Below, one piece after another: positions 1 through 64,000 of a stretch of DNA of 64,000 bases. The translations under genes were made by a program, and so were the position numbers. Within the stretch, counting starts at the first letter, position 1. Each line of letters starts with the position of its first letter. The stretch lies in assembly GCF_003334765.1 (NCBI RefSeq), contig NZ_QOWT01000017.1. One strand, written 5' to 3'. The notes under the pieces were generated by a model. The model was not told the origin of the DNA. It worked only from the letters and a program-made list of their open reading frames with translations, and ran no database searches. Source of the DNA: Escherichia coli. Its GTDB lineage: Bacteria; Pseudomonadota; Gammaproteobacteria; Enterobacterales; Enterobacteriaceae.

Positions 1-414
1 TAATCCAGGCTCATACAGCGCATATTGGAACACCGCTTCTTTAAAAAAGCGCATCTCTTCCGGGCGATGGCGATTCATAAACCATTCGTCGTCGCGATAA
101 ACGTTAGTAATGATGTCCGGATTGTCGTTGACTACGCCAAACAGATCGCTGGCAATGTCGCGATCCAGGTTATGAGCAAAAATCAGATTACCATCCAGAT
201 CGTGAACGCGCGCACCATTGGAGGTAATCATGTAAGACTTAATCTCCAGATTATCGCGAATTTGCCCCACATCAACGTGGTGACGACCGGTCGCAAACAC
301 AAAGTTGATGCCGCGCGCGGTGAGCAGCTTCAGAGTTTCTTTGGCGTAAGGGGATAACGTATGGTCGGGAGAAAGTAACGTGCCATCTAAATCAGACGCA
401 ACAACCTGGTACAT
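1..414 (-). CDS. yigL: HAD-family sugar phosphatase YigL, N-terminal 138 codons only; gene runs off the window start
   Basis: Reverse-strand translation from ATG (complement 412-414) reads MYQVVASDLDGTLLSPDH..., the HAD motif DxDGT; sits immediately downstream of pldB as in the pldB-yigL operon. Confidence 0.85.
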   Translation of the reverse strand, partial: MYQVVASDLDGTLLSPDHTLSPYAKETLKLLTARGINFVFATGRHHVDVGQIRDNLEIKSYMITSNGARVHDLDGNLIFAHNLDRDIASDLFGVVNDNPDIITNVYRDDEWFMNRHRPEEMRFFKEAVFQYALYEPGL

Positions 415-421
415 AAGAAAT

Positions 422-1444
422 TTAAACCTCTGTAGAGCGGTTTCCGCTGGGTGAGTTATGCCTGTTGAAAAAATCAACGATGGCGTGGAGCGCGACTGAG
501 CGCATTGCGTCCTTTTCAAAAAGGATCTCATGGTAAGCACCTTTAATTACCAACGGCCGTCCTCCTTCGACAGGATGGCCCGCGGCGGTGCGGAGTTCAC
601 AAAAACGGTCATGCATGCGGTTATCCACCACGCGTTCCTCTTCAGCCTGCAAGAGAAGCGTTGGCGTGGCGTCATCACCCGCACCGGCTAACACCTGTTC
701 GCCAGCCAGAATACTTTCGCGTACCCAATGGTAGGTCGGCCCACCGACGCGAATCGTTGGGTCATCAGCATAGAAGCGTAAGTTACGTCGATATCGCTGT
801 CTGCTGTGGGTCAGTACGTTGATAGCAAACGGCAACGCGCGCCAGCGCCCGGTGCCTATTGCATAGCCATCACGGAAACGTGGATGCGCTTCGGCCCAGT
901 TGAGGATCTGCCGTGCCATAAATGACGGCATACGAATCACGATCCCAAACATTGGCGCAGTTAGCGCAATGGCGTCACATACACCTGGATGGCGTTGCAG
1001 AAATAATGTGGAGATCGCACCGCCCATCGAATGTGCCAGTATATAGCGTTTACGCCACGGACCGGGCTGAACCTCCTGCTGCCAGAATGCCGCCAGATCA
1101 TCAACATAATCATTAAAGCGATTAACATGCCCGAGATGCGGATCGGCTAACAGGCGACCGGAACGTCCCTGCCCGCGATGGTCGATGATTAAGACATCAA
1201 ACCCCAAATGGAACAGGTCATAGGCCAGTTCCGCATATTTTACGTAGCTCTCAATACGCCCCGGGCAGATGACTACCACCCGGTCATGGTGCTGTGCGCG
1301 AAAACGGACAAAGCGCACCGGAATGTCATCCACACCAGTAAACTCTGCTTCATCACGCTGACGCCAGAAATCAGTCAGCGGTCCCATGGTAAAAGCAGCA
1401 AACGCGTTTTCTCTTGTTTCCCAGTCTTTTTGCTGCTGAAACAT
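422..1444 (-). CDS. pldB: Lysophospholipase L2
   Basis: 340 aa ORF with alpha/beta hydrolase GHSMGG motif; position between yigL and rhtB. Confidence 0.93.
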   Translation of the reverse strand: MFQQQKDWETRENAFAAFTMGPLTDFWRQRDEAEFTGVDDIPVRFVRFRAQHHDRVVVICPGRIESYVKYAELAYDLFHLGFDVLIIDHRGQGRSGRLLADPHLGHVNRFNDYVDDLAAFWQQEVQPGPWRKRYILAHSMGGAISTLFLQRHPGVCDAIALTAPMFGIVIRMPSFMARQILNWAEAHPRFRDGYAIGTGRWRALPFAINVLTHSRQRYRRNLRFYADDPTIRVGGPTYHWVRESILAGEQVLAGAGDDATPTLLLQAEEERVVDNRMHDRFCELRTAAGHPVEGGRPLVIKGAYHEILFEKDAMRSVALHAIVDFFNRHNSPSGNRSTEV

Positions 1445-1554
1445 CGGGTAATCTGCCTCTTAAACCACGTAAAATCGTTTTTTTTAGCGTGCCTGACACA
1501 ACGCTGCGACAGTAGCGTATTGTGGCACAAAAATAGACACACCGGGAGTTCATC

Positions 1555-2175
1555 ATGACCTTAGAATGGTGGTTTGCCTACCTGCTGACATCGATCATTT
1601 TAAGCCTGTCGCCAGGCTCTGGTGCAATCAACACTATGACCACCTCGCTCAACCACGGTTATCGCGGCGCGGTGGCGTCTATTGCTGGGCTTCAGACCGG
1701 ACTGGCGATTCATATTGTGCTGGTTGGCGTGGGGTTGGGGACGCTATTTTCCCGCTCAGTGATTGCGTTTGAAGTGTTGAAGTGGGCAGGCGCGGCTTAC
1801 TTGATTTGGCTGGGAATCCAGCAGTGGCGCGCCGCTGGTGCAATTGACCTTAAATCGCTGGCCTCTACTCAATCGCGTCGACATTTGTTCCAGCGCGCAG
1901 TTTTTGTGAATCTCACCAATCCCAAAAGTATTGTGTTTCTGGCGGCGCTATTTCCGCAATTCATCATGCCGCAACAGCCGCAACTGATGCAGTATATCGT
2001 GCTCGGCGTCACCACTATTGTGGTCGATATTATTGTGATGATCGGTTACGCCACCCTTGCTCAACGGATTGCTCTATGGATTAAAGGACCAAAGCAGATG
2101 AAGGCGCTGAATAAGATTTTCGGCTCGTTGTTTATGCTGGTGGGAGCGCTGTTAGCATCGGCGAGGCATGCGTGA
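1555..2175 (+). CDS. rhtB: Homoserine/homoserine lactone efflux protein (LysE/RhtB family)
   Basis: 206 aa hydrophobic [29 protein letters not shown]-terminus typical of RhtB. Confidence 0.92.
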
Positions 2176-2183
2176 AAAATAAT

Positions 2184-2213
2184 GTCGGATGCGGCGTAAA
2201 CGCCTTATCCGAC
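2184..2213. repeat. REP (repetitive extragenic palindromic) element at rhtB/rhtC convergent junction
   Basis: gtcggatgcggcgtaaacgccttatccgac palindromic REP consensus. Confidence 0.7.
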
Positions 2214-2236
2214 TTACTCTGAAGACGCGTCTGGCA

Positions 2237-2857
2237 TCACCGCGAAATAATCAAATGAATGCCAAATCCGGCAAATAACGCCCCGGCAAAACCATCAATC
2301 CACTTCGCCAGACGTTGATAACCACGGCGCATTTGCGGCAGGGCAAACAGGCTGGCAACGACGGTAAACCACGCCAGCGTTTCGACAATGATCAGCGCAA
2401 AAATGCCCCAGCGCGCGGTAGTGCCAACGTTATCACCGACAAACAATGAGAACACCGAGCCAAAGTAGATAATCGCTTTCGGATTAGCGAGATTGGTCAG
2501 TAAACCTTTCAGGAAACTGCGCCCACTTTTCGCCAGCTCGACCTGTGGCGCAGGTGCAGAAACCGCCTCTTTTTTCAGTGCACCACGTAGCATCTGGTAA
2601 CCCATCCAGCAGAGATACAGGCCACCGCCCACCATAATCAGCGTATGCAGCCAGGCCATTTTTTCGATAATCAAATGCAGGCCAAGCAGCGCAATCCCAG
2701 CCCAAACCATTACGCCGCAGGTAATGCCCAGCACGCCCATCATCGCTTCTTTACGGGAACGACTGACAGCGGTCTGAGAGACAAAAAAGAAATCGGGACC
2801 GGGGCTCATAAGCGCCACAATGTGCACCATGGCGACGGTGAGAAATAACATCAACAT
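2237..2857 (-). CDS. rhtC: Threonine efflux protein (LysE/RhtB family)
   Basis: 206 aa paralog of rhtB, convergent with it; MLMLFLTVAMVHIVALMSPGPDFFFV. Confidence 0.92.
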   Translation of the reverse strand: MLMLFLTVAMVHIVALMSPGPDFFFVSQTAVSRSRKEAMMGVLGITCGVMVWAGIALLGLHLIIEKMAWLHTLIMVGGGLYLCWMGYQMLRGALKKEAVSAPAPQVELAKSGRSFLKGLLTNLANPKAIIYFGSVFSLFVGDNVGTTARWGIFALIIVETLAWFTVVASLFALPQMRRGYQRLAKWIDGFAGALFAGFGIHLIISR

Positions 2858-2920
2858 ACATTTGACTCGCGGGGGAAACGTTTACGGAGTCTTCATACTG
2901 GCACTTTTTTATGCTGCTGA

Positions 2921-4750
2921 CTACTCTTCGTCATCGCCATCAACATGCGCACGAATCAGCGCCATAAACGGTTTGCCAAAGCGTTCCAGCTTGCGCATCC
3001 CAACGCCGTTAACGCTGAGCATTTCGCTGGCGGTGATCGGCATCTGTTCAGCCATCTCAATCAAGGTTGCGTCGTTAAACACCACGTACGGCGGGACATT
3101 ACTTTCATCGGCTATCGATTTACGCAGTTTGCGTAATTTGGCGAACAGTTTGCGATCATAGTTGCCGCCGAACGATTTCTGCATCGCTTTCGGTTTGAGC
3201 GCCACGATACGCGGCACGGCAAGTTGCAAAGAGGATTCGCCGCGCAGCACCGGGCGCGCGGCCTCTGTCAGTTGTAGGGCAGAATGCTGGGCAATATTTT
3301 GCGTCACCAGGCCGAGGTGAATCAGCTGGCGGATCACGCTCACCCAATGTTCATGGCTTTTATCACGGCCCATGCCATAGACTTTCAGTTTGTCATGACC
3401 ATAGTCGCGGATACGCTGGTTATTAGCACCACGAATCACTTCCACCACATAACCCATCCCAAACCGCTGATTCACACGACCAATGGTGGAAAGGGCAATC
3501 TGAGCATCGGTTGAACCGTCGTACTGTTTCGGCGGATCGAGGCAGATATCGCAGTTCCCGCACGGCTCCTGACGCCCTTCGCCAAAATAGTTCAGCAATA
3601 CCAGACGACGGCAAGTTTGCGCTTCGGCAAACGCGCCCATCGCATTGAGTTTGTGGCGCTCGATATCCTGCAACTGCCCCTGCGGCTTCTCTTCCAGACA
3701 ACGGCGCAGCCACGCCATATCAGCCGGATCGTAAAACAGCATCGCTTCCGCGGGCAGGCCATCACGCCCGGCGCGTCCGGTTTCCTGATAATAGGATTCG
3801 ATATTGCGCGGAATATCAAAGTGGACCACGAAGCGAACGTTTGGTTTATTGATGCCCATGCCGAACGCCACCGTCGCCACCACAATTTGCAGGTCATCGC
3901 GCTGGAATTTTTCCTGCACATCGGCGCGAACATTATTTTCCAGCCCGGCATGATAGGCCGCCGCGCTAATTCCCTTGCTTTGCAGGCGCGCAGCGGTGTC
4001 TTCTACTTTCGCGCGGCTGTTGCAGTAGATAATGCCTGACTTACCGCGCTGTTCCTGCACGTAGCGCATCAACTGATCGAGCGGTTTGAACTTCTCCATC
4101 AGCATGTAGCGAATATTCGGACGGTCAAAACTGCTGATTTGAATCAGCGGATCGTTCAGCCCCAGCAGGCGCACGATATCCTGGCGCGTGGTGTCGTCGG
4201 CTGTGGCGGTCAGCGCCATAAACGGCAGCGTCGGGAACCGCTGGCGCAACTGACCGAGCGCGGCATATTCCGGGCGGAAATCGTGGCCCCATTGGGAGAT
4301 ACAGTGCGCTTCATCAACGGCTAATAACACCGGATTCCAGTGCGCCAGATGCTCAAGAAAGTTATCCAGCATCAGGCGTTCCGGGGCGATATAAAGCAGA
4401 CGAATTTGCCCGGTGCGGCAGCCTGTCATCACTTCAAGTTGCTGTTCGCGGGTTTGCGTCGAGTTAAGGCACGCCGCCGCCACGCCGTTGGCTTGCAGTT
4501 GATCCACCTGATCTTTCATCAACGAAATCAGCGGTGAAACAACCACGGTAAGGCCGTTTAGCAATAAGGCAGGGATTTGATAGCAAAGGGATTTTCCGCC
4601 ACCAGTGGGCATGACGACGAGGCAATCGCGGCCGGAAAGCACAGTGTCGATAATTTCTTCCTGGCCGGGGCGAAACTGTTGGTAGCCAAAGGTTTCTTGT
4701 AAAACCTGTTTAGCTCCGGACTCCAGATTCAACACTTCCGCCTGCGCCAC
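2921..4750 (-). CDS. recQ: ATP-dependent DNA helicase RecQ
   Basis: Helicase motifs ([15 protein letters not shown], zinc-binding CGNCDIC, HRDC tail); GTG at complement 4748-4750 gives the 609 aa MAQAEVLNL form; the ORF track starts 2 codons further upstream. Confidence 0.93.
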
Positions 4751-4882
4751 ATTCACCCCGATTGCCTGAAATAAAAACAGGCGCTATTTTCAGCGCCTGC
4801 GCGAGAAACTGCAATGCTTTTAGTCTCTGAGAGGGTAATCCTGGATGCTGGATTCCAGATTTGCCAACCACTCAACCGTTCA

Positions 4883-5752
4883 TCAAAACAAATCGTTTAG
4901 CATAACCCCCACACCGACACGGGTCTGGTTGAAGTTATAGTCGATGAGCGATTCGCCATAGCCGCTGTAAACCTGAGTATAAAGGCGCACATGTTTGGTG
5001 ATCGGGTAACTTAAGCCTAACTCCGCGCCGCCGTAGCCGGTGTTCCAGTTGTACTGTCCTTTCGCACTGAGCACCGCATCACCGAGGTGATAGCCGATTT
5101 TAAGCTGGTAGTAACCCATATATTTGGTGATATCCGGGTTATCGTCAGTATTACCCACCACATACCACGGCTTCACTTCTACCAGCCAGTTACCGTTTTC
5201 TGCCATCAGGCGAGTATAAAGGCGGTTCCAGCTGCGGGAGGTCGGGTCGGAACGCCCGTTAGAGTCGTGGTTATACCCCATCTCCACATCGCGCAGCGTC
5301 CAACCTGCAAAACGGTAATCGGTGGCAAAACCGAGGAACAATTGCGGTTCGTAGTTGGTTTCACGAAACGGTGAAGACTCTTCGCTATTGGACAGTTGCC
5401 ACCAGGATTTTTGCGTATAAGACGCACCCAACACCGAGTTCGGGCCTAAAATCCCACGCCACAGCGGAAATGCCAGGCTCAACTGAAACTTTACTTCATC
5501 CTTACGCGCATTTTCCGCCCAGTCGTAACTGGCAATCGCTTCTTTATTCAGATCGCTGGTTTGGGTGTAAATGAGGTAGTTGGTGTCATAAGGATAGAGC
5601 GTGAACGGATTGTCATGCTCCTGCAGCATATTGGCGATAATACTGCCACGCACCGCTGGCGCGTCATGCACCTCTTTCACCGTTGCCTCTTGTGCATATA
5701 CTGCCATAGGCAACATAAACACCGGCAACAACCAGCCCTGCAGAGTCCGCAT
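4883..5752 (-). CDS. pldA: Outer membrane phospholipase A
   Basis: 289 aa with signal peptide MRTLQGWLLPVFMLPMAVYA and beta-barrel C-terminal F; upstream of recQ as in the pldA-recQ arrangement. Confidence 0.93.
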   Translation of the reverse strand: MRTLQGWLLPVFMLPMAVYAQEATVKEVHDAPAVRGSIIANMLQEHDNPFTLYPYDTNYLIYTQTSDLNKEAIASYDWAENARKDEVKFQLSLAFPLWRGILGPNSVLGASYTQKSWWQLSNSEESSPFRETNYEPQLFLGFATDYRFAGWTLRDVEMGYNHDSNGRSDPTSRSWNRLYTRLMAENGNWLVEVKPWYVVGNTDDNPDITKYMGYYQLKIGYHLGDAVLSAKGQYNWNTGYGGAELGLSYPITKHVRLYTQVYSGYGESLIDYNFNQTRVGVGVMLNDLF

Positions 5753-5916
5753 CGGTCGTGTTCTCCGTAACGAATTATTGATAAGGTGAATATTTTTCTG
5801 CGGGCTATTTTACATACTTAACTCCATAGCCGTTAGTTATCCCTTCCTAAAGTAGAAACCAACAACAAAGAAGCATAAAATCAACATTTCATTAACCAAT
5901 GAAGTGTAAGGATGAT

Positions 5917-6384
5917 ATGTCTGCCGTACTGACCGCTGAACAAGCCCTGAAATTAGTGGGTGAGATGTTTGTTTATCACATGCCATTTAACCGCGCATTG
6001 GGGATGGAACTGGAGCGTTACGAAAAAGAGTTCGCACAGCTGGCCTTTAAAAATCAGCCAATGATGGTGGGCAACTGGGCGCAAAGCATTTTGCACGGCG
6101 GGGTCATTGCGTCGGCGCTGGATGTCGCCGCCGGTCTGGTGTGCGTGGGAAGTACCTTAACCCGCCACGAAACCATCAGTGAAGATGAACTACGCCAGCG
6201 GCTATCGCGGATGGGGACCATTGATCTTCGCGTTGATTATCTGCGCCCAGGCAGGGGCGAGCGTTTTACTGCTACTAGTAGCCTGTTGCGTGCAGGCAAT
6301 AAAGTCGCCGTCGCCCGCGTTGAATTACACAATGAAGAACAGCTTTATATTGCCAGTGCCACCGCCACCTATATGGTAGGTTGA
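5917..6384 (+). CDS. yigI: Hotdog-fold thioesterase (PaaI/YigI family)
   Basis: 155 aa from ATG 5917 ([18 protein letters not shown]...); ORF track starts 6 codons upstream at 5899. Confidence 0.85.
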
Positions 6385-6435
6385 AGACATAAAAGCAGGT
6401 AAACTGCTGTTACCAATTAAAAATGAGTATTCCCG

Positions 6436-7326
6436 ATGGATGCAAAACAAACGCGGCAGGGCGTATTACTCGCTCTTGCCGCTTATTTTATTTGGGGTAT
6501 AGCGCCAGCGTACTTCAAGTTGATTTACTACGTGCCCGCCGATGAAATCCTGACGCATCGCGTGATCTGGTCGTTTTTCTTTATGGTGGTGCTGATGAGC
6601 ATTTGCCGCCAGTGGTCCTATTTAAAAACGCTGATTCAGACGCCACAGAAAATTTTTATGCTGGCAGTCTCTGCCGTGCTGATTGGTGGCAACTGGCTAC
6701 TGTTTATCTGGGCGGTGAACAATCACCATATGCTGGAAGCGAGCCTTGGTTACTTTATTAACCCGCTGGTGAACATTGTGCTGGGGATGATTTTCCTCGG
6801 CGAGCGATTCCGCCGGATGCAATGGCTGGCGGTGATTCTGGCGATATGTGGCGTGTTAGTCCAGCTGTGGACTTTTGGTTCGCTACCTATTATCGCGCTG
6901 GGACTGGCATTTAGTTTTGCCTTCTACGGTCTGGTACGCAAGAAGATTGCCGTTGAAGCGCAAACCGGCATGTTAATCGAAACCATGTGGCTGCTGCCCG
7001 TGGCGGCAATTTACCTGTTTGCTATTGCCGACAGCTCAACCAGCCATATGGGGCAAAACCCGATGTCGCTGAATTTACTGCTGATCGCCGCCGGTATTGT
7101 CACTACCGTACCGCTGTTGTGTTTTACCGCCGCTGCCACGCGCTTGCGTCTCTCAACGTTAGGCTTTTTCCAGTACATTGGCCCGACGCTGATGTTCCTG
7201 CTGGCTGTGACGTTTTATGGTGAAAAACCGGGTGCCGATAAGATGGTGACTTTCGCCTTTATTTGGGTGGCGCTGGCAATTTTTGTGATGGATGCGATTT
7301 ATACGCAGCGTAGAACGTCCAAATAA
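6436..7326 (+). CDS. rarD: DMT-superfamily inner membrane transporter RarD
   Basis: 296 aa polytopic membrane protein; conserved position. Confidence 0.9.
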   Translation: MDAKQTRQGVLLALAAYFIWGIAPAYFKLIYYVPADEILTHRVIWSFFFMVVLMSICRQWSYLKTLIQTPQKIFMLAVSAVLIGGNWLLFIWAVNNHHMLEASLGYFINPLVNIVLGMIFLGERFRRMQWLAVILAICGVLVQLWTFGSLPIIALGLAFSFAFYGLVRKKIAVEAQTGMLIETMWLLPVAAIYLFAIADSSTSHMGQNPMSLNLLLIAAGIVTTVPLLCFTAAATRLRLSTLGFFQYIGPTLMFLLAVTFYGEKPGADKMVTFAFIWVALAIFVMDAIYTQRRTSK

Positions 7327-7420
7327 AAAATAAATATATTCTGAAAAAATATGCCGACTCTTGCATGAGAGTGGGCATATTGCCATGCTGACCGGAGACT
7401 CATACAAGGATGTAAAATTT

Positions 7421-7801
7421 ATGTTACGTATATTTATCCCAACATCTAACGGTAAGATTTCCAGACGTCGTTATATATTTTCATTTATTTTAATAAATTT
7501 CATTTTTGCCTTTCTTATTATCTTTTTTAACGATGGAGAAGCAGGCTTTCTTGTTATAGTCTCTACCATCGTACTCCATTATCTCGTCATCAACATGAAT
7601 TGCCAGCGACTCCGTGATAGTGGTTTCATCTATATAAAAACTTATGTTTTTGGTACATTAGCAGTATATATCATCTCTATCATCACAATGATAGCCGAAG
7701 ATTTTGCCTGTTCAGGCAATGGTTCGATGATTTTTTTGATTTGTTATTTTTCCACTTTCAGTATGCTAATGCTTGCACCTACTGATTCATCAAAACAATA
7801 G
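7421..7801 (+). CDS. yigG: Small inner membrane protein of unknown function
   Basis: 126 aa hydrophobic ORF from ATG 7421 in a markedly AT-rich segment; upstream TTG extension in the ORF track not favoured. Confidence 0.7.
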
Positions 7802-7814
7802 TTATGGAGTATTT

Positions 7815-8195
7815 ATGAGTAAGGAATATATGAACGATGGTTCATTAAGTGAAAAATGGAAATACCGATTTAATTTTTATGATCAACATGGTTTTCCTGG
7901 ATTCTGGGGGGCAACACCAGAATATAAAGCAGCATTTAAAGCATTAAAAGTAAGACAACGCTTAACTATTCAAATGAATTTCATTGCTTTCTTCTGTTCC
8001 TGGATATATTTATTTGTCCTGGGGTTATGGAAAAAAGCAATTATAGTTCTATTACTTGGTATTCTATCTCTATTTGTTGGTGCACTAATTGGCGTTAACA
8101 TTCTGGGAATTGCCGTAGCAGCCTATGTTGCTGTTAACACGAACAAATGGTTCTATGAGAAAGAGGTAAAAGGGTTAAATACCTGGAGCCTTTGA
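7815..8195 (+). CDS. yigF: Small inner membrane protein of unknown function
   Basis: 126 aa from ATG 7815 with GGAG Shine-Dalgarno at 7806-7809; two predicted TM helices; AT-rich. Confidence 0.75.
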   Translation: MSKEYMNDGSLSEKWKYRFNFYDQHGFPGFWGATPEYKAAFKALKVRQRLTIQMNFIAFFCSWIYLFVLGLWKKAIIVLLLGILSLFVGALIGVNILGIAVAAYVAVNTNKWFYEKEVKGLNTWSL

Positions 8196-8201
8196 ATAAC
8201 A

Positions 8202-8239
8202 GGTGGCTTAGCCAGACTAAGCCACCGCTCTCGTTTTTT
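8202..8239 (+). terminator. Intrinsic terminator hairpin at yigF/corA convergent junction
   Basis: ggtggcttag / ctaagccacc stem followed by gctctcgtttttt; the T-run overlaps the corA stop codon. Confidence 0.6.
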
Positions 8240-9188
8240 ACAACCAGTTCTTCCGCTTAAAGTACAGATACGGTGCCAGGCCCGCGAGGATCATAAAGAT
8301 AATCGCGCCAGGGTAGCCGAAGCTCCACTTCAGTTCTGGCATAAACTCAAAGTTCATGCCATAGCTGGAAGCAACGAGCGTCGGCGGCAGGAATACCACG
8401 GATACCACCGAGAAGATTTTGATGATGCGGTTCTGCTCGATGTTGATAAAACCCATTGCCGCCTGCATCAGGAAGTTCACCTTCTGGAACAGGGATTCGT
8501 TATGCGGCAGCAGGGATTCGATATCTCGCAGGATTTCACGCGCCTGCTCCAGTTGCCCACCCGGTAAACGCGCTTTACGCACCAGGAAGTTGAGCGCGCG
8601 CTGGGTATCCATCAGACACAGGCGAACTTTCCAGCCGATATCTTCCAGTTCCGCCAGAGTGGAGAGCGCCTCGTCGTACTCATCGCCCTGATGCCCTTCC
8701 ATAATCACCCGGCTCAACTGCTCCAGGTCGCTATAGATATTTTCAATTTCATCTGCCAACTGTTCGATTTTGGTTTCGAACAGATCCAGCAGCAACTCGT
8801 AGGCGTTACCGTCTACCATCGACTGGCTACGGGCACGCATACGATACAGACGAAAAGCGGGCAGTTCACGCTCACGCAGAGTAAACAGACGACCATCACG
8901 GATGGTAAATGCCACAGTGGAGTTACCGGCGTGATCTTCCGCATCTTCAAAGAAGAAGAAGGAGTGAATATGCAGGCCGTCGTCGTCTTCAAAGAAACGT
9001 GCCGATGCTTCGATGTCTTCCAGTTCCGGGCGGGTTGCCAGGCTCTGGCCAAGTTCAGATTGTACGCGCAGTCGCTCGTCGTCGTCCGGTTCGACAAGAT
9101 CAATCCATACTGCATTTACAAGGGGTTGTGACTCTTCGACTTCCAGCCGGGTCAGTCGGTTATTTTCCAGTTGAAATGCGCTCAGCAT
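8238..9188 (-). CDS. corA: Mg2+/Co2+/Ni2+ transport protein CorA
   Basis: 316 aa from ATG (complement 9186-9188) [12 protein letters not shown]...; C-terminal [10 protein letters not shown] signature with two TM helices. Confidence 0.95.
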
Positions 9189-9557
9189 GACCGGGACTCC
9201 CAATGCTTAAAATATCGGACAGTTCGGTGGGCACACAGAAACAAATTGGGTTTCAGACCATTAAACAGCCTGACTCAGCGCGACGGGAAAAATTGAGGTC
9301 GCTGACAACCGCTAAGGCTATCAGCAAAAAGGGATAGCCTTAGGAGTTGATCCTGGATGACAGGATAGTGAGCCAGTATCTACTGGGTGTGTCCAAGGCG
9401 AATGTCCTCTTAGAGTGATCGTGCGCGCATGTTACGCCAGCAAAATTTTGCCGTCAACACGCAACAGAACACCACAGAACAATAGTTGAACTTCGCGCTT
9501 TTTGGTACTCGTCAAGGTCGCTAACAGGATAAAAAAATCCCACATCCAGGACCTATA

Positions 9558-10322
9558 ATGGCGCATCAGCTACTCATTGGTAAAGGAATGATCACCTTGA
9601 ATCTCAAACGGATTTTTCTCGCCCTCACCTTACTTCCCTTGTTTGCTGTTGCCGCTGATGATTGCGCACTCTCAGATCCGACGCTGACCGTACAGGCGTA
9701 TACCGTTAATCCTCAAACAGAGCGGGTGAAAATGTACTGGCAAAAAGCCAATGGCGAAGCGTGGGGAACGTTACATGCTCTGCTGGCGGATATTAATAGT
9801 CAGGGTCAGGTGCAGATGGCGATGAACGGCGGCATCTATGATGAAAGCTATGCGCCGCTCGGTTTGTACATCGAAAACGGTCAGCAGAAGGTGGCGTTAA
9901 ATCTCGCTTCAGGTGAAGGGAATTTCTTTATCCGTCCTGGCGGCGTGTTTTATGTCGCGGGAGATAAAGTCGGCATCGTTCGTCTGGATGCCTTCAAAAC
10001 CAGTAAAGAGATTCAGTTTGCGGTGCAGTCAGGGCCAATGTTGATGGAAAACGGTGTAATTAATCCGCGTATTCATCCCAACGTCGCCTCAAGCAAAATT
10101 CGTAACGGTGTTGGGATTAATAAACATGGGAACGCCGTGTTTTTGTTGAGCCAGCAGGCAACAAATTTTTATGATTTTGCCTGTTATGCCAAAGCGAAAC
10201 TGAACGTTGAGCAGCTGCTTTATCTTGATGGCACGATTTCACATATGTATATGAAAGGCGGGGCAATCCCGTGGCAACGCTATCCTTTTGTCACCATGAT
10301 TTCCGTCGAGCGGAAAGGTTAA
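9558..10322 (+). CDS. yigE: Secreted/periplasmic protein of unknown function
   Basis: 254 aa with N-terminal signal-like hydrophobic segment; function not inferable from sequence. Confidence 0.8.
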   Translation: MAHQLLIGKGMITLNLKRIFLALTLLPLFAVAADDCALSDPTLTVQAYTVNPQTERVKMYWQKANGEAWGTLHALLADINSQGQVQMAMNGGIYDESYAPLGLYIENGQQKVALNLASGEGNFFIRPGGVFYVAGDKVGIVRLDAFKTSKEIQFAVQSGPMLMENGVINPRIHPNVASSKIRNGVGINKHGNAVFLLSQQATNFYDFACYAKAKLNVEQLLYLDGTISHMYMKGGAIPWQRYPFVTMISVERKG

Positions 10323-10361
10323 AACGATAGTTTTGTGTCAGATACTGAAGATGGCGCAGAT

Positions 10362-10466
10362 GCCGGATGCGGCGTAAACGCCCTATCCGGCCTACATGAC
10401 GTTGCAATTTATTGAATCTGAATGATTTTTTAGGCCAAATAAGGTGCGCAGCACCGCATCCGGCAA
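10362..10466. repeat. BIME/RIP-type element: two inverted REPs flanking a conserved core
   Basis: gccggatgcggcgtaaacgccctatccggcctaca ... tgcaatttattgaat ... gtgcgcagcaccgcatccggca; the same 15-mer core recurs at 26352-26366. Confidence 0.7.
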
Positions 10467-10468
10467 CG

Positions 10469-12631
10469 TTACACCGACTCCAGCCGGGCGTATGCCGCCA
10501 CCAGCCATTTAATACCCTGGCCCTGAAATGCCACCTGCAAACGGCTATGCTCACCGCTGCCTTCCATATTGACAATGGTGCCTTCACCAAACTTAGCGTG
10601 GCGTACGCGCTGGCCGAGCTTGTAGCCGCTGTCGTTCTCGACCATCGGCGTACCCATCCGCTGATGGCTGACCGGGCGGCTTACCGTGGCGCGCAGGCGC
10701 ACCTCTTCCACACACTCTTCCGGCAGCTCGCCGATAAAGCGCGACGGGCGATGGTAAACCTCTTTACCATACAGACGGCGGGTTTCCGCGTAGGTCAGCG
10801 TCAGTTTCTGCATCGCGCGGGTTACGCCAACGTAGGCCAGACGGCGTTCTTCTTCCAGACGCCCGCCTTCATCCAGCGACATCTGGCTTGGGAACATGCC
10901 CTCTTCCATACCAACGATAAACACCTGCGGGAACTCCAGGCCTTTCGCCGAGTGTAGCGTCATCAACTGCACCGCATCCTGCCAGGTATCCGCCTGCCCT
11001 TCACCTGCTTCCAGTGCCGCATGGGAGAGGAACGCCTGCAGCGGCATTAAATCTTCGTCTTCTTCGTTGTAGCTGAACTGGCGCGTTGCCGTCACCAGTT
11101 CCTCTAAGTTTTCGATACGCGTCTGACCTTTTTCGCCCTTCTCCTGCTCATACATGGTACGCAGGCCGGAGTCTTTAATTACCCGGTCAGTCTGTACATG
11201 CAGCGGCATATCGGCAGTTTCCTGCGCTAAGGCGTCGATTAATTCCATAAATCGCTGCAAGGCGCTGGCAGCTCGCCCGGCGAGGGCTTTTTCCTGCAAC
11301 AGCTCACGACATGCCTGCCAGAGTGTTAACTGGCGATCGCGCGATGTCTGACGTACCACGTCCAGCGTCCGGTCACCAATACCCCGCGTTGGCGTATTCA
11401 CCACACGCTCAAAGGCCGCGTCGTCGTTGCGGTTGGCAATCAGGCGCAGATACGAGAGCGCATCTTTGATTTCCTGGCGTTCGAAGAAGCGCATCCCGCC
11501 GTAAATACGGTACGGCATACTGGCCTGCAATAACGCCTCTTCGAGCACCCGCGACTGGGCGTTGCTGCGGTAGAGAATGGCGCACTCGGCAAGCGCTCCG
11601 CCGTTGTCCTGCCAGGTTTTGATGCGGTTAACCACAAAACGCGCTTCATCGAGTTCGTTAAAAGCGCAATAGAGGGAAATAGGCTCACCGTCCGCGCCAT
11701 CGGTCCACAGTTTTTTACCCAGACGCCCGTTATTGTTTTCAATCAGGGCGTTAGCGGCGCTCAGAATATTGCTGGTAGAGCGGTAGTTTTGCTCCAGACG
11801 AATAGTTTCGGCACCGGGGAAATCATTAAGGAAACGCTGAATATTCTCCACCTGCGCCCCGCGCCAGCCGTAGATTGACTGGTCGTCATCACCGACGATC
11901 ATCACTTTGCCGGTGTCGCCCGCCAGCAGGCGGATCCACGCGTACTGAATGTTGTTGGTATCCTGGAATTCGTCCACCAGGATATTGGTAAAACGTTCGC
12001 GGTAGTGTTGCAGGATATGCGGCTTGTTAAGCCACAACTCGTGAGCGCGCAGCAGCAGCTCGGCGAAGTCCACCAGGCCCGCGCGGTCACACGCTTCCTG
12101 ATACGCCTGATACACCTTCTGCCAGGTCTGCTCCACCGGATTACCGTAGCTTTGAATATGATGCGGACGCAGGCCTTCATCTTTCTGGCTGTTGATGTAC
12201 CACATTGCCTGCCGCGGCGGCCACTGCTTCTCGTCGAGGTTCATGGCTTTGATCAGACGCTTAAGCAGGCGTAGCTGGTCTTCACTGTCGAGGATCTGGA
12301 AATCCTGCGGCAGATTGGCGTCCATATGGTGCGCACGCAGCAAACGGTGCGCCAGCCCGTGGAAGGTGCCGACCCACATACCGCCCTGGCTCGTGCCCAT
12401 CAGTTGCCCGATACGATGACGCATCTCCGCCGCCGCTTTGTTGGTAAACGTCACCGCCATAATCGAGTATGGCGAGCAGTTTTCCACGCTCATCAACCAG
12501 GCGATACGATGCACCAGTACGCGCGTCTTACCACTGCCCGCGCCCGCCAGCACCAGAAGGTTGCTGCGTGGCGCGGCCACCGCTTCGCGCTGTTTGTCAT
12601 TAAGGCTGTCGAGCAGGTAAGAAACGTCCAT
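10469..12631 (-). CDS. uvrD: DNA helicase II UvrD
   Basis: 720 aa from ATG (complement 12629-12631) MDVSYLLDSLNDKQREAV...; Walker A GAGSGKT; the 783 aa ORF in the track is an upstream in-frame extension that runs through the LexA box. Confidence 0.95.
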   Translation of the reverse strand: MDVSYLLDSLNDKQREAVAAPRSNLLVLAGAGSGKTRVLVHRIAWLMSVENCSPYSIMAVTFTNKAAAEMRHRIGQLMGTSQGGMWVGTFHGLAHRLLRAHHMDANLPQDFQILDSEDQLRLLKRLIKAMNLDEKQWPPRQAMWYINSQKDEGLRPHHIQSYGNPVEQTWQKVYQAYQEACDRAGLVDFAELLLRAHELWLNKPHILQHYRERFTNILVDEFQDTNNIQYAWIRLLAGDTGKVMIVGDDDQSIYGWRGAQVENIQRFLNDFPGAETIRLEQNYRSTSNILSAANALIENNNGRLGKKLWTDGADGEPISLYCAFNELDEARFVVNRIKTWQDNGGALAECAILYRSNAQSRVLEEALLQASMPYRIYGGMRFFERQEIKDALSYLRLIANRNDDAAFERVVNTPTRGIGDRTLDVVRQTSRDRQLTLWQACRELLQEKALAGRAASALQRFMELIDALAQETADMPLHVQTDRVIKDSGLRTMYEQEKGEKGQTRIENLEELVTATRQFSYNEEDEDLMPLQAFLSHAALEAGEGQADTWQDAVQLMTLHSAKGLEFPQVFIVGMEEGMFPSQMSLDEGGRLEEERRLAYVGVTRAMQKLTLTYAETRRLYGKEVYHRPSRFIGELPEECVEEVRLRATVSRPVSHQRMGTPMVENDSGYKLGQRVRHAKFGEGTIVNMEGSGEHSRLQVAFQGQGIKWLVAAYARLESV

Positions 12632-12679
12632 TGGCACCGCCGCGTAAAAATAGGTTGGGCGGAGAAGCGCAACGCCCTC

Positions 12680-12695
12680 CGCCAAAAAGCTGGGT
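12680..12695 (-). promoter_or_regulatory. LexA operator (SOS box) in the uvrD promoter
   Basis: Reverse complement reads CTGTATATATACCCAG, matching the CTGT-N8-ACAG SOS box; about 50 bp upstream of the uvrD start. Confidence 0.85.
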
Positions 12696-12714
12696 ATATA
12701 TACAGATTTGCTGA

Positions 12715-13431
12715 TTATATCAGCGAGGTCAGAGATGCCAACCGGGAAATTTCCAGATGCGGCAGTAAACGGCTGTCCCAGGTTTGCATCAGATCGCCAT
12801 TTTCCGGTCTGATCCAACAAGCCTGCATTCCGCTGCGAATTGCCCCACCCACGTCAGTGGTGAGATCGTCCCCAACATGTAAGATCTCGCCGATCGGCAC
12901 GTTGAGTTTTTCCGCAGCCAAAAAGTACATATCGCTGAACGGTTTTGAGCGCCCGTGCGGGCCAGCGCGCAGCACAAACTCAAAATAATCCCCCAAACCA
13001 AACAGCTCCGGCTGGGCGTTACCGTTGGTGATCGCCACCAGCGGCCATTTCTTCGCCAGCTGTTTTAAGGTGTCGTGAGTTTGCTGCGGGACGTCGATTC
13101 GGCTGCGCCATTTGGCAAAGTTGATCATTGCTGCGTGTGCGCCTGCACTGGCTTCTTCGGCACTCAGCCCGGCGTCGAGCATCGCTTGTTCAATCGAACG
13201 AAAACGCCAGCGCGTCACGTCGTGATAAATCTCGGGTTCCGCTTCCCGTACCGCCTGGCGCAGGCGTTGCAGATCTTCATTCTGGAAGCTGCGCAGCGCC
13301 GGATGATAATTTTGCACAAAGGTAAGCGCCTCTCGCTCGGTGCGCAAAATCACCGGACGGTTATCGTAAAGGGTATCATCCAGGTCAAAGGTGAGCGCCG
13401 AGATGCGCCCCAAAGGCCGGTAAAAACGCAT
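12715..13431 (-). CDS. yigB: HAD-family phosphatase YigB
   Basis: 238 aa with DxDDTLYDN HAD motif I near the N-terminus. Confidence 0.9.
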
Positions 13432-14327
13432 TATTTCCCCCGTTTGGCGCGTGGATGCGCCGCATCGTACACCGAGGCAAGGTGTTGAAAATCAAGATGA
13501 GTATAGATTTGCGTGGTGGAGAGGTTGGCATGACCCAGCAGCTCCTGCACACCACGAAGATCGCCGCTCGACTCCAGCATATGCGTGGCGAACGAGTGAC
13601 GTAATTTATGCGGATGAACGTGATTATTCAGCCCTTGTTTTATGCCCCATTCGGCAAAGCGTTTCTGCACATTACGCGCGGAGATACGCTTGCCCAGTTT
13701 CGACAGAAAAAGCGCGTCGTCTTCGCTACCAAACAGGTCGCGCAAATCAAGCCAGTGCTCAATCCACGCCACAGCGTTGCGACCAATCGGCAGGCGGCGC
13801 TCTTTGCTGCCTTTCCCCATAACCCACACTTCACCAGACTCCAGGTCGAGGTGTTTAATATCCAGCCCCACCAGCTCAGAAAGACGCAGACCCGCGCCGT
13901 ACATCACTTCCAGCATTGCACGGTCGCGTACAGCGAGGGGATCATTGATATCAATATCCAGCAGCCGATTCATATCGTCGACGTCGATGTTTTTCGGCAG
14001 ATGACGCGGCGCTTTCGGTGCCGAAACACCTTTCGCCGGGTTAGCTTTGAGTTCGTTCTGGCTGACCAGCCAGTCAAAAAAGCTACGTAGCGCAGAAAGC
14101 CGTAACGCCAGACTTGCTGCTCCCAGCCCTTTACGGCGACTGCGTACAGCAAAATTGCGCACCATCGTCACATCACATTGCTGCCAGCTTTGCAGGCCGT
14201 TTTCGCTGGCAAAATTGATGATCGCCTCAAGCTGACGCTGGTAGTTAAGCAGGGTTATCGGGCTAAGCTGGCGCTCCACGCTCAGATAACGTAGGTAGCG
14301 TTCTACATCGGTGTGTAAATCGGTCAT
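13431..14327 (-). CDS. xerC: Tyrosine site-specific recombinase XerC (chromosome dimer resolution)
   Basis: 298 aa; catalytic R...HxxR...Y tyrosine recombinase layout ([36 protein letters not shown]); inside the dapF-yigA-xerC-yigB operon. Confidence 0.95.
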
Positions 14328-15031
14328 ACGCGTTCAATCCAACGCTCCAGAAGCTCCGGCAACATCAGCGCAATTTCATGAAGTAACTGCGTTCCTTGCC
14401 CTTGTTGATAGTGACTGGCATCGCGACTGGTAAACAGCACGACACCCAAATCAGCATCGCTTCCCAGCATCGACATCGCCACCGATCCCACCGCTTTCGC
14501 TTCCGGTAGCACCACCAGCAGCTCTGGTCCGTTAAGCGGCCCAAGATAGTGCTGTTCCTGCCCCAAACGCTGAATACGCAGCGGTTCGAAAGACTGACGG
14601 CTTAATGCCAGATGAGTGTGGTTCGACGGCGCACCTAAGCGCCAGCGATCCGGAAACAGGCGCAGACTCGCACCTGCCAGGCCGAGATCGCGCGCCCAGC
14701 GGTGAAAGCGCATCAGCATATCGTCGAGACTGCTGGCGGCGGTGAGACTGCGCTGCAGGTAGAGTAGGCGATAAAACAGGCCTTCGTTGGCGATAGCCTG
14801 TTCCATCAACAGCGCCATGTTCTCTTCCAGAACATGAATATGATTACGTGCGCGGGCCATGTGCCACTCGACCAACGAAACGGTGCCGCGTACCGGATGC
14901 GGCACACGTATCGCTTCTACTGCGCGCGCATTACGGATAAAAAACTCAGGATTTTTAATCAGATAATCGACAACCGCCCGGTCATCAAGCTCCGTGAGTG
15001 TTTCCTGCAGTTCTTCCCCTGGTTGCTTCAT
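14324..15031 (-). CDS. yigA: DUF484-family protein of unknown function
   Basis: 235 aa; start overlaps dapF stop and stop overlaps xerC start (4-nt overlaps). Confidence 0.85.
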
Positions 15032-15852
15032 AGATGAATAAATCCGTCGTAGACATGTACCGCCGGGCCAGTCATATATAACGGGTGACCCGGACCTTTC
15101 CAGGCGATATCAAGACGACCGCCGGGGAGTTCCACGCGTACTTCTTCGGCCAGCAAACCTTGCTGAATCCCTACTGCAACCGCCGCACACGCGCCGCTGC
15201 CGCAGGCCTGGGTTTCTCCTGCCCCACGCTCATAAACGCGTAAACGAATATGCTCGCGCTTAACCACTTGCATAAAACCGATATTGGCGCGCTCCGGAAA
15301 ACGCTCGTGGCTTTCCAGAACAGGACCAAGCGTTTCTACCGCCGCGGTATCGACATCATCGACCTGAATCACGCAATGCGGATTTCCCATCGACACCACG
15401 CCGCATAAGATTGTCTGCTCGGCGGCGCGCATAATATAGGTCTTTTCCGCTTTGTTAGCGCGAAACGGCACGGCGGAAGGTTCGAAGTTGGGTTCGCCCA
15501 TATTTACGCGGACCAGATCATCATCGGTGACGGTCAGAACCATCCGCCCGTTGGCGGTGCTGACGCGGATATCACGCTTATTGGTCAGTCCTTTCAGACG
15601 CACAAAACGGGCAAAGCAGCGCGCACCGTTGCCGCACTGCGCCACTTCACTGCCATCAGCATTGAAAATGCGATAGTGAAAATCCAGTTCAGGATCATAC
15701 GGCGGCTCAACCACCAGCAGTTGGTCAAACCCTACCCCCAGGTGCCGATCAGCCAGGCGACGAATCAGCTCCGGTGAAAAAAAGACATTCTGCGTTACCG
15801 CGTCGACGACCATAAAATCGTTGCCAAGGCCATGCATTTTCGAGAACTGCAT
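15028..15852 (-). CDS. dapF: Diaminopimelate epimerase
   Basis: 274 aa from second Met ([17 protein letters not shown]...); catalytic Cys motifs GNGARC and CGSGACA. Confidence 0.95.
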
Positions 15853-15888
15853 CATTTACTCCAATCACGCGGGTACAGAAACTGACTT

Positions 15889-16092
15889 TTAGTAATTCAC
15901 CTGGGATGGACCATCGCCAGTGGCGCGATCGTTTTTATCCGGCACCGTGGATTGCGTTTGCGTCTCTACCGGTTTGGTCGGCGGCGGTGCGTTTTTATCT
16001 GCAGGCGGGAAATAGAGCGGACCTTTCAGACCGCAGCCCGTCAGGCTGAAGAGAGTAAGTAATACAGTGAGTGCCTTAAACACGTTTTTCAT
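15889..16092 (-). CDS. yifL: Small lipoprotein
   Basis: 67 aa; signal peptide with lipobox LTGC. Confidence 0.8.
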   Translation of the reverse strand: MKNVFKALTVLLTLFSLTGCGLKGPLYFPPADKNAPPPTKPVETQTQSTVPDKNDRATGDGPSQVNY

Positions 16093-16554
16093 TATGGATT
16101 GCCTGTAAAGTTCATCGCTTTCTGCTTTCTATCATCGCAGGAGAAGACGTAAAAGCAAGCGTTTAGCGACTCTTTATGAAGTCTGAAAAGTGAGGAAATG
16201 CTGCGAGTATAACGCTTACTCGTGGGGATTTATGTTTTGCTGGTAGTTTCGTGATCGGCACCTCGCGCCAGGATGGCTTTATGCACTATCGCAATGTGGT
16301 TTGTTTGTTGTCTTTTTTAGTTCCGTCAGCGTGAGGATGCTCGCTCGGTAAACCTGATCATAATGTTTACCAGAAACAGGGAAAGACGTGGTGTAACTGC
16401 GCCCTAATGAAGAGACAAATCTTTCGCTACACAGAGACATCATTATTCCGGTGACGGATGAATCGTGCCGGAACGCAGCCGCAGAGGTGCAAACTTTGAA
16501 GCCCTGACCCCATGCCGCTATACTGCCGCCATCACTTAAAAACAGGATACAACA

Positions 16555-16875
16555 ATGAACGACAGTGAATTTCATCGCCTGGCTGATCAACTCTGGCTGA
16601 CCATTGAAGAACGCCTGGACGACTGGGATGGCGACAGCGATATCGACTGCGAAATCAACGGCGGCGTACTGACCATTACCTTTGAGAATGGCAGCAAAAT
16701 CATTATCAACCGCCAGGAGCCGCTGCACCAGGTATGGCTGGCAACCAAACAGGGCGGCTACCATTTTGACCTGAAAGGCGATGAGTGGATTTGTGATCGC
16801 AGCGGCGAAACCTTCTGGGATTTGCTGGAACAGGCGGCGACGCAGCAGGCGGGTGAAACAGTCAGTTTCCGCTAA
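16555..16875 (+). CDS. cyaY: Frataxin homolog CyaY (iron-sulfur cluster assembly)
   Basis: 106 aa [33 protein letters not shown]; acidic ridge typical of frataxin. Confidence 0.93.
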
Positions 16876-16914
16876 GATTGCATGCCGGATAAGCCTCGCT
16901 TTCCGGCACGTTCA

Positions 16915-19461
16915 TCACGAAAAATATTGCTGTAATAGCGGCGTATCGTGATCCTGATTGGCAGGCGGCATGTTACCGATAGATTTTGTGCGGAACGGAA
17001 TCACCTGTTCACGACCATCAACCTTCACAATCTGATAGAACTGCGGCAGGTTGAAGTTGATGAAGCTTGAGCCGTAGGTAAAACGGTCATGCGATGACGA
17101 GTAGAAGCGACTGACGTCACGTACCAGCTCCTCTTTGCTGCCTTCGCAGTGGTGATATACCTCAACCCGGTTGCTTTCGTCGAGAATGTAGATATTAAAG
17201 CCATTCTCGTCTTGCGTTTCTTCGAAAAAGAACTGGATGATCCCTTCGCTGGCAAAGCCGTCCACCACCGCCGGTAATTTGACGTGATTGGTTTCAACCT
17301 GCACTGACAGGCCGTGCAGTTTGTTATGCGAAATCGCGCCATAAAACTCGATGGCGTTTTCCAGTTTCTGTACCGATACATTCAGGCGTTCGAAGAACAA
17401 CCCCCAGGTTTGACCAGAAACGCGCAGCGCCTTGAAACGCCCGGTTTCCTGGCGGGTGCTGGAAAGACGCAATTCAATACACTCAGAAACCAGTTGCTGC
17501 ACGCGAGTACGAATTAAGCCGCGCAGATGCTGGCTATAACAGAAGACTTCCACGCTATCTGGCGGTGCGGCGTCCTGATGCATTTTGCCGAGAATAGTTT
17601 TCAGGGCTTCGATCATCGATTGCTCGCCGTTGAAGTGCAGCGTACGCACTTCGTTCCACGAGTTGCGGTACAGCAGGTCAACGCTACCTACCAGGCAATT
17701 TTGATTCTCGCCAAAGCTGAAGACATCCAGCTTACGGAAATCGAAATGCACCACCTGATTGCGGAACGCCGCTGTCGGGTCATATTCCAGGTTAACGATA
17801 ATCGCCAGATGGCGGATCTCACACGGGCTGTAGAGCGCCTTCGGTGTCGGTGCAGGTAAGCGCAGCGGGAAATGGTGCGACACGTCGGCGACCATCTCCT
17901 GCAACTTAGGCAAATCGACAATGCCGTTACCTTTAATATACAAACGGGTGCGCGAGGTCAGCAGGCCGTTAAACCATGCCCACGCCACCAGTTTATTCAG
18001 GTAACGGTTATATTCCAGCGGCTGATGGCTGATGATCGACTCAATATTTGGCGCGCGGTTATACAGATACCAACCTGAACGGTTAGCCCGGCCCGGCGGC
18101 ACATAAATAAAGGTCAGATTCGGTTCCGAGAGATCGGGTGAAATCTGCGGGTTTACCAGCGTCACTTTACCTGGTAATGCTTCAAACGCGGCATACAGCT
18201 TACGCGTCAGCACGCCGATATCCTGCGGACTGGCGGAGACGCTAAGGTTATTGCGACGCGCAAAGCGGATCAGATTACGGTAGCTCTGCATCATCGCGTC
18301 GAGCAACTCGTTGTGCGCCTCACGCACCTGATCAATCTTCCAGTTAGCGCGGTTATCGAGCATTGCCAGACGAGCTTCGTCCCAACCCCACTCGCTCACT
18401 AACTGGCTCAACACTGCGCGACGCCAGCCTACGCAGGCGCGTTCACGGCTGAGCTTTTCGCACACTTTTAAATAGAAGCAGCGACGTACTAAATCCAGAC
18501 GGGTAAAATCTTCAATCGCCGTCAGGTATTCAGTAACACGCTCCAGCATCATGCAGTATGGATCGAGACCAAACGATACAATCTCGCCGTCGTGCAAACG
18601 CTGTTTGATATCTTTCGCCAGCAGACGTGGGTTCGGGTATTCCCAGGAATAGGCTTCCAGCAGCAGTGTTTTCAGTACCGCTTTGTATGGGGAATCGATA
18701 CTCTTGTAGAGCTGCCAAAGGCTGGCACCAAAGTACTCTTCAGCAGAAAGCGAGCTTAAGCCACCGAGATCCAGCCATTCATTTGGCGTCAGCACGCCCT
18801 GCGCGTAAAGCGTCATCACATAGTCGTCGTAATGCTCTTCTTCGTCGCACGGCACCATATTCCACAGAATACGCTTACCGGCGAGACGCACGGCGGTACG
18901 ATAAAATTCGTCAAGCAGCAGTATATGCTGGGTGGAGCCACAATCTTCGCCCCCCAGGCTGCCGCTTTCATTATGACGGAAGCGGTTTTCATCAATCAGG
19001 AAGAAGCTGACTTCCACACCCAGCGAGGCGGCCCAGTTTTCCAGCAGGCTACATTTACGTTGTAGCAATTGGCGCTCTTCGCTATCGAGCCAGGATTGAT
19101 GACAGACCCAGATATCCAGGTCAGAGGAACAACTTTGCCCTACGGACGAGGTGCTGCCCATGGTGTATACACCAGTAATTGGAAGCTCACCTTTCGGCGG
19201 ATCCTGTACTGACATTCCACGATACAGTTCAAGCTCGTTCAGGTAGTGGCGTTGAGTTTCATCAGGCGTGTAAAGGCAAATGCCTTTGGGAACGTTACCA
19301 TCAAGGTAACCCGGCATTAGCGGATGGTGATAGTGCAACAATGTCGGCAGTAGACTGTAGACCTGTTGGAATGCAGGCCCCATAGCAGCAAGCGCGCGAT
19401 CCACACGCAATTGATTTATGGCATCCAGTCTCTGTTTCAGAGTCTCAATATAGAGGTACAA
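16915..19461 (-). CDS. cyaA: Adenylate cyclase (class I)
   Basis: 848 aa; start codon is TTG (complement of caa at 19459-19461), which is the known unusual start of enterobacterial cyaA. Confidence 0.95.
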
Positions 19462-19847
19462 GACGTATCGCCTGATTTGCTACCCGTCATGACTGTGATT
19501 CCGCCAACATCAACGGTAACACGCGGCATTCGGGATATTTCGTATGTCAAAGGTAACCGTTACCACTTTTCGCGCCTGGTTTTTTTAGTTTCACGACGAA
19601 AAAATGGTCTAAAACGTGATCAATTTAACACCTTGCTGATTGACCGTAAAGAAAGATGCGCTACATACAAGTGTAGCACCGTTTATTCTCTGTAAATTCC
19701 TTATTACAACGGCGTGAAACGCCTGTCAGGATCCACTGCCAGACCTCATTTTACGGTTTGCGCAGGCGTCTACGTTTCACCACAACACTGACATCACTCT
19801 GGCAAGGATGTTAGGATGGACCACGGATGATAATGACGGTAACAAGC

Positions 19848-20789
19848 ATGTTAGACAATGTTTTAAGAATTGCCACACGCCAAAGCCCACTTGCACTCTG
19901 GCAGGCACACTATGTCAAAGACAAGTTGATGGCGAGCCATCCGGGCCTGGTCGTTGAACTGGTACCGATGGTGACGCGCGGCGATGTGATTCTTGATACG
20001 CCGCTGGCGAAAGTAGGCGGAAAAGGCTTATTTGTAAAAGAGCTGGAAGTCGCGCTCCTCGAAAATCGCGCCGATATCGCCGTACACTCAATGAAAGATG
20101 TGCCGGTTGAATTCCCGCAAGGTCTGGGACTGGTCACTATTTGTGAGCGTGAAGATCCTCGCGATGCCTTTGTGTCCAATAACTATGACAGTCTGGATGC
20201 GTTACCGGCAGGCAGTATCGTCGGGACGTCCAGTTTACGTCGCCAGTGCCAACTGGCTGAACGCCGTCCGGATCTGATTATCCGCTCCCTGCGCGGCAAC
20301 GTCGGCACTCGCCTGAGCAAACTGGATAACGGCGAATACGATGCCATCATTCTTGCCGTAGCCGGACTAAAACGTTTAGGTCTGGAGTCACGTATTCGCG
20401 CCGCGTTGCCACCCGAGATTTCTCTTCCGGCGGTAGGACAAGGTGCGGTGGGTATTGAATGCCGCCTTGATGATTCACGCACTCGCGAGCTGCTTGCCGC
20501 GCTGAATCACCACGAAACTGCACTGCGCGTTACCGCAGAACGCGCCATGAATACCCGTCTCGAAGGCGGATGTCAGGTGCCAATTGGTAGCTACGCCGAG
20601 CTTATTGATGGCGAAATCTGGCTGCGTGCGCTGGTCGGCGCGCCGGACGGTTCGCAGATTATTCGCGGTGAACGCCGCGGTGCGCCGCAAGATGCCGAAC
20701 AAATGGGGATTTCGCTGGCAGAAGAGCTACTGAATAACGGCGCGCGCGAGATCCTCGCTGAAGTCTATAACGGAGACGCCCCGGCATGA
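19848..20789 (+). CDS. hemC: Porphobilinogen deaminase (hydroxymethylbilane synthase)
   Basis: 313 aa from ATG 19848 ([20 protein letters not shown]...); ORF track starts 7 codons upstream. Confidence 0.95.
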
Positions 20790-21526
20790 GTATCCTTGTC
20801 ACCCGCCCGTCTCCCGCTGGAGAAGAGTTAGTGAGCCGTCTGCGCACACTGGGGCAGGTGGCCTGGCATTTTCCGCTGATTGAGTTTTCTCCGGGTCAAC
20901 AATTACCGCAACTTGCTGATCAACTGGCAGCGCTGGGGGAGAGCGATCTGTTGTTTGCCCTCTCGCAACACGCGGTTGCTTTTGCCCAATCACAGCTGCA
21001 TCAGCAAGATCGTAAATGGCCCCGACTACCTGATTATTTCGCCATTGGACGCACCACCGCACTGGCACTACATACCGTAAGCGGACAGAAGATTCTCTAC
21101 CCGCAGGATCGGGAAATCAGCGAAGTCTTGCTACAATTACCTGAATTACAAAATATTGCGGGCAAACGTGCGCTGATATTACGTGGCAATGGTGGTCGTG
21201 AGCTAATTGGGGATACCCTGACGGCGCGCGGTGCTGAGGTCACTTTTTGTGAATGTTATCAACGATGCGCAATCCATTACGATGGTGCAGAAGAAGCGAT
21301 GCGCTGGCAAGCCCGCGAGGTGACGATGGTCGTTGTTACCAGCGGTGAAATGTTGCAGCAACTCTGGTCGCTGATCCCACAATGGTATCGTGAGCACTGG
21401 TTACTACACTGTCGACTATTGGTCGTCAGTGAGCGTTTGGCGAAACTCGCCCGGGAACTGGGCTGGCAAGACATTAAGGTCGCCGATAACGCTGACAACG
21501 ATGCGCTTTTACGGGCATTACAATAA
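20786..21526 (+). CDS. hemD: Uroporphyrinogen-III synthase
   Basis: 246 aa; start overlaps hemC stop (ATGA). Confidence 0.93.
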
Positions 21527-21547
21527 CTCTCATAACAGGAAGCCATA

Positions 21548-22747
21548 ATGACGGAACAAGAAAAAACCTCCGCCGTGGTTGAAGAGACCAGGGAGGCCGT
21601 GGACACCACGTCACAACCTGTCGCAACAGAAAAAAAGAGTAAGAACAATACCGCATTGATTCTCAGCGCGGTGGCTATCGCTATTGCTCTGGCGGCGGGC
21701 ATCGGTTTGTATGGCTGGGGTAAACAACAGGCCGTCAATCAGACCGCCACCAGCGATGCCCTGGCTAACCAACTGACGGCATTGCAAAAAGCCCAGGAGA
21801 GCCAAAAAGCCGAGCTGGAAGGCATTATTAAGCAACAAGCTGCACAACTTAAGCAGGCGAATCGTCAGCAAGAAACGCTGGCAAAACAGTTGGATGAAGT
21901 CCAACAAAAGGTCGCCACCATTTCCGGCAGCGATGCTAAAACCTGGCTGCTGGCTCAGGCCGATTTTCTGGTGAAACTCGCCGGACGGAAGCTGTGGAGC
22001 GATCAGGACGTCACGACCGCTGCAGCGTTGCTGAAAAGTGCAGACGCCAGCCTGGCGGATATGAATGACCCGAGTCTGATTACCGTTCGTCGGGCAATTA
22101 CCGATGATATCGCCAGCCTTTCTGCAGTATCGCAGGTGGATTATGACGGCATCATCCTTAAGCTTAATCAGCTTTCAAATCAGGTAGATAACCTGCGTCT
22201 GGCCGATAATGACAGCGATGGTTCGCCGATGGATTCAGACGGTGAAGAGCTTTCCAGTTCCATCAGCGAATGGCGTATCAATCTGCAAAAAAGCTGGCAG
22301 AACTTTATGGACAACTTCATTACGATTCGCCGTCGTGATGACACCGCCGTACCGCTGTTAGCGCCAAATCAGGATATCTATCTGCGCGAAAATATTCGCT
22401 CTCGCCTGCTGGTCGCAGCACAAGCTGTACCGCGTCACCAGGAAGAGACTTATCGCCAGGCGCTGGAGAACGTCTCCACCTGGGTACGTGCTTACTACGA
22501 TACTGATGATGCCACCACCAAAGCGTTCCTCGACGAGGTGGACCAGTTAAGCCAGCAAAATATCTCGATGGATCTTCCGGAAACCCTGCAAAGCCAGGCG
22601 ATGCTGGAAAAACTGATGCAGACTCGCGTGCGTAACCTGCTGGCACAACCGGCAGCGGGGACAACGGAAGCTAAACCTGCACCTGCACCTGCACCTGCAC
22701 CTGCACCGCAAGCTGATACTCCGGCAGCCGCGCCGCAAGGAGAATAA
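21548..22747 (+). CDS. hemX: HemX membrane protein (putative uroporphyrinogen-III C-methyltransferase-like)
   Basis: 399 aa; N-terminal TM segment, coiled-coil region, C-terminal Pro-Ala repeat (PA)5 encoded by (CCTGCA)5. Confidence 0.9.
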
Positions 22748-22749
22748 CC

Positions 22750-23946
22750 ATGCTAAAAGTGTTATTGCTCTTTGTGTTGCTGATTGCGGGGATCGTGGTT
22801 GGCCCGATGATTGCCGGCCATCAGGGTTATGTGCTGATCCAGACCGACAACTACAATATCGAAACCAGCGTCACGGGCCTGGCGATCATATTGATTCTGG
22901 CGATGGTAGTGCTGTTTGCCATTGAGTGGCTACTGCGGCGGATCTTCCGCACTGGCGCGCACACCCGTGGGTGGTTTGTCGGACGTAAGCGTCGCCGTGC
23001 ACGTAAGCAGACCGAACAGGCGCTGCTGAAACTGGCGGAAGGCGATTATCAGCAAGTTGAAAAGCTGATGGCGAAAAATGCCGATCACGCGGAACAACCG
23101 GTGGTGAACTATCTACTGGCTGCCGAAGCCGCGCAACAACGTGGTGATGAAGCACGCGCCAACCAACATCTGGAACGCGCAGCGGAGCTGGCCGGCAACG
23201 ACACCATTCCGGTAGAAATCACCCGCGTACGTCTGCAACTGGCCCGTAATGAAAACCATGCTGCACGCCACGGCGTGGATAAGCTGCTGGAAGTTACGCC
23301 ACGCCATCCGGAAGTATTACGTCTGGCGGAACAGGCGTATATCCGCACAGGTGCATGGAGTTCGCTGCTGGATATTATCCCATCAATGGCGAAAGCCCAT
23401 GTTGGTGATGAAGAACATCGTGCAATGCTGGAACAACAGGCATGGATTGGCCTGATGGATCAGGCGCGTGCCGATAACGGTAGCGAAGGTTTGCGTAACT
23501 GGTGGAAAAACCAAAGCCGGAAAACGCGTCATCAGGTAGCGTTGCAGGTGGCAATGGCGGAACATCTTATTGAATGTGACGATCATGATACTGCCCAGCA
23601 AATTATCATCGATGGCCTGAAACGCCAGTACGACGATCGCCTACTGCTGCCGATTCCTCGACTGAAAACAAACAATCCGGAACAGCTGGAAAAAGTGCTG
23701 CGCCAGCAAATCAAAAACGTCGGCGATCGCCCGCTGTTGTGGAGCACACTGGGCCAGTCACTGATGAAGCACGGAGAATGGCAGGAAGCATCGCTCGCCT
23801 TCCGCGCAGCGCTGAAACAACGTCCGGACGCCTACGATTACGCATGGCTTGCCGACGCGCTGGACAGACTGCACAAGCCGGAAGAAGCTGCAGCGATGCG
23901 TCGCGACGGTTTGATGTTAACGTTGCAGAATAACCCGCCACAGTAG
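22750..23946 (+). CDS. hemY: HemY protein (TPR-containing inner membrane protein)
   Basis: 398 aa; two N-terminal TM helices then TPR-like repeats; last gene of the hemCDXY operon. Confidence 0.92.
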   Translation: MLKVLLLFVLLIAGIVVGPMIAGHQGYVLIQTDNYNIETSVTGLAIILILAMVVLFAIEWLLRRIFRTGAHTRGWFVGRKRRRARKQTEQALLKLAEGDYQQVEKLMAKNADHAEQPVVNYLLAAEAAQQRGDEARANQHLERAAELAGNDTIPVEITRVRLQLARNENHAARHGVDKLLEVTPRHPEVLRLAEQAYIRTGAWSSLLDIIPSMAKAHVGDEEHRAMLEQQAWIGLMDQARADNGSEGLRNWWKNQSRKTRHQVALQVAMAEHLIECDDHDTAQQIIIDGLKRQYDDRLLLPIPRLKTNNPEQLEKVLRQQIKNVGDRPLLWSTLGQSLMKHGEWQEASLAFRAALKQRPDAYDYAWLADALDRLHKPEEAAAMRRDGLMLTLQNNPPQ

Positions 23947-23993
23947 TTCCTTCTCACCCGGAGGCAAGCACCTCCGGGGCCTTCCTGATACAT

Positions 23994-24200
23994 AAAAAAA
24001 CGCCTGCTCTTATTACGGAGCAGGCGTTAAAACAGGTCTGTATGACAACAAGTGGGTGCTTCACTCAACGTTGTGTCCATGGTGTCTGATGAGGCATAAG
24101 CGACATCTGTCAGTGGACGATAAGCACCGTAAACGGCTCTGCGTCATTCCGGAGTTTATGAGGCACTAAGGCGAACATAAGAGATGGAATGAGCATCTAC
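23994..24200 (-). ncRNA. glmZ: GlmZ small RNA (regulator of glmS translation)
   Basis: Reverse complement begins GTAGATGCTCATTCCATCTC... and ends in the terminator hairpin AACGCCTGCTCCGTAATAAGAGCAGGCGTTTTTTT; matches my memory of GlmZ in the hemY-aslA intergenic region. Confidence 0.88.
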
Positions 24201-24624
24201 TCGTTTATTATGCCACAGAGAATCGGGAAATAACATCCCTTAACACTTGTTATGAGATAATTCTGTAATCCTCTTTGCTTCCTGAGTAATAACTTCCTGA
24301 GTGAATATTTAACCTGAGCTTGATCCTACACATACTTATTATGAATGATAAAATTCATTCAATTAATAACACATATATTAATTGCCGTTAAAACTAAAAA
24401 CAGCATCAATAATCAACGCGATATAATAAACCTGCCTTACATATCAACTGCGCCAGAGGTAGGATTGAAAACGCTCTCCTGATTTTCCAATTCATTTTCT
24501 GGATAAATAAATAATTTATTTTTGTCACTATTATTTATGTAATCATCCTGTCAGGGAGAGGGATCTCAATTATCAATGCTTAATTACGTCATCATTTTGA
24601 TGACATGAAACCGGAGCATTTTGC

Positions 24625-26280
24625 ATGGAATTTTCGTTTTCACCCAAACGTCTTGTTGTTGCTGTCGCCGCCGCTCTTCCTCTCATGGCCAGCGCAGCAG
24701 ATACCCCGTCAACTGCCACCGCACGCAAAGGCTTTGCCGGATACGATCACCCAAACCAGTATCTGGTTAAACCGGCGACCACTATTGCCGACAATATGAT
24801 GCCAGTAATGCAGCATCCGGCGCAGGATAAAGAAACCCAGCAGAAGCTGGCAGAACTTGAGAAAAAAACCGGTAAGAAACCGAATGTGGTTGTTTTCTTG
24901 CTGGACGATGTGGGCTGGATGGACGTCGGTTTTAACGGTGGCGGCGTGGCGGTGGGTAACCCTACACCAGATATCGACGCCGTTGCCAGCCAGGGGCTGA
25001 TTTTAACTTCGGCGTATTCTCAACCAAGCTCTTCCCCAACCCGCGCCACCATTCTCACCGGACAATACTCCATCCACCACGGCATTCTGATGCCGCCAAT
25101 GTACGGGCAACCGGGCGGGCTGCAAGGGTTAACCACGCTGCCGCAGTTGCTGCACGATCAGGGCTACGTCACTCAGGCCATCGGAAAATGGCATATGGGG
25201 GAAAACAAAGAGTCGCAGCCGCAGAACGTTGGCTTTGATGATTTCCGTGGCTTTAACTCGGTGTCTGATATGTACACCGAATGGCGCGACGTTCACGTCA
25301 ATCCGGAAGTGGCCCTGAGTCCGGACCGTTCTGAATACATCAAGCAATTACCGTTCAGCAAAGATGACGTTCATGCGGTGCGCGGCGGCGAACAACAGGC
25401 CATTGCCGACATTACGCCGAAATATATGGAAGATCTGGATCAACGCTGGATGGACTATGGCGTTAAGTTCCTCGACAAGATGGCGAAGAGCGATAAACCA
25501 TTCTTCCTCTACTACGGCACTCGTGGCTGCCACTTCGATAACTACCCAAATGCGAAATATGCGGGTAGCTCTCCGGCACGCACCTCGTATGGCGACTGCA
25601 TGGTGGAGATGAACGATGTGTTCGCTAATCTGTATAAAACACTGGAGAAAAACGGTCAGCTTGATAACACGCTGATCGTCTTTACCTCCGATAACGGACC
25701 GGAAGCCGAAGTACCGCCGCACGGACGCACCCCGTTCCGTGGTGCGAAAGGTTCGACCTGGGAAGGCGGCGTTCGCGTACCGACTTTCGTTTACTGGAAA
25801 GGGATGATCCAACCGCGTAAATCTGACGGTATTGTCGATCTGGCAGATCTCTTCCCTACCGCGCTGGATCTGGCAGGGCATCCTGGAGCGAAAGTGGCGA
25901 ATTTAGTGCCGAAAACCACCTTTATCGATGGTGTGGACCAGACATCCTTCTTCCTGGGAACAAATGGTCAGTCTAACCGTAAGGCCGAGCACTACTTCCT
26001 CAACGGTAAACTCGCTGCTGTGCGTATGGATGAGTTCAAGTATCACGTCCTGATTCAGCAACCTTACGCTTATACCCAGAGCGGATATCAGGGTGGATTC
26101 ACCGGCACAGTAATGCAAACGGCGGGATCGTCGGTGTTTAACCTCTACACCGATCCGCAGGAAAGCGACTCCATCGGCGTGCGCCATATTCCGATGGGTG
26201 TACCGCTACAGACCGAAATGCACGCGTATATGGAGATCCTGAAAAAATATCCACCACGCGCGCAGATTAAATCTGACTAA
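24625..26280 (+). CDS. aslA: Arylsulfatase-family protein
   Basis: 551 aa with signal peptide; sulfatase signature [12 protein letters not shown] (Ser in place of the formylglycine-forming Cys) and LDDVGW metal-binding motif. Confidence 0.93.
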
Positions 26281-26304
26281 GCCGGCGCTATCGCTGAGAT
26301 CTGC

Positions 26305-26415
<111 letters not shown>

Positions 26416-26438
26416 CAACCGCAGGCGGCCGCCGATTT

Positions 26439-27674
26439 CTACTTACTCACCACCAGCAAATGCGCATGCATAATGTCGCTGGCCGGGCGACCGTGCGCCA
26501 GCAAATCAGCCATTGCTTTAAGATATGGCGGTAGATGGCGGAAATAACGCTGATACCCGGCACACAAATAATTCAGTCCCGGTTTGCCGCTGGCATCGAG
26601 CATGAAGCGGTGTTTCGGGCAGCCTCCCCAGCACGCTTTTAACACGTTACAACTGCGACACTGCGCCGGTAACTGCTTAAATTTATCTTCACCAAACGCC
26701 TGCTGTTGCGGGGAATCGATCATTTCTGCAATTGTTTGCTGGTGCATATTCCCCAGCCGATATTGCGGATAAACATAGTGATCACAGGCGTAAACGTCGC
26801 CGTTGTGCTCAACAATCACCGAGCGCCCACAGGTTGGCTGATGATGGCAAACCGCACCCGGCGCACCGACAAAATTGGCAAACGCCCATTCGATATTCAT
26901 CACGAAAATCTTGCCGACGTCGCGTTTGATCCAGTGGTCGAATATCGCCACCAGAAACTCACCGAACTCCTCGGGGCGCACCGACCATTCCGTTAGCTCA
27001 CCCTGAATATCACCAGGCGCATGTAACTTAAGTCCATCGCGGGCAGTTGTTTCATCAGCCAGGCGCTCGACCACCGGAATAAACTGGATGAATTCGACTC
27101 CCGCATCGCACAAAAAATCATATACCTGCAACGGTTGCTGCGCGCTGGTGCGATTAACGCAGACCAGCACGTTATAGTCGACATGATGTTTTTGCAGGAG
27201 CGTCAGGGCACGCATCACCAGCTTATGCGTGGGTCTGCCACCTTTAGTCACGCGATATTGATTGTGGATCTCAGGCGGGCCATCCAGCGATAAACCAACA
27301 AGAAAATGATGCTCCGCGAGAAACGCGCACCATTCGTCATCCAGCAGCACGCCGTTAGTCTGGAAGCTGTTACTTATCTTCCTGCCAGCACCATATTTCG
27401 CCTGTAGCGCTACGGCACGGCGGTAAAACGCCAGCCCGAGTAGCGTTGGTTCGCCGCCCTGCCAGGTAAAAGCCACTTCGTTTTGCGGTTCGCTGGCAGC
27501 GATATAGTGACGGACATACGCTTCCAGCGTGTCATCGTCCATATGCGTGACTGGCTTTTCGCGGTAAAGGGATTGTTTTTCGAGATAAAAACAGTAGTCA
27601 CAGTTCAGATTACAATCGGAACCGCTCGGTTTCGCCATCACATGAAAAGCACGCGTTGGAACCTGTTGCAGCAT
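26439..27674 (-). CDS. aslB: Anaerobic sulfatase-maturating enzyme (radical SAM)
   Basis: 411 aa from ATG (complement 27672-27674) MLQQVPTRAFHVMAKPSGSDCNLNCDYCFY, with CxxxCxxC radical-SAM motif; the track ORF begins 10 codons upstream at a TTG. Confidence 0.9.
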   Translation of the reverse strand: MLQQVPTRAFHVMAKPSGSDCNLNCDYCFYLEKQSLYREKPVTHMDDDTLEAYVRHYIAASEPQNEVAFTWQGGEPTLLGLAFYRRAVALQAKYGAGRKISNSFQTNGVLLDDEWCAFLAEHHFLVGLSLDGPPEIHNQYRVTKGGRPTHKLVMRALTLLQKHHVDYNVLVCVNRTSAQQPLQVYDFLCDAGVEFIQFIPVVERLADETTARDGLKLHAPGDIQGELTEWSVRPEEFGEFLVAIFDHWIKRDVGKIFVMNIEWAFANFVGAPGAVCHHQPTCGRSVIVEHNGDVYACDHYVYPQYRLGNMHQQTIAEMIDSPQQQAFGEDKFKQLPAQCRSCNVLKACWGGCPKHRFMLDASGKPGLNYLCAGYQRYFRHLPPYLKAMADLLAHGRPASDIMHAHLLVVSK

Positions 27675-27790
27675 GGTCGCTCCTTGCCTGAAGTCATCCT
27701 TCAATACGTTAAGGGCGAAATCATACCGTGGGGCAATGAGTTATTACGGGCGTTTATTGCGAAGGGAGGGTGACGAAATGCACAGAAAAC

Positions 27791-27820
27791 AAAAAACCCC
27801 GCCGAAGCGGGGTTCAAAAT
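27791..27820 (-). terminator. Intrinsic terminator of the argX-hisR-leuT-proM operon
   Basis: Reverse complement ATTTTGAACCCCGCTTCGGCGGGGTTTTTTGTTTT: GC stem with T-run. Confidence 0.8.
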
Positions 27821-27897
27821 TGGTCGGCGAGAGAGGATTCGAACCTCCGACCCACTGGTCCCAAACCAGTTGCGCTACCAAGCTGCGCTACTCGCCG
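27821..27897 (-). tRNA. proM: tRNA-Pro (UGG)
   Basis: Reverse complement CGGCGAGTAGCGCAGCTTGGTAGCGCAACTGGTTTGGGACCAGTGGGTCGGAGGTTCGAATCCTCTCTCGCCGACCA. Confidence 0.95.
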
Positions 27898-27939
27898 AAA
27901 TACTGCTTTTTGAATTTTTAGTTCAATTCTTTAAAGTCG

Positions 27940-28026
27940 TGGTGCGAGGGGGGGGACTTGAACCCCCACGTCCGTAAGGACACTAACACCTGAAGCTAGC
28001 GCGTCTACCAATTCCGCCACCTTCGC
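27940..28026 (-). tRNA. leuT: tRNA-Leu (CAG)
   Basis: Reverse complement GCGAAGGTGGCGGAATTGGTAGACGCGCTAGCTTCAGGTGTTAGTGTCCTTACGGACGTGGGGGTTCAAGTCCCCCCCCTCGCACCA (87 nt, long variable arm). Confidence 0.95.
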
Positions 28027-28046
28027 ATTGTCACAACTTCTAATAA

Positions 28047-28123
28047 TGGGGTGGCTAATGGGATTCGAACCCACGACAACTGGAATCACAATCCAGGGCT
28101 CTACCAACTGAGCTATAGCCACC
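28047..28123 (-). tRNA. hisR: tRNA-His (GUG)
   Basis: Reverse complement GGTGGCTATAGCTCAGTTGGTAGAGCCCTGGATTGTGATTCCAGTTGTCGTGGGTTCGAATCCCATTAGCCACCCCA, with the extra 5' G typical of tRNA-His. Confidence 0.95.
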
Positions 28124-28180
28124 ACTACAAATCTTGTTACGCGGTATTACTACCACCGCAGCTCAAGCGCCGGGACTAAA

Positions 28181-28257
<77 letters not shown>

Positions 28258-28359
28258 TTAGCGCCGTTTCGGGGGTGGATAATACGGACTTCCCACCCCT
28301 CTGTCTAGTCCCTTTTTAAATAAATTGCGCGTTTGGTTACGGTTTGTGCGTTTTGCTGC

Positions 28360-29745
28360 TTATTCCTCCAGTTTATGCGCTTTCCCGTGGCGATTAAGGC
28401 CAAAAACTTTATAAATCGCCGTCACCGCCAGCATAAAGATGATGCCAACAAACAGCGACATACGCGTATCTTCATTAAAGTACATGCCGATCAAAACGCA
28501 AATCAGGAATGCCATTGTTACGTAATTGGCCCACGGGAACAGGATTGAGCGGAACGGATGGCTGGCAATCGCCGCTTTATGTGCACGCCGAAAACGCAGC
28601 TGGCTTATCAATATCACAAACCATGGCACCATCCCCGGAAGCACGCTGGCACTGTAGACGTAGACAAACACACGCTGCGGATTGGGAATGATGTAGTTCA
28701 GGCATGAGCCAATTAGCAGAATAGCAATAGATACTGCCACACCCGCAACCGGTACGCCGTGACGGGAAACTTTCGCCATTGCCGCCGGTAACTGACGGTT
28801 TTTCGCCAGTGCGTAGAGCATACGTCCGCAACTGTACATGCCGCTGTTACAGCCAGAGAGCGCAGCCGTCAGCACCACAAAGTTGATAATGCCCGCCGCT
28901 GCGGTAATACCGATTTTGGCAAAAGTCAGTACGAACGGGCTGCCGTTGCTGCCTATTTCATTCCACGGGAAGATGGTGACGATAACGAAAATCGCGCCTA
29001 CGTAGAAAATCAGGATCCGCCACAGCACCTTGCCTACGGCACTGCGCAGCGTCACCTGCGGATTCTTCGCTTCACCGGCAGTAATGCCAATCAGCTCCAC
29101 GCCCTGGTAGGACGCCACCACAATACACAGAGCGGTCAGGAACCCTTTCCAGCCACCCGCAAAGAAACCGCCATGCTCTGTGAGATTGCTAAAACCAATC
29201 GACTGCCCGCCATTGCCAAAGCCAAAGAAAATCACGCCCAGGCCAATGACAATCATCACGATAATCGTGGTGACTTTGATCATCGCGAACCAGAACTCGA
29301 TTTCGCCGTACAACCGCACCGCCGCCAGATTCGCCAACGCCACCAGCGCCACTGCGATCAATGCGGGTATCCACTGCGCCATCTCCGGGAACCAGAACTG
29401 GACATAAACGCCAATGGCGGTGATTTCAGAGATCCCCACCGCCATCCACATAAACCAGTAAGACCAGGCGGTGAGATAGCCAAAGAACGGGCTCATATAA
29501 CGATGCGCATAAACGGCGAACGAACCGGTAACCGGTTCGAGGAACAACATTTCGCCCATTGAACGCATGATGAAAAAGACGAACAGCCCGGCGATGATAT
29601 AGGCCAACAATACGGATGGCCCGGCCCATTTCAGGGTACTGGCGGCCCCCATAAACAGGCCGACGCCAATGGTGCCCCCCAGGGCGATGAGTTCGATATG
29701 TCGAGCTTCCAGCCCACGCTGTAGCTCTGGTTTGTTATCTGCCAT
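28360..29745 (-). CDS. yifK: APC-family amino acid permease
   Basis: 461 aa, 12-TM amino acid permease architecture. Confidence 0.88.
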
Positions 29746-29879
29746 AAATCCTCGTGTTGTGTTTGCATGCTTTCCGGTGTTACCGGTTATCGTTATGGGT
29801 ACATCGAGTGTTGCAAATGTTTTCGTAATTCAGGAGAAATGGCAAATAAAGCATTAAAAATTTGAATGCTTTGTGTAAT

Positions 29880-29917
29880 AAAAAAGCAGACAGGCGACGG
29901 AGTGACCACTCCGTCGC
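29880..29917 (-). terminator. Intrinsic terminator downstream of wecG (end of the ECA operon)
   Basis: Reverse complement GCGACGGAGTGGTCACTCCGTCGC stem followed by CTGTCTGCTTTTTTATT. Confidence 0.75.
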
Positions 29918-29935
29918 TTTACAAAGAGAGGAAAA

Positions 29936-30676
29936 TCATAGGTTGCCGGTGTAGTGCCAGCGTAAATAACGCAGCAAACGAAGCTGACGCTTAATGCGGC
30001 TCGGCTGCGAAAGCAGGCGGTAGAGCCACTCCAGCCCCAGCGTTTGCCAGATTTTCGGTGCGCGTTTTACGTGACCGGTGAAAACATCGTAAGTCCCGCC
30101 AACGCCCATATACAGCGCATCTGGATGTACCAGACGGCAGTCGCGCATGATGATCTCCTGCTTTGGCGATCCCATCGCAACGGTGACGATTTGCGCACCG
30201 CTGGCATGAATGCGTTCAAACAGCGCCTGACGCTGCTCGGGTTTAAAATAACCATCCTGACTGCCAACGATATTCACATTCCACTGGTTGCGCAGTTTAG
30301 CTTCAGTTTGCGCCAGCACTTCAGGTTTACCGCCCACAAGAAATACCGGCGTCCCTTCTTTGCCTGCGCGCGCCATCAGCTCTTCCCAGAGATCGGCACC
30401 GGCAACGCGGGAAACCTGCGCCTGCGGGTACTTTTTACGTACTGAACGTACAACGCTGATGCCATCCGCATATTTAAATTCGGCAGCGTTAATTAACTCC
30501 CTGACCTCGGCGTTATCTTCAATAGTCAGCATTTTTTCAGCATTAATGGCAACCAGCGTTCCCTGCTTAAGCTGCCCGTCAGCAAACAGATAATCGAGGG
30601 CGTGCTGCATATCACGCCAACCAATCAACTGTAAGCCACGCAGCGTATAGGTTGGTGCCGTGGTGTTGTTATTCAT
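29936..30676 (-). CDS. wecG: UDP-N-acetyl-D-mannosaminuronic acid transferase (ECA lipid II synthesis)
   Basis: 246 aa WecB/TagA/CpsF-family glycosyltransferase; last gene of the ECA cluster. Confidence 0.9.
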
Positions 30677-30678
30677 TG

Positions 30679-32031
30679 TTATCCTTCAACCTGCGTCCGG
30701 AGCGATGATTTTGTACGTTTATGAATGAGTCCGGCGCTTTCAAAAAGCCAGTACAACAGTTTTGCGATCATCAGACATGCGCCGAAGACCACGATAAAAA
30801 AGACCACGCGTGAGACAAACGAATCCAGCCCTTCACGCGCCAGCACGATCATATTGAAGATCGCCCCAAAGCAGAAACTGTGCAATATCGCAGCTTTATA
30901 GCGATTAGGCTCGCGGTTGCCCAGCTCATACAGCCAGTCGAACCATTTGATGATCAGACCAACCACGATCGCCCCGAGCGGGATGAACAACGCGCCGCCC
31001 ATCACCACCAGTGAGCCTATAAGCGTAGGCGAGATCGCCAGTCCGGAGTGGTTATTCAGCACTTCCCAGGTAAAGTAGTTGGCTGAGTTCAGCACCATAC
31101 TCGGGCGACCCGGCCACAGCCAGGAAGGGATAAAGACATAGAAATCGCGGACAATTGGAGCCAGGCCCTGGAAGTCGATGTTGTCGTAGTTCTGCAACAG
31201 CAACGCCAGATTCTCCCACGGCGAGAAGGTGTCGCGAGTGAGATAGAGAAACGTATAGAACGCTTCATCGCCGCTCACATTCATTCCATAGCGTTTTAGT
31301 GCCAGCCAGAACATGCCAACAATCCCCAGCACGCCCGCCGCCGCCAGCATCCACAACGAAATCCAGCCGCGAATAATGCCAATAAACAGGAAGATAGCGA
31401 ATGCGATGATGATATTGGCGCGAGTGCCGCCGACAATCATATAAGTCAGCAAGCCAAAGGCGACCGTGCTGACGAGGAAAAACAGCCACGCTTTGCTGTC
31501 CTGGCGCAGAAAGTAGACCACCAGCATCGCCGGGATGAAAAAGTAAAAGAAGCGTTTTAACGCCACGCCGGAGACTTCACTGGAAAAGATCTGACTGTAG
31601 GAGTTAAGCCGGAACAGCAAAAAGCCGTTGTGCATGAAGAAGATGCCGACGCTTACCAGCGCGATACCCATCAGGATCACCCACGTAAGATTGGTCTCCA
31701 CGCGGTTCATGGTAAACAGCGGACGGCGCGGTACATCAGCAACGCGTTTGCGTAGGCGGGTTTTGTAGGTGACATAGTAAACCGCGTAGAAGCAGCCCGC
31801 AGAAAGCAACGCCTGCAACAAGATTTCTGGCGGCGCGACACCAACATCAAAGCGAAATACCAGCACGCTGGTCAGCGGGAAGCCGAAGAAAAAGGTGAGC
31901 AAAAACAGCAATGAAAAGAAGACATTGAAGTTAAAGCGCACACGGCGAAACTCAAACCAGGTCAGCGTGGCAATAAACAGCGTGCAGAGCAGCCAGACAA
32001 CAAACAGGCCACTGAATTGCAGCAGACTCAT
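30679..32031 (-). CDS. wzyE: ECA polymerase
   Basis: 450 aa polytopic membrane protein in the ECA cluster. Confidence 0.88.
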
Positions 32032-33107
32032 GCGACCTCCCCGGCGGCAATCGCCAACGCCCGCTGCCAGCCTTGTAGATAGTTAGGGCTAAAGAAGGCA
32101 ATGGTGTTTTTATCCACCGACGCCAACTGGCGCTGCGCTTCACGCACAATATCCTCGTTGAGATCGTCGGTAGTAAACAGCACCGGCAAATGTTGTTCCG
32201 TCATATCCTGCCAGAACGGATTTTCCCGGTTAAGCACACAAGGAATGCCCGCCTGAATCAGTAAGCACAGCGTACCAATGCCCTGCTGGCGGGCAAAAAT
32301 AAAGTAACCAAGATCGCACTGACGAAGTAGCGCCAGATAGGCGTCAAATTCCAGTTTTTCGCTCAGAATTTGTAGATTTTCTTCGCTGAATAACTCCAGC
32401 CCCGCCTGACGAACTTCCTCAATGTACGCTTCGTTATTAGGCGGATATCCCATCGGCACCACCACTTTTACCGTATCGCCAAATTGCTGATGAACGGCGC
32501 GCAAGGCAGCAATATGCTCATTGCTGCGGTCGCCGGAGTTCCCCACCAGAATGGTCATTTTCCCTTCACGTTGCCGATCGTTCGCCATCGTATTGAGCGA
32601 AGGGTCCATCCGCGTCGGGAAGAACAGCAGTTCGCCCCGCACCTTTGGGTGCGTTTTGGCAAAAAAGCTCAAATCGCCGCGGGTGGCAAATACACAGCCG
32701 ACTCGCTTTTGCGCCAGGCGACGTAGTGGGTAAAAAAGCTTATATCTCAAGCCACTGGAAAGCTCATACAGGTCTGCCCCCCAGATATGCCAGAAAAACT
32801 GGCTGGGCTTAATGCCACCACTCAGCAGAGCCAGCCACAGTGTGGGATTGAACTGACCGTGGAAGAAAAAACGCTGCTGACGGTTAGCTTTTGCTTTCGC
32901 GATGACCGCTTCCGCCAGCGATTTTTTCCCAGGGAAAAATTGCACAGAAAGCGCCGGACAGCTATCACTTAAGCCGTCGTCCTTGCCAACAACCATAAAC
33001 TCGCGCGCGTGCTCGCTCGTCGCGGCCAGCGCGTCATTGAAAAACCGCAAAACGGTTCGGTTATGGTGAGGGATATCCGATCCCAGTACGTGAATCAGTA
33101 CAGTCAT
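32028..33107 (-). CDS. wecF: TDP-N-acetylfucosamine:lipid II N-acetylfucosaminyltransferase
   Basis: 359 aa; 4-nt overlaps with both neighbours. Confidence 0.88.
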
Positions 33108-34354
33108 GCCCGCCTACGCCAGAGTAAAAACACGCCACAACAAAGAGAAAAATAGACGATATAAGTTGCCATATATGCCTGCGCCGCGCCCAGTGCACCA
33201 TGCGCAGGGATTAGCCAGTGGGCAAATACCATCAATAAAGTGAACTGGCTGACTTCCGCCAGAATATAAAACCGCAGTGACGCTTTGGCGATCACCAGAT
33301 AACCAAAGACATAAGCGCCCACTTTTAACACATCACCCACTAACTGCCAGGCAAAGAGATCGCGCATAGCGGTAAATTTATTCGACAACAGCAGCCAGAT
33401 AGCAAAATCACGCAGCAGCCAGACGGTAAAACTCGCCGCCGCCACTGCCGGTAAGACGAATTTCAGCGATTTAACCACTTCCCGGGTGATATCGCGCTTT
33501 TCCGTTAGCCGCGACAACGTGGGCAGCAAATATACGCTGAACGATGCCGTAATAAATTGCAGGTAGGCATCGGAAATACTGCTCACCCCTTGCCAGATCC
33601 CCACCTCATCCCAGCTATACTGCGCCGCCAGCAGTTTACGCATCATGATGTAAGCAACAGGCAAGGTCACCGACGTAATCAACGCCATGAGCGTAAATTT
33701 GCTCAACTGCCCTGCCAGACCGTTATCCCAGCTGGGTTTCAGATAGCTTAACGGGATGACACCACGTTTGATCAACATGATGGCGGCAGGAATTACCACC
33801 AGCGCGGGAATCAGCGCCAGACCCAGCAACGCCCCTTCATAACCGCCCAAACGGTAACTGACGTAGTACGCGAGAACGCCAATCAAGCTGCCGACAATCA
33901 GCGATAACGCATTACCTGCGGCATCGCGAAAGCCTTTCATCAGCGCCAGTAACAGGTTGCCCCAGGCGATCCCCATTTGCACCAGCGCCACTAAACGCAC
34001 CAGCCCCTGATAGTCGGTATTACCAAACAATCCCTGGCTGATTGGCGCAGCTGCCAGCACAAAAACCAGCGCCATCAGCGTAGAGAAACCAAGTACCATC
34101 GCTGATGAAGTGCCGACCACGCGGCGCAGCTGTTGCGGATTATCATGGTACTGGGCAACGTATTTGGTTACACCGTTAAAGATGCCAGCCCCGGCAAGCA
34201 CGCCGAGCACGGTAATCAACTGGCGGAAATTTGCCGCCAGCCCAAGCCCCGCCGGACCAAATGACACCGCCAGCAACTTACCGACCAGTAACCCGGCACC
34301 AATCTTGACCAGTGTACTGGCCGCCGTCCACAAGGACGCTTTTGCCAACGACAT
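33104..34354 (-). CDS. wzxE: ECA lipid III flippase
   Basis: 416 aa, 12-TM Wzx-type flippase. Confidence 0.88.
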
Positions 34355-34355
34355 A

Positions 34356-35486
34356 TCAGGAAAAGTAGTTCAACAAAGTCGCAATTACCGTACGCTGATT
34401 GACGGGCGACAGGTTGTAGAACAGCGGCAGGCGCAGCAGGCGCTCGCTCTCTTTGGTGGTGTAGCGATCTTCACCGTGGAACTCACCAAAGTGTTCCCCC
34501 GCAGGGCAACCGTGCAGCGGAATGTAATGAAACACCGCCATGATTTCCGCTTCTTTCAGAAAGTTAATCAACGCGCTCCGGTCATCAATATCCCGCAGTT
34601 TAATGTAGAACATATGCGCGTTCTGCACGCAGCCATCGGGAATCGACGGCAGCTCGATACGCCCGGCTTTCGCCAGAGGCGCTAACGCATCGTAGTAGTT
34701 TTGCCACAGCGCCAGACGTTGCTGGTTGATACGATCCGCTGCTTCCAGTTGCGCCCACAGGTATGCAGCTTGCAGATCGGACATCAAATAGCTGGAGCCA
34801 ATATCGCGCCAGGTATATTTATCGACCTGACCACGGAAGAACTGGCTGCGGTTAGTGCCCTTTTCACGGATGATCTCGGCTCGTTCGATTAACGCTTTAT
34901 CGTTAATCAGCGTCGCGCCGCCTTCACCGCCCGCCGTGTAGTTTTTGGTTTCATGGAAGCTAAAGCAGCCAATATGACCAATGGTTCCCAGTGCACGCCC
35001 TTTGTAAGTGGACATCACGCCCTGAGCGGCATCTTCTACCACAAACAAATTATGCTTTTTCGCCAACGCCATAATGGTGTCCATTTCGCAGGCCACACCC
35101 GCGTAATGGACCGGCACGATAACGCGCGTTTTGTCGGTGATCGCCGCTTCAATCAGCGTTTCGTCGATGTTCATGGTGTCCGGGCGAACATCCACAAAAA
35201 CGATTTTTGCGCCACGCAGCACAAAGGCATTGGCGGTGGAGACAAAGGTGTAGCTCGGCATGATCACTTCATCGCCAGGCTGGATATCGAGCAGCAGCGC
35301 CGCCATCTCCAGCGAAGCGGTGCAGGACGGCGTCAGTAACACTTTGGCGCTGCCAAAACGTTGCTCCAGCCACTGCTGGCAGCGACGGGTAAAACCGCCA
35401 TCGCCACACAGTTTGCCGCTACCCATTGCCGACTGCATATAGTCGAGTTCGGTTCCCACCACCGGCGGTGCGTTAAATGGAATCAT
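34356..35486 (-). CDS. wecE: TDP-4-keto-6-deoxy-D-glucose aminotransferase
   Basis: 376 aa DegT/DnrJ/EryC1-family PLP aminotransferase. Confidence 0.9.
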   Translation of the reverse strand: MIPFNAPPVVGTELDYMQSAMGSGKLCGDGGFTRRCQQWLEQRFGSAKVLLTPSCTASLEMAALLLDIQPGDEVIMPSYTFVSTANAFVLRGAKIVFVDVRPDTMNIDETLIEAAITDKTRVIVPVHYAGVACEMDTIMALAKKHNLFVVEDAAQGVMSTYKGRALGTIGHIGCFSFHETKNYTAGGEGGATLINDKALIERAEIIREKGTNRSQFFRGQVDKYTWRDIGSSYLMSDLQAAYLWAQLEAADRINQQRLALWQNYYDALAPLAKAGRIELPSIPDGCVQNAHMFYIKLRDIDDRSALINFLKEAEIMAVFHYIPLHGCPAGEHFGEFHGEDRYTTKESERLLRLPLFYNLSPVNQRTVIATLLNYFS

Positions 35487-35490
35487 GTGA

Positions 35491-36165
35491 TCACCTGTAT
35501 AACCAGTACGCGGTGCTTTCTACATTCGCACCACTTTGTATGTATCGTTTAAGCGCGGCGGTGTTGCCCATTTGGGTCGCCACCCGCAAAGTTGTTTTAC
35601 CGCGAGCATACGCCCAGTTTAGCGCCGTTTGCATCAGCTCAGCACCTGCACCGCGTCCAGCCAGCAGGCCAATTCGCGCATCTGTCGCATTGAGTTCCCG
35701 TAAAGAGACATAGCCGCGAATATCGCCGGACGCCGCACGTAAAATCAGACATTGATGATCAAAGGTGCCGCGCACGGCATTTTCAATCCACTGTGCATAA
35801 AAGCGACTGCTGGCGTCAGGCGCATACCACGGCGCACGAAAACGGCTTTGCGCAAATGCGGCGCTGGCTAACTGACGTAATGCGGGAATATCGGTCTCTT
35901 GTGCCACTACAGCACCGCTATCACTGGCATTGTTCACGGGTAGCGCCAAATCAACTTCACCTTCTACCAGGGAGAATCCCAGCTGTTGCAGGGCATCCAG
36001 TTCACCCGTATTTGATGCCGCAATTTTGGCCTGCACCCGTGACCACGGCGCTAACGCGTCTGGCGTCAGGAGCGGTGCTTCAGACGTAATGCGCACGATG
36101 GCGCTGTTAACACCAAAGAAGGCGTTTTCCCAGGTTAGTGGCTCAATACTGGCGCGGACGGGCAC
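35491..36165 (-). CDS. wecD: TDP-fucosamine acetyltransferase (GNAT)
   Basis: 224 aa; overlaps the rffH 3' end by 23 nt. Confidence 0.85.
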
Positions 36166-37024
36166 GAAGTAACTCCTGCAGATATTGGCCGTAGCCAGTT
36201 TTCGCTAATGAACTGGCAGCACGCTTCACACCCTCGTCATCGAGCCAGCCGTTACGCCAGGCAATCTCTTCCAGGCAGGCAATCTTAAAGCCCTGGCGTT
36301 TTTCCACCGTCTGTACAAAGGTGCTGGCTTCAATCAGGCTGTCGTGAGTGCCGGTATCCAGCCAGGCAAATCCGCGCCCGAGCAGTTCAACGGTCAGGTT
36401 GCCCGCCTCGAGGTACATCTGGTTGATGGAGGTAATCTCCAGTTCACCACGCTCCGACGGCTTCACCTGCTTTGCGTACTCCACGACTTTACTGTCGTAG
36501 AAATAAAGCCCGGTCACCGCCCAGTTTGACTTCGGCTGTTTTGGCTTTTCTTCCAGCGAGATAGCGCGGAAATTGTCGTCAAACTCCACCACGCCAAAGC
36601 GTTCCGGGTCCATCACCTGATAGCCAAAAACCGTCGCCCCTTCGGTGCGCGCCGCAACATGACGCAGCTTCGGACTGAAGCCCTGACCGAAGAAGATGTT
36701 ATCGCCCAGCACCAGACAAGAAGGTTCACCATTAAGGAAGGTTTCACCGATGATAAAGGCCTGCGCCAGACCGTCCGGGCTGGGCTGTTCGGCATATTCC
36801 AGCTGGATACCGAACTCACTACCATCGCCCAGCAGGCGCTGGAAATAACCTTTATCTTCCGGCGTAGTGATGATGAGAATTTCGCGGATACCGGCCAGCA
36901 TCAGCACCGACAGCGGATAGTAAATCATTGGCTTATCGTAAATCGGCAACAGTTGCTTCGATACGCCGCGCGTAATCGGATGCAATCGGGTGCCGGAACC
37001 GCCCGCCAGGATAATACCTTTCAT
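36143..37024 (-). CDS. rffH: Glucose-1-phosphate thymidylyltransferase
   Basis: 293 aa starting [18 protein letters not shown], the nucleotidyltransferase G-rich loop. Confidence 0.92.
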
Positions 37025-37042
37025 GTTTGCCTCCGCTGAAAA

Positions 37043-38110
37043 TTAGCCTTTCAGACCTAAACGCTCGCCCTGATAGCTGCCGTCCTGCACCTGCTTCCAC
37101 CAGCTTTCATTAGCCAGATACCACTGAACCGTTTTACGCATTCCACTTTCAAAGGTTTCCTGCGGCAGCCAGCCAAGTTCACGGGCAATTTTCGAAGCAT
37201 CAATGGCATAACGCAGATCATGCCCCGGACGGTCAGCGACAAAGGTGATCAGGTCACGATAGTGCGCCACGCCGTGCGGCTTGTTCGGAGCCAGTTCTTC
37301 CAGCAGCTCGCAAATGGTTTCCACAACATCGAGATTCTTACGCTCGTTGTGACCACCAATATTATAGGTTTCACCGACTTTCCCGGTGGTCGCCACGCAA
37401 TACAGCGCGCGGGCGTGATCTTCCACATACAGCCAGTCACGGATTTGCTGCCCGTTGCCATATACCGGCAGCGATTTACCCGCCAGCGCGTTGAGGATCA
37501 TCAGCGGGATCAGTTTTTCCGGAAAGTGGTAAGGGCCGTAGTTATTCGAGCAGTTGGTGATAAGCGTCGGCAGACCATAGGTCCGCAGCCAGGCGCGCAC
37601 CAGATGGTCGCTGCTGGCTTTTGACGCGGAATAAGGGCTGCTCGGCGCATACGGCGTGGTTTCGGTGAAGAAATCATCCGTCGAGTGCAGGTCACCATAT
37701 ACTTCGTCAGTGGAGATATGATGAAAACGGAACGCTGATTTTTTATCTTCCGTCAGCGCATTCCAGTAAGCCCGCGCCGCTTCAAGCAATGTATAAGTCC
37801 CGACAATGTTGGTTTCAATAAACGCTGCCGGGCCGTCAATAGAACGGTCAACATGGCTTTCGGCTGCCAGATGCATGACACAGTCTGGCTGATGCTCAGT
37901 GAATACGCGTGCCAGTTCTGCCCGATCGCAGATATCAACTTTCTCAAAGGCAAAGCGCTCGCTTTGCGCGACCGGTGCCAGCGACATCAGGTTTCCGGCG
38001 TAGGTCAGCTTATCGACCACTACCACCGCGTCGCTCGTTTCGTTGATGATATAACGCACCAGCGCCGAGCCAATAAACCCGGCACCACCTGTTATCAGAA
38101 TTTTTCTCAT
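37043..38110 (-). CDS. rffG: dTDP-glucose 4,6-dehydratase
   Basis: 355 aa starting [20 protein letters not shown] (Rossmann GxxGxxG); SDR-family dehydratase. Confidence 0.92.
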
Positions 38111-39372
38111 CAGCGCCAGACTCCTTTGGCATCGACGACATACTGCTGATGGACATTGTCGCCATTGATAACTTTGAACTGACTATGATCGACCAGCATC
38201 ACCAGCACGTCTGCCGTTGCCAGCGCCTCGTCAAGCTGCGCCAGAGTACAAAGCCCGGTCAGTTTTTTCGGCAACTGGTGGATGTTAGGCTCAACAACCA
38301 GAGTTTCGCCGCTATGCCACTGGGCGATCAGTTCAGCGATTTCCATCGCCGGGCTTTCGCGCAGGTCATCAATATTCGGTTTAAACGCCAGACCAAAGCA
38401 GGCGATTTTCAGTTCACTGGCGCGTTTATCGGTAGCCGCCAGGCAATCAGCCACCGCCGCTTTCACCTGATCGATAACCCAGAACGGTTTGTGATCGTTC
38501 ACTTCGCGCGCGGTACGGATAAGCCGCGCCTGCTGGGGGTTCTGTGCCACGATAAACCACGGATCAACAGCAATGCAGTGACCGCCCACGCCAGGGCCAG
38601 GCTGAAGAATATTAACGCGAGGGTGACGATTCGCCAGGCGAATCAGTTCCCAGACGTTAATCCCCTGATCGGCACAAATCAGCGACAATTCATTAGCAAA
38701 AGCGATATTCACATCGCGGAAGCTGTTTTCGGTGAGCTTACACATTTCCGCCGTCCGCGAGTTAGTGACGACACACTCACCTTCGAGGAAAATTTTGTAC
38801 AGTTCGCTGGCGCGGGCCGAACAAACCGGCGTCATACCACCAATCACGCGATCGTTTTTAATCAGCTCGACCATTACCTGTCCTGGTAACACGCGTTCCG
38901 GGCAGTAAGCAATGTTGACGTCCGCCTGCTCGCCCACCTGCTGCGGGAAAGTGAGATCCGGACGCATCTCTGCTAACCATTCTGCCATCTTCTCGGTTGA
39001 CCCCACCGGCGAGGTGGATTCAAGGATCACCAGCGCGCCTTTTTTCAGCACTGGCGCAATGGAGCGAGCAGCCGATTCAACGTAGGTCATATCTGGCTCA
39101 TGATCGCCCTTAAACGGCGTGGGTACAGCAATCAGCCAGGCATCCGCTTCAACTGGCGTCGTGCTCGCTCGTAAAAAACCGCCTTCTACGGCAGTTTTTA
39201 CTACACTCGCCAAATCAGGTTCGACGATATGGATTTCGCCACGATTGATGGTATCAACCGCATGTTGGTTGATATCGACACCAATTACCTGTTTTTGCCG
39301 TGAGGCAAACGCTGCTGCCGTTGGCAGCCCGATATAACCCAGTCCGATAACAGAAATGGTCGCAAAACTCAT
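38110..39372 (-). CDS. wecC: UDP-N-acetyl-D-mannosamine dehydrogenase
   Basis: 420 aa with N-terminal NAD-binding [10 protein letters not shown] motif. Confidence 0.92.
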
Positions 39373-40499
39373 AGTGATATCCGATTATTTTTTAACGCTT
39401 CCAGAATGCGAGAGCATGCCTGACCATCACCATACGGGTTATGGGCGCGGCTCATAGCTTGATATTCGTTTTCGTCTTTTAAAAGACGCGTCACTTCCTC
39501 GACAATTCGCTGCTTATCCGTGCCTACCAGACGCACCGTACCCGCCGTCACCGCTTCCGGACGCTCAGTGGTATCGCGCATCACCAGCACAGGTTTCCCC
39601 AGCGAAGGCGCTTCTTCCTGAATGCCGCCTGAGTCGGTCAAAATCAGCCAGGCGTGGTTCATCAGCCAGACAAACGGTAAATACTCCTGGGGATCGATCA
39701 GAATGACATTTTTCACATGCCCCAGAATGCGATTGACCGGCTCTCTGACGTTCGGGTTGAGATGCACCGGATAGACAATCTGGATGTCCTGGTGCGTGGT
39801 GGCGATGTCTGCCAGCGCGTGGCAGATTTCTTCAAAGCCACGACCGAAACTCTCACGCCTGTGACCGGTCACCAGAATCATCTTTTTATCGGGGTCGATA
39901 AACGGGTAATTTGCCGCCAGTTCTGAACGCAGCTTGTCGCTGCTCATCACCTGGTCACGCACCCATAACAGTGCATCAATGACTGTATTACCGGTAATGA
40001 AGATTCGGCTATCCGCAACGTTTTCACGCAGCAAGTTTTGCCGGGAAGTTTCGGTTGGAGAGAAGTGATACATCGCCAGATGCCCGGTCAATGTACGGTT
40101 AGCCTCTTCCGGCCACGGCGAATAGAGATCGCCCGTGCGCAGACCAGCCTCAACGTGACCAACAGGAATACGCTGATAAAACGCCGCCAGGCTGGTTGCC
40201 AGCGTCGTCGTCGTATCGCCGTGAACCAGCACGACGTCTGGTTTGAACTCGGCAAGAATAGGTTTTAGCCCTTCCAGAATCCGACAGGTTATCTCTGTCA
40301 GGCCCTGTCCTGGCTGCATTATGTTGAGATCGTAGTCAGGTACAATGGAAAAGAGTTTCAGCACCTGATCGAGCATCTCCCGATGCTGCGCAGTGACGCA
40401 AACTTTAGCCTCAAAAAAAGGATCTTTTGCCAACGCATGCACCAACGGCGCCATCTTGATGGCTTCCGGGCGCGTACCAAATACAGTCAGTACTTTCAC
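39369..40499 (-). CDS. wecB: UDP-N-acetylglucosamine 2-epimerase
   Basis: 376 aa from GTG (complement 40497-40499) [19 protein letters not shown]; the track ORF starts 14 codons upstream at another alternative start. Confidence 0.9.
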
Positions 40500-40554
40500 A
40501 TCGATTCTCTTCGAATAAGCGGCGAGCGCCTTTGCGCTCACCGCAGCAGTGTTG

Positions 40555-41601
40555 CTATTTCGAGCAACGGCGGGTTAATGCGACACCAGCCCCGATCAGC
40601 CCCCCGACAATGCCCCACATAATCATCAGGAAGGCACGACGTGGGCTATCGCGTTTTACCGGTTCTTCCGGCGTACGCAAATAGCGATAGGTCTGAAAAC
40701 GCGGATCCAGGGTTGGACCAACATTCAGGGTGTTTAACATGGCCCGATTCTGATCATAGTCGAGATCAAAGGCCGGACCGACGGCCTGTAAATTTTCCAG
40801 TCGAGCCTGAAGCATTGGACGCCCAAGCAGGAACATTTCTGAATCAGGTAATTCCTCGGCAGGTACATCTGTCGCACTGCGCGAAATATTATGCTGCTCA
40901 GCAATTTTCAGCGCCTGCTCAATGCTGTTCATCCGGCGGTCGTAGATGGCTTTCGCCACCTCTTCCTGACGCTTCACCTGAGCTTTCATCTGGATGGTAC
41001 GCGCCGCCCATGCGCCTTTCAGCTCATCATTCAGATGGCTGGCTGCACGCTGGCTGGCAAAAGCAACATACTGACGTAACAGGTTATTAGCGTCAGGCGC
41101 GGTTTCGGCAATAAGCTTCACGCTGTCATTGACCGCGCGGGTAAAGTCTCCGGGGATAAACTGGATGTTGTTAATCATTTCATCCAGCAACGCCGCATCG
41201 GCTTTGCTGTTGCCCACCATCCGCTGTTTGTAATAGTCGGTTTGCAGCCAGAACTCTCTGCGGGTATCCCACGAGGCCAGTTGCATAACAAACTCTTTAT
41301 AGGCTTCGTCCATGACCGATGGTTGGTCGGCAGAAGCCATGTTTGAACGGACATCCAGGTTACGCAAAAATTGCTGCTGCGAGTAATATCCCCCCAGCAT
41401 ATTCACCGTTGGACGATCGGTAATCGCCGTCGAGCTCCACTCCTGACGAGCAAAAAACGTATACGCCAGCGCGATTAACGCAAACGCCAGCCCCATGCCA
41501 ATAATCCATAGCTTCCCAGCCCACAAGGTACGAAACAACCCACGAATATCCAGTTCATTTTCAGCGTCTTCGGCCGGTTTCCCAGGCATTGGTTGTGTCA
41601 T
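40555..41601 (-). CDS. wzzE: ECA polysaccharide chain-length regulator
   Basis: About 348 aa; TM segments at both ends with periplasmic coiled-coil; which of the two adjacent Met codons is the start is uncertain. Confidence 0.88.
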
Positions 41602-41612
41602 CACATCCTCAT

Positions 41613-42716
41613 TTATTTGGTTAAATTGGGGCTGCCACCACGATTTCTACGCAGTCTGCGTTTTACGCGCTTAATAAAGCGAGCAACTTTCCAGGCACGC
41701 TTAATGCAATATCCATAGAGGAAGAATGCTAGCAAAAAGAGCACCAGCATGACCCACTCCGGGACAAAATGAGAATATTCTGCCAGCACGCCAATGGAAG
41801 CGAGCAGTGCTGCGGCAAGGGTAATCAGCACAAACGCCTGACGGGAAGTAAACCCGGCACGCATGATCAAATGGTGAATATGCTGACGGTCAGGAGAGAA
41901 TGGGCTCATGCCTTTACGCAGGCGACGGTACATAATCGCCACCATATCCATTAGCGGAATGGCGATTATCCACAAAGCGGTAACCGGGCTGATGGGATGG
42001 GTTTTGCCCTGGGTCGTTTCGAGCAGGATCCAGATAACGGTAAAACCAATCAGCGTACTGCCCGCATCACCCATAAAGACTTTGTAGCGGCGACCCAGGA
42101 TACCAAGGTTAAGCATGATGTATGGCAGGATGGCGGCGATCATCGCAAAGCACCAGATTGCGAGGCTGGTTTGCCCGTCGAACCACAAAATCATACCGAT
42201 TGCTGCAAACGAGACGCAGGACAACCCGCCCAGCAAGCCATCAATGCCATCAACCATGTTGAACGCATTAATGGCCGCCCAGACGGCAAATAGCGTCAGG
42301 AAGTAACCAAACGGTCCGAGCACCATCTCCCAGGAGCCAAAGATATAACCCAGGCTACTGAGATAAAGCTTGCCGAACACCATCATAACAATGCCAACAG
42401 CGGCCTGTATGGTGGCACGGATTTTTACGCTGATATCAAAACGGTCATCCAGCGCGCCAATGAAAACAAGCACACCGGCACAAGCGAGATAGAGAGATGC
42501 ATGCGGAATATAGTAATCGACAATTCCGAACGTGAAGCAAATCCCTGCGTAAACCGAAATCCCCCCAACGAGAGGTATCAATCCCTGGTGACGTTTGCGG
42601 AAGTTTGGTTTATCCACTAAACCGACTTTTTTTGCCACCTTACGGGCAAAAAACAGAAACAGTGTCGTGAATAAAAAAATACTGATGAGATCAGTACTCA
42701 CTGTCAGTAAATTCAC
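41613..42716 (-). CDS. wecA: UDP-GlcNAc:undecaprenyl-phosphate GlcNAc-1-phosphate transferase
   Basis: 367 aa polytopic MraY/WecA-family transferase; first gene of the ECA cluster. Confidence 0.93.
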   Translation of the reverse strand: MNLLTVSTDLISIFLFTTLFLFFARKVAKKVGLVDKPNFRKRHQGLIPLVGGISVYAGICFTFGIVDYYIPHASLYLACAGVLVFIGALDDRFDISVKIRATIQAAVGIVMMVFGKLYLSSLGYIFGSWEMVLGPFGYFLTLFAVWAAINAFNMVDGIDGLLGGLSCVSFAAIGMILWFDGQTSLAIWCFAMIAAILPYIMLNLGILGRRYKVFMGDAGSTLIGFTVIWILLETTQGKTHPISPVTALWIIAIPLMDMVAIMYRRLRKGMSPFSPDRQHIHHLIMRAGFTSRQAFVLITLAAALLASIGVLAEYSHFVPEWVMLVLFLLAFFLYGYCIKRAWKVARFIKRVKRRLRRNRGGSPNLTK

Positions 42717-42902
42717 AATGCATGCTCTCAGAGAAAATTATTAGCAGAAGTATAACCACGAAGACCTTTATTCAGAAGGGAAAGTCCGTTCCAAACCCAC
42801 CAGTCCTGTGCAAAAATTAACCATTTGATATGCAAATTGCATAACATGCCAGCAAATTCCAGGAATTTTCCTAACATCGCCAGCGCGGCATTAAGATTAC
42901 AG

Positions 42903-42940
42903 ATATAAAAGCAAAACGCCACGTAAACACGTGGCGTTTT
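42903..42940 (-). terminator. Intrinsic terminator downstream of rho
   Basis: Reverse complement AAAAACGCCACGTGTTTACGTGGCGTTTTGCTTTTAT. Confidence 0.8.
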
Positions 42941-42955
42941 TGGCATAAGACAAAT

Positions 42956-44215
42956 TTATGAGCGTTTCATCATTTCGAAGAAATCGTCATTGGTCTTGGT
43001 CATTGCCAGTTTATTAATGAGGAATTCCATTGCATCGATTTCGCCCATCGGGTGAATGATTTTGCGCAGGATCCACATTTTCTGCAGTTCTTCCTGAGTC
43101 GTGAGCAGCTCTTCTTTACGGGTACCAGAACGGTTGTAGTCGATAGCCGGGAAGACGCGTTTTTCAGCGATCTTACGAGAGAGGTGCAGTTCCATGTTGC
43201 CTGTACCTTTAAACTCTTCGTAGATAACTTCGTCCATTTTAGAACCGGTATCGATAAGCGCCGTCGCGATAATGGTCAGGCTGCCGCCCTCTTCCACGTT
43301 ACGCGCCGCACCAAAGAAGCGTTTCGGACGATGCAGGGCGTTGGCATCCACACCACCGGTCAACACTTTACCTGACGCCGGAACAACGGTGTTGTAAGCG
43401 CGCGCCAGACGAGTGATGGAGTCGAGCAGAATGATAACGTCTTTCTTGTGCTCAACCAGGCGTTTGGCCTTCTCGATCACCATTTCCGCAACCTGAACGT
43501 GGCGAGATGCGGGTTCGTCAAAGGTAGAAGCAACAACTTCACCTTTTACCAGACGCTGCATCTCGGTTACTTCTTCCGGACGTTCGTCGATCAGCAGAAC
43601 CATCAGCACACAATCCGGGTGGTTGTAAGCAATGCTCTGAGCAATGTTCTGCAGCAGCATGGTTTTACCGGCTTTCGGCGGTGCCACAATCAGACCACGC
43701 TGACCACGACCGATAGGTGATGCCAGATCCAGTACGCGAGCAGTTAAATCTTCAGTAGAACCGTTACCACGTTCCATACGCAGACGAGAGTTTGCGTGCA
43801 GCGGGGTTAAGTTCTCAAAGAGGATTTTGTTGCGGGCGTTTTCAGGTTTGTCGAAGTTAACTTCGTTAACTTTCAGCAGCGCAAAATAGCGTTCACCTTC
43901 TTTCGGCGGGCGAATCTTACCAGAGATGGTATCACCAGTGCGGAGGTTGAAACGGCGGATTTGGCTAGGGGAAACGTAGATGTCATCAGGACCGGCGAGG
44001 TAGGAGCTGTCTGCGGAACGGAGGAAACCAAATCCATCCTGCAATATCTCCAGTACGCCATCACCAAAGATATCTTCGCCACTCTTTGCGTGCTGCTTCA
44101 GGATGGCAAAAATAATGTCCTGCTTACGCATACGAGCCAGGTTTTCCAGCCCCATATTTTCGCCGAGAGTGATCAGCTCAGAAACCGGCGTATTCTTTAA
44201 TTCGGTAAGATTCAT
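42956..44215 (-). CDS. rho: Transcription termination factor Rho
   Basis: 419 aa from ATG (complement 44213-44215) [25 protein letters not shown]; Walker A PPKAGKT; the 443 aa track ORF is an upstream extension. Confidence 0.97.
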
Positions 44216-44299
44216 AGTGGTGTGAGTTCTTAAACTTGGGGTAAATCTCGAACTTAATGTTGTGAATGGTATGGCAGGATCATCCATGCCTGTTTACGG

Positions 44300-44401
44300 T
44301 CATCGACTCATGTCTTTTCGCTGCCTGGTCACAGGAGAGTACGCAGAACTGAAACGACAAGACGGATTGAGTGACGAGCCAGAAATCTGTTCACTTCGCA
44401 T
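44300..44401 (-). CDS. rhoL: rho operon leader peptide
   Basis: Reverse strand encodes MRSEQISGSSLNPSCRFSSAYSPVTRQRKDMSR (33 aa) in the rho leader. Confidence 0.8.
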   Translation of the reverse strand: MRSEQISGSSLNPSCRFSSAYSPVTRQRKDMSR

Positions 44402-44541
44402 TTAAGATAAAACGGGAAGCGTTGGAAATTACAAGATTCAAACTTAATAAGGTATGTTTAATACGAAGTCAACACTAAGTTAGCATGACTCACGCCGGGC
44501 GTCCAGTTTTTAGCGACGGGGCACCCGAACATGAAATTCCC

Positions 44542-44871
44542 TTACGCCAGGTTAGCGTCGAGGAACTCTTTCAACTGACCTTTAGACAGTGCACCCACTT
44601 TGGTTGCCGCCACTTCACCGTTTTTGAACAGCAGCAGAGTCGGGATACCACGGATGCCATATTTCGGCGCAGTGCCAGGGTTTTGATCGATGTTCAGTTT
44701 TGCAACGGTCAGTTTGCCCTGATATTCGTCAGCGATTTCATCCAGAATCGGGGCGATCATTTTGCACGGACCGCACCACTCTGCCCAGAAATCGACGAGG
44801 ATCGCCCCGTCCGCTTTGAGTACATCCGTGTCAAAACTGTCGTCAGTCAGGTGAATAATTTTATCGCTCAT
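44542..44871 (-). CDS. trxA: Thioredoxin 1
   Basis: 109 aa from ATG (complement 44869-44871) [37 protein letters not shown], with WCGPC active site; the track ORF has a 35-codon upstream extension. Confidence 0.97.
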
Positions 44872-45001
44872 ATATAACTCCACAGGAATAAGCCTGGCGT
44901 GTTGGTTTCGTTGTTGGTGTAACATTAACCAACTAAAGGTTGACTTTATTTCACCGGATACGCTTTCGTAAAGCAATAGTAAGCTGATATTCTACCACAC
45001 T

Positions 45002-46267
45002 ATGAGCAAAACACATTTAACAGAACAGAAGTTTTCCGACTTCGCCCTGCATCCGAAGGTTGTAGAAGCCCTTGAAAAAAAAGGGTTTCATAACTGTACG
45101 CCCATTCAGGCACTGGCCCTTCCGCTGACGCTGGCGGGTCGTGACGTAGCCGGGCAGGCGCAAACCGGTACCGGGAAAACGATGGCGTTTCTTACGTCAA
45201 CGTTTCATTATCTTCTCTCTCATCCTGCGATTGCCGATCGCAAGGTGAATCAGCCGCGTGCCTTAATTATGGCACCGACGCGTGAACTTGCCGTGCAGAT
45301 CCATGCCGACGCAGAACCGCTGGCGGAAGCTACTGGCCTGAAGCTGGGTCTGGCTTACGGTGGTGATGGCTACGACAAACAGCTGAAAGTGCTGGAAAGC
45401 GGCGTTGACATTCTGATTGGCACCACGGGGCGTTTAATTGACTACGCCAAGCAGAACCACATTAACCTCGGTGCCATTCAGGTGGTGGTACTGGACGAAG
45501 CCGATCGCATGTACGATCTGGGCTTTATTAAAGATATCCGCTGGCTGTTCCGCCGTATGCCGCCTGCAAACCAGCGCCTCAACATGCTGTTCTCCGCCAC
45601 GCTTTCGTACCGGGTACGTGAACTGGCGTTCGAGCAGATGAACAATGCCGAATATATTGAAGTGGAACCGGAACAGAAAACGGGCCACCGTATTAAAGAA
45701 GAGCTTTTCTACCCTTCTAACGAAGAAAAAATGCGTTTGCTGCAAACGCTGATCGAAGAAGAGTGGCCAGACAGAGCGATTATTTTCGCCAACACCAAAC
45801 ACCGTTGTGAAGAGATCTGGGGCCACCTGGCAGCAGATGGTCATCGTGTCGGTTTATTGACAGGCGATGTCGCGCAGAAAAAACGTCTGCGTATTCTTGA
45901 TGAATTTACCCGTGGCGATCTGGATATTCTGGTTGCCACCGACGTTGCCGCGCGTGGTTTGCATATTCCGGCAGTGACGCACGTCTTTAACTACGATTTA
46001 CCCGATGACTGTGAAGATTACGTTCACCGTATTGGTCGTACAGGTCGCGCAGGCGCAAGCGGTCACTCTATCAGCCTGGCGTGTGAAGAGTATGCATTGA
46101 ATTTGCCTGCTATTGAGACCTATATTGGTCACTCAATTCCGGTAAGCAAATACAATCCGGACGCATTGATGACCGATCTGCCAAAACCGCTGCGCCTCAC
46201 GCGCCCGCGCACAGGCAATGGTCCGCGTCGTACTGGCGCTCCGCGTAATCGTCGTCGTTCAGGTTAA
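45002..46267 (+). CDS. rhlB: ATP-dependent RNA helicase RhlB (degradosome DEAD-box helicase)
   Basis: 421 aa; Q-motif, AQTGTGKT Walker [16 protein letters not shown] motifs; Arg-rich C-terminal tail. Confidence 0.95.
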
Positions 46268-46402
46268 ATAAAAAATGTCATACTCAAAATCATTCAAACT
46301 GTATCAAGATGGCAAGAGAATGAATCCCGATGAGCTTACTGTAGTAAGTGATTCAGGTGAAAGAATGCAGCCAACACAGAGACAGATTGAAGGATGAAGA
46401 GT

Positions 46403-58431: not shown

Positions 58432-60074
58432 GATAATTTCTCCAACATTTCTGAATTACTGGCGCCAGGCGGCACCAGCGGCCAGACGTTCTCAAGTTCG
58501 TCGATTGAGACATGAAGCAGGTATGGCCCATCACTGTTCAGCATGGTGTCGAGTGCCGCTTCAACCTGGTCTTTCCGGGTGATGTGTTGGCCATGGATGC
58601 CGAAGGCGCTGGCTAACATGAGGAAATCGGGGTTATCAGTAAGGGTGGTTTCGCTGTATCGTTCCTGAAAAAACAGTTGCTGCCATTGTCGAACCATCCC
58701 TAACCGTTGGTTATCGAGTAAGACGATTTTCAACGGTAACTGCTTGCGTTTTACGGTGCCCAGCTCTTGCACATTCATCATGAAAGAGCCGTCACCGGAG
58801 ATACAGACAACGGTATCGTTCGGTCGCGCGACTTGTGCGCCAACCGCCGCCGGTAAACCAAAACCCATGGTACCTAAACCGCTGGAGGTGATGAAATTTT
58901 CCGGGCGAGTGTGGGCGATGTGCTGCGCAGCCCACATCTGGTGCTGCCCCACATCTGTGGTCACGACGCAATCCGCAGGTTTACGATCCGACAGTTGTTT
59001 TAACAACAACGGCGCGTAGATAGCGTCACCGGGATGGTCGTAACGCCAGGAATGTTCATCACGCAGCTGCGCGCAGTGTTGCTGCCAGTCATTGATATTT
59101 AACGGCTGCTGTAATGCTGGTAACAGAGCATTTAAATCACCTTGTAATGCCACATGTGCCTGACGCAGCTTGTTCATTTCTGCCGGGTCGATATCCATAT
59201 GGATAACACTGGCGTGTGGCGCGAAGGTGTTCAGTTTGCCGGTCACCCGGTCATCAAAACGTGCGCCCACGGCGATCAGCAGGTCACACTCCTGCACCGC
59301 GAAGTTTGCCGCTTTGGTGCCGTGCATCCCCAGCATGCCCAGATAGTACGGATAATCTGCTTCTACTGCGCCCAGCCCTTTCAGCGTACAGGTGGCAGGC
59401 ATTTTTGTGGCAGCGAGAAATTCACGCAAAGCCGGAACTGCCTGCGCCATACCCACGCCACCGCCAACGTACAGCATCGGTTTTTGCGCTTTTGCCAGCA
59501 TCTGGCGCGCTTGCTCAACTTCGGCATGTGGGAAAGTCACTTCGTTTTCAACGGTGGTGAACCACGGTTCCAGGTCACCGCTGGCTAACTGGATATCTTT
59601 TGGGATATCGACCAGAACCGGACCAGGACGACCTGAGCAGGCAACGTCGAATGCTTCAGCCATGATGCGCGGCAACTCTTCCAGCGACTGCACCAGAAAG
59701 CTGTGCTTGGTACAGGCTAACGACAATCCCAGGACATCCACTTCCTGAAATGCGTCAGTGCCGATAAACGGTGCGGACACTTGACCGGTGATGGCAACAA
59801 CAGGGATGGAATCTAACAGTGCGTCCGCAAGCCCGGTTATCAGGTTGGTTGCGCCCGGACCAGACGTGGCGATACATACGCCAGTTTTGCCGGTAGCACG
59901 AGCATAACCGATAGCCGCCATTGCCGCACCCTGCTCATGTCGGCATAGCAAGTGCTCCACGCCGCCGTCATACAATGCATCGTAAACCGGCATAATTGCG
60001 CCACCCGGATAACCGAAAACGGTGTTCACACCCTGTGCCCGCAACGCATGTACCACCCACTGTGCGCCATTCAT
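58428..60074 (-). CDS. ilvG: Acetolactate synthase II large subunit, intact reading frame
   Basis: Uninterrupted 548 aa [40 protein letters not shown]... through ...[10 protein letters not shown]; ThDP-binding motif present. Confidence 0.95.
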
Positions 60075-60076
60075 AG

Positions 60077-60127
60077 TTAGTTCCCCGTCCTGAATCTTGA
60101 GAAACAGAATTTTGTGCTGTTATTCAT
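60077..60127 (-). CDS. ilvX: 16-aa small protein between ilvL and ilvG
   Basis: Reverse strand ATG AAT AAC AGC ACA AAA TTC TGT TTC TCA AGA TTC AGG ACG GGG AAC TAA = [16 protein letters not shown]; ends 2 nt before the ilvG start; matches my recollection of the small protein ilvX. Confidence 0.6.
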
Positions 60128-60156
60128 TGTCTGCTCCTCGGTTATGTTTTTAAGGT

Positions 60157-60189
60157 CAAAAAAAACCCCCGGACCTTTCGGTGCGGGGG
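60157..60189 (-). terminator. ilvGMEDA transcription attenuator (leader terminator)
   Basis: Reverse complement GACCCCCGCACCGAAAGGTCCGGGGGTTTTTTTT immediately downstream of ilvL. Confidence 0.85.
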
Positions 60190-60213
60190 TCTTAGTTCGT
60201 TAAGGCTTGATCT

Positions 60214-60312
60214 CTAAGCCTTTCCTCGTCCAAGTGCAGCCCCGCACGGTGGGATAATAATCACCACCACGCTAATCACGACCAGGCTAATCACTCGTAG
60301 AAGGGCTGTCAT
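60214..60312 (-). CDS. ilvL: ilvGMEDA leader peptide
   Basis: Reverse strand encodes MTALLRVISLVVISVVVIIIPPCGAALGRGKA (32 aa), rich in Leu/Val/Ile regulatory codons. Confidence 0.9.
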   Translation of the reverse strand: MTALLRVISLVVISVVVIIIPPCGAALGRGKA

Positions 60313-60664
60313 TTTGTCTTTTCTTGCATCTTGTTCGAAGGAATGCCTAAAGAGTTACCATAGGTTTTGTAAATAGTACAAGATATTTTTTGGCCGATTT
60401 TTATGATGCGTTTAATAATTTCAATATAAATTGTTGTTTTTTAAAAATAAAATAGTGAGTGAAAAAAATTCAATTTCAGTATGAATGTTGTTCCCTTCCT
60501 CGTAGTTCATCCTTTGTCCGCTGCATTTTTGCGAGCATCATTCCACCGCCAGAACAACTCAACTTCACTTGCACAAATAAACAGGAATCAGCCACTAAAA
60601 TTCACGAATTAGCGGGCTACAGCAGCGATATCTTATGCACATAATGGTGACTCAAGGAGGGCTT

Positions 60665-62185
60665 ATGTCACTGTCAATTGTTCATACCCGCGCAGCCCTG
60701 GGAGTAAATGCGCCCCCGATCACTGTTGAGGTACATATCAGTAAAGGTCTACCCGGCTTAACGATGGTGGGCTTACCAGAAACAACGGTAAAAGAAGCTC
60801 GCGATCGCGTGCGCAGCGCCATTATCAATAGCGGATATGAATATCCGGCGAAAAAAATCACCATCAACCTGGCTCCAGCTGATCTGCCAAAAGAAGGGGG
60901 ACGATATGATTTACCTATCGCCATTGCGTTGCTGGCGGCCTCAGAACAGCTTACAGCCAATAAGTTAGATGAATATGAATTAGTCGGAGAACTGGCGCTT
61001 ACAGGCGCTCTGCGTGGCGTTCCCGGCGCAATCTCCAGTGCAACTGAAGCTATTAAGTCGGGCAGAAAAATTATCGTCGCGAAAGATAACGAAGATGAAG
61101 TGGGGCTAATTAACGGTGAAGGATGCCTGATAGCCGATCATCTGCAAGCTGTCTGTGCGTTTCTGGAAGGTAAGCACGCTCTCGAACGCCCGAAACCAAC
61201 TGATGCAGTATCCCGGGCGCTACAACATGATCTCAGTGATGTTATCGGTCAGGAACAAGGAAAGCGAGGACTGGAAATTACCGCTGCTGGCGGGCACAAC
61301 CTTTTACTGATTGGGCCGCCGGGAACAGGTAAAACAATGCTCGCCAGCCGTATTAATGGCCTGTTGCCAGATTTAAGCAATGAAGAGGCACTGGAGAGTG
61401 CTGCGATATTAAGTCTGGTAAATGCTGAATCAGTACAAAAACAATGGCGGCAGCGCCCGTTCCGCTCACCTCATCACAGTGCATCGTTAACTGCGATGGT
61501 AGGCGGTGGCGCAATTCCAGGGCCCGGTGAAATTTCGCTGGCGCATAACGGCGTGCTTTTTCTTGATGAGCTACCTGAATTTGAACGGCGTACACTGGAT
61601 GCCTTGCGAGAGCCGATTGAATCCGGGCAGATCCATCTTTCACGCACACGAGCAAAAATAACCTATCCAGCCCGTTTCCAGCTTGTTGCGGCGATGAATC
61701 CCAGCCCTACCGGACATTATCAGGGAAACCATAACCGCTGCACGCCAGAACAGACATTACGTTATCTCAACCGGCTCTCGGGGCCCTTTCTCGACCGCTT
61801 CGATCTCTCACTGGAGATCCCATTACCACCCCCCGGCATTTTGAGTAAAACGGTAGTGCCGGGAGAAAGCAGCGCCACCGTTAAACAACGCGTAATGGCC
61901 GCCAGAGAGCGCCAATTTAAGCGGCAGAATAAACTGAATGCCTGGCTGGATAGTCCGGAAATACGCCAATTCTGCAAACTTGAGAGCGAAGATGCGATGT
62001 GGTTGGAAGGAACACTGATCCATCTGGGGTTATCGATTCGTGCCTGGCAGCGGTTATTGAAAGTTGCACGAACCATTGCTGATATTGATCAGTCTGACAT
62101 TATCACACGTCAGCATTTGCAGGAGGCAGTTAGCTATCGAGCGATTGACCGTTTGCTCATCCATCTGCAGAAACTACTGACATAA
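60665..62185 (+). CDS. yifB: ComM/YifB-family AAA+ ATPase (Mg-chelatase-like)
   Basis: 506 aa from ATG 60665 with AAGGAGG Shine-Dalgarno at 60654-60660; Walker A GPPGTGKT and Walker B LFLDELPEF. Confidence 0.9.
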   Translation: MSLSIVHTRAALGVNAPPITVEVHISKGLPGLTMVGLPETTVKEARDRVRSAIINSGYEYPAKKITINLAPADLPKEGGRYDLPIAIALLAASEQLTANKLDEYELVGELALTGALRGVPGAISSATEAIKSGRKIIVAKDNEDEVGLINGEGCLIADHLQAVCAFLEGKHALERPKPTDAVSRALQHDLSDVIGQEQGKRGLEITAAGGHNLLLIGPPGTGKTMLASRINGLLPDLSNEEALESAAILSLVNAESVQKQWRQRPFRSPHHSASLTAMVGGGAIPGPGEISLAHNGVLFLDELPEFERRTLDALREPIESGQIHLSRTRAKITYPARFQLVAAMNPSPTGHYQGNHNRCTPEQTLRYLNRLSGPFLDRFDLSLEIPLPPPGILSKTVVPGESSATVKQRVMAARERQFKRQNKLNAWLDSPEIRQFCKLESEDAMWLEGTLIHLGLSIRAWQRLLKVARTIADIDQSDIITRQHLQEAVSYRAIDRLLIHLQKLLT

Positions 62186-62209
62186 AAAAAGGGCATTTCG
62201 CCCTTTTTA
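62186..62209. terminator. Possible bidirectional terminator between convergent yifB and yifE
   Basis: AAAAAGGGC-atttc-GCCCTTTTT with A/T runs on both sides; short stem. Confidence 0.5.
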
Positions 62210-62548
62210 TTAATCGTCAGAATCGGTGTAGTCTTCAGCACCTTCAACCTGCGGTTTACCGCCGGAAAGGGTGTGAAAACGTTTTGGACGCTTAATACGC
62301 GTCATATACTTGGACCACACGCGTTCTGCTTCTGTCACTGGCTCACGTTCGCCACGGCATACTGCTACGAAGAGTTTCTCTTCCTCGGTAACCGGCTCGC
62401 GTTTGCCAAGATCCAACTCATTGAAGGCATAACCATGACGCTCAAGCAGTTGTGCCTCTTTGATGGTGAAATCACCATGACGAGAGAATCCACGTGGATA
62501 ATGTTTATTGTCGAAATATCGATTAGTCGTCGTAAAGCTTTCCGCCAT
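62210..62548 (-). CDS. yifE: Macrodomain Ori protein MaoP (YifE)
   Basis: 112 aa [58 protein letters not shown]. Confidence 0.88.
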
Positions 62549-62666
62549 CCTGCACGCTCCTAATTCTTTGACCGAGCTAGTTATGGCGCGGAGTATTAGT
62601 TACGCTTGACAGAGTGTAAAACAAAACATTTAAATCATAACGACAAATAATTTTGCGGAGAGCACT

Positions 62667-63506
62667 GTGGATACGGAATTGTTAAAAACTTTCCTGGAAG
62701 TTAGCCGAACGCGTCACTTTGGTCGAGCGGCTGAATCGCTCTATCTGACCCAGTCAGCAGTGAGCTTTCGAATCAGACAACTGGAAAATCAACTGGGTGT
62801 GAACCTTTTCACCCGCCACAGAAACAATATCCGTTTAACCGCTGCCGGTGAAAAACTACTGCCTTATGCAGAAACGCTCATGAGCACCTGGCAGGCCGCC
62901 CGTAAGGAGGTGGCGCATACCTCACGATATAACGAGTTTTCTATCGGTGCCAGCGCCTCGTTGTGGGAATGTATGCTTAATCAGTGGCTGGGACGCTTGT
63001 ATCAAAATCAGGATGCCCATACAGGCTTACAGTTCGAAGCGCGAATTGCCCAACGGCAGTCTCTGGTAAAACAGCTGCATGAACGCCAGCTTGATCTTCT
63101 TATTACCACTGAAGCGCCCAAAATGGACGAATTTAGTAGTCAGTTGCTGGGATATTTCACTTTAGCGCTTTATACCAGTGCCCCTTCAAAACTAAAGGGA
63201 GATCTTAATTATCTGCGACTTGAGTGGGGGCCAGATTTTCAACAGCATGAGGCAGGTTTGATCGGTGCTGACGAAGTGCCCATTCTGACAACCAGTTCTG
63301 CTGAACTGGCACAGCAACAGATTGCGATGCTTAATGGTTGCACCTGGCTACCCGTCAGCTGGGCGCGTAAAAAAGGCGGCCTGCATACCGTTGTCGATAG
63401 CACAACACTTTCACGGCCGCTTTATGCCATATGGCTGCAAAATAGCGATAAAAATGCGTTGATTCGCGATCTTTTGAAAATTAACGTGCTGGATGAAGTG
63501 TATTAA
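62667..63506 (+). CDS. hdfR: LysR-type transcriptional regulator HdfR
   Basis: 279 aa from GTG 62667; [26 protein letters not shown]. Confidence 0.9.
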
Positions 63507-63564
63507 TATGAATGGCTGGCAAGGATGCCGGTAGAAGGATTTACTTCGGAGAGGGTTATTTCAG

Positions 63565-63595
63565 ATAAAAAAAATCCTTAGCTTTCGCTAAGGAT
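63565..63595 (-). terminator. Intrinsic terminator at the end of the rrnC operon (downstream of trpT)
   Basis: Reverse complement ATCCTTAGCGAAAGCTAAGGATTTTTTTTATCTG. Confidence 0.8.
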
Positions 63596-63601
63596 GATTT
63601 C

Positions 63602-63677
63602 TGGCAGGGGCGGAGAGACTCGAACTCCCAACACCCGGTTTTGGAGACCGGTGCTCTACCAATTGAACTACGCCCCT
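63602..63677 (-). tRNA. trpT: tRNA-Trp (CCA)
   Basis: Reverse complement AGGGGCGTAGTTCAATTGGTAGAGCACCGGTCTCCAAAACCGGGTGTTGGGAGTTCGAGTCTCTCCGCCCCTGCCA. Confidence 0.95.
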
Positions 63678-63685
63678 AATTAGGG

Positions 63686-63762
63686 TGGCGGAACGGACGG
63701 GACTCGAACCCGCGACCCCCTGCGTGACAGGCAGGTATTCTAACCGACTGAACTACCGCTCC
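63686..63762 (-). tRNA. aspT: tRNA-Asp (GUC)
   Basis: Reverse complement GGAGCGGTAGTTCAGTCGGTTAGAATACCTGCCTGTCACGCAGGGGGTCGCGGGTTCGAGTCCCGTCCGTTCCGCCA. Confidence 0.95.
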
Positions 63763-63814
63763 ACCGAATTCTTTTACAACCACCGGTTTTATGACCGGCT
63801 TACTGCTTAATTTG

Positions 63815-63934
63815 ATGCCTGGCAGTTCCCTACTCTCGCATGGGGAGACCCCACACTACCATCGGCGCTACGGCGTTTCACTTCTGAGTTCGGCATGGGG
63901 TCAGGTGGGACCACCGCGCTACGGCCGCCAGGCA
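63815..63934 (-). rRNA. rrfC: 5S ribosomal RNA
   Basis: Reverse complement TGCCTGGCGGCCGTAGCGCGGTGGTCCCACCTGACCCCATGCCGAACTCAGAAGTGAAACGCCGTAGCGCCGATGGTAGTGTGGGGTCTCCCCATGCGAGAGTAGGGAACTGCCAGGCAT (120 nt); rrnC assignment is from synteny; the last 66 nt of the window are 23S-5S spacer. Confidence 0.95.
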
Positions 63935-64000
63935 AATTCTGTTTTATCAGACCGCTTCTGCGTTCTGATTTAATCTGTATCAGGCTGAAAATCTTCTCTC

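Follow-up and report, generated by a model that had tools for sequence, protein, structure and literature searches.

The AT-rich islet that fills the gap between rarD and corA on the E. coli chromosome is a unit which is diverged, deleted or replaced between strains. Its two genes, yigG and yigF, are protein-coding and under purifying selection, and the pair occupies this same gap in at least five named genera, so that it is old and does not represent a recent arrival.

The islet between rarD and corA

The window (the whole stretch of 64,000 nucleotides that was analysed) has in this region the gene order pldA - yigI - rarD - yigG - yigF - corA - yigE - uvrD. The features discussed below are the following:

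7327..8237, no strand assigned: AT-rich islet, 34.7% GC, filling the gap from the rarD stop to the corA stop
6436..7326, plus strand: rarD, the conserved left flank of the gap, with its stop at 7326
8238..8381, minus strand: 3' end of corA, whose stop codon starts at 8238; the segment is single-copy in the window
7421..7801, plus strand: yigG, ORF of 126 aa, inner-membrane protein with four predicted TM helices, a divergent branch related to DUF805
7815..8195, plus strand: yigF, ORF of 126 aa, DUF2628, its N-terminal part polar and helical, its C-terminal half hydrophobic
7348..7381, plus strand: hairpin 3' of rarD, 14-nt arms (93% complementary), -20 kcal/mol, z = -4.75, no U-tract
8202..8226, no strand assigned: GC-rich hairpin, 10-nt arms (100% complementary), z of about -4.8 on both strands
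7572..7721, plus strand: "yigG 1.2" fragment, an H-NS-repressed intragenic sigma-70 promoter (PMC7229825)
7457..7508, plus strand: yigG segment that survives as a remnant in the UTI89 type (positions 3093-3144 of locus L001 match it at 94%)

RefSeq labels the two ORFs yigG and yigF in genomes with 100% identity. They lie on the same strand, and since yigF starts 13 nt past the yigG stop, they constitute an operon. The first-pass annotation of this DNA had pointed to two hydrophobic membrane proteins of about 126 aa; both ORFs are exactly 126 aa long and strongly hydrophobic, and the AT-rich string quoted there occurs only once, at 7481-7528.

The contrast in composition with the flanks, which the same annotation described, is confirmed by windowed GC, GC3, and a CAI-like index. 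The GC content of 7327-8237 is 0.347 vs. 0.523 in the whole 64-kb window, and the islet is the GC minimum among all 911-bp windows (mean 0.524, sd 0.035; about 5 sd below the mean). In 300-bp windows, GC values of 0.32-0.37 are reached only between 7201 and 8250. GC3 equals 0.31 in yigG and 0.29 in yigF vs. 0.596 +/- 0.049 (minimum 0.46) in the 48 long ORFs of the window, and because GC3 is low too, the content of hydrophobic residues is not the source of the contrast. The CAI-like index, trained on the window's own genes, is 0.522 for yigG and 0.513 for yigF vs. 0.681 +/- 0.048 (minimum 0.542), which is below all 44 reference genes.

Scans for inverted and direct repeats, together with the ORF list, revealed no meaningful flanking direct repeats, no integrase and no IS in the islet, and an Rfam search of 6900-9700 gave neither an antisense RNA nor any other RNA family. 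The hairpin at 7348..7381 sits in an 84-nt stub following rarD, which is kept even in strains without yigGF, and it probably forms the 3' end of the rarD transcript. The GC-rich hairpin at 8202..8226, terminator-like on either strand, is common to the convergent yigF and corA and forms the right edge of the diverged islet.

The proposal that this DNA is foreign and silenced by H-NS is borne out by published work (PMC3661553, PMC7229825, PMC8282354); this reading of the islet is correct, but already published. The yigF-yigG region was described as a 663-bp "promoter island" (the example of Fig 1); two prediction methods assigned it to foreign DNA, and H-NS binding was seen in each of three ChIP data sets (PMC3661553, Table 1). 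In common with other promoter islands, the region is dense in promoter-like sites and transcriptionally silent under laboratory growth, and such islands were proposed to switch off toxic or useless foreign genes (PMC3661553). In addition, yigG belongs to a set of six H-NS-silenced genes of horizontal origin with dissected intragenic promoters, and its "yigG 1.2" promoter needs an AT-tract and the sigma-70 residue R451 (PMC7229825); the published primers of this fragment map to 7572-7597 and 7697-7721 of the window. According to IPOD-HR data, a small extended protein-occupancy domain silences yigF, yigG, and rarD, and the transcript level is low (PMC8282354, Fig 7C). Our strict sigma-70 consensus scan revealed no plus-strand promoter 5' of yigG, and its count of sites was lower than for shuffled sequence, which neither confirms nor contradicts the "promoter island" because the latter was defined by a different algorithm. 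Being AT-rich, H-NS-bound, silent and predicted to be foreign, yigGF is similar to the H-NS xenogeneic islets and promoter islands of E. coli K-12, although it differs from them by its size of only 0.9 kb, by the lack of mobility genes and flanking repeats, and by a very long residence at one chromosomal site (at least five named genera).

The YigG and YigF proteins

YigG scores 255.6 bits against NCBIfam NF008474 (PRK11371, the YigG equivalog), which is above the cut-off of 217, and the YigG of a second E. coli allele scores 210.4 bits, just under it. The protein is similar to the DUF805 family (PF05656; E. coli YhaH/YhaI type) in its small polytopic organisation, the N-terminal basic "SRRxY" and the "RLRD(S/T)G" loop; however, the match of the K-12 copy to Pfam DUF805 is weak (E = 0.023) and remains below the Pfam threshold. 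When the DUF805 profile was compared with the YigG family, 4 of 12 members were matched at E <= 0.001 and 10 of 12 at E <= 0.1 (the best at 5.8e-5). A search of 1.84 billion proteins with the YigG-family profile returned only 30 cluster representatives and did not reach the mainstream DUF805 proteins at E <= 0.001; therefore, YigG represents a small, fast-evolving enterobacterial offshoot. The Foldseek search (AFDB50) placed its homologues in Escherichia, Salmonella, Atlantibacter, Intestinirhabdus, Pseudescherichia, Phytobacter, Kosakonia, and Mangrovibacter, while the matches beyond these close relatives were weak and nearly all DUF805 (probability 0.8-0.99, TM 0.45-0.68, E 0.7-6).

The AF2 model of YigG (pLDDT 85) consists of four long helices, and the conserved motifs are ISRRRY, a 17-residue stretch, and E93..C97.G.G. 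By the positive-inside rule the protein would have an N-in/C-in topology, which would put the QRLRDSG loop into the cytoplasm and the E93..C97.G.G loop into the periplasm.

YigF, whose RefSeq product name is "DUF2628 domain-containing protein", matches Pfam DUF2628 (PF10947) at E = 5.2e-10, its residues 17-117 being aligned to model positions 9-91 of 93. Its polar N-terminal part of about 50 residues carries the motif WKYRFxFYDQHGFPGFW, and the hydrophobic C-terminal half contains NFIAFFxSWIYLFVLGLWKKAI ... NTNKWFYEKEVKG; in the AF2 model (pLDDT 88, pTM 0.81) the polar N-terminus and the hydrophobic C-terminal half are both helical. W15, R18, F19, G26, N55, L69-G-L-W-K73, N110, Y114, and W124 are invariant between YigF and its homologues from Pseudomonas and Chromobacterium. 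The enterobacterial members of DUF2628 are distinguished by being AT-rich, located in the rarD-corA gap and preceded by a YigG-like gene, whereas the distant ones (Pseudomonas, Chromobacterium, Pantoea) are single genes in unrelated contexts with normal GC. We know of no biochemical function for either DUF805 or DUF2628. A paralogous relationship of YigG and YigF was ruled out, as BLASTP gave no alignment and the hhalign probability was 0.15%.

Neither protein has a solved-structure relative by sequence profile or by Foldseek against the PDB. No matches were obtained with PADLOC-DB defence models (E <= 0.1), with PHROG, or with toxin, immunity and TA families of Pfam and NCBIfam, so that nothing in these searches points to a T6SS effector-immunity pair. 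A tblastn search of 50,697 phage records gave only two unannotated records (3.5 and 1.6 kb), each with adjacent YigG-like and YigF-like matches, which may be read as host chromosomal fragments. The plasmid matches that we opened included a segment of the Kosakonia chromosome (recQ-pldA-yigI-rarD-pair-corA-uvrD) deposited under a plasmid label and a stand-alone DUF2628 gene on a Pantoea megaplasmid; the 4.9-Mb E. coli records among the matches are evidently chromosomes. A phage or defence origin of yigGF was thus rejected: none of the phage records and opened plasmid matches was a genuine case, and PADLOC and PHROG gave no match.

The small size and hydrophobicity of both proteins could suggest that a toxic membrane protein is encoded together with its partner, in a manner similar to toxin-antitoxin systems, and is kept silent by H-NS because it is harmful. 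The tight silencing of the region (PMC3661553, PMC8282354) and the general proposal on promoter islands quoted above agree with this. However, a growth-based selection at 0.1 mM IPTG yielded a living ASKA yigG clone (PMC10299036), and from the recovery of this overexpression clone we conclude that yigG is not grossly toxic. In AF56 an intact yigF stands next to a yigG pseudogene, and other strains lack both genes, with no sign of addiction; nor was there a TA-family match, or any antisense or other RNA family in 6900-9700. Type I toxins are short peptides, usually under 60 aa, with an antisense RNA. At 126 aa, both YigG and YigF are larger than such toxins and, with four helices, unlike them, and a toxin-antitoxin role appears very improbable. 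The roles of toxic small proteins or phage-exclusion factors, which the first-pass annotation had named as candidates and had itself called unestablished, are thus unsupported (no PADLOC/PHROG match, no phage carriage, no RNA partner, a viable yigG clone), while its view of the composition, H-NS silencing and ancient origin of the islet stands.

Conservation of the pair and polymorphism of the gap

Every YigG-like gene with a readable context lies between rarD and corA, and in all loci except the O157-type gap of E. coli it is followed on the same strand, at a distance of -4 to +35 nt, by a DUF2628 gene. Loci with the pair in this gap come from Superficieibacter (where the YigG-like ORF lacks annotation), Atlantibacter, E. 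whittamii, Kosakonia, one further genome and several metagenome contigs; conservation of the pair and of the gap refers to the loci read with the pair, which cover at least five named genera. The contig scan with exact peptide patterns gave 12 loci and understates the spread, the genera coming mainly from the fold-search and contig look-ups. One type of metagenome contig additionally has a LacI-family regulator and an enolase-superfamily gene in the gap.

In these loci, identity to K-12 is 38-83% for YigF and 29-48% for YigG vs. 85-89% for RarD and 93-96% for CorA, and where long flanks are available, the GC content of the pair is 0.36-0.45 vs. about 0.56 in the flanks. The yigF gene has 126 codons in Escherichia, Superficieibacter, and Atlantibacter and 130 in more distant copies, and the length of the yigG-like gene is 121-136 where its start is clear. 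We suggest, from the comparison of these loci, that the pair was already in the gap in the ancestor of these genera and that it then evolved quickly, stayed AT-rich throughout and was exchanged between lineages by recombination in the conserved flanks. The description of the islet as anciently acquired fits these data, since at least five named genera share the position of the pair; it is still AT-rich, fast-evolving and dispensable.

Within E. coli, a second allele of the islet was found in 554 of 5426 complete genomes, with about 79% DNA identity to the K-12 type (about 21% different). The allele of strain EcPF7 has an identity of 64-85% to the window only within 7327-8225, the flanks being 94-100% identical, and the boundaries of divergence at 7327 and about 8225 are sharp. 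Between the two alleles, yigG shows dS 0.70 and dN 0.138 (dN/dS 0.20) and yigF shows dS 1.25 and dN 0.192 (dN/dS 0.15), while in the same genome pair dS is 0.17 for rarD (99.7% aa identity) and 0.11 for corA, with almost no amino acid change. In either allele, both genes are 126 codons long. The two classes of allele greatly predate the split of the strains in which they are found. K-12 YigF is 85% identical to that of Salmonella and 83% to that of Superficieibacter but 70% to the second E. coli allele, which in turn is 98% identical to E. albertii; the E. coli alleles thus differ more from each other than the K-12 type does from other genera. A recombinant between the yigG classes of E. coli also occurs, as one database protein. 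In both proteins the most variable parts are the transmembrane segments and one periplasmic loop.

The dN/dS values of 0.15-0.20 and the retained ORF lengths demonstrate that yigG and yigF are protein-coding genes under purifying selection. This bears directly on the alternative that the islet is a functionless, decaying remnant of foreign DNA tolerated only through H-NS silencing, for which one may refer to its loss or replacement in about 45% of E. coli, to the occurrence of an IS1 insertion, an internal stop and many truncated forms, and to the fact that no phenotype is known in E. coli K-12. Such a remnant would hardly maintain these dN/dS values over a dS of 0.7-1.25, ORF lengths conserved among homologues, conserved motifs with an unchanged gene order in each of the loci that have the pair (at least five named genera), and two confident AF2 models; the alternative is disfavoured and we consider it extremely improbable.

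The phyletic distribution of the pair, which the first-pass annotation had suggested to check, is patchy in E. coli, and allele identities cut across species and genera. Four states of the gap were distinguished among the 5426 complete E. coli genomes, their counts being approximate, as obtained from three combined megablast censuses:

K-12-type yigGF: about 2390 genomes (44%)
Second allele, about 79% DNA identity: about 554 genomes (10%)
UTI89 type, 84-nt post-rarD stub and 52-nt yigG remnant: about 996 genomes (18%)
O157 type, a different membrane-protein pair: about 1465 genomes (27%)

About 45% of the complete E. coli genomes have lost yigGF or carry other genes in its place, and the pair is therefore dispensable. 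The O157-type gap contains a divergently transcribed 104-aa membrane protein gene and an unannotated gene for a 128-aa YigG-like protein, and has no DUF2628. A comparison in which the 104-aa protein was considered as a hidden DUF2628 or YigG relative led to rejection of this idea, the protein being unrelated to both. In the UTI89 type, the remaining part of yigG, yigF and a relic of corA (corA') are deleted, and this type is a deletion derivative of a stacked arrangement, in which a second cargo adjoins the pair.

This second cargo is the cassette of DUF3289 (YPO3983 family) and DUF943 genes located next to corA in about 2627 E. coli genomes (48%); the two families represent a colicin-M-like toxin and its immunity protein (PMC11148199). 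In AF56 and O157, a 145-nt duplicate of the corA 3' end precedes the cassette, and this corA' relic, annotated as a partial corA, sits between the yigGF position and DUF3289/DUF943. The relic at 3338-3481 of locus L004 is 95% identical to 8238-8381 of the window, and locus L005 is collinear with the window to 8374. In Atlantibacter the order is rarD-yigG-yigF-corA'-rarD'-DUF3289-DUF943-corA, with corA' (88 codons) abutting rarD' (70 codons), and this corA'-rarD' junction is the mark of an event in which the entire gap was duplicated in tandem, the copies carrying different cargoes. An orphan DUF943 gene is present directly 3' of yigF in E. whittamii. The GC content of all gap cargoes is 31-37%. 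The DUF3289/DUF943 pair is similar to yigGF in its location in the same rarD-corA gap, in its equally AT-rich composition (0.32 GC) and in being a two-gene same-strand cassette; however, it is unrelated to yigGF in sequence and absent from the window, thus representing a neighbour in other strains rather than a homologue. A literature search for an earlier description of the variable rarD-corA gap found nothing relevant.

Possible function of the pair and its significance

We propose that the operon encodes two unrelated small polytopic inner-membrane proteins, the four-helix DUF805-like YigG and the DUF2628 protein YigF, and that homologous recombination within the conserved flanks would exchange alleles and alternative gap fillings. 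The second cargo, the DUF3289 effector with its DUF943 immunity protein, would have come to be stacked next to yigGF through a tandem duplication of the gap. YigG and YigF may act together in the inner membrane, being made only when the H-NS silencing is relieved, and the most likely effect would be a change in envelope or surface properties when cells are stressed or meet competitors. Confidence is high for what this explanation says on structure, regulation and evolution, the action of YigG and YigF as a pair in an accessory envelope module is put forward tentatively, and for the statement taken as a whole we see the chances of its being right and wrong as balanced.

An effect on the envelope or surface is ranked as the most likely one, above toxin, antitoxin or anti-phage roles, because of the data on Salmonella yigG (PMC3579871). 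Its deletion lowered attachment to polystyrene, spinach, and tomato as well as growth under chlorine, although the effects, known from a single study, were modest and could be complemented only in part (PMC3579871). The gene is absent in serovar Enteritidis (PMC3579871), and the presence of yigF varies among Salmonella Newport isolates. The pairing itself is not obligatory, as the O157-type gap has a YigG-like gene without DUF2628 and the distant DUF2628 genes stand alone. Because all paired examples are located in one gap, the adjacency of the two genes may partly reflect shared descent and not functional coupling.

The presence/absence polymorphism and the persistence in one species of two very old alleles, one of them common to E. 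albertii, could also be expected from an immunity-type or protective cassette, in which YigG and YigF would guard against a strain-variable attack on the envelope (by a pore-forming bacteriocin, a membrane toxin of the T6SS or CDI systems, or the DNA entry step of a phage) and the deep alleles would represent different specificities. Immunity proteins of pore-forming colicins are small polytopic membrane proteins. In general terms, YigG and YigF are like the colicin immunity proteins and the superinfection-exclusion membrane proteins of phages in size, inner-membrane location, AT-rich genes and variability between strains, while they differ in having no sequence or profile similarity to them, no cognate toxin and no prophage context. 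The protective reading is further favoured by the effector/immunity cassette carried in the same gap by about 48% of E. coli, by the orphan DUF943 gene that follows yigF in E. whittamii, by the AT-richness of every gap cargo, and by the concentration of variability in the transmembrane segments and one periplasmic loop of both proteins. However, the K-12-type gap has no toxin gene beside yigGF, the search against PADLOC, PHROG and Pfam immunity families gave no match, selection is purifying overall (dN/dS 0.15-0.20), and the best-conserved motifs would face the cytoplasm by positive-inside reasoning. Moreover, related DUF2628 genes elsewhere are single and in ordinary contexts, and the adjacency to DUF3289/DUF943 comes from a stacking event and need not mean a shared function. 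On this balance, we regard an immunity role as rather unlikely and retain the accessory envelope module as the preferred reading.

A broader possibility, which we consider distinctly unlikely, is that the Enterobacteriaceae use the rarD-corA gap as a conserved site of cassette exchange devoted to envelope conflict, where small membrane-protein modules (yigGF in its two allele classes, and the O157-type pair) alternate or are stacked with a colicin-M-like effector/immunity cassette, and that YigG-YigF is a new, chromosomally fixed two-component membrane family of the immunity or protective kind. If this were true, the YigG-YigF allele classes would confer different specificities versus membrane-targeting toxins or phage entry.

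The observation of low GC and H-NS binding repeats published knowledge on what is a textbook-style H-NS-bound silent islet. The additions made here (the pair in one gap, its two alleles, the four gap states and the stacking of the cassette) are comparative leads and not a discovery. Their value is modest and consists in presenting yigGF as a fast-evolving, selectively maintained pair which is fixed to one gap and AT-rich throughout. This raises the questions of why the AT-richness lasts so long and why E. coli has, side by side, two allele classes that predate the genus. For the two "y-genes" themselves, the analysis provides a testable context: they are a co-inherited pair, and the gap in which they reside also houses a cassette for interbacterial competition.

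Gene models in and next to the islet

The mechanical ORF of yigG adds 20 codons 5' of the annotated start, up to a TTG at window position 7361 (region 7361-7420). Within this extension, the ATG at 7385, 12 codons upstream of the annotated start, is the start used by older models, namely the 138-position NCBIfam profile and the E. albertii entries, which are 138 aa long. Conservation of YigG across genera begins only near the current annotated start, 7421.

YigG-like genes are also present where the annotation is silent, and they would be overlooked by annotation-based surveys of gene presence. The ORFs concerned are given below with a neighbouring gene of the O157-type locus (L004) and with the leader of corA.

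Additional ORFs of the gap and its flank
L004 2927-3313, plus strand: YigG-like ORF of 128 aa, unannotated in O157:H7 RefSeq genomes
L007 (Superficieibacter electus) 3621-3986, plus strand: YigG-like ORF of 121 aa, unannotated
L004 2412-2726, minus strand: hydrophobic 104-aa protein, divergent to the YigG-like gene
Window 9340-9396, minus strand: ysgD/CorL leader ORF of 18 codons, 5' of corA (LDTPSRYWLTILSSRINS, start taken as TTG)

The 104-aa protein, found in approximately 1465 complete E. coli genomes, matches no Pfam family and is similar to neither YigF nor YigG. The ysgD/CorL leader ORF is annotated in related E. coli loci.

Damaged and duplicated copies, and records filed as mobile elements

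Two E. coli strains carry a damaged islet: in MB50 (H1, NZ_CP073949.1) it is interrupted by an IS1 element, and in AF56 (L005 2595-2975) yigG contains an internal stop while yigF is intact. In Atlantibacter subterranea (L013 3432-3907), two truncated genes separate the yigGF pair from the DUF3289/DUF943 pair: a corA' of 88 codons and, immediately adjoining it, a rarD' of 70 codons. This junction is the trace of a tandem duplication of the entire gap. An orphan immunity-type gene is present in Escherichia whittamii:

L011 3487-3984: DUF943 gene without DUF3289, directly 3' of yigF

Adjacent yigG and yigF also occur on records filed as mobile elements (OR851002.1, OR845793.1, NZ_CP019447.1, and NZ_OY843411.1). 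The Kosakonia “plasmid” is a chromosomal segment with the order recQ-pldA-yigI-rarD-pair-corA-uvrD. Host DNA has probably been misfiled in the same way in the two “phage” records, both tiny and unannotated, and in an E. coli “plasmid” of 93.7 kb classed as non-mobilizable.

Variation in the flanking genes

The 3' part of pldA (window 5327-5526) shows 88-91% identity to EcPF7, a strain with the second islet allele, versus 96-100% in the adjoining 100-bp blocks; it may be a separate recombination tract. On the other side, O157 and AF56 possess a gene of approximately 0.9 kb between yigE and uvrD:

L004 7216-8118; L005 from 7283 onward: SAM hydrolase / SAM-dependent halogenase family gene

Since this gene is missing from the yigE-uvrD interval of the window (about 10323-10443), it represents a second presence/absence polymorphism, located 2 kb from the islet.

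Follow-up and report, generated by a model that had tools for sequence, protein, structure and literature searches.

The hairpin that lies between the divergently transcribed genes corA and yigE of Escherichia coli is almost certainly stem-loop C, the anti-termination arm of a translation-coupled, Rho-dependent attenuator in the corA leader, through which the amount of the magnesium channel CorA is adjusted. It is real and it is conserved, but it is also already published: the switch to which it belongs has been dissected in both Salmonella and E. coli. The two folds, the rut site, the dependence on Rho, the effect of the upstream reading frame corL and the response to Mg2+ have all been shown experimentally by others. 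Our own comparison of leader sequences confirms, independently of those publications, the conserved pairing, the compensatory changes and the frame-preserved corL. Coordinates below refer to the window, by which we mean the whole 64-kb stretch of E. coli DNA that was analysed; corA and every feature of its leader lie on the minus strand.

The corA–yigE interval, the promoter and the hairpin

The surroundings of the hairpin are the rarD-yigG-yigF/corA/yigE/uvrD region of E. coli. Positions 9150–9600 are 100% identical to many E. coli chromosomes, and the segment was found in all 5426 of 5426 complete genomes. In the RefSeq annotation corA occupies 8238–9188 (316 aa, ATG at 9188) and its divergent neighbour yigE, a phosphodiester glycosidase family protein, occupies 9558–10322 on the plus strand. 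The interval between the two starts is 369 bp (9189–9557), not the 354 bp given in the first-pass annotation, whose boundary at 9204 is due to an in-frame TTG at 9203, five codons upstream of the corA ATG. The corA Shine–Dalgarno sequence GGGAG (9200–9196) falls within 9189–9203, as do reported Rho termination sites. On the far side of yigE, between it and the convergent uvrD, positions 10340–10465 hold GCCGGATGCGGCGTAAACGCCCTATCCGGCCTAC-type sequences that look like REP/BIME repeats.

Where does transcription of corA begin? The sigma70-like promoter (9429–9457) consists of a −35 element TTGACG at 9457–9452, a 17-bp spacer and a −10 element TAACAT at 9434–9429. The first-pass annotation had proposed just this promoter, and the proposal is confirmed: it is the sole sigma70-like match in 9100–9700, where shuffled sequences gave a mean of 0.4. 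The transcription start can be placed, within 3 nt, at 9420–9422. Numbering based on the Salmonella mutations puts it at A9422. The E. coli oligonucleotides, together with the primer name ‘corA41-71’, put it at G9420, the residue at which oFM4 and PBAD-CorArev join foreign promoters to GATCAC. The termination residues reported for E. coli (U211, G216, U220) fit best with a start at 9421. These schemes differ by only 1–2 nt. The 5′ leader thus extends from 9420–9422 to the corA ATG at 9188 (9189–9422) and measures about 234 nt; an earlier figure of roughly 240 nt was right in calling the leader long and is here corrected in length. Leader position n is converted to window position as 9423 − n, and the hairpin lies 80–111 nt downstream of the TTGACG/TAACAT promoter.

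The promoter spacer itself contains a perfect 12-bp palindrome, GCAAAATTTTGC (9440–9451). We dropped it as a candidate, as it is not conserved outside Escherichia. Since the spacer differs in the other aligned genera, the palindrome is probably incidental.

Read on the corA strand, 9343–9312 is CUAAGGCUAUC CCUUUUUGCU GAUAGCCUUAG, a perfect 11-bp stem (9312–9322 with 9333–9343) that closes a loop of 10 nt. The repeat widens to arms of 17 nt with 88% complementarity (9306–9322 and 9333–9349). The 9-bp arms that had been recognized first, AAGGCTATC (9314–9322) and GATAGCCTT (9333–9341), are correct; the spacer between them is 10 nt and not 11 nt. Among 2000 dinucleotide shuffles of the region, two produced a perfect inverted repeat of 11 bp or more with a 3–15 nt loop, a frequency of 0.001, and the 64-kb window contains repeats of that size in only five places. 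The other four start at 23999, 42913, 51104 and 57184; the first falls within a match to GlmZ, and the remaining three are likely terminators. The full leader is more stable than every one of 200 shuffles (z = −4.15). Folding of the leader had been suggested in the first-pass annotation, and the hairpin is indeed present in the minimum-energy fold, along with stem D.

Stem-loops A to E and the published attenuator

How does this hairpin relate to what has been published? The corA leader of Salmonella forms either stem-loops A and B or stem-loops C and D, together with a constant stem-loop E; the uORF corL overlaps stem A, and a rut site is present (PMC5314796, Kriner & Groisman 2017, Nucleic Acids Res). 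The boundaries of the rut site are nt 89 and 177, and Rho-dependent termination occurs near the corA start codon (PMC5314796). Mutants of GGC (84–86) and of GCC (105–107), and their compensatory combination, demonstrated that stem C controls access to the rut site: M1 (G84 G85 C86) and M2 (G105 C106 C107) together restored stem C function. Stem C also controls a downstream pause of RNA polymerase (PMC5314796).

We rebuilt the stem positions from the mutation lists of PMC5314796 and, for each possible start position, compared the identities of the residues mutated in Salmonella with those in the window. With +1 at 9422, the upstream mutated residues match in 13 of 13 cases (G24 C25 C26, G84 G85 C86, T97, C99, G105 C106 C107, G121 and G123), while any other offset yields at most 4 of 13. 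The downstream mutated residues match in 14 of 14 cases, given two extra nucleotides in the D loop of Salmonella, bringing the total to 27 of 27. The M1*/M1 positions, G24 C25 C26 and G84 G85 C86, fall on stem A, those of M7, M5 and M2 on stem B, and those of M5 and M6 on stem D. Because the M1 and M2 residues lie in the two arms of the hairpin and because their joint mutation restores stem C function in Salmonella, the hairpin is identified with stem-loop C. No Salmonella locus is found among the best 80 loci of our genome scan, so the comparison between E. coli and Salmonella rests on the residue identities printed in PMC5314796. The two leaders are alike in the layout from promoter to ATG, in corL and in the alternative A+B and C+D pairings; that of E. 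coli is shorter by about 4 nt (234 versus 238 nt), and its D loop has 2 nt fewer. A structure model of the Salmonella corA leader is reportedly also to be found in the work of Kriner & Groisman in J Mol Biol in 2015.

In E. coli K-12, Mg2+ control of corA is exerted by the leader and not by the promoter (Vezina Bedard et al., RNA Biol 2024; PMC11552253). The corA promoter alone, fused to lacZ, is unregulated; the leader alone, placed under a tet promoter, confers regulation. The leader has a Rho ChIP termination score of 3.3, and Rho/NusG-dependent termination in vitro occurs at U211 and G216–U220 (PMC11552253), approximately 9201–9212 of the window. We give a range since the coordinates depend on the +1 used in that paper (9420–9422). 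Locking the leader in the ON or the OFF fold alters corA expression (PMC11552253). Replacing corL's UUG initiation codon by AGG increases corA expression, and replacing it by AUG decreases it; corL and corA are inversely coupled (PMC11552253). The Rho mutation R66S reduces Mg2+ regulation of corA from 3.3-fold to only 2.4-fold (PMC11552253), so that other factors contribute. The wild-type parts of four oligonucleotides from PMC11552253 match the window exactly, and the ON-state mutant oligonucleotides rewrite nt 74–79 and 112–117, the extension of the stem C helix. There is no difference in sequence between the K-12 leader and ours; the +1 of that study lies two nucleotides downstream of the Salmonella-style numbering. 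A review of 2025 lists corA as an established Rho-dependent attenuator in both Salmonella and E. coli. The suggestion of the first-pass annotation that the hairpin serves regulation, in a Rho- or ion-dependent way, is therefore borne out by PMC5314796 and PMC11552253. Its reading of a structured leader was sound; what escaped it was corL, the competing stem-loop B that shares the 3′ arm of the hairpin, and the prior publication.

The uORF corL (9340–9396, leader nt 27–83, 57 nt) starts with UUG at 9396 and comprises 18 codons (MDTPSRYWLTILSSRINS). It coincides exactly with the position of RefSeq ysgD (WP_211180520.1), and its UUG start is the one described, with its mutants, in E. coli (PMC11552253). 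It is preceded by a Shine–Dalgarno sequence, GAGGA, at 9405–9409 (nt 14–18). Its UAA stop codon (9342–9340, nt 81–83) sits inside the 5′ arm of stem C.

In the OFF fold, stem A (9337–9399) pairs nt 24–30, GCCUUGG (9399–9393), with nt 80–86, CUAAGGC (9343–9337). It encloses two hairpins, H1 (9386–9373) and H2 (9366–9350), and corL overlaps it. Stem-loop B (9300–9326), also of the OFF fold, pairs nt 97–107 (9326–9316) with nt 113–123 (9310–9300) at a calculated energy of −16.7 kcal/mol; it has nt 101–107 in common with the 3′ arm of C and nt 121–123 in common with the 5′ arm of D. In the ON fold, stem-loop C, the reported hairpin (9306–9349), has a core of nt 80–90 (9343–9333) paired with nt 101–111 (9322–9312), and an extension in which nt 74–78 (9349–9345) pair with nt 113–117 (9310–9306). 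By calculation the core alone has an energy of −14.3 kcal/mol; adding the extension brings it to −20.4 kcal/mol. Stem-loop D (9280–9302) pairs nt 121–125, GCGAC (9302–9298), with nt 139–143, GUCGC (9284–9280), around a C/U-rich loop. Stem-loop E (9253–9273, nt 150–170) has an energy of −7.4 kcal/mol; its Salmonella equivalent is at 152–172, and the residues mutated there match the E. coli stem at an offset of 2 nt. The putative rut, or Rho-loading, region (9248–9334) is assigned by homology as the equivalent of Salmonella nt 89–177. It contains two G-poor tracts, UAUCCCUUUUUGCU (nt 87–100) with 7% G and CCUCAAUUUUUCCC (nt 125–138) with 0% G and 43% C; overall, nt 87–175 have 27% C and 22% G.

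Is stem C also a target for RNase III? Its 11 bp and the further 5 bp of the extension make up the longest near-perfect helix of the leader, which might in addition serve as a substrate whose cleavage destabilizes corA mRNA. RNase III reportedly controls the decay of corA mRNA by cutting in its 5′ untranslated region (Lim et al. 2012, J Bacteriol), and the E. coli paper invokes ribonucleases for the regulation that is left in the Rho mutant (PMC11552253). On the other hand, a paper from the group of Lim et al. states that RNase III needs a stem of about 22 bp, and the 16 bp of stem C are interrupted by a bulge. A long-range helix of nt 47–54 with nt 146–153, stacked on other stems, provides an alternative substrate. 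We regard this additional role of stem C as unlikely.

Does the hairpin itself terminate transcription? A simple terminator scan does flag, near this position, a hairpin that a U-rich tail follows. The one flagged is stem B with the tail CCUCAAUUUUU (9300–9326, tail to 9290), not stem C, and the U run of that tail is separated from the stem by CCUCAA. Stem B is probably not an intrinsic terminator, since published termination lies about 100 nt further downstream; the U/C-rich tail that follows it forms part of the rut region. What follows stem C is GCGGUUGUC, in which there is no U tract, so the combination of a GC-rich hairpin with a U tract that marks an intrinsic terminator is absent, and the reported termination again lies about 100 nt downstream of it. 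As for a functionless palindrome, conservation in 81 loci and the frequency of 0.001 among shuffles exclude that the repeat arose by chance. That the hairpin is an intrinsic (Rho-independent) terminator or an accident of sequence has a negligible chance of being right.

How does the switch work? Transcription begins about 234 nt upstream of corA and proceeds through the 18-codon corL. In the ON fold (C and D) the pyrimidine-rich Rho-loading tracts are kept in hairpin loops, allowing RNA polymerase to read into corA. In the OFF fold (B, with or without A), stem B takes up the 3′ arm of C together with the 5′ arm of D; the Rho-loading site is exposed, and Rho terminates transcription at the start codon of corA or shortly before it. 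Once a ribosome arrives at the stop codon of corL, it is expected, by the logic of its footprint, to cover the 5′ arm of C, so that B would form and corA would be repressed. If translation of corL were poor or stalled, C would be free to form and corA would be expressed. In E. coli the outcome is a corA that responds to intracellular Mg2+. For the sensing of Mg2+ itself, the literature offers as candidates the initiation or elongation of corL translation, or direct folding of the RNA.

The folding energies are in keeping with such a switch. For nt 1–147, the ON fold (C enforced) has a calculated energy of −44.3 kcal/mol and the OFF fold (B enforced) one of −42.5 kcal/mol; on this calculation the two folds are balanced, nearly isoenergetic. 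With nt 66–95 blocked, as by a ribosome at the corL stop codon, the computed fold contains stem B. With nt 27–60 or nt 40–70 blocked, as by a ribosome stalled early in corL, it contains C plus D. Both outcomes agree with the published account, in which efficient translation of corL leads to B and Rho termination and poor translation to C+D and read-through. The footprint sizes used in folding are an assumption; the direction of the effect is experimental (PMC5314796, PMC11552253).

Conservation of the leader in the Enterobacterales

A genome scan with CorA provided the best 80 species-level loci, none of them from Salmonella, and 81 Enterobacterales loci were compared, spanning Escherichia to Yersinia, Serratia, Erwinia, Pantoea, Dickeya, Hafnia and Edwardsiella. 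The −10 box TAACATGCGC lies upstream of corA at a comparable distance in all 81 of them, with leaders of 211–304 nt. Pairing and covariation were measured in 78 distinct aligned leaders. In the ON structure 94.3% of cells are paired, a share that drops to 15.8–42.0% when the partner columns are slid by 1–3 positions. It includes 12 pairs with compensatory changes, and none of 500 shuffles reached the covariation observed. The OFF structure, at 95.2% paired and also with compensatory changes, is conserved to a similar degree. Among the individual stems, 99.3% of cells are paired in A, 97.6% in B, 99.7% in D and 93% in E, and hairpin H2 has four pairs with compensatory changes.

Taken alone, stem C is 94.6% paired. 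Three of its pairs show compensatory changes: C86–G105 to U–A, U87–A104 to C–G and U89–A102 to C–G. Two pairs never vary, and U81–A110 is unpaired in 29 of the 78 leaders; U81, as the base with which the stop codon of corL begins, is not free to covary. Covariation is modest since sequence conservation is so high. The commonest substitution, A104G (22–25 leaders), retains a wobble pair both in C (U87·G104) and in B (G104·U116), which is how a base under double constraint should behave.

Could the inverted repeat instead be an operator in the DNA? A perfect 11-bp repeat of the palindromic type, situated in a divergent intergenic region, is what a transcription factor controlling corA or yigE might recognize. 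Yet the repeat occupies positions +80 to +111 in the transcript of corA, and yigE is more than 200 bp away. Stem C contains 27 cells with G·U wobbles, and its compensatory changes preserve the pairing and not the sequence. Such wobbles pair only in RNA of the corA sense strand; on the other strand they are A·C mismatches, so that neither a palindrome acting in DNA nor an antisense RNA can account for them. Finally, the unregulated corA promoter–lacZ fusion and the regulated leader under the tet promoter (PMC11552253) both speak against an operator, and we consider one very improbable indeed. The evidence favours an RNA stem, stem C of the corA leader.

The reading frame of corL is conserved along with the stems. 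Its Shine–Dalgarno sequence GAGGA is invariant in the 78 distinct leaders. In 81 of 81 loci corL is kept at 17–19 codons, and all insertions and deletions are multiples of three. Its stop codon is always found in CUAAGG or CUAGG, and the N-terminus of the peptide follows MD(T/A)PS(R/K/T)(Y/C)WL across the 81 loci.

The preserved frame bears upon another reading of the leader, in which it is an RNA that senses Mg2+ directly, like a metal riboswitch, and stem C is set by ion-dependent folding and not by the translation of corL. The E. coli paper leaves a direct effect of Mg2+ on the structure of the leader as a possibility (PMC11552253), and for Salmonella mgtA Mg2+-dependent folding alone alters Rho termination in vitro. 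Against it, start-codon mutants of corL move corA expression strongly and in the predicted directions, the frame of corL is preserved in 81 of 81 loci, and the leader matched neither the Rfam Mg sensor nor any other riboswitch family, even at E values up to 10. Direct sensing is thus improbable, and coupling to the translation of corL remains the reading that we prefer.

A known system of like logic is the mgtA/mgtL leader of Salmonella and E. coli (Rfam Mg_sensor); no similarity in sequence or structure is detectable between the two. Like that of corA, it places a uORF within a three-way junction, has two folds that exclude each other, undergoes Rho-dependent termination (shown in Salmonella) and controls a Mg2+ importer. 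The two differ in that proline and acidic codons abound in mgtL, against a single proline in corL, and in that mgtA is also under PhoP-dependent promoter control, whereas the corA promoter is unregulated. The Mg_sensor model itself has no match in 8800–10000 at E values up to 10, and none at its gathering score in the whole window.

Rfam family RF02899 and the corA leader of the Pasteurellaceae

No Rfam family covers the E. coli corA leader, either in a permissive search of 8800–10000 or at gathering scores across the whole window. It is because no family recognizes the enterobacterial leader that the leader looks unannotated in a raw scan. Elsewhere in the window, Rfam and ARAGORN returned matches at 23994–24200, 44842–44941, 60094–60386, 27821–28257 and 63602–63932; they comprise the GlmZ sRNA, a TrxA 5′ UTR thermometer, the ‘Rev39 5′ UTR’ family, a Pro-Leu-His-Arg tRNA cluster, and 5S rRNA with tRNA-Asp and tRNA-Trp. 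A match of mir-76 to the leader (20.9 bits, against a gathering score of 75) reflects hairpin shape only and was discarded.

The second-best sub-threshold match to the leader is RF02899 (AaHKsRNA54, ‘Aggregatibacter sRNA 54’), at 9437–9298, with 17.4 bits and E = 5.3. The score is below the RF02899 gathering score of 37 bits. The consensus of this family holds AGAGGACA...UUUGGACA, which resembles the ribosome-binding site and start of corL. What, then, is RF02899? Rfam files it as a free-standing sRNA gene; the main text of the Aggregatibacter sRNA paper mentions neither sRNA 54 nor corA.

A search of metagenomes with the pattern GAGGACA-N3-7-TTTGGACA was too loose: 119 of the 120 stretches returned had no CorA nearby and are probably chance matches. 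On one metagenome contig, L099, a CorA homologue is accompanied by a full-length RF02899 match of 132.5 bits (1576–1693, minus strand), about 200 nt upstream and on the same strand. We examined seven corA loci of the Pasteurellaceae, two from Aggregatibacter and one each from Pasteurella multocida, Gallibacterium anatis, Actinobacillus succinogenes, Haemophilus pittmaniae and Avibacterium paragallinarum. RF02899 scores above its gathering score in all seven, at 54.8–133.5 bits, on the corA strand and 90–200 nt upstream of corA (L203:902–1019, L206:381–498, L207:398–516, L208:483–611, L209:462–582, L210:447–556 and L211:458–569).

The resemblance of these loci to the E. coli leader extends beyond the match. 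Each has TTGAC(G/A), a 17-bp spacer and TAACAT (TATTAT in two), followed by GAGGA. Each then has a uORF with a UUG start and 10–13 codons, which begins MDSHSRY (pattern MD-x-x-S-R-Y), and a CGCC/GGCG hairpin that adjoins or overlaps the stop codon of the uORF. Of the 85 nucleotides that run from the −35 box to codon 8 of corL in E. coli, each locus has 57–63 in common. A search with a profile of the Enterobacterales leaders recovers all seven loci, at E values of 1e-7 to 7e-4. In one Aggregatibacter leader the minimum-energy fold places the 3′ arm of the hairpin in an alternative, B-like hairpin. RF02899 differs from the E. coli leader in its shorter uORF, in the sequence of its hairpin and in that the model includes the −10 box. 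From these comparisons RF02899 appears to be the 5′ part of the Pasteurellaceae corA leader, homologous to the E. coli element, and not an independent sRNA.

We may go one step further, albeit tentatively. It is conceivable, though we would not call it probable, that the module of corL and stem C predates the Enterobacterales, that RF02899 is its Pasteurellaceae form, and that the conserved M-D-x-x-S-R-Y peptide is itself part of the sensor. It is the conservation of M-D-x-x-S-R-Y across both orders, just ahead of the switch hairpin, that suggests a part for the peptide and not only for the RNA. If true, the peptide might, for example, be a Mg2+-sensitive motif for translation arrest or slow-down.

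The corA leader switch is by now a textbook-level case of uORF-coupled, Rho-dependent attenuation, and finding it once more adds little in itself. What is added here are the window coordinates of every published part and a comparative confirmation across 81 Enterobacterales species. To relabel RF02899 as a cis-acting corA leader would be of modest value to curation, and it would extend corL-type control to the Pasteurellaceae.

Follow-up and report, generated by a model that had tools for sequence, protein, structure and literature searches.

Introduction

Purified XerC and XerD are reported to recombine in the absence of YigA, together with PepA/ArgR/ArcA at plasmid sites and with FtsK-gamma at dif, and the xerC operon was reportedly first described in 1990. 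It is given as yifL-dapF-yigA-xerC-yigB in PMC11376589, and a review of Xer recombination (PMC5357621) names only PepA/ArgR/ArcA and FtsK-gamma as accessory factors and mentions no requirement for YigA. The gene yigA is a known, long-annotated member of a known operon, and as such it holds nothing new to specialists; its product belongs to the conserved y-genes without function, and no functional study of YigA or of the DUF484 family was found in our literature searches. The factors that assist Xer recombination, namely PepA, ArgR and ArcA (cer/psi), FtsK-gamma (dif) and XafT (TLC-phi), are comparable to YigA in candidate role only, that of a non-recombinase modulating XerC/XerD; Pfam searches along with sequence and fold searches of the PDB gave no sequence or fold similarity between YigA and any of them.

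[quoted passage not shown] 2019, 2023). They resemble the junctions studied here in that two co-directional genes overlap by 4 nt at stop and start and the Shine-Dalgarno (SD) sequence is weak or internal. In contrast to those pairs, the products of dapF, yigA and xerC have no known common complex or pathway, and coupling at this locus is proposed from its sequence. With regard to the protein, the nearest solved relative is PA5279 of Pseudomonas aeruginosa (PDB 3E98, a structural-genomics deposit of 2008 described as "GAF domain of unknown function", DUF484), a YigA homologue of about 28% identity. The GAF domains of PtsP/EI-Ntr, NifA, CodY, phosphodiesterases and phytochromes differ from YigA, which carries no output domain (kinase, AAA+, HTH, PDE or GGDEF). 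Compared with small-molecule-sensing GAF domains, the sole attachment of YigA is a 40-residue N-terminal module and its pocket region is poorly conserved.

Organization of the locus

The window, i.e. the whole stretch of 64,000 nucleotides analysed here, is Escherichia coli K-12-type DNA, and the block is part of the E. coli core genome: positions 13300-16100 are 100% identical to MG1655 and occur in every one of 5426 complete E. coli genomes. The features of the block are collected in Table 1. The coordinates, DUF484 identity and gene names that an earlier note on this DNA had assigned around yigA agree with the open reading frames and with the Pfam and NCBIfam matches, and the two 4-nt overlaps it had described are both read as ATGA in the sequence.

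Table 1 Features of the lptM-yigB block and of the yigA product, in window coordinates
Feature	Position	Strand	Basis and remarks
lptM (yifL)	15889..16092	-	ORF; NF047847 LptM; RefSeq; first gene of the co-directional block
dapF, diaminopimelate epimerase	15028..15855	-	TIGR00652, E 2.5e-104
ATGA overlap, dapF stop/yigA start	15028..15031	-	Sequence read CAT CTA TGA AGC
yigA, DUF484 family, 235 aa, ATG start	14324..15031	-	ORF; profile matches
N-terminal module, YigA residues 14-52	14876..14992	-	Two short helices and a hairpin; AlphaFold2 secondary structure
Single 45-residue helix, YigA residues 53-97	14741..14875	-	AlphaFold2; presumed coiled-coil or signalling helix
GAF domain, YigA residues 98-235	14327..14740	-	Most variable part of the family
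ATGA overlap, yigA stop/xerC start	14324..14327	-	Sequence read CGC GTA TGA CCG
xerC, tyrosine recombinase	13431..14327	-	TIGR02224, E 7.1e-111, above curated cut-off
yigB, HAD phosphatase of riboflavin synthesis	12715..13431	-	NF008018
Sigma-70-like promoter (predicted), strong, TG-extended	12714..12741	-	Consensus scan, 11/12 matches; last yigB codons

When the longest dapF ORF is taken, lptM and dapF are spaced by 33 nt (15856-15888); the RefSeq start of dapF is the second ATG, at 15852. At the other end, the TAA of xerC and the ATG of yigB share one nucleotide at 13431 (TAATG; read AAA TAA TGC), and the predicted sigma-70-like promoter lies where the uvrD promoter is expected and would mark the downstream end of the block. 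A consensus scan gave no promoter-like site within yigA, and no Rfam element was matched at the locus. The only intervening terminator-like match is weak and lies early in xerC (14083-14095, minus strand), in a scan where 6 matches were found against 5.7 expected by chance.

Overlapping junctions and a putative translational relay

The stop-to-start distances are -4 nt for dapF/yigA, -4 nt for yigA/xerC and -1 nt for xerC/yigB, all within the range of -8 to +10 nt for co-directional genes that was adopted as the distance criterion for coupling from PMC10666635, a study which counts 820 E. coli gene pairs genome-wide in this range and reports that coupling requires genes no more than about 10 nt apart. 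The 4-nt overlap itself is not unusual. Of the 24 same-strand CDS pairs in a 42.8-kb annotated stretch of MG1655 surrounding the locus, 5 show it; besides the two junctions of yigA these are hemC/hemD, wzyE/rffT and rffT/wzxE.

The best anti-SD pairing upstream of yigA amounts to -3.3 kcal/mol, which ranks 29th among 37 local genes, and the sole pairing of xerC ends about 13 nt before its ATG; yigB has a strong SD of its own (-8.6 kcal/mol). Translational coupling, the reading that the earlier note had offered, appears reasonable, with poor SD sequences at both yigA and xerC and with four of the five native E. coli ATGA pairs assayed in PMC6728339 being translationally coupled; the same study reports that de novo initiation can also take place at such an overlap, as in bioBF.

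The two ATGA overlaps are probably best explained by a translational relay of the termination-reinitiation kind, in which ribosomes finishing dapF would restart on yigA and those finishing yigA would restart on xerC. Since neither yigA nor xerC has a well-placed SD, such a relay would make the low-level production of YigA and XerC depend on translation of the gene before each. The overlaps by themselves do not indicate a YigA-XerC complex, and they make it necessary to separate translational polarity from protein function.

The YigA protein

DUF484 (PF04340) is the only Pfam domain matched in YigA and spans residues 11-233 (model positions 2-219 of 219, E 4.7e-90), and the match to NF008203 reaches 407.6 bits, well over its cut-off of 254. 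The description of NF008203 is still "hypothetical protein" in NCBIfam release 20 (June 2026), and YigA is still hypothetical/DUF484 in the RefSeq copy of September 2026. The AlphaFold2 model (mean pLDDT 91.2) has the fold of the solved DUF484 member 3E98, with the antiparallel sheet backed by helices that defines the GAF fold. PDB sequence and fold searches with YigA returned GAF proteins only, and the AFDB50 fold search only other DUF484 proteins. The protein probably dimerises through its helix.

The N-terminal module and the helix are the best conserved parts of the family, and the GAF domain, including the pocket region, is the least conserved; the mean top-residue frequency of the N-terminal module, 0.53, exceeds that of every other segment. 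The family motif in this module reads P-[DE]-F-F ... P-H-x3-G-x-[VI]-S-L-[VI]-E and is followed by the long helix with conserved R, A and N. E. coli YigA carries this signature, with PEFF at 28-31, the second motif at 44-55, and R62, A79 and N82. Among 71 diverse DUF484 members L53 and S183 are invariant, and L24, F30, F31, S52, R62, A79, N82, G164 and G196 are conserved in at least 90%. Departures of YigA from the family consensus at conserved positions are H57 (Q in the family) and Q212 (M in the family).

The fRMsr enzymes (YebR/MsrC) have a GAF fold and their catalysis depends on conserved cysteines. YigA has no cysteine in all 235 aa, and for this reason the possibility that it is a free methionine-R-sulfoxide reductase was ruled out. 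The NKFDE-type cyclic-nucleotide motif is likewise absent from the 235-aa sequence, and no catalytic or DNA-binding motif was found in it. The statement of the earlier note that YigA has no recognisable enzymatic motif understates what can be recognised, given the GAF fold and the solved homologue. YigA is predicted to be a soluble protein of about 26 kDa with a stand-alone sensor/adaptor architecture rather than an enzyme or a nucleic-acid binder. In Salmonella, YigA FLAG-tagged at its native locus showed no RNA binding in vivo (10.1101/466151). No yigA entry is present in the supplements of a bacteremia Tn-seq paper, and searches against the phage families of PHROGs and the defence-system families of PADLOC gave no match to YigA.

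Between E. coli and Salmonella the dN/dS of yigA is 0.058, next to 0.059 for xerC and 0.055 for yigB; yigA is a genuine coding gene under strong purifying selection. This value bears on the notion that the yigA frame is a mere translated spacer which delivers ribosomes to xerC and encodes a functionless protein, a notion that draws on the lack of a well-placed SD at xerC, so that some upstream translation is probably needed. Besides the purifying selection, members at 22-53% identity retain the invariant residues and a confidently predicted fold, a homologue has been crystallised as a folded GAF protein (3E98), and DUF484 persists at loci without a downstream xerC. Judged from these conservation data, the spacer notion appears effectively refuted and we assign it a negligible probability. 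The question can be put more sharply as one of a GAF-type adaptor whose conserved surface is its N-terminal module.

Conservation of gene order

The earlier note would have taken a lack of yigA-xerC adjacency outside Enterobacteriaceae as refuting its proposal; the adjacency of DUF484 and xerC is conserved there, and the note is not refuted on this count. The order dapF-DUF484-xerC is kept in Plesiomonas, Pasteurella (P. aerogenes), Idiomarinaceae, Thioalkalivibrio and metagenome lineages, the sampled lineages being all or nearly all Gammaproteobacteria, while the genes that come after it vary (yigB-uvrD or hslVU). In every locus examined dapF lies upstream of DUF484. The -4 junction of dapF/DUF484 was found in most related loci and in Salmonella, where all three junction sequences (dapF/yigA, yigA/xerC and xerC/yigB) are retained. 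For most related loci the DUF484/xerC spacing falls between -17 and +7 nt; two lineages have wider spacings of +41 or +59 nt.

Two Alteromonadales loci, of Colwellia hornerae and of an Alteromonadaceae MAG, read dapF-DUF484-yigB-uvrD with no xerC at the locus, so natural variants with xerC gone from the cassette exist. A contig scan seeded with the family member P0207, which used non-conserved peptides, returned only Idiomarinaceae and two Alteromonadales loci outside that family. Taken together, dapF-DUF484-xerC is an old cassette conserved across several gammaproteobacterial orders, and the conserved unit is this cassette and not yigA-xerC alone.

Possible partners of YigA

Conservation of the junction is what could be expected if YigA were a dedicated regulator of XerC, i.e. 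if the helix relayed a signal sensed by the GAF domain to the N-terminal module. By binding XerC, that module would permit or restrain catalysis by the recombinase, its stability or its pairing with XerD/FtsK, and the purpose of the overlap would be a fixed YigA:XerC ratio for co-translational assembly. DUF484 lies directly 5' of xerC, mostly at -17 to +7 nt, in Enterobacterales, Pasteurellales, Idiomarinaceae, Thioalkalivibrio and other lineages whatever comes after xerC, and a junction kept across orders despite changed flanks is also expected from a real functional partnership. Conservation in the family peaks at a small surface of the N-terminus, as is typical of modules that bind a partner, and complex subunits are 4.5-fold enriched among close E. 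coli pairs (PMC10666635).

Nevertheless, operon adjacency does not single out XerC, because the junction and conservation of dapF are equal to those of xerC and the junction of yigB is equally tight; dapF, a gene of unrelated function, is linked to DUF484 just as closely. In Colwellia hornerae and the Alteromonadaceae MAG, DUF484 adjoins dapF where xerC is absent, and among 72,556 plasmid records there is none in which a DUF484 gene accompanies an Xer-like recombinase borne on the plasmid. Xer recombination has moreover been reconstituted in vitro and operates in Firmicutes, in neither case with a known DUF484 protein, and the classic xer screens are reported to have yielded only argR, pepA, xerC and xerD.

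Physical contact was interrogated with an AlphaFold2 model of the linked construct YigA-(GGGGS)6-XerC (15 paired and 63 YigA-only alignment rows), which reached a pTM of 0.48 with no confident interface and in which the pLDDT of YigA residues 1-60 is slightly lower than in YigA alone. This is a weak test, made with a monomeric linker in the absence of DNA, XerD or a YigA dimer and judged on pTM and pLDDT only, and we read the co-fold as weak negative evidence and not as a refutation of XerC contact. The grounds counted against a dedicated Xer subunit are that 69.6% of E. coli pairs at such a short distance do not form complexes, against 30.4% that encode complex subunits (PMC10666635), that the linked co-fold reached a pTM of 0.48, that there are two DUF484 loci with no adjacent xerC, that DUF484 occurs in few plasmid records, and that YigA matches no PHROGs or PADLOC family. 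A role of YigA at XerC is possible though unsupported, and we consider it unlikely.

The wider claim would be that DUF484/YigA is an unrecognised ligand-gated XerC regulator across Gammaproteobacteria, perhaps across all Proteobacteria, which tunes dimer resolution or Xer-dependent mobile-element integration by a GAF-sensed metabolic signal, and this we hold to be somewhat less likely again. If it were true, the dapF-DUF484-xerC relay would link cell-wall precursor supply to late chromosome segregation, and modulation of XerC by YigA would put an extra regulatory layer on a textbook recombination system and on the integration of Xer-exploiting elements.

A different candidate is one in which YigA acts with DapF or with the diaminopimelate/peptidoglycan precursor pathway, for example by a GAF domain that senses a DAP-pathway metabolite and adjusts DapF or envelope synthesis, xerC being a passenger. 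Against this stand two observations. The only DapF::DUF484 fusion found (P0260, 515 aa) was rejected: it is explained by a 1-nt frameshift that probably arose in assembly, and the other frame restores the DapF C-terminus and its stop. Conservation in the family is lowest at the GAF pocket, which speaks against one universal ligand. In the ranking of candidate partners XerC comes first, at the low probability given above, and DapF/envelope precursor supply second, as an improbable one.

We give about even chances to a joint explanation that combines the translational relay with a YigA that stands outside the core Xer machinery and acts as a dispensable, ligand-responsive modulator. Such a modulator may touch a partner through the conserved N-terminal module; both its ligand and its partner are speculative.

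DUF484 in plasmid records

The same 72,556 plasmid records contain DUF484 in 21 entries, 19 of which are typed as non-mobilizable and several of which measure 4-5 Mb, and the annotated matches carry dapF and often xerC. By their size, their non-mobilizable typing and the adjoining dapF, the 21 records resemble chromosomes or chromosomal segments, and a plasmid-borne DUF484 was rejected.

Operon architecture and selective constraint

In the best-supported account, YigA would be a stand-alone adaptor that combines a GAF domain with a coiled-coil-type helix. Reinitiation within an ancient cassette of dapF, DUF484 and xerC would make the synthesis of both YigA and XerC depend on upstream translation, and YigA would stand outside the core Xer machinery; to this account as a whole we give about an even chance. 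The observation from which it starts is accurate, and both the gene and its operon are already known. The segment 13300–16100 is E. coli K-12-type chromosome with 100% identity to MG1655, and the block containing yigA was present in all complete E. coli genomes (5426/5426). Read as reverse complement, the dapF/yigA junction is CATCTATGAAGC and the yigA/xerC junction is CGCGTATGACCG; both are ATGA stop/start overlaps, which confirms, with exact coordinates, the two 4-nt overlaps described in the earlier note. The xerC/yigB junction is TAATG, with a 1-nt overlap. A 4-nt overlap is statistically not unusual: of the 24 same-strand CDS pairs annotated in the surrounding 42.8 kb of MG1655, 5 have one, three of them outside the yigA operon (hemC/hemD, wzyE/rffT and rffT/wzxE), and 820 E. 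coli pairs lie at −8 to +10 nt (Huber et al., PMC10666635).

YigA matches Pfam DUF484 along its entire length (E 4.7e-90), as well as the NCBIfam equivalog NF008203, the description of which is still "hypothetical protein". Between E. coli and Salmonella, the dN/dS of yigA (0.058) is indistinguishable from that of xerC (0.059) and yigB (0.055), and Salmonella keeps all three junction sequences (dapF/yigA, yigA/xerC, xerC/yigB). These comparisons indicate that yigA is a genuine gene, and the reading of it as a mere translated spacer is excluded because YigA is conserved at the protein level. No functional study of YigA or DUF484 was found in the literature searched; Salmonella YigA, FLAG-tagged at its native locus, served as a non-RNA-binding control, which indicates no RNA binding by YigA in vivo (10.1101/466151).

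Upstream, the interval from lptM to cyaY carries a pseudogene fragment of a "DKNYY family protein" (~16251–16429, plus strand), which RefSeq marks as frameshifted and truncated, and an unannotated minus-strand ORF at 16279–16764 (161 aa) is probably spurious.

Coordinates of the operon, of YigA structural elements and of DUF484 loci in other lineages
Feature	Position	Strand	Description
lptM	15889-16092	minus	
dapF	15028-15855	minus	
yigA	14324-15031	minus	235 aa
xerC	13431-14327	minus	
yigB	12715-13431	minus	
uvrD	next after yigB	minus	
Promoter-like site	12714-12741	minus	TTGGCA, 16-nt spacer, TATAAT, extended -10 TG
Two short helices	YigA residues 17-40		AlphaFold2 model
Hairpin	YigA residues 42-52		AlphaFold2 model
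Single 45-residue helix	YigA residues 53-97		AlphaFold2 model
Alpha/beta domain	YigA residues 100-235		AlphaFold2 model
Plesiomonas			cyaY/lptM-lysA-dapF-DUF484-xerC-HAD-uvrD
Pasteurella aerogenes			dapF-DUF484-xerC-HAD
Lineage at 27% identity			cyaA-lptM-lysA-dapF-DUF484-xerC-HAD-uvrD
Thioalkalivibrio			lptM-lysA-methyltransferase-dapF-DUF484-xerC-hslV-hslU
Three metagenome lineages			dapF-DUF484-xerC-hslVU
Colwellia hornerae NZ_VOLR01000014.1 (locus L039)	2603-7154		lysA-dapF-DUF484-yigB-uvrD without xerC
Alteromonadaceae MAG (locus L037)	2379-7137		lysA-dapF-DUF484-yigB-uvrD without xerC

Comparative genomics of the DUF484 cassette

Contigs encoding divergent DUF484 representatives were checked for gene context. 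The adjacency of DUF484 and xerC, which the earlier note proposed to check, is clearly kept outside Enterobacteriaceae, in Plesiomonas, Pasteurella aerogenes, Thioalkalivibrio, Idiomarinaceae and metagenome lineages; a scan of genome contigs found 27 loci, 25 of them Idiomarinaceae with the order dapF-DUF484-xerC-yigB-uvrD. Three genes, dapF, DUF484 and xerC, make up the conserved core; the genes 3' of xerC vary, with some lineages having yigB-uvrD there and others hslVU. By ORF-level analysis, the distance from dapF to DUF484 is −4 nt in most loci and that from DUF484 to xerC is mostly −17 to +7 nt; two lineages have +41 or +59 nt.

That YigA is a dedicated XerC regulator appears rather unlikely, and the comparative data limit what the adjacency means for XerC: dapF lies directly upstream of DUF484 in every locus examined and is linked to it at least as faithfully as xerC. 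In Colwellia hornerae and the Alteromonadaceae MAG, DUF484 is kept beside dapF and followed by yigB after only 8 and 29 nt, with xerC absent across the 7.6-kb locus; in these genomes xerC must lie elsewhere or have been replaced, and the two loci offer a natural experiment on whether DUF484 follows dapF or xerC.

An apparent 515-aa DapF::DUF484 "fusion" (database protein P0260) was rejected, as a 1-nt frameshift close to the 3' end of dapF produces it (4780–4860 of its locus L009, ENA ERZ26166949 contig_124). The other frame reads ...AWAYRGEVEW-stop, a canonical end of DapF that overlaps the start of DUF484; the likely cause is an indel error from long-read assembly, not a real domain fusion. 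Among 72,556 plasmid records, 21 contain DUF484 and none was found in which it travels with plasmid Xer-like recombinases; 19 of the 21 are non-mobilizable, several are 4–5 Mb long, the annotated ones carry dapF alongside, and they look like chromosomal segments.

Structural prediction

Run exhaustively against 1.84 billion representative proteins, phmmer returned 864 relatives at E ≤ 0.001. A PDB match is 3E98, a DUF484-family "GAF domain of unknown function" (E 2.6e-13 by phmmer; 2e-69 by the family profile). YigA thus has more recognisable features than the earlier note, which saw no enzymatic motif, suggests. Its sequence has no cysteine, NKFDE cyclic-nucleotide motif or HTH. Having no cysteine, YigA cannot be an fRMsr-type enzyme, and this candidate was ruled out. 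No match to YigA was found in PHROGs or PADLOC.

The AlphaFold2 model, computed from an alignment of 71 full-length members with 22–53% identity to the query, has a mean pLDDT of 91.2 and a pTM of 0.74. Conservation in DUF484 peaks in the N-terminal module (residues 14–52, with a motif starting PEFF) and the helix start, and is lowest in the GAF domain. The conserved end would fit a small partner-binding surface, and the GAF domain may be a variable sensor or dimerisation module.

Two further database proteins deserve mention. P0118 (341 aa, ENA contig of 5757 bp) has 82% identity to YigA residues 1–230, followed by a SpoIIIAB-like tail (PF09548) typical of Firmicutes, and is best explained as a chimera of metagenome assembly. 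P0194 (2693 aa), in which 12 separate stretches match YigA residues ~200–230 (E 1.3e-18), could be a repeat protein, or the match could be compositional.

Relationship to XerC and DapF

Colloms et al. reportedly showed in 1990 that xerC shares a multicistronic unit with two ORFs and dapF; purified components have since sufficed to reconstitute Xer recombination in the absence of YigA. To our knowledge, nobody supposes that DapF belongs to the Xer machinery. YigB is a riboflavin-pathway phosphatase, and yet its gene adjoins xerC just as tightly. With dapF and yigB linked in this way, adjacency within the yigA operon is demonstrably an unreliable sign of shared function. A 2017 review of Xer recombination lists PepA, ArgR, ArcA and FtsK as accessory factors and leaves YigA unmentioned (PMC5357621); in a Tn-seq study of bacteremia all genes of the operon are scored, but xerC alone was tested (PMC11376589).

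Complex subunits are encoded by 30.4% of E. coli gene pairs spaced at −8 to +10 nt vs 6.8% of those >20 nt apart (PMC10666635), which raises the prior of a YigA-XerC complex to roughly one in three. The same overlap-based prior would apply to a DapF-YigA complex. A link of YigA to DapF or the envelope seems to us quite improbable. YigA-(GGGGS)6-XerC was co-folded with AlphaFold2 using same-locus pairs from E. coli and 14 other loci plus 63 YigA-only rows. Both proteins folded well (mean pLDDT 85.6), but pTM was only 0.48, and pLDDT over the N-terminal 60 residues of YigA was slightly lower in the linked model (46/74/90/85/68/79) than alone (51/78/92/86/70/84). By the pTM and pLDDT readout there was no sign of a confident YigA-XerC interface in this monomeric construct without DNA or XerD, modelled from a shallow paired alignment; as a weak test, the prediction counts mildly against a complex and is no refutation.

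Expression signals

Upstream of yigA, even the best pairing with the anti-Shine-Dalgarno sequence is weak (−3.3 kcal/mol, which ranks 29th among 37 local genes), and the sole pairing of xerC lies ~13 nt before its ATG; yigB, unlike both, has a good SD. Consensus scanning found no promoter-like site inside yigA, and at the yigA/xerC junction the sigma-70 scan, the coverage of which leaves out sigma-54 promoters, found none. The only match from dapF to yigB was a weak terminator-like site in early xerC (14083–14095), one of 6 such sites found vs 5.7 expected by chance. No Rfam element was found at the locus. Of 5 native ATGA pairs of E. coli, 4 showed strict termination-reinitiation coupling (Huber et al., PMC6728339), and such coupling requires a gap of at most ~10 nt (Huber et al., PMC10666635). 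The most economical interpretation of these signals is a relay in which dapF translation would feed yigA and yigA translation would feed xerC by reinitiation, so that the synthesis of both proteins would depend on translation upstream.

Genomic SELEX places a weak NtrC peak (class B, 40%) between yigA and xerC at MG1655 3,994,336 (window ~14324) and assigns xerC-yigB as its target (PMC8743547). A near-consensus sigma-70 promoter-like site in the last yigB codons sits where the uvrD promoter would be expected, so that the coding sequence of yigB would also serve as a putative uvrD promoter.
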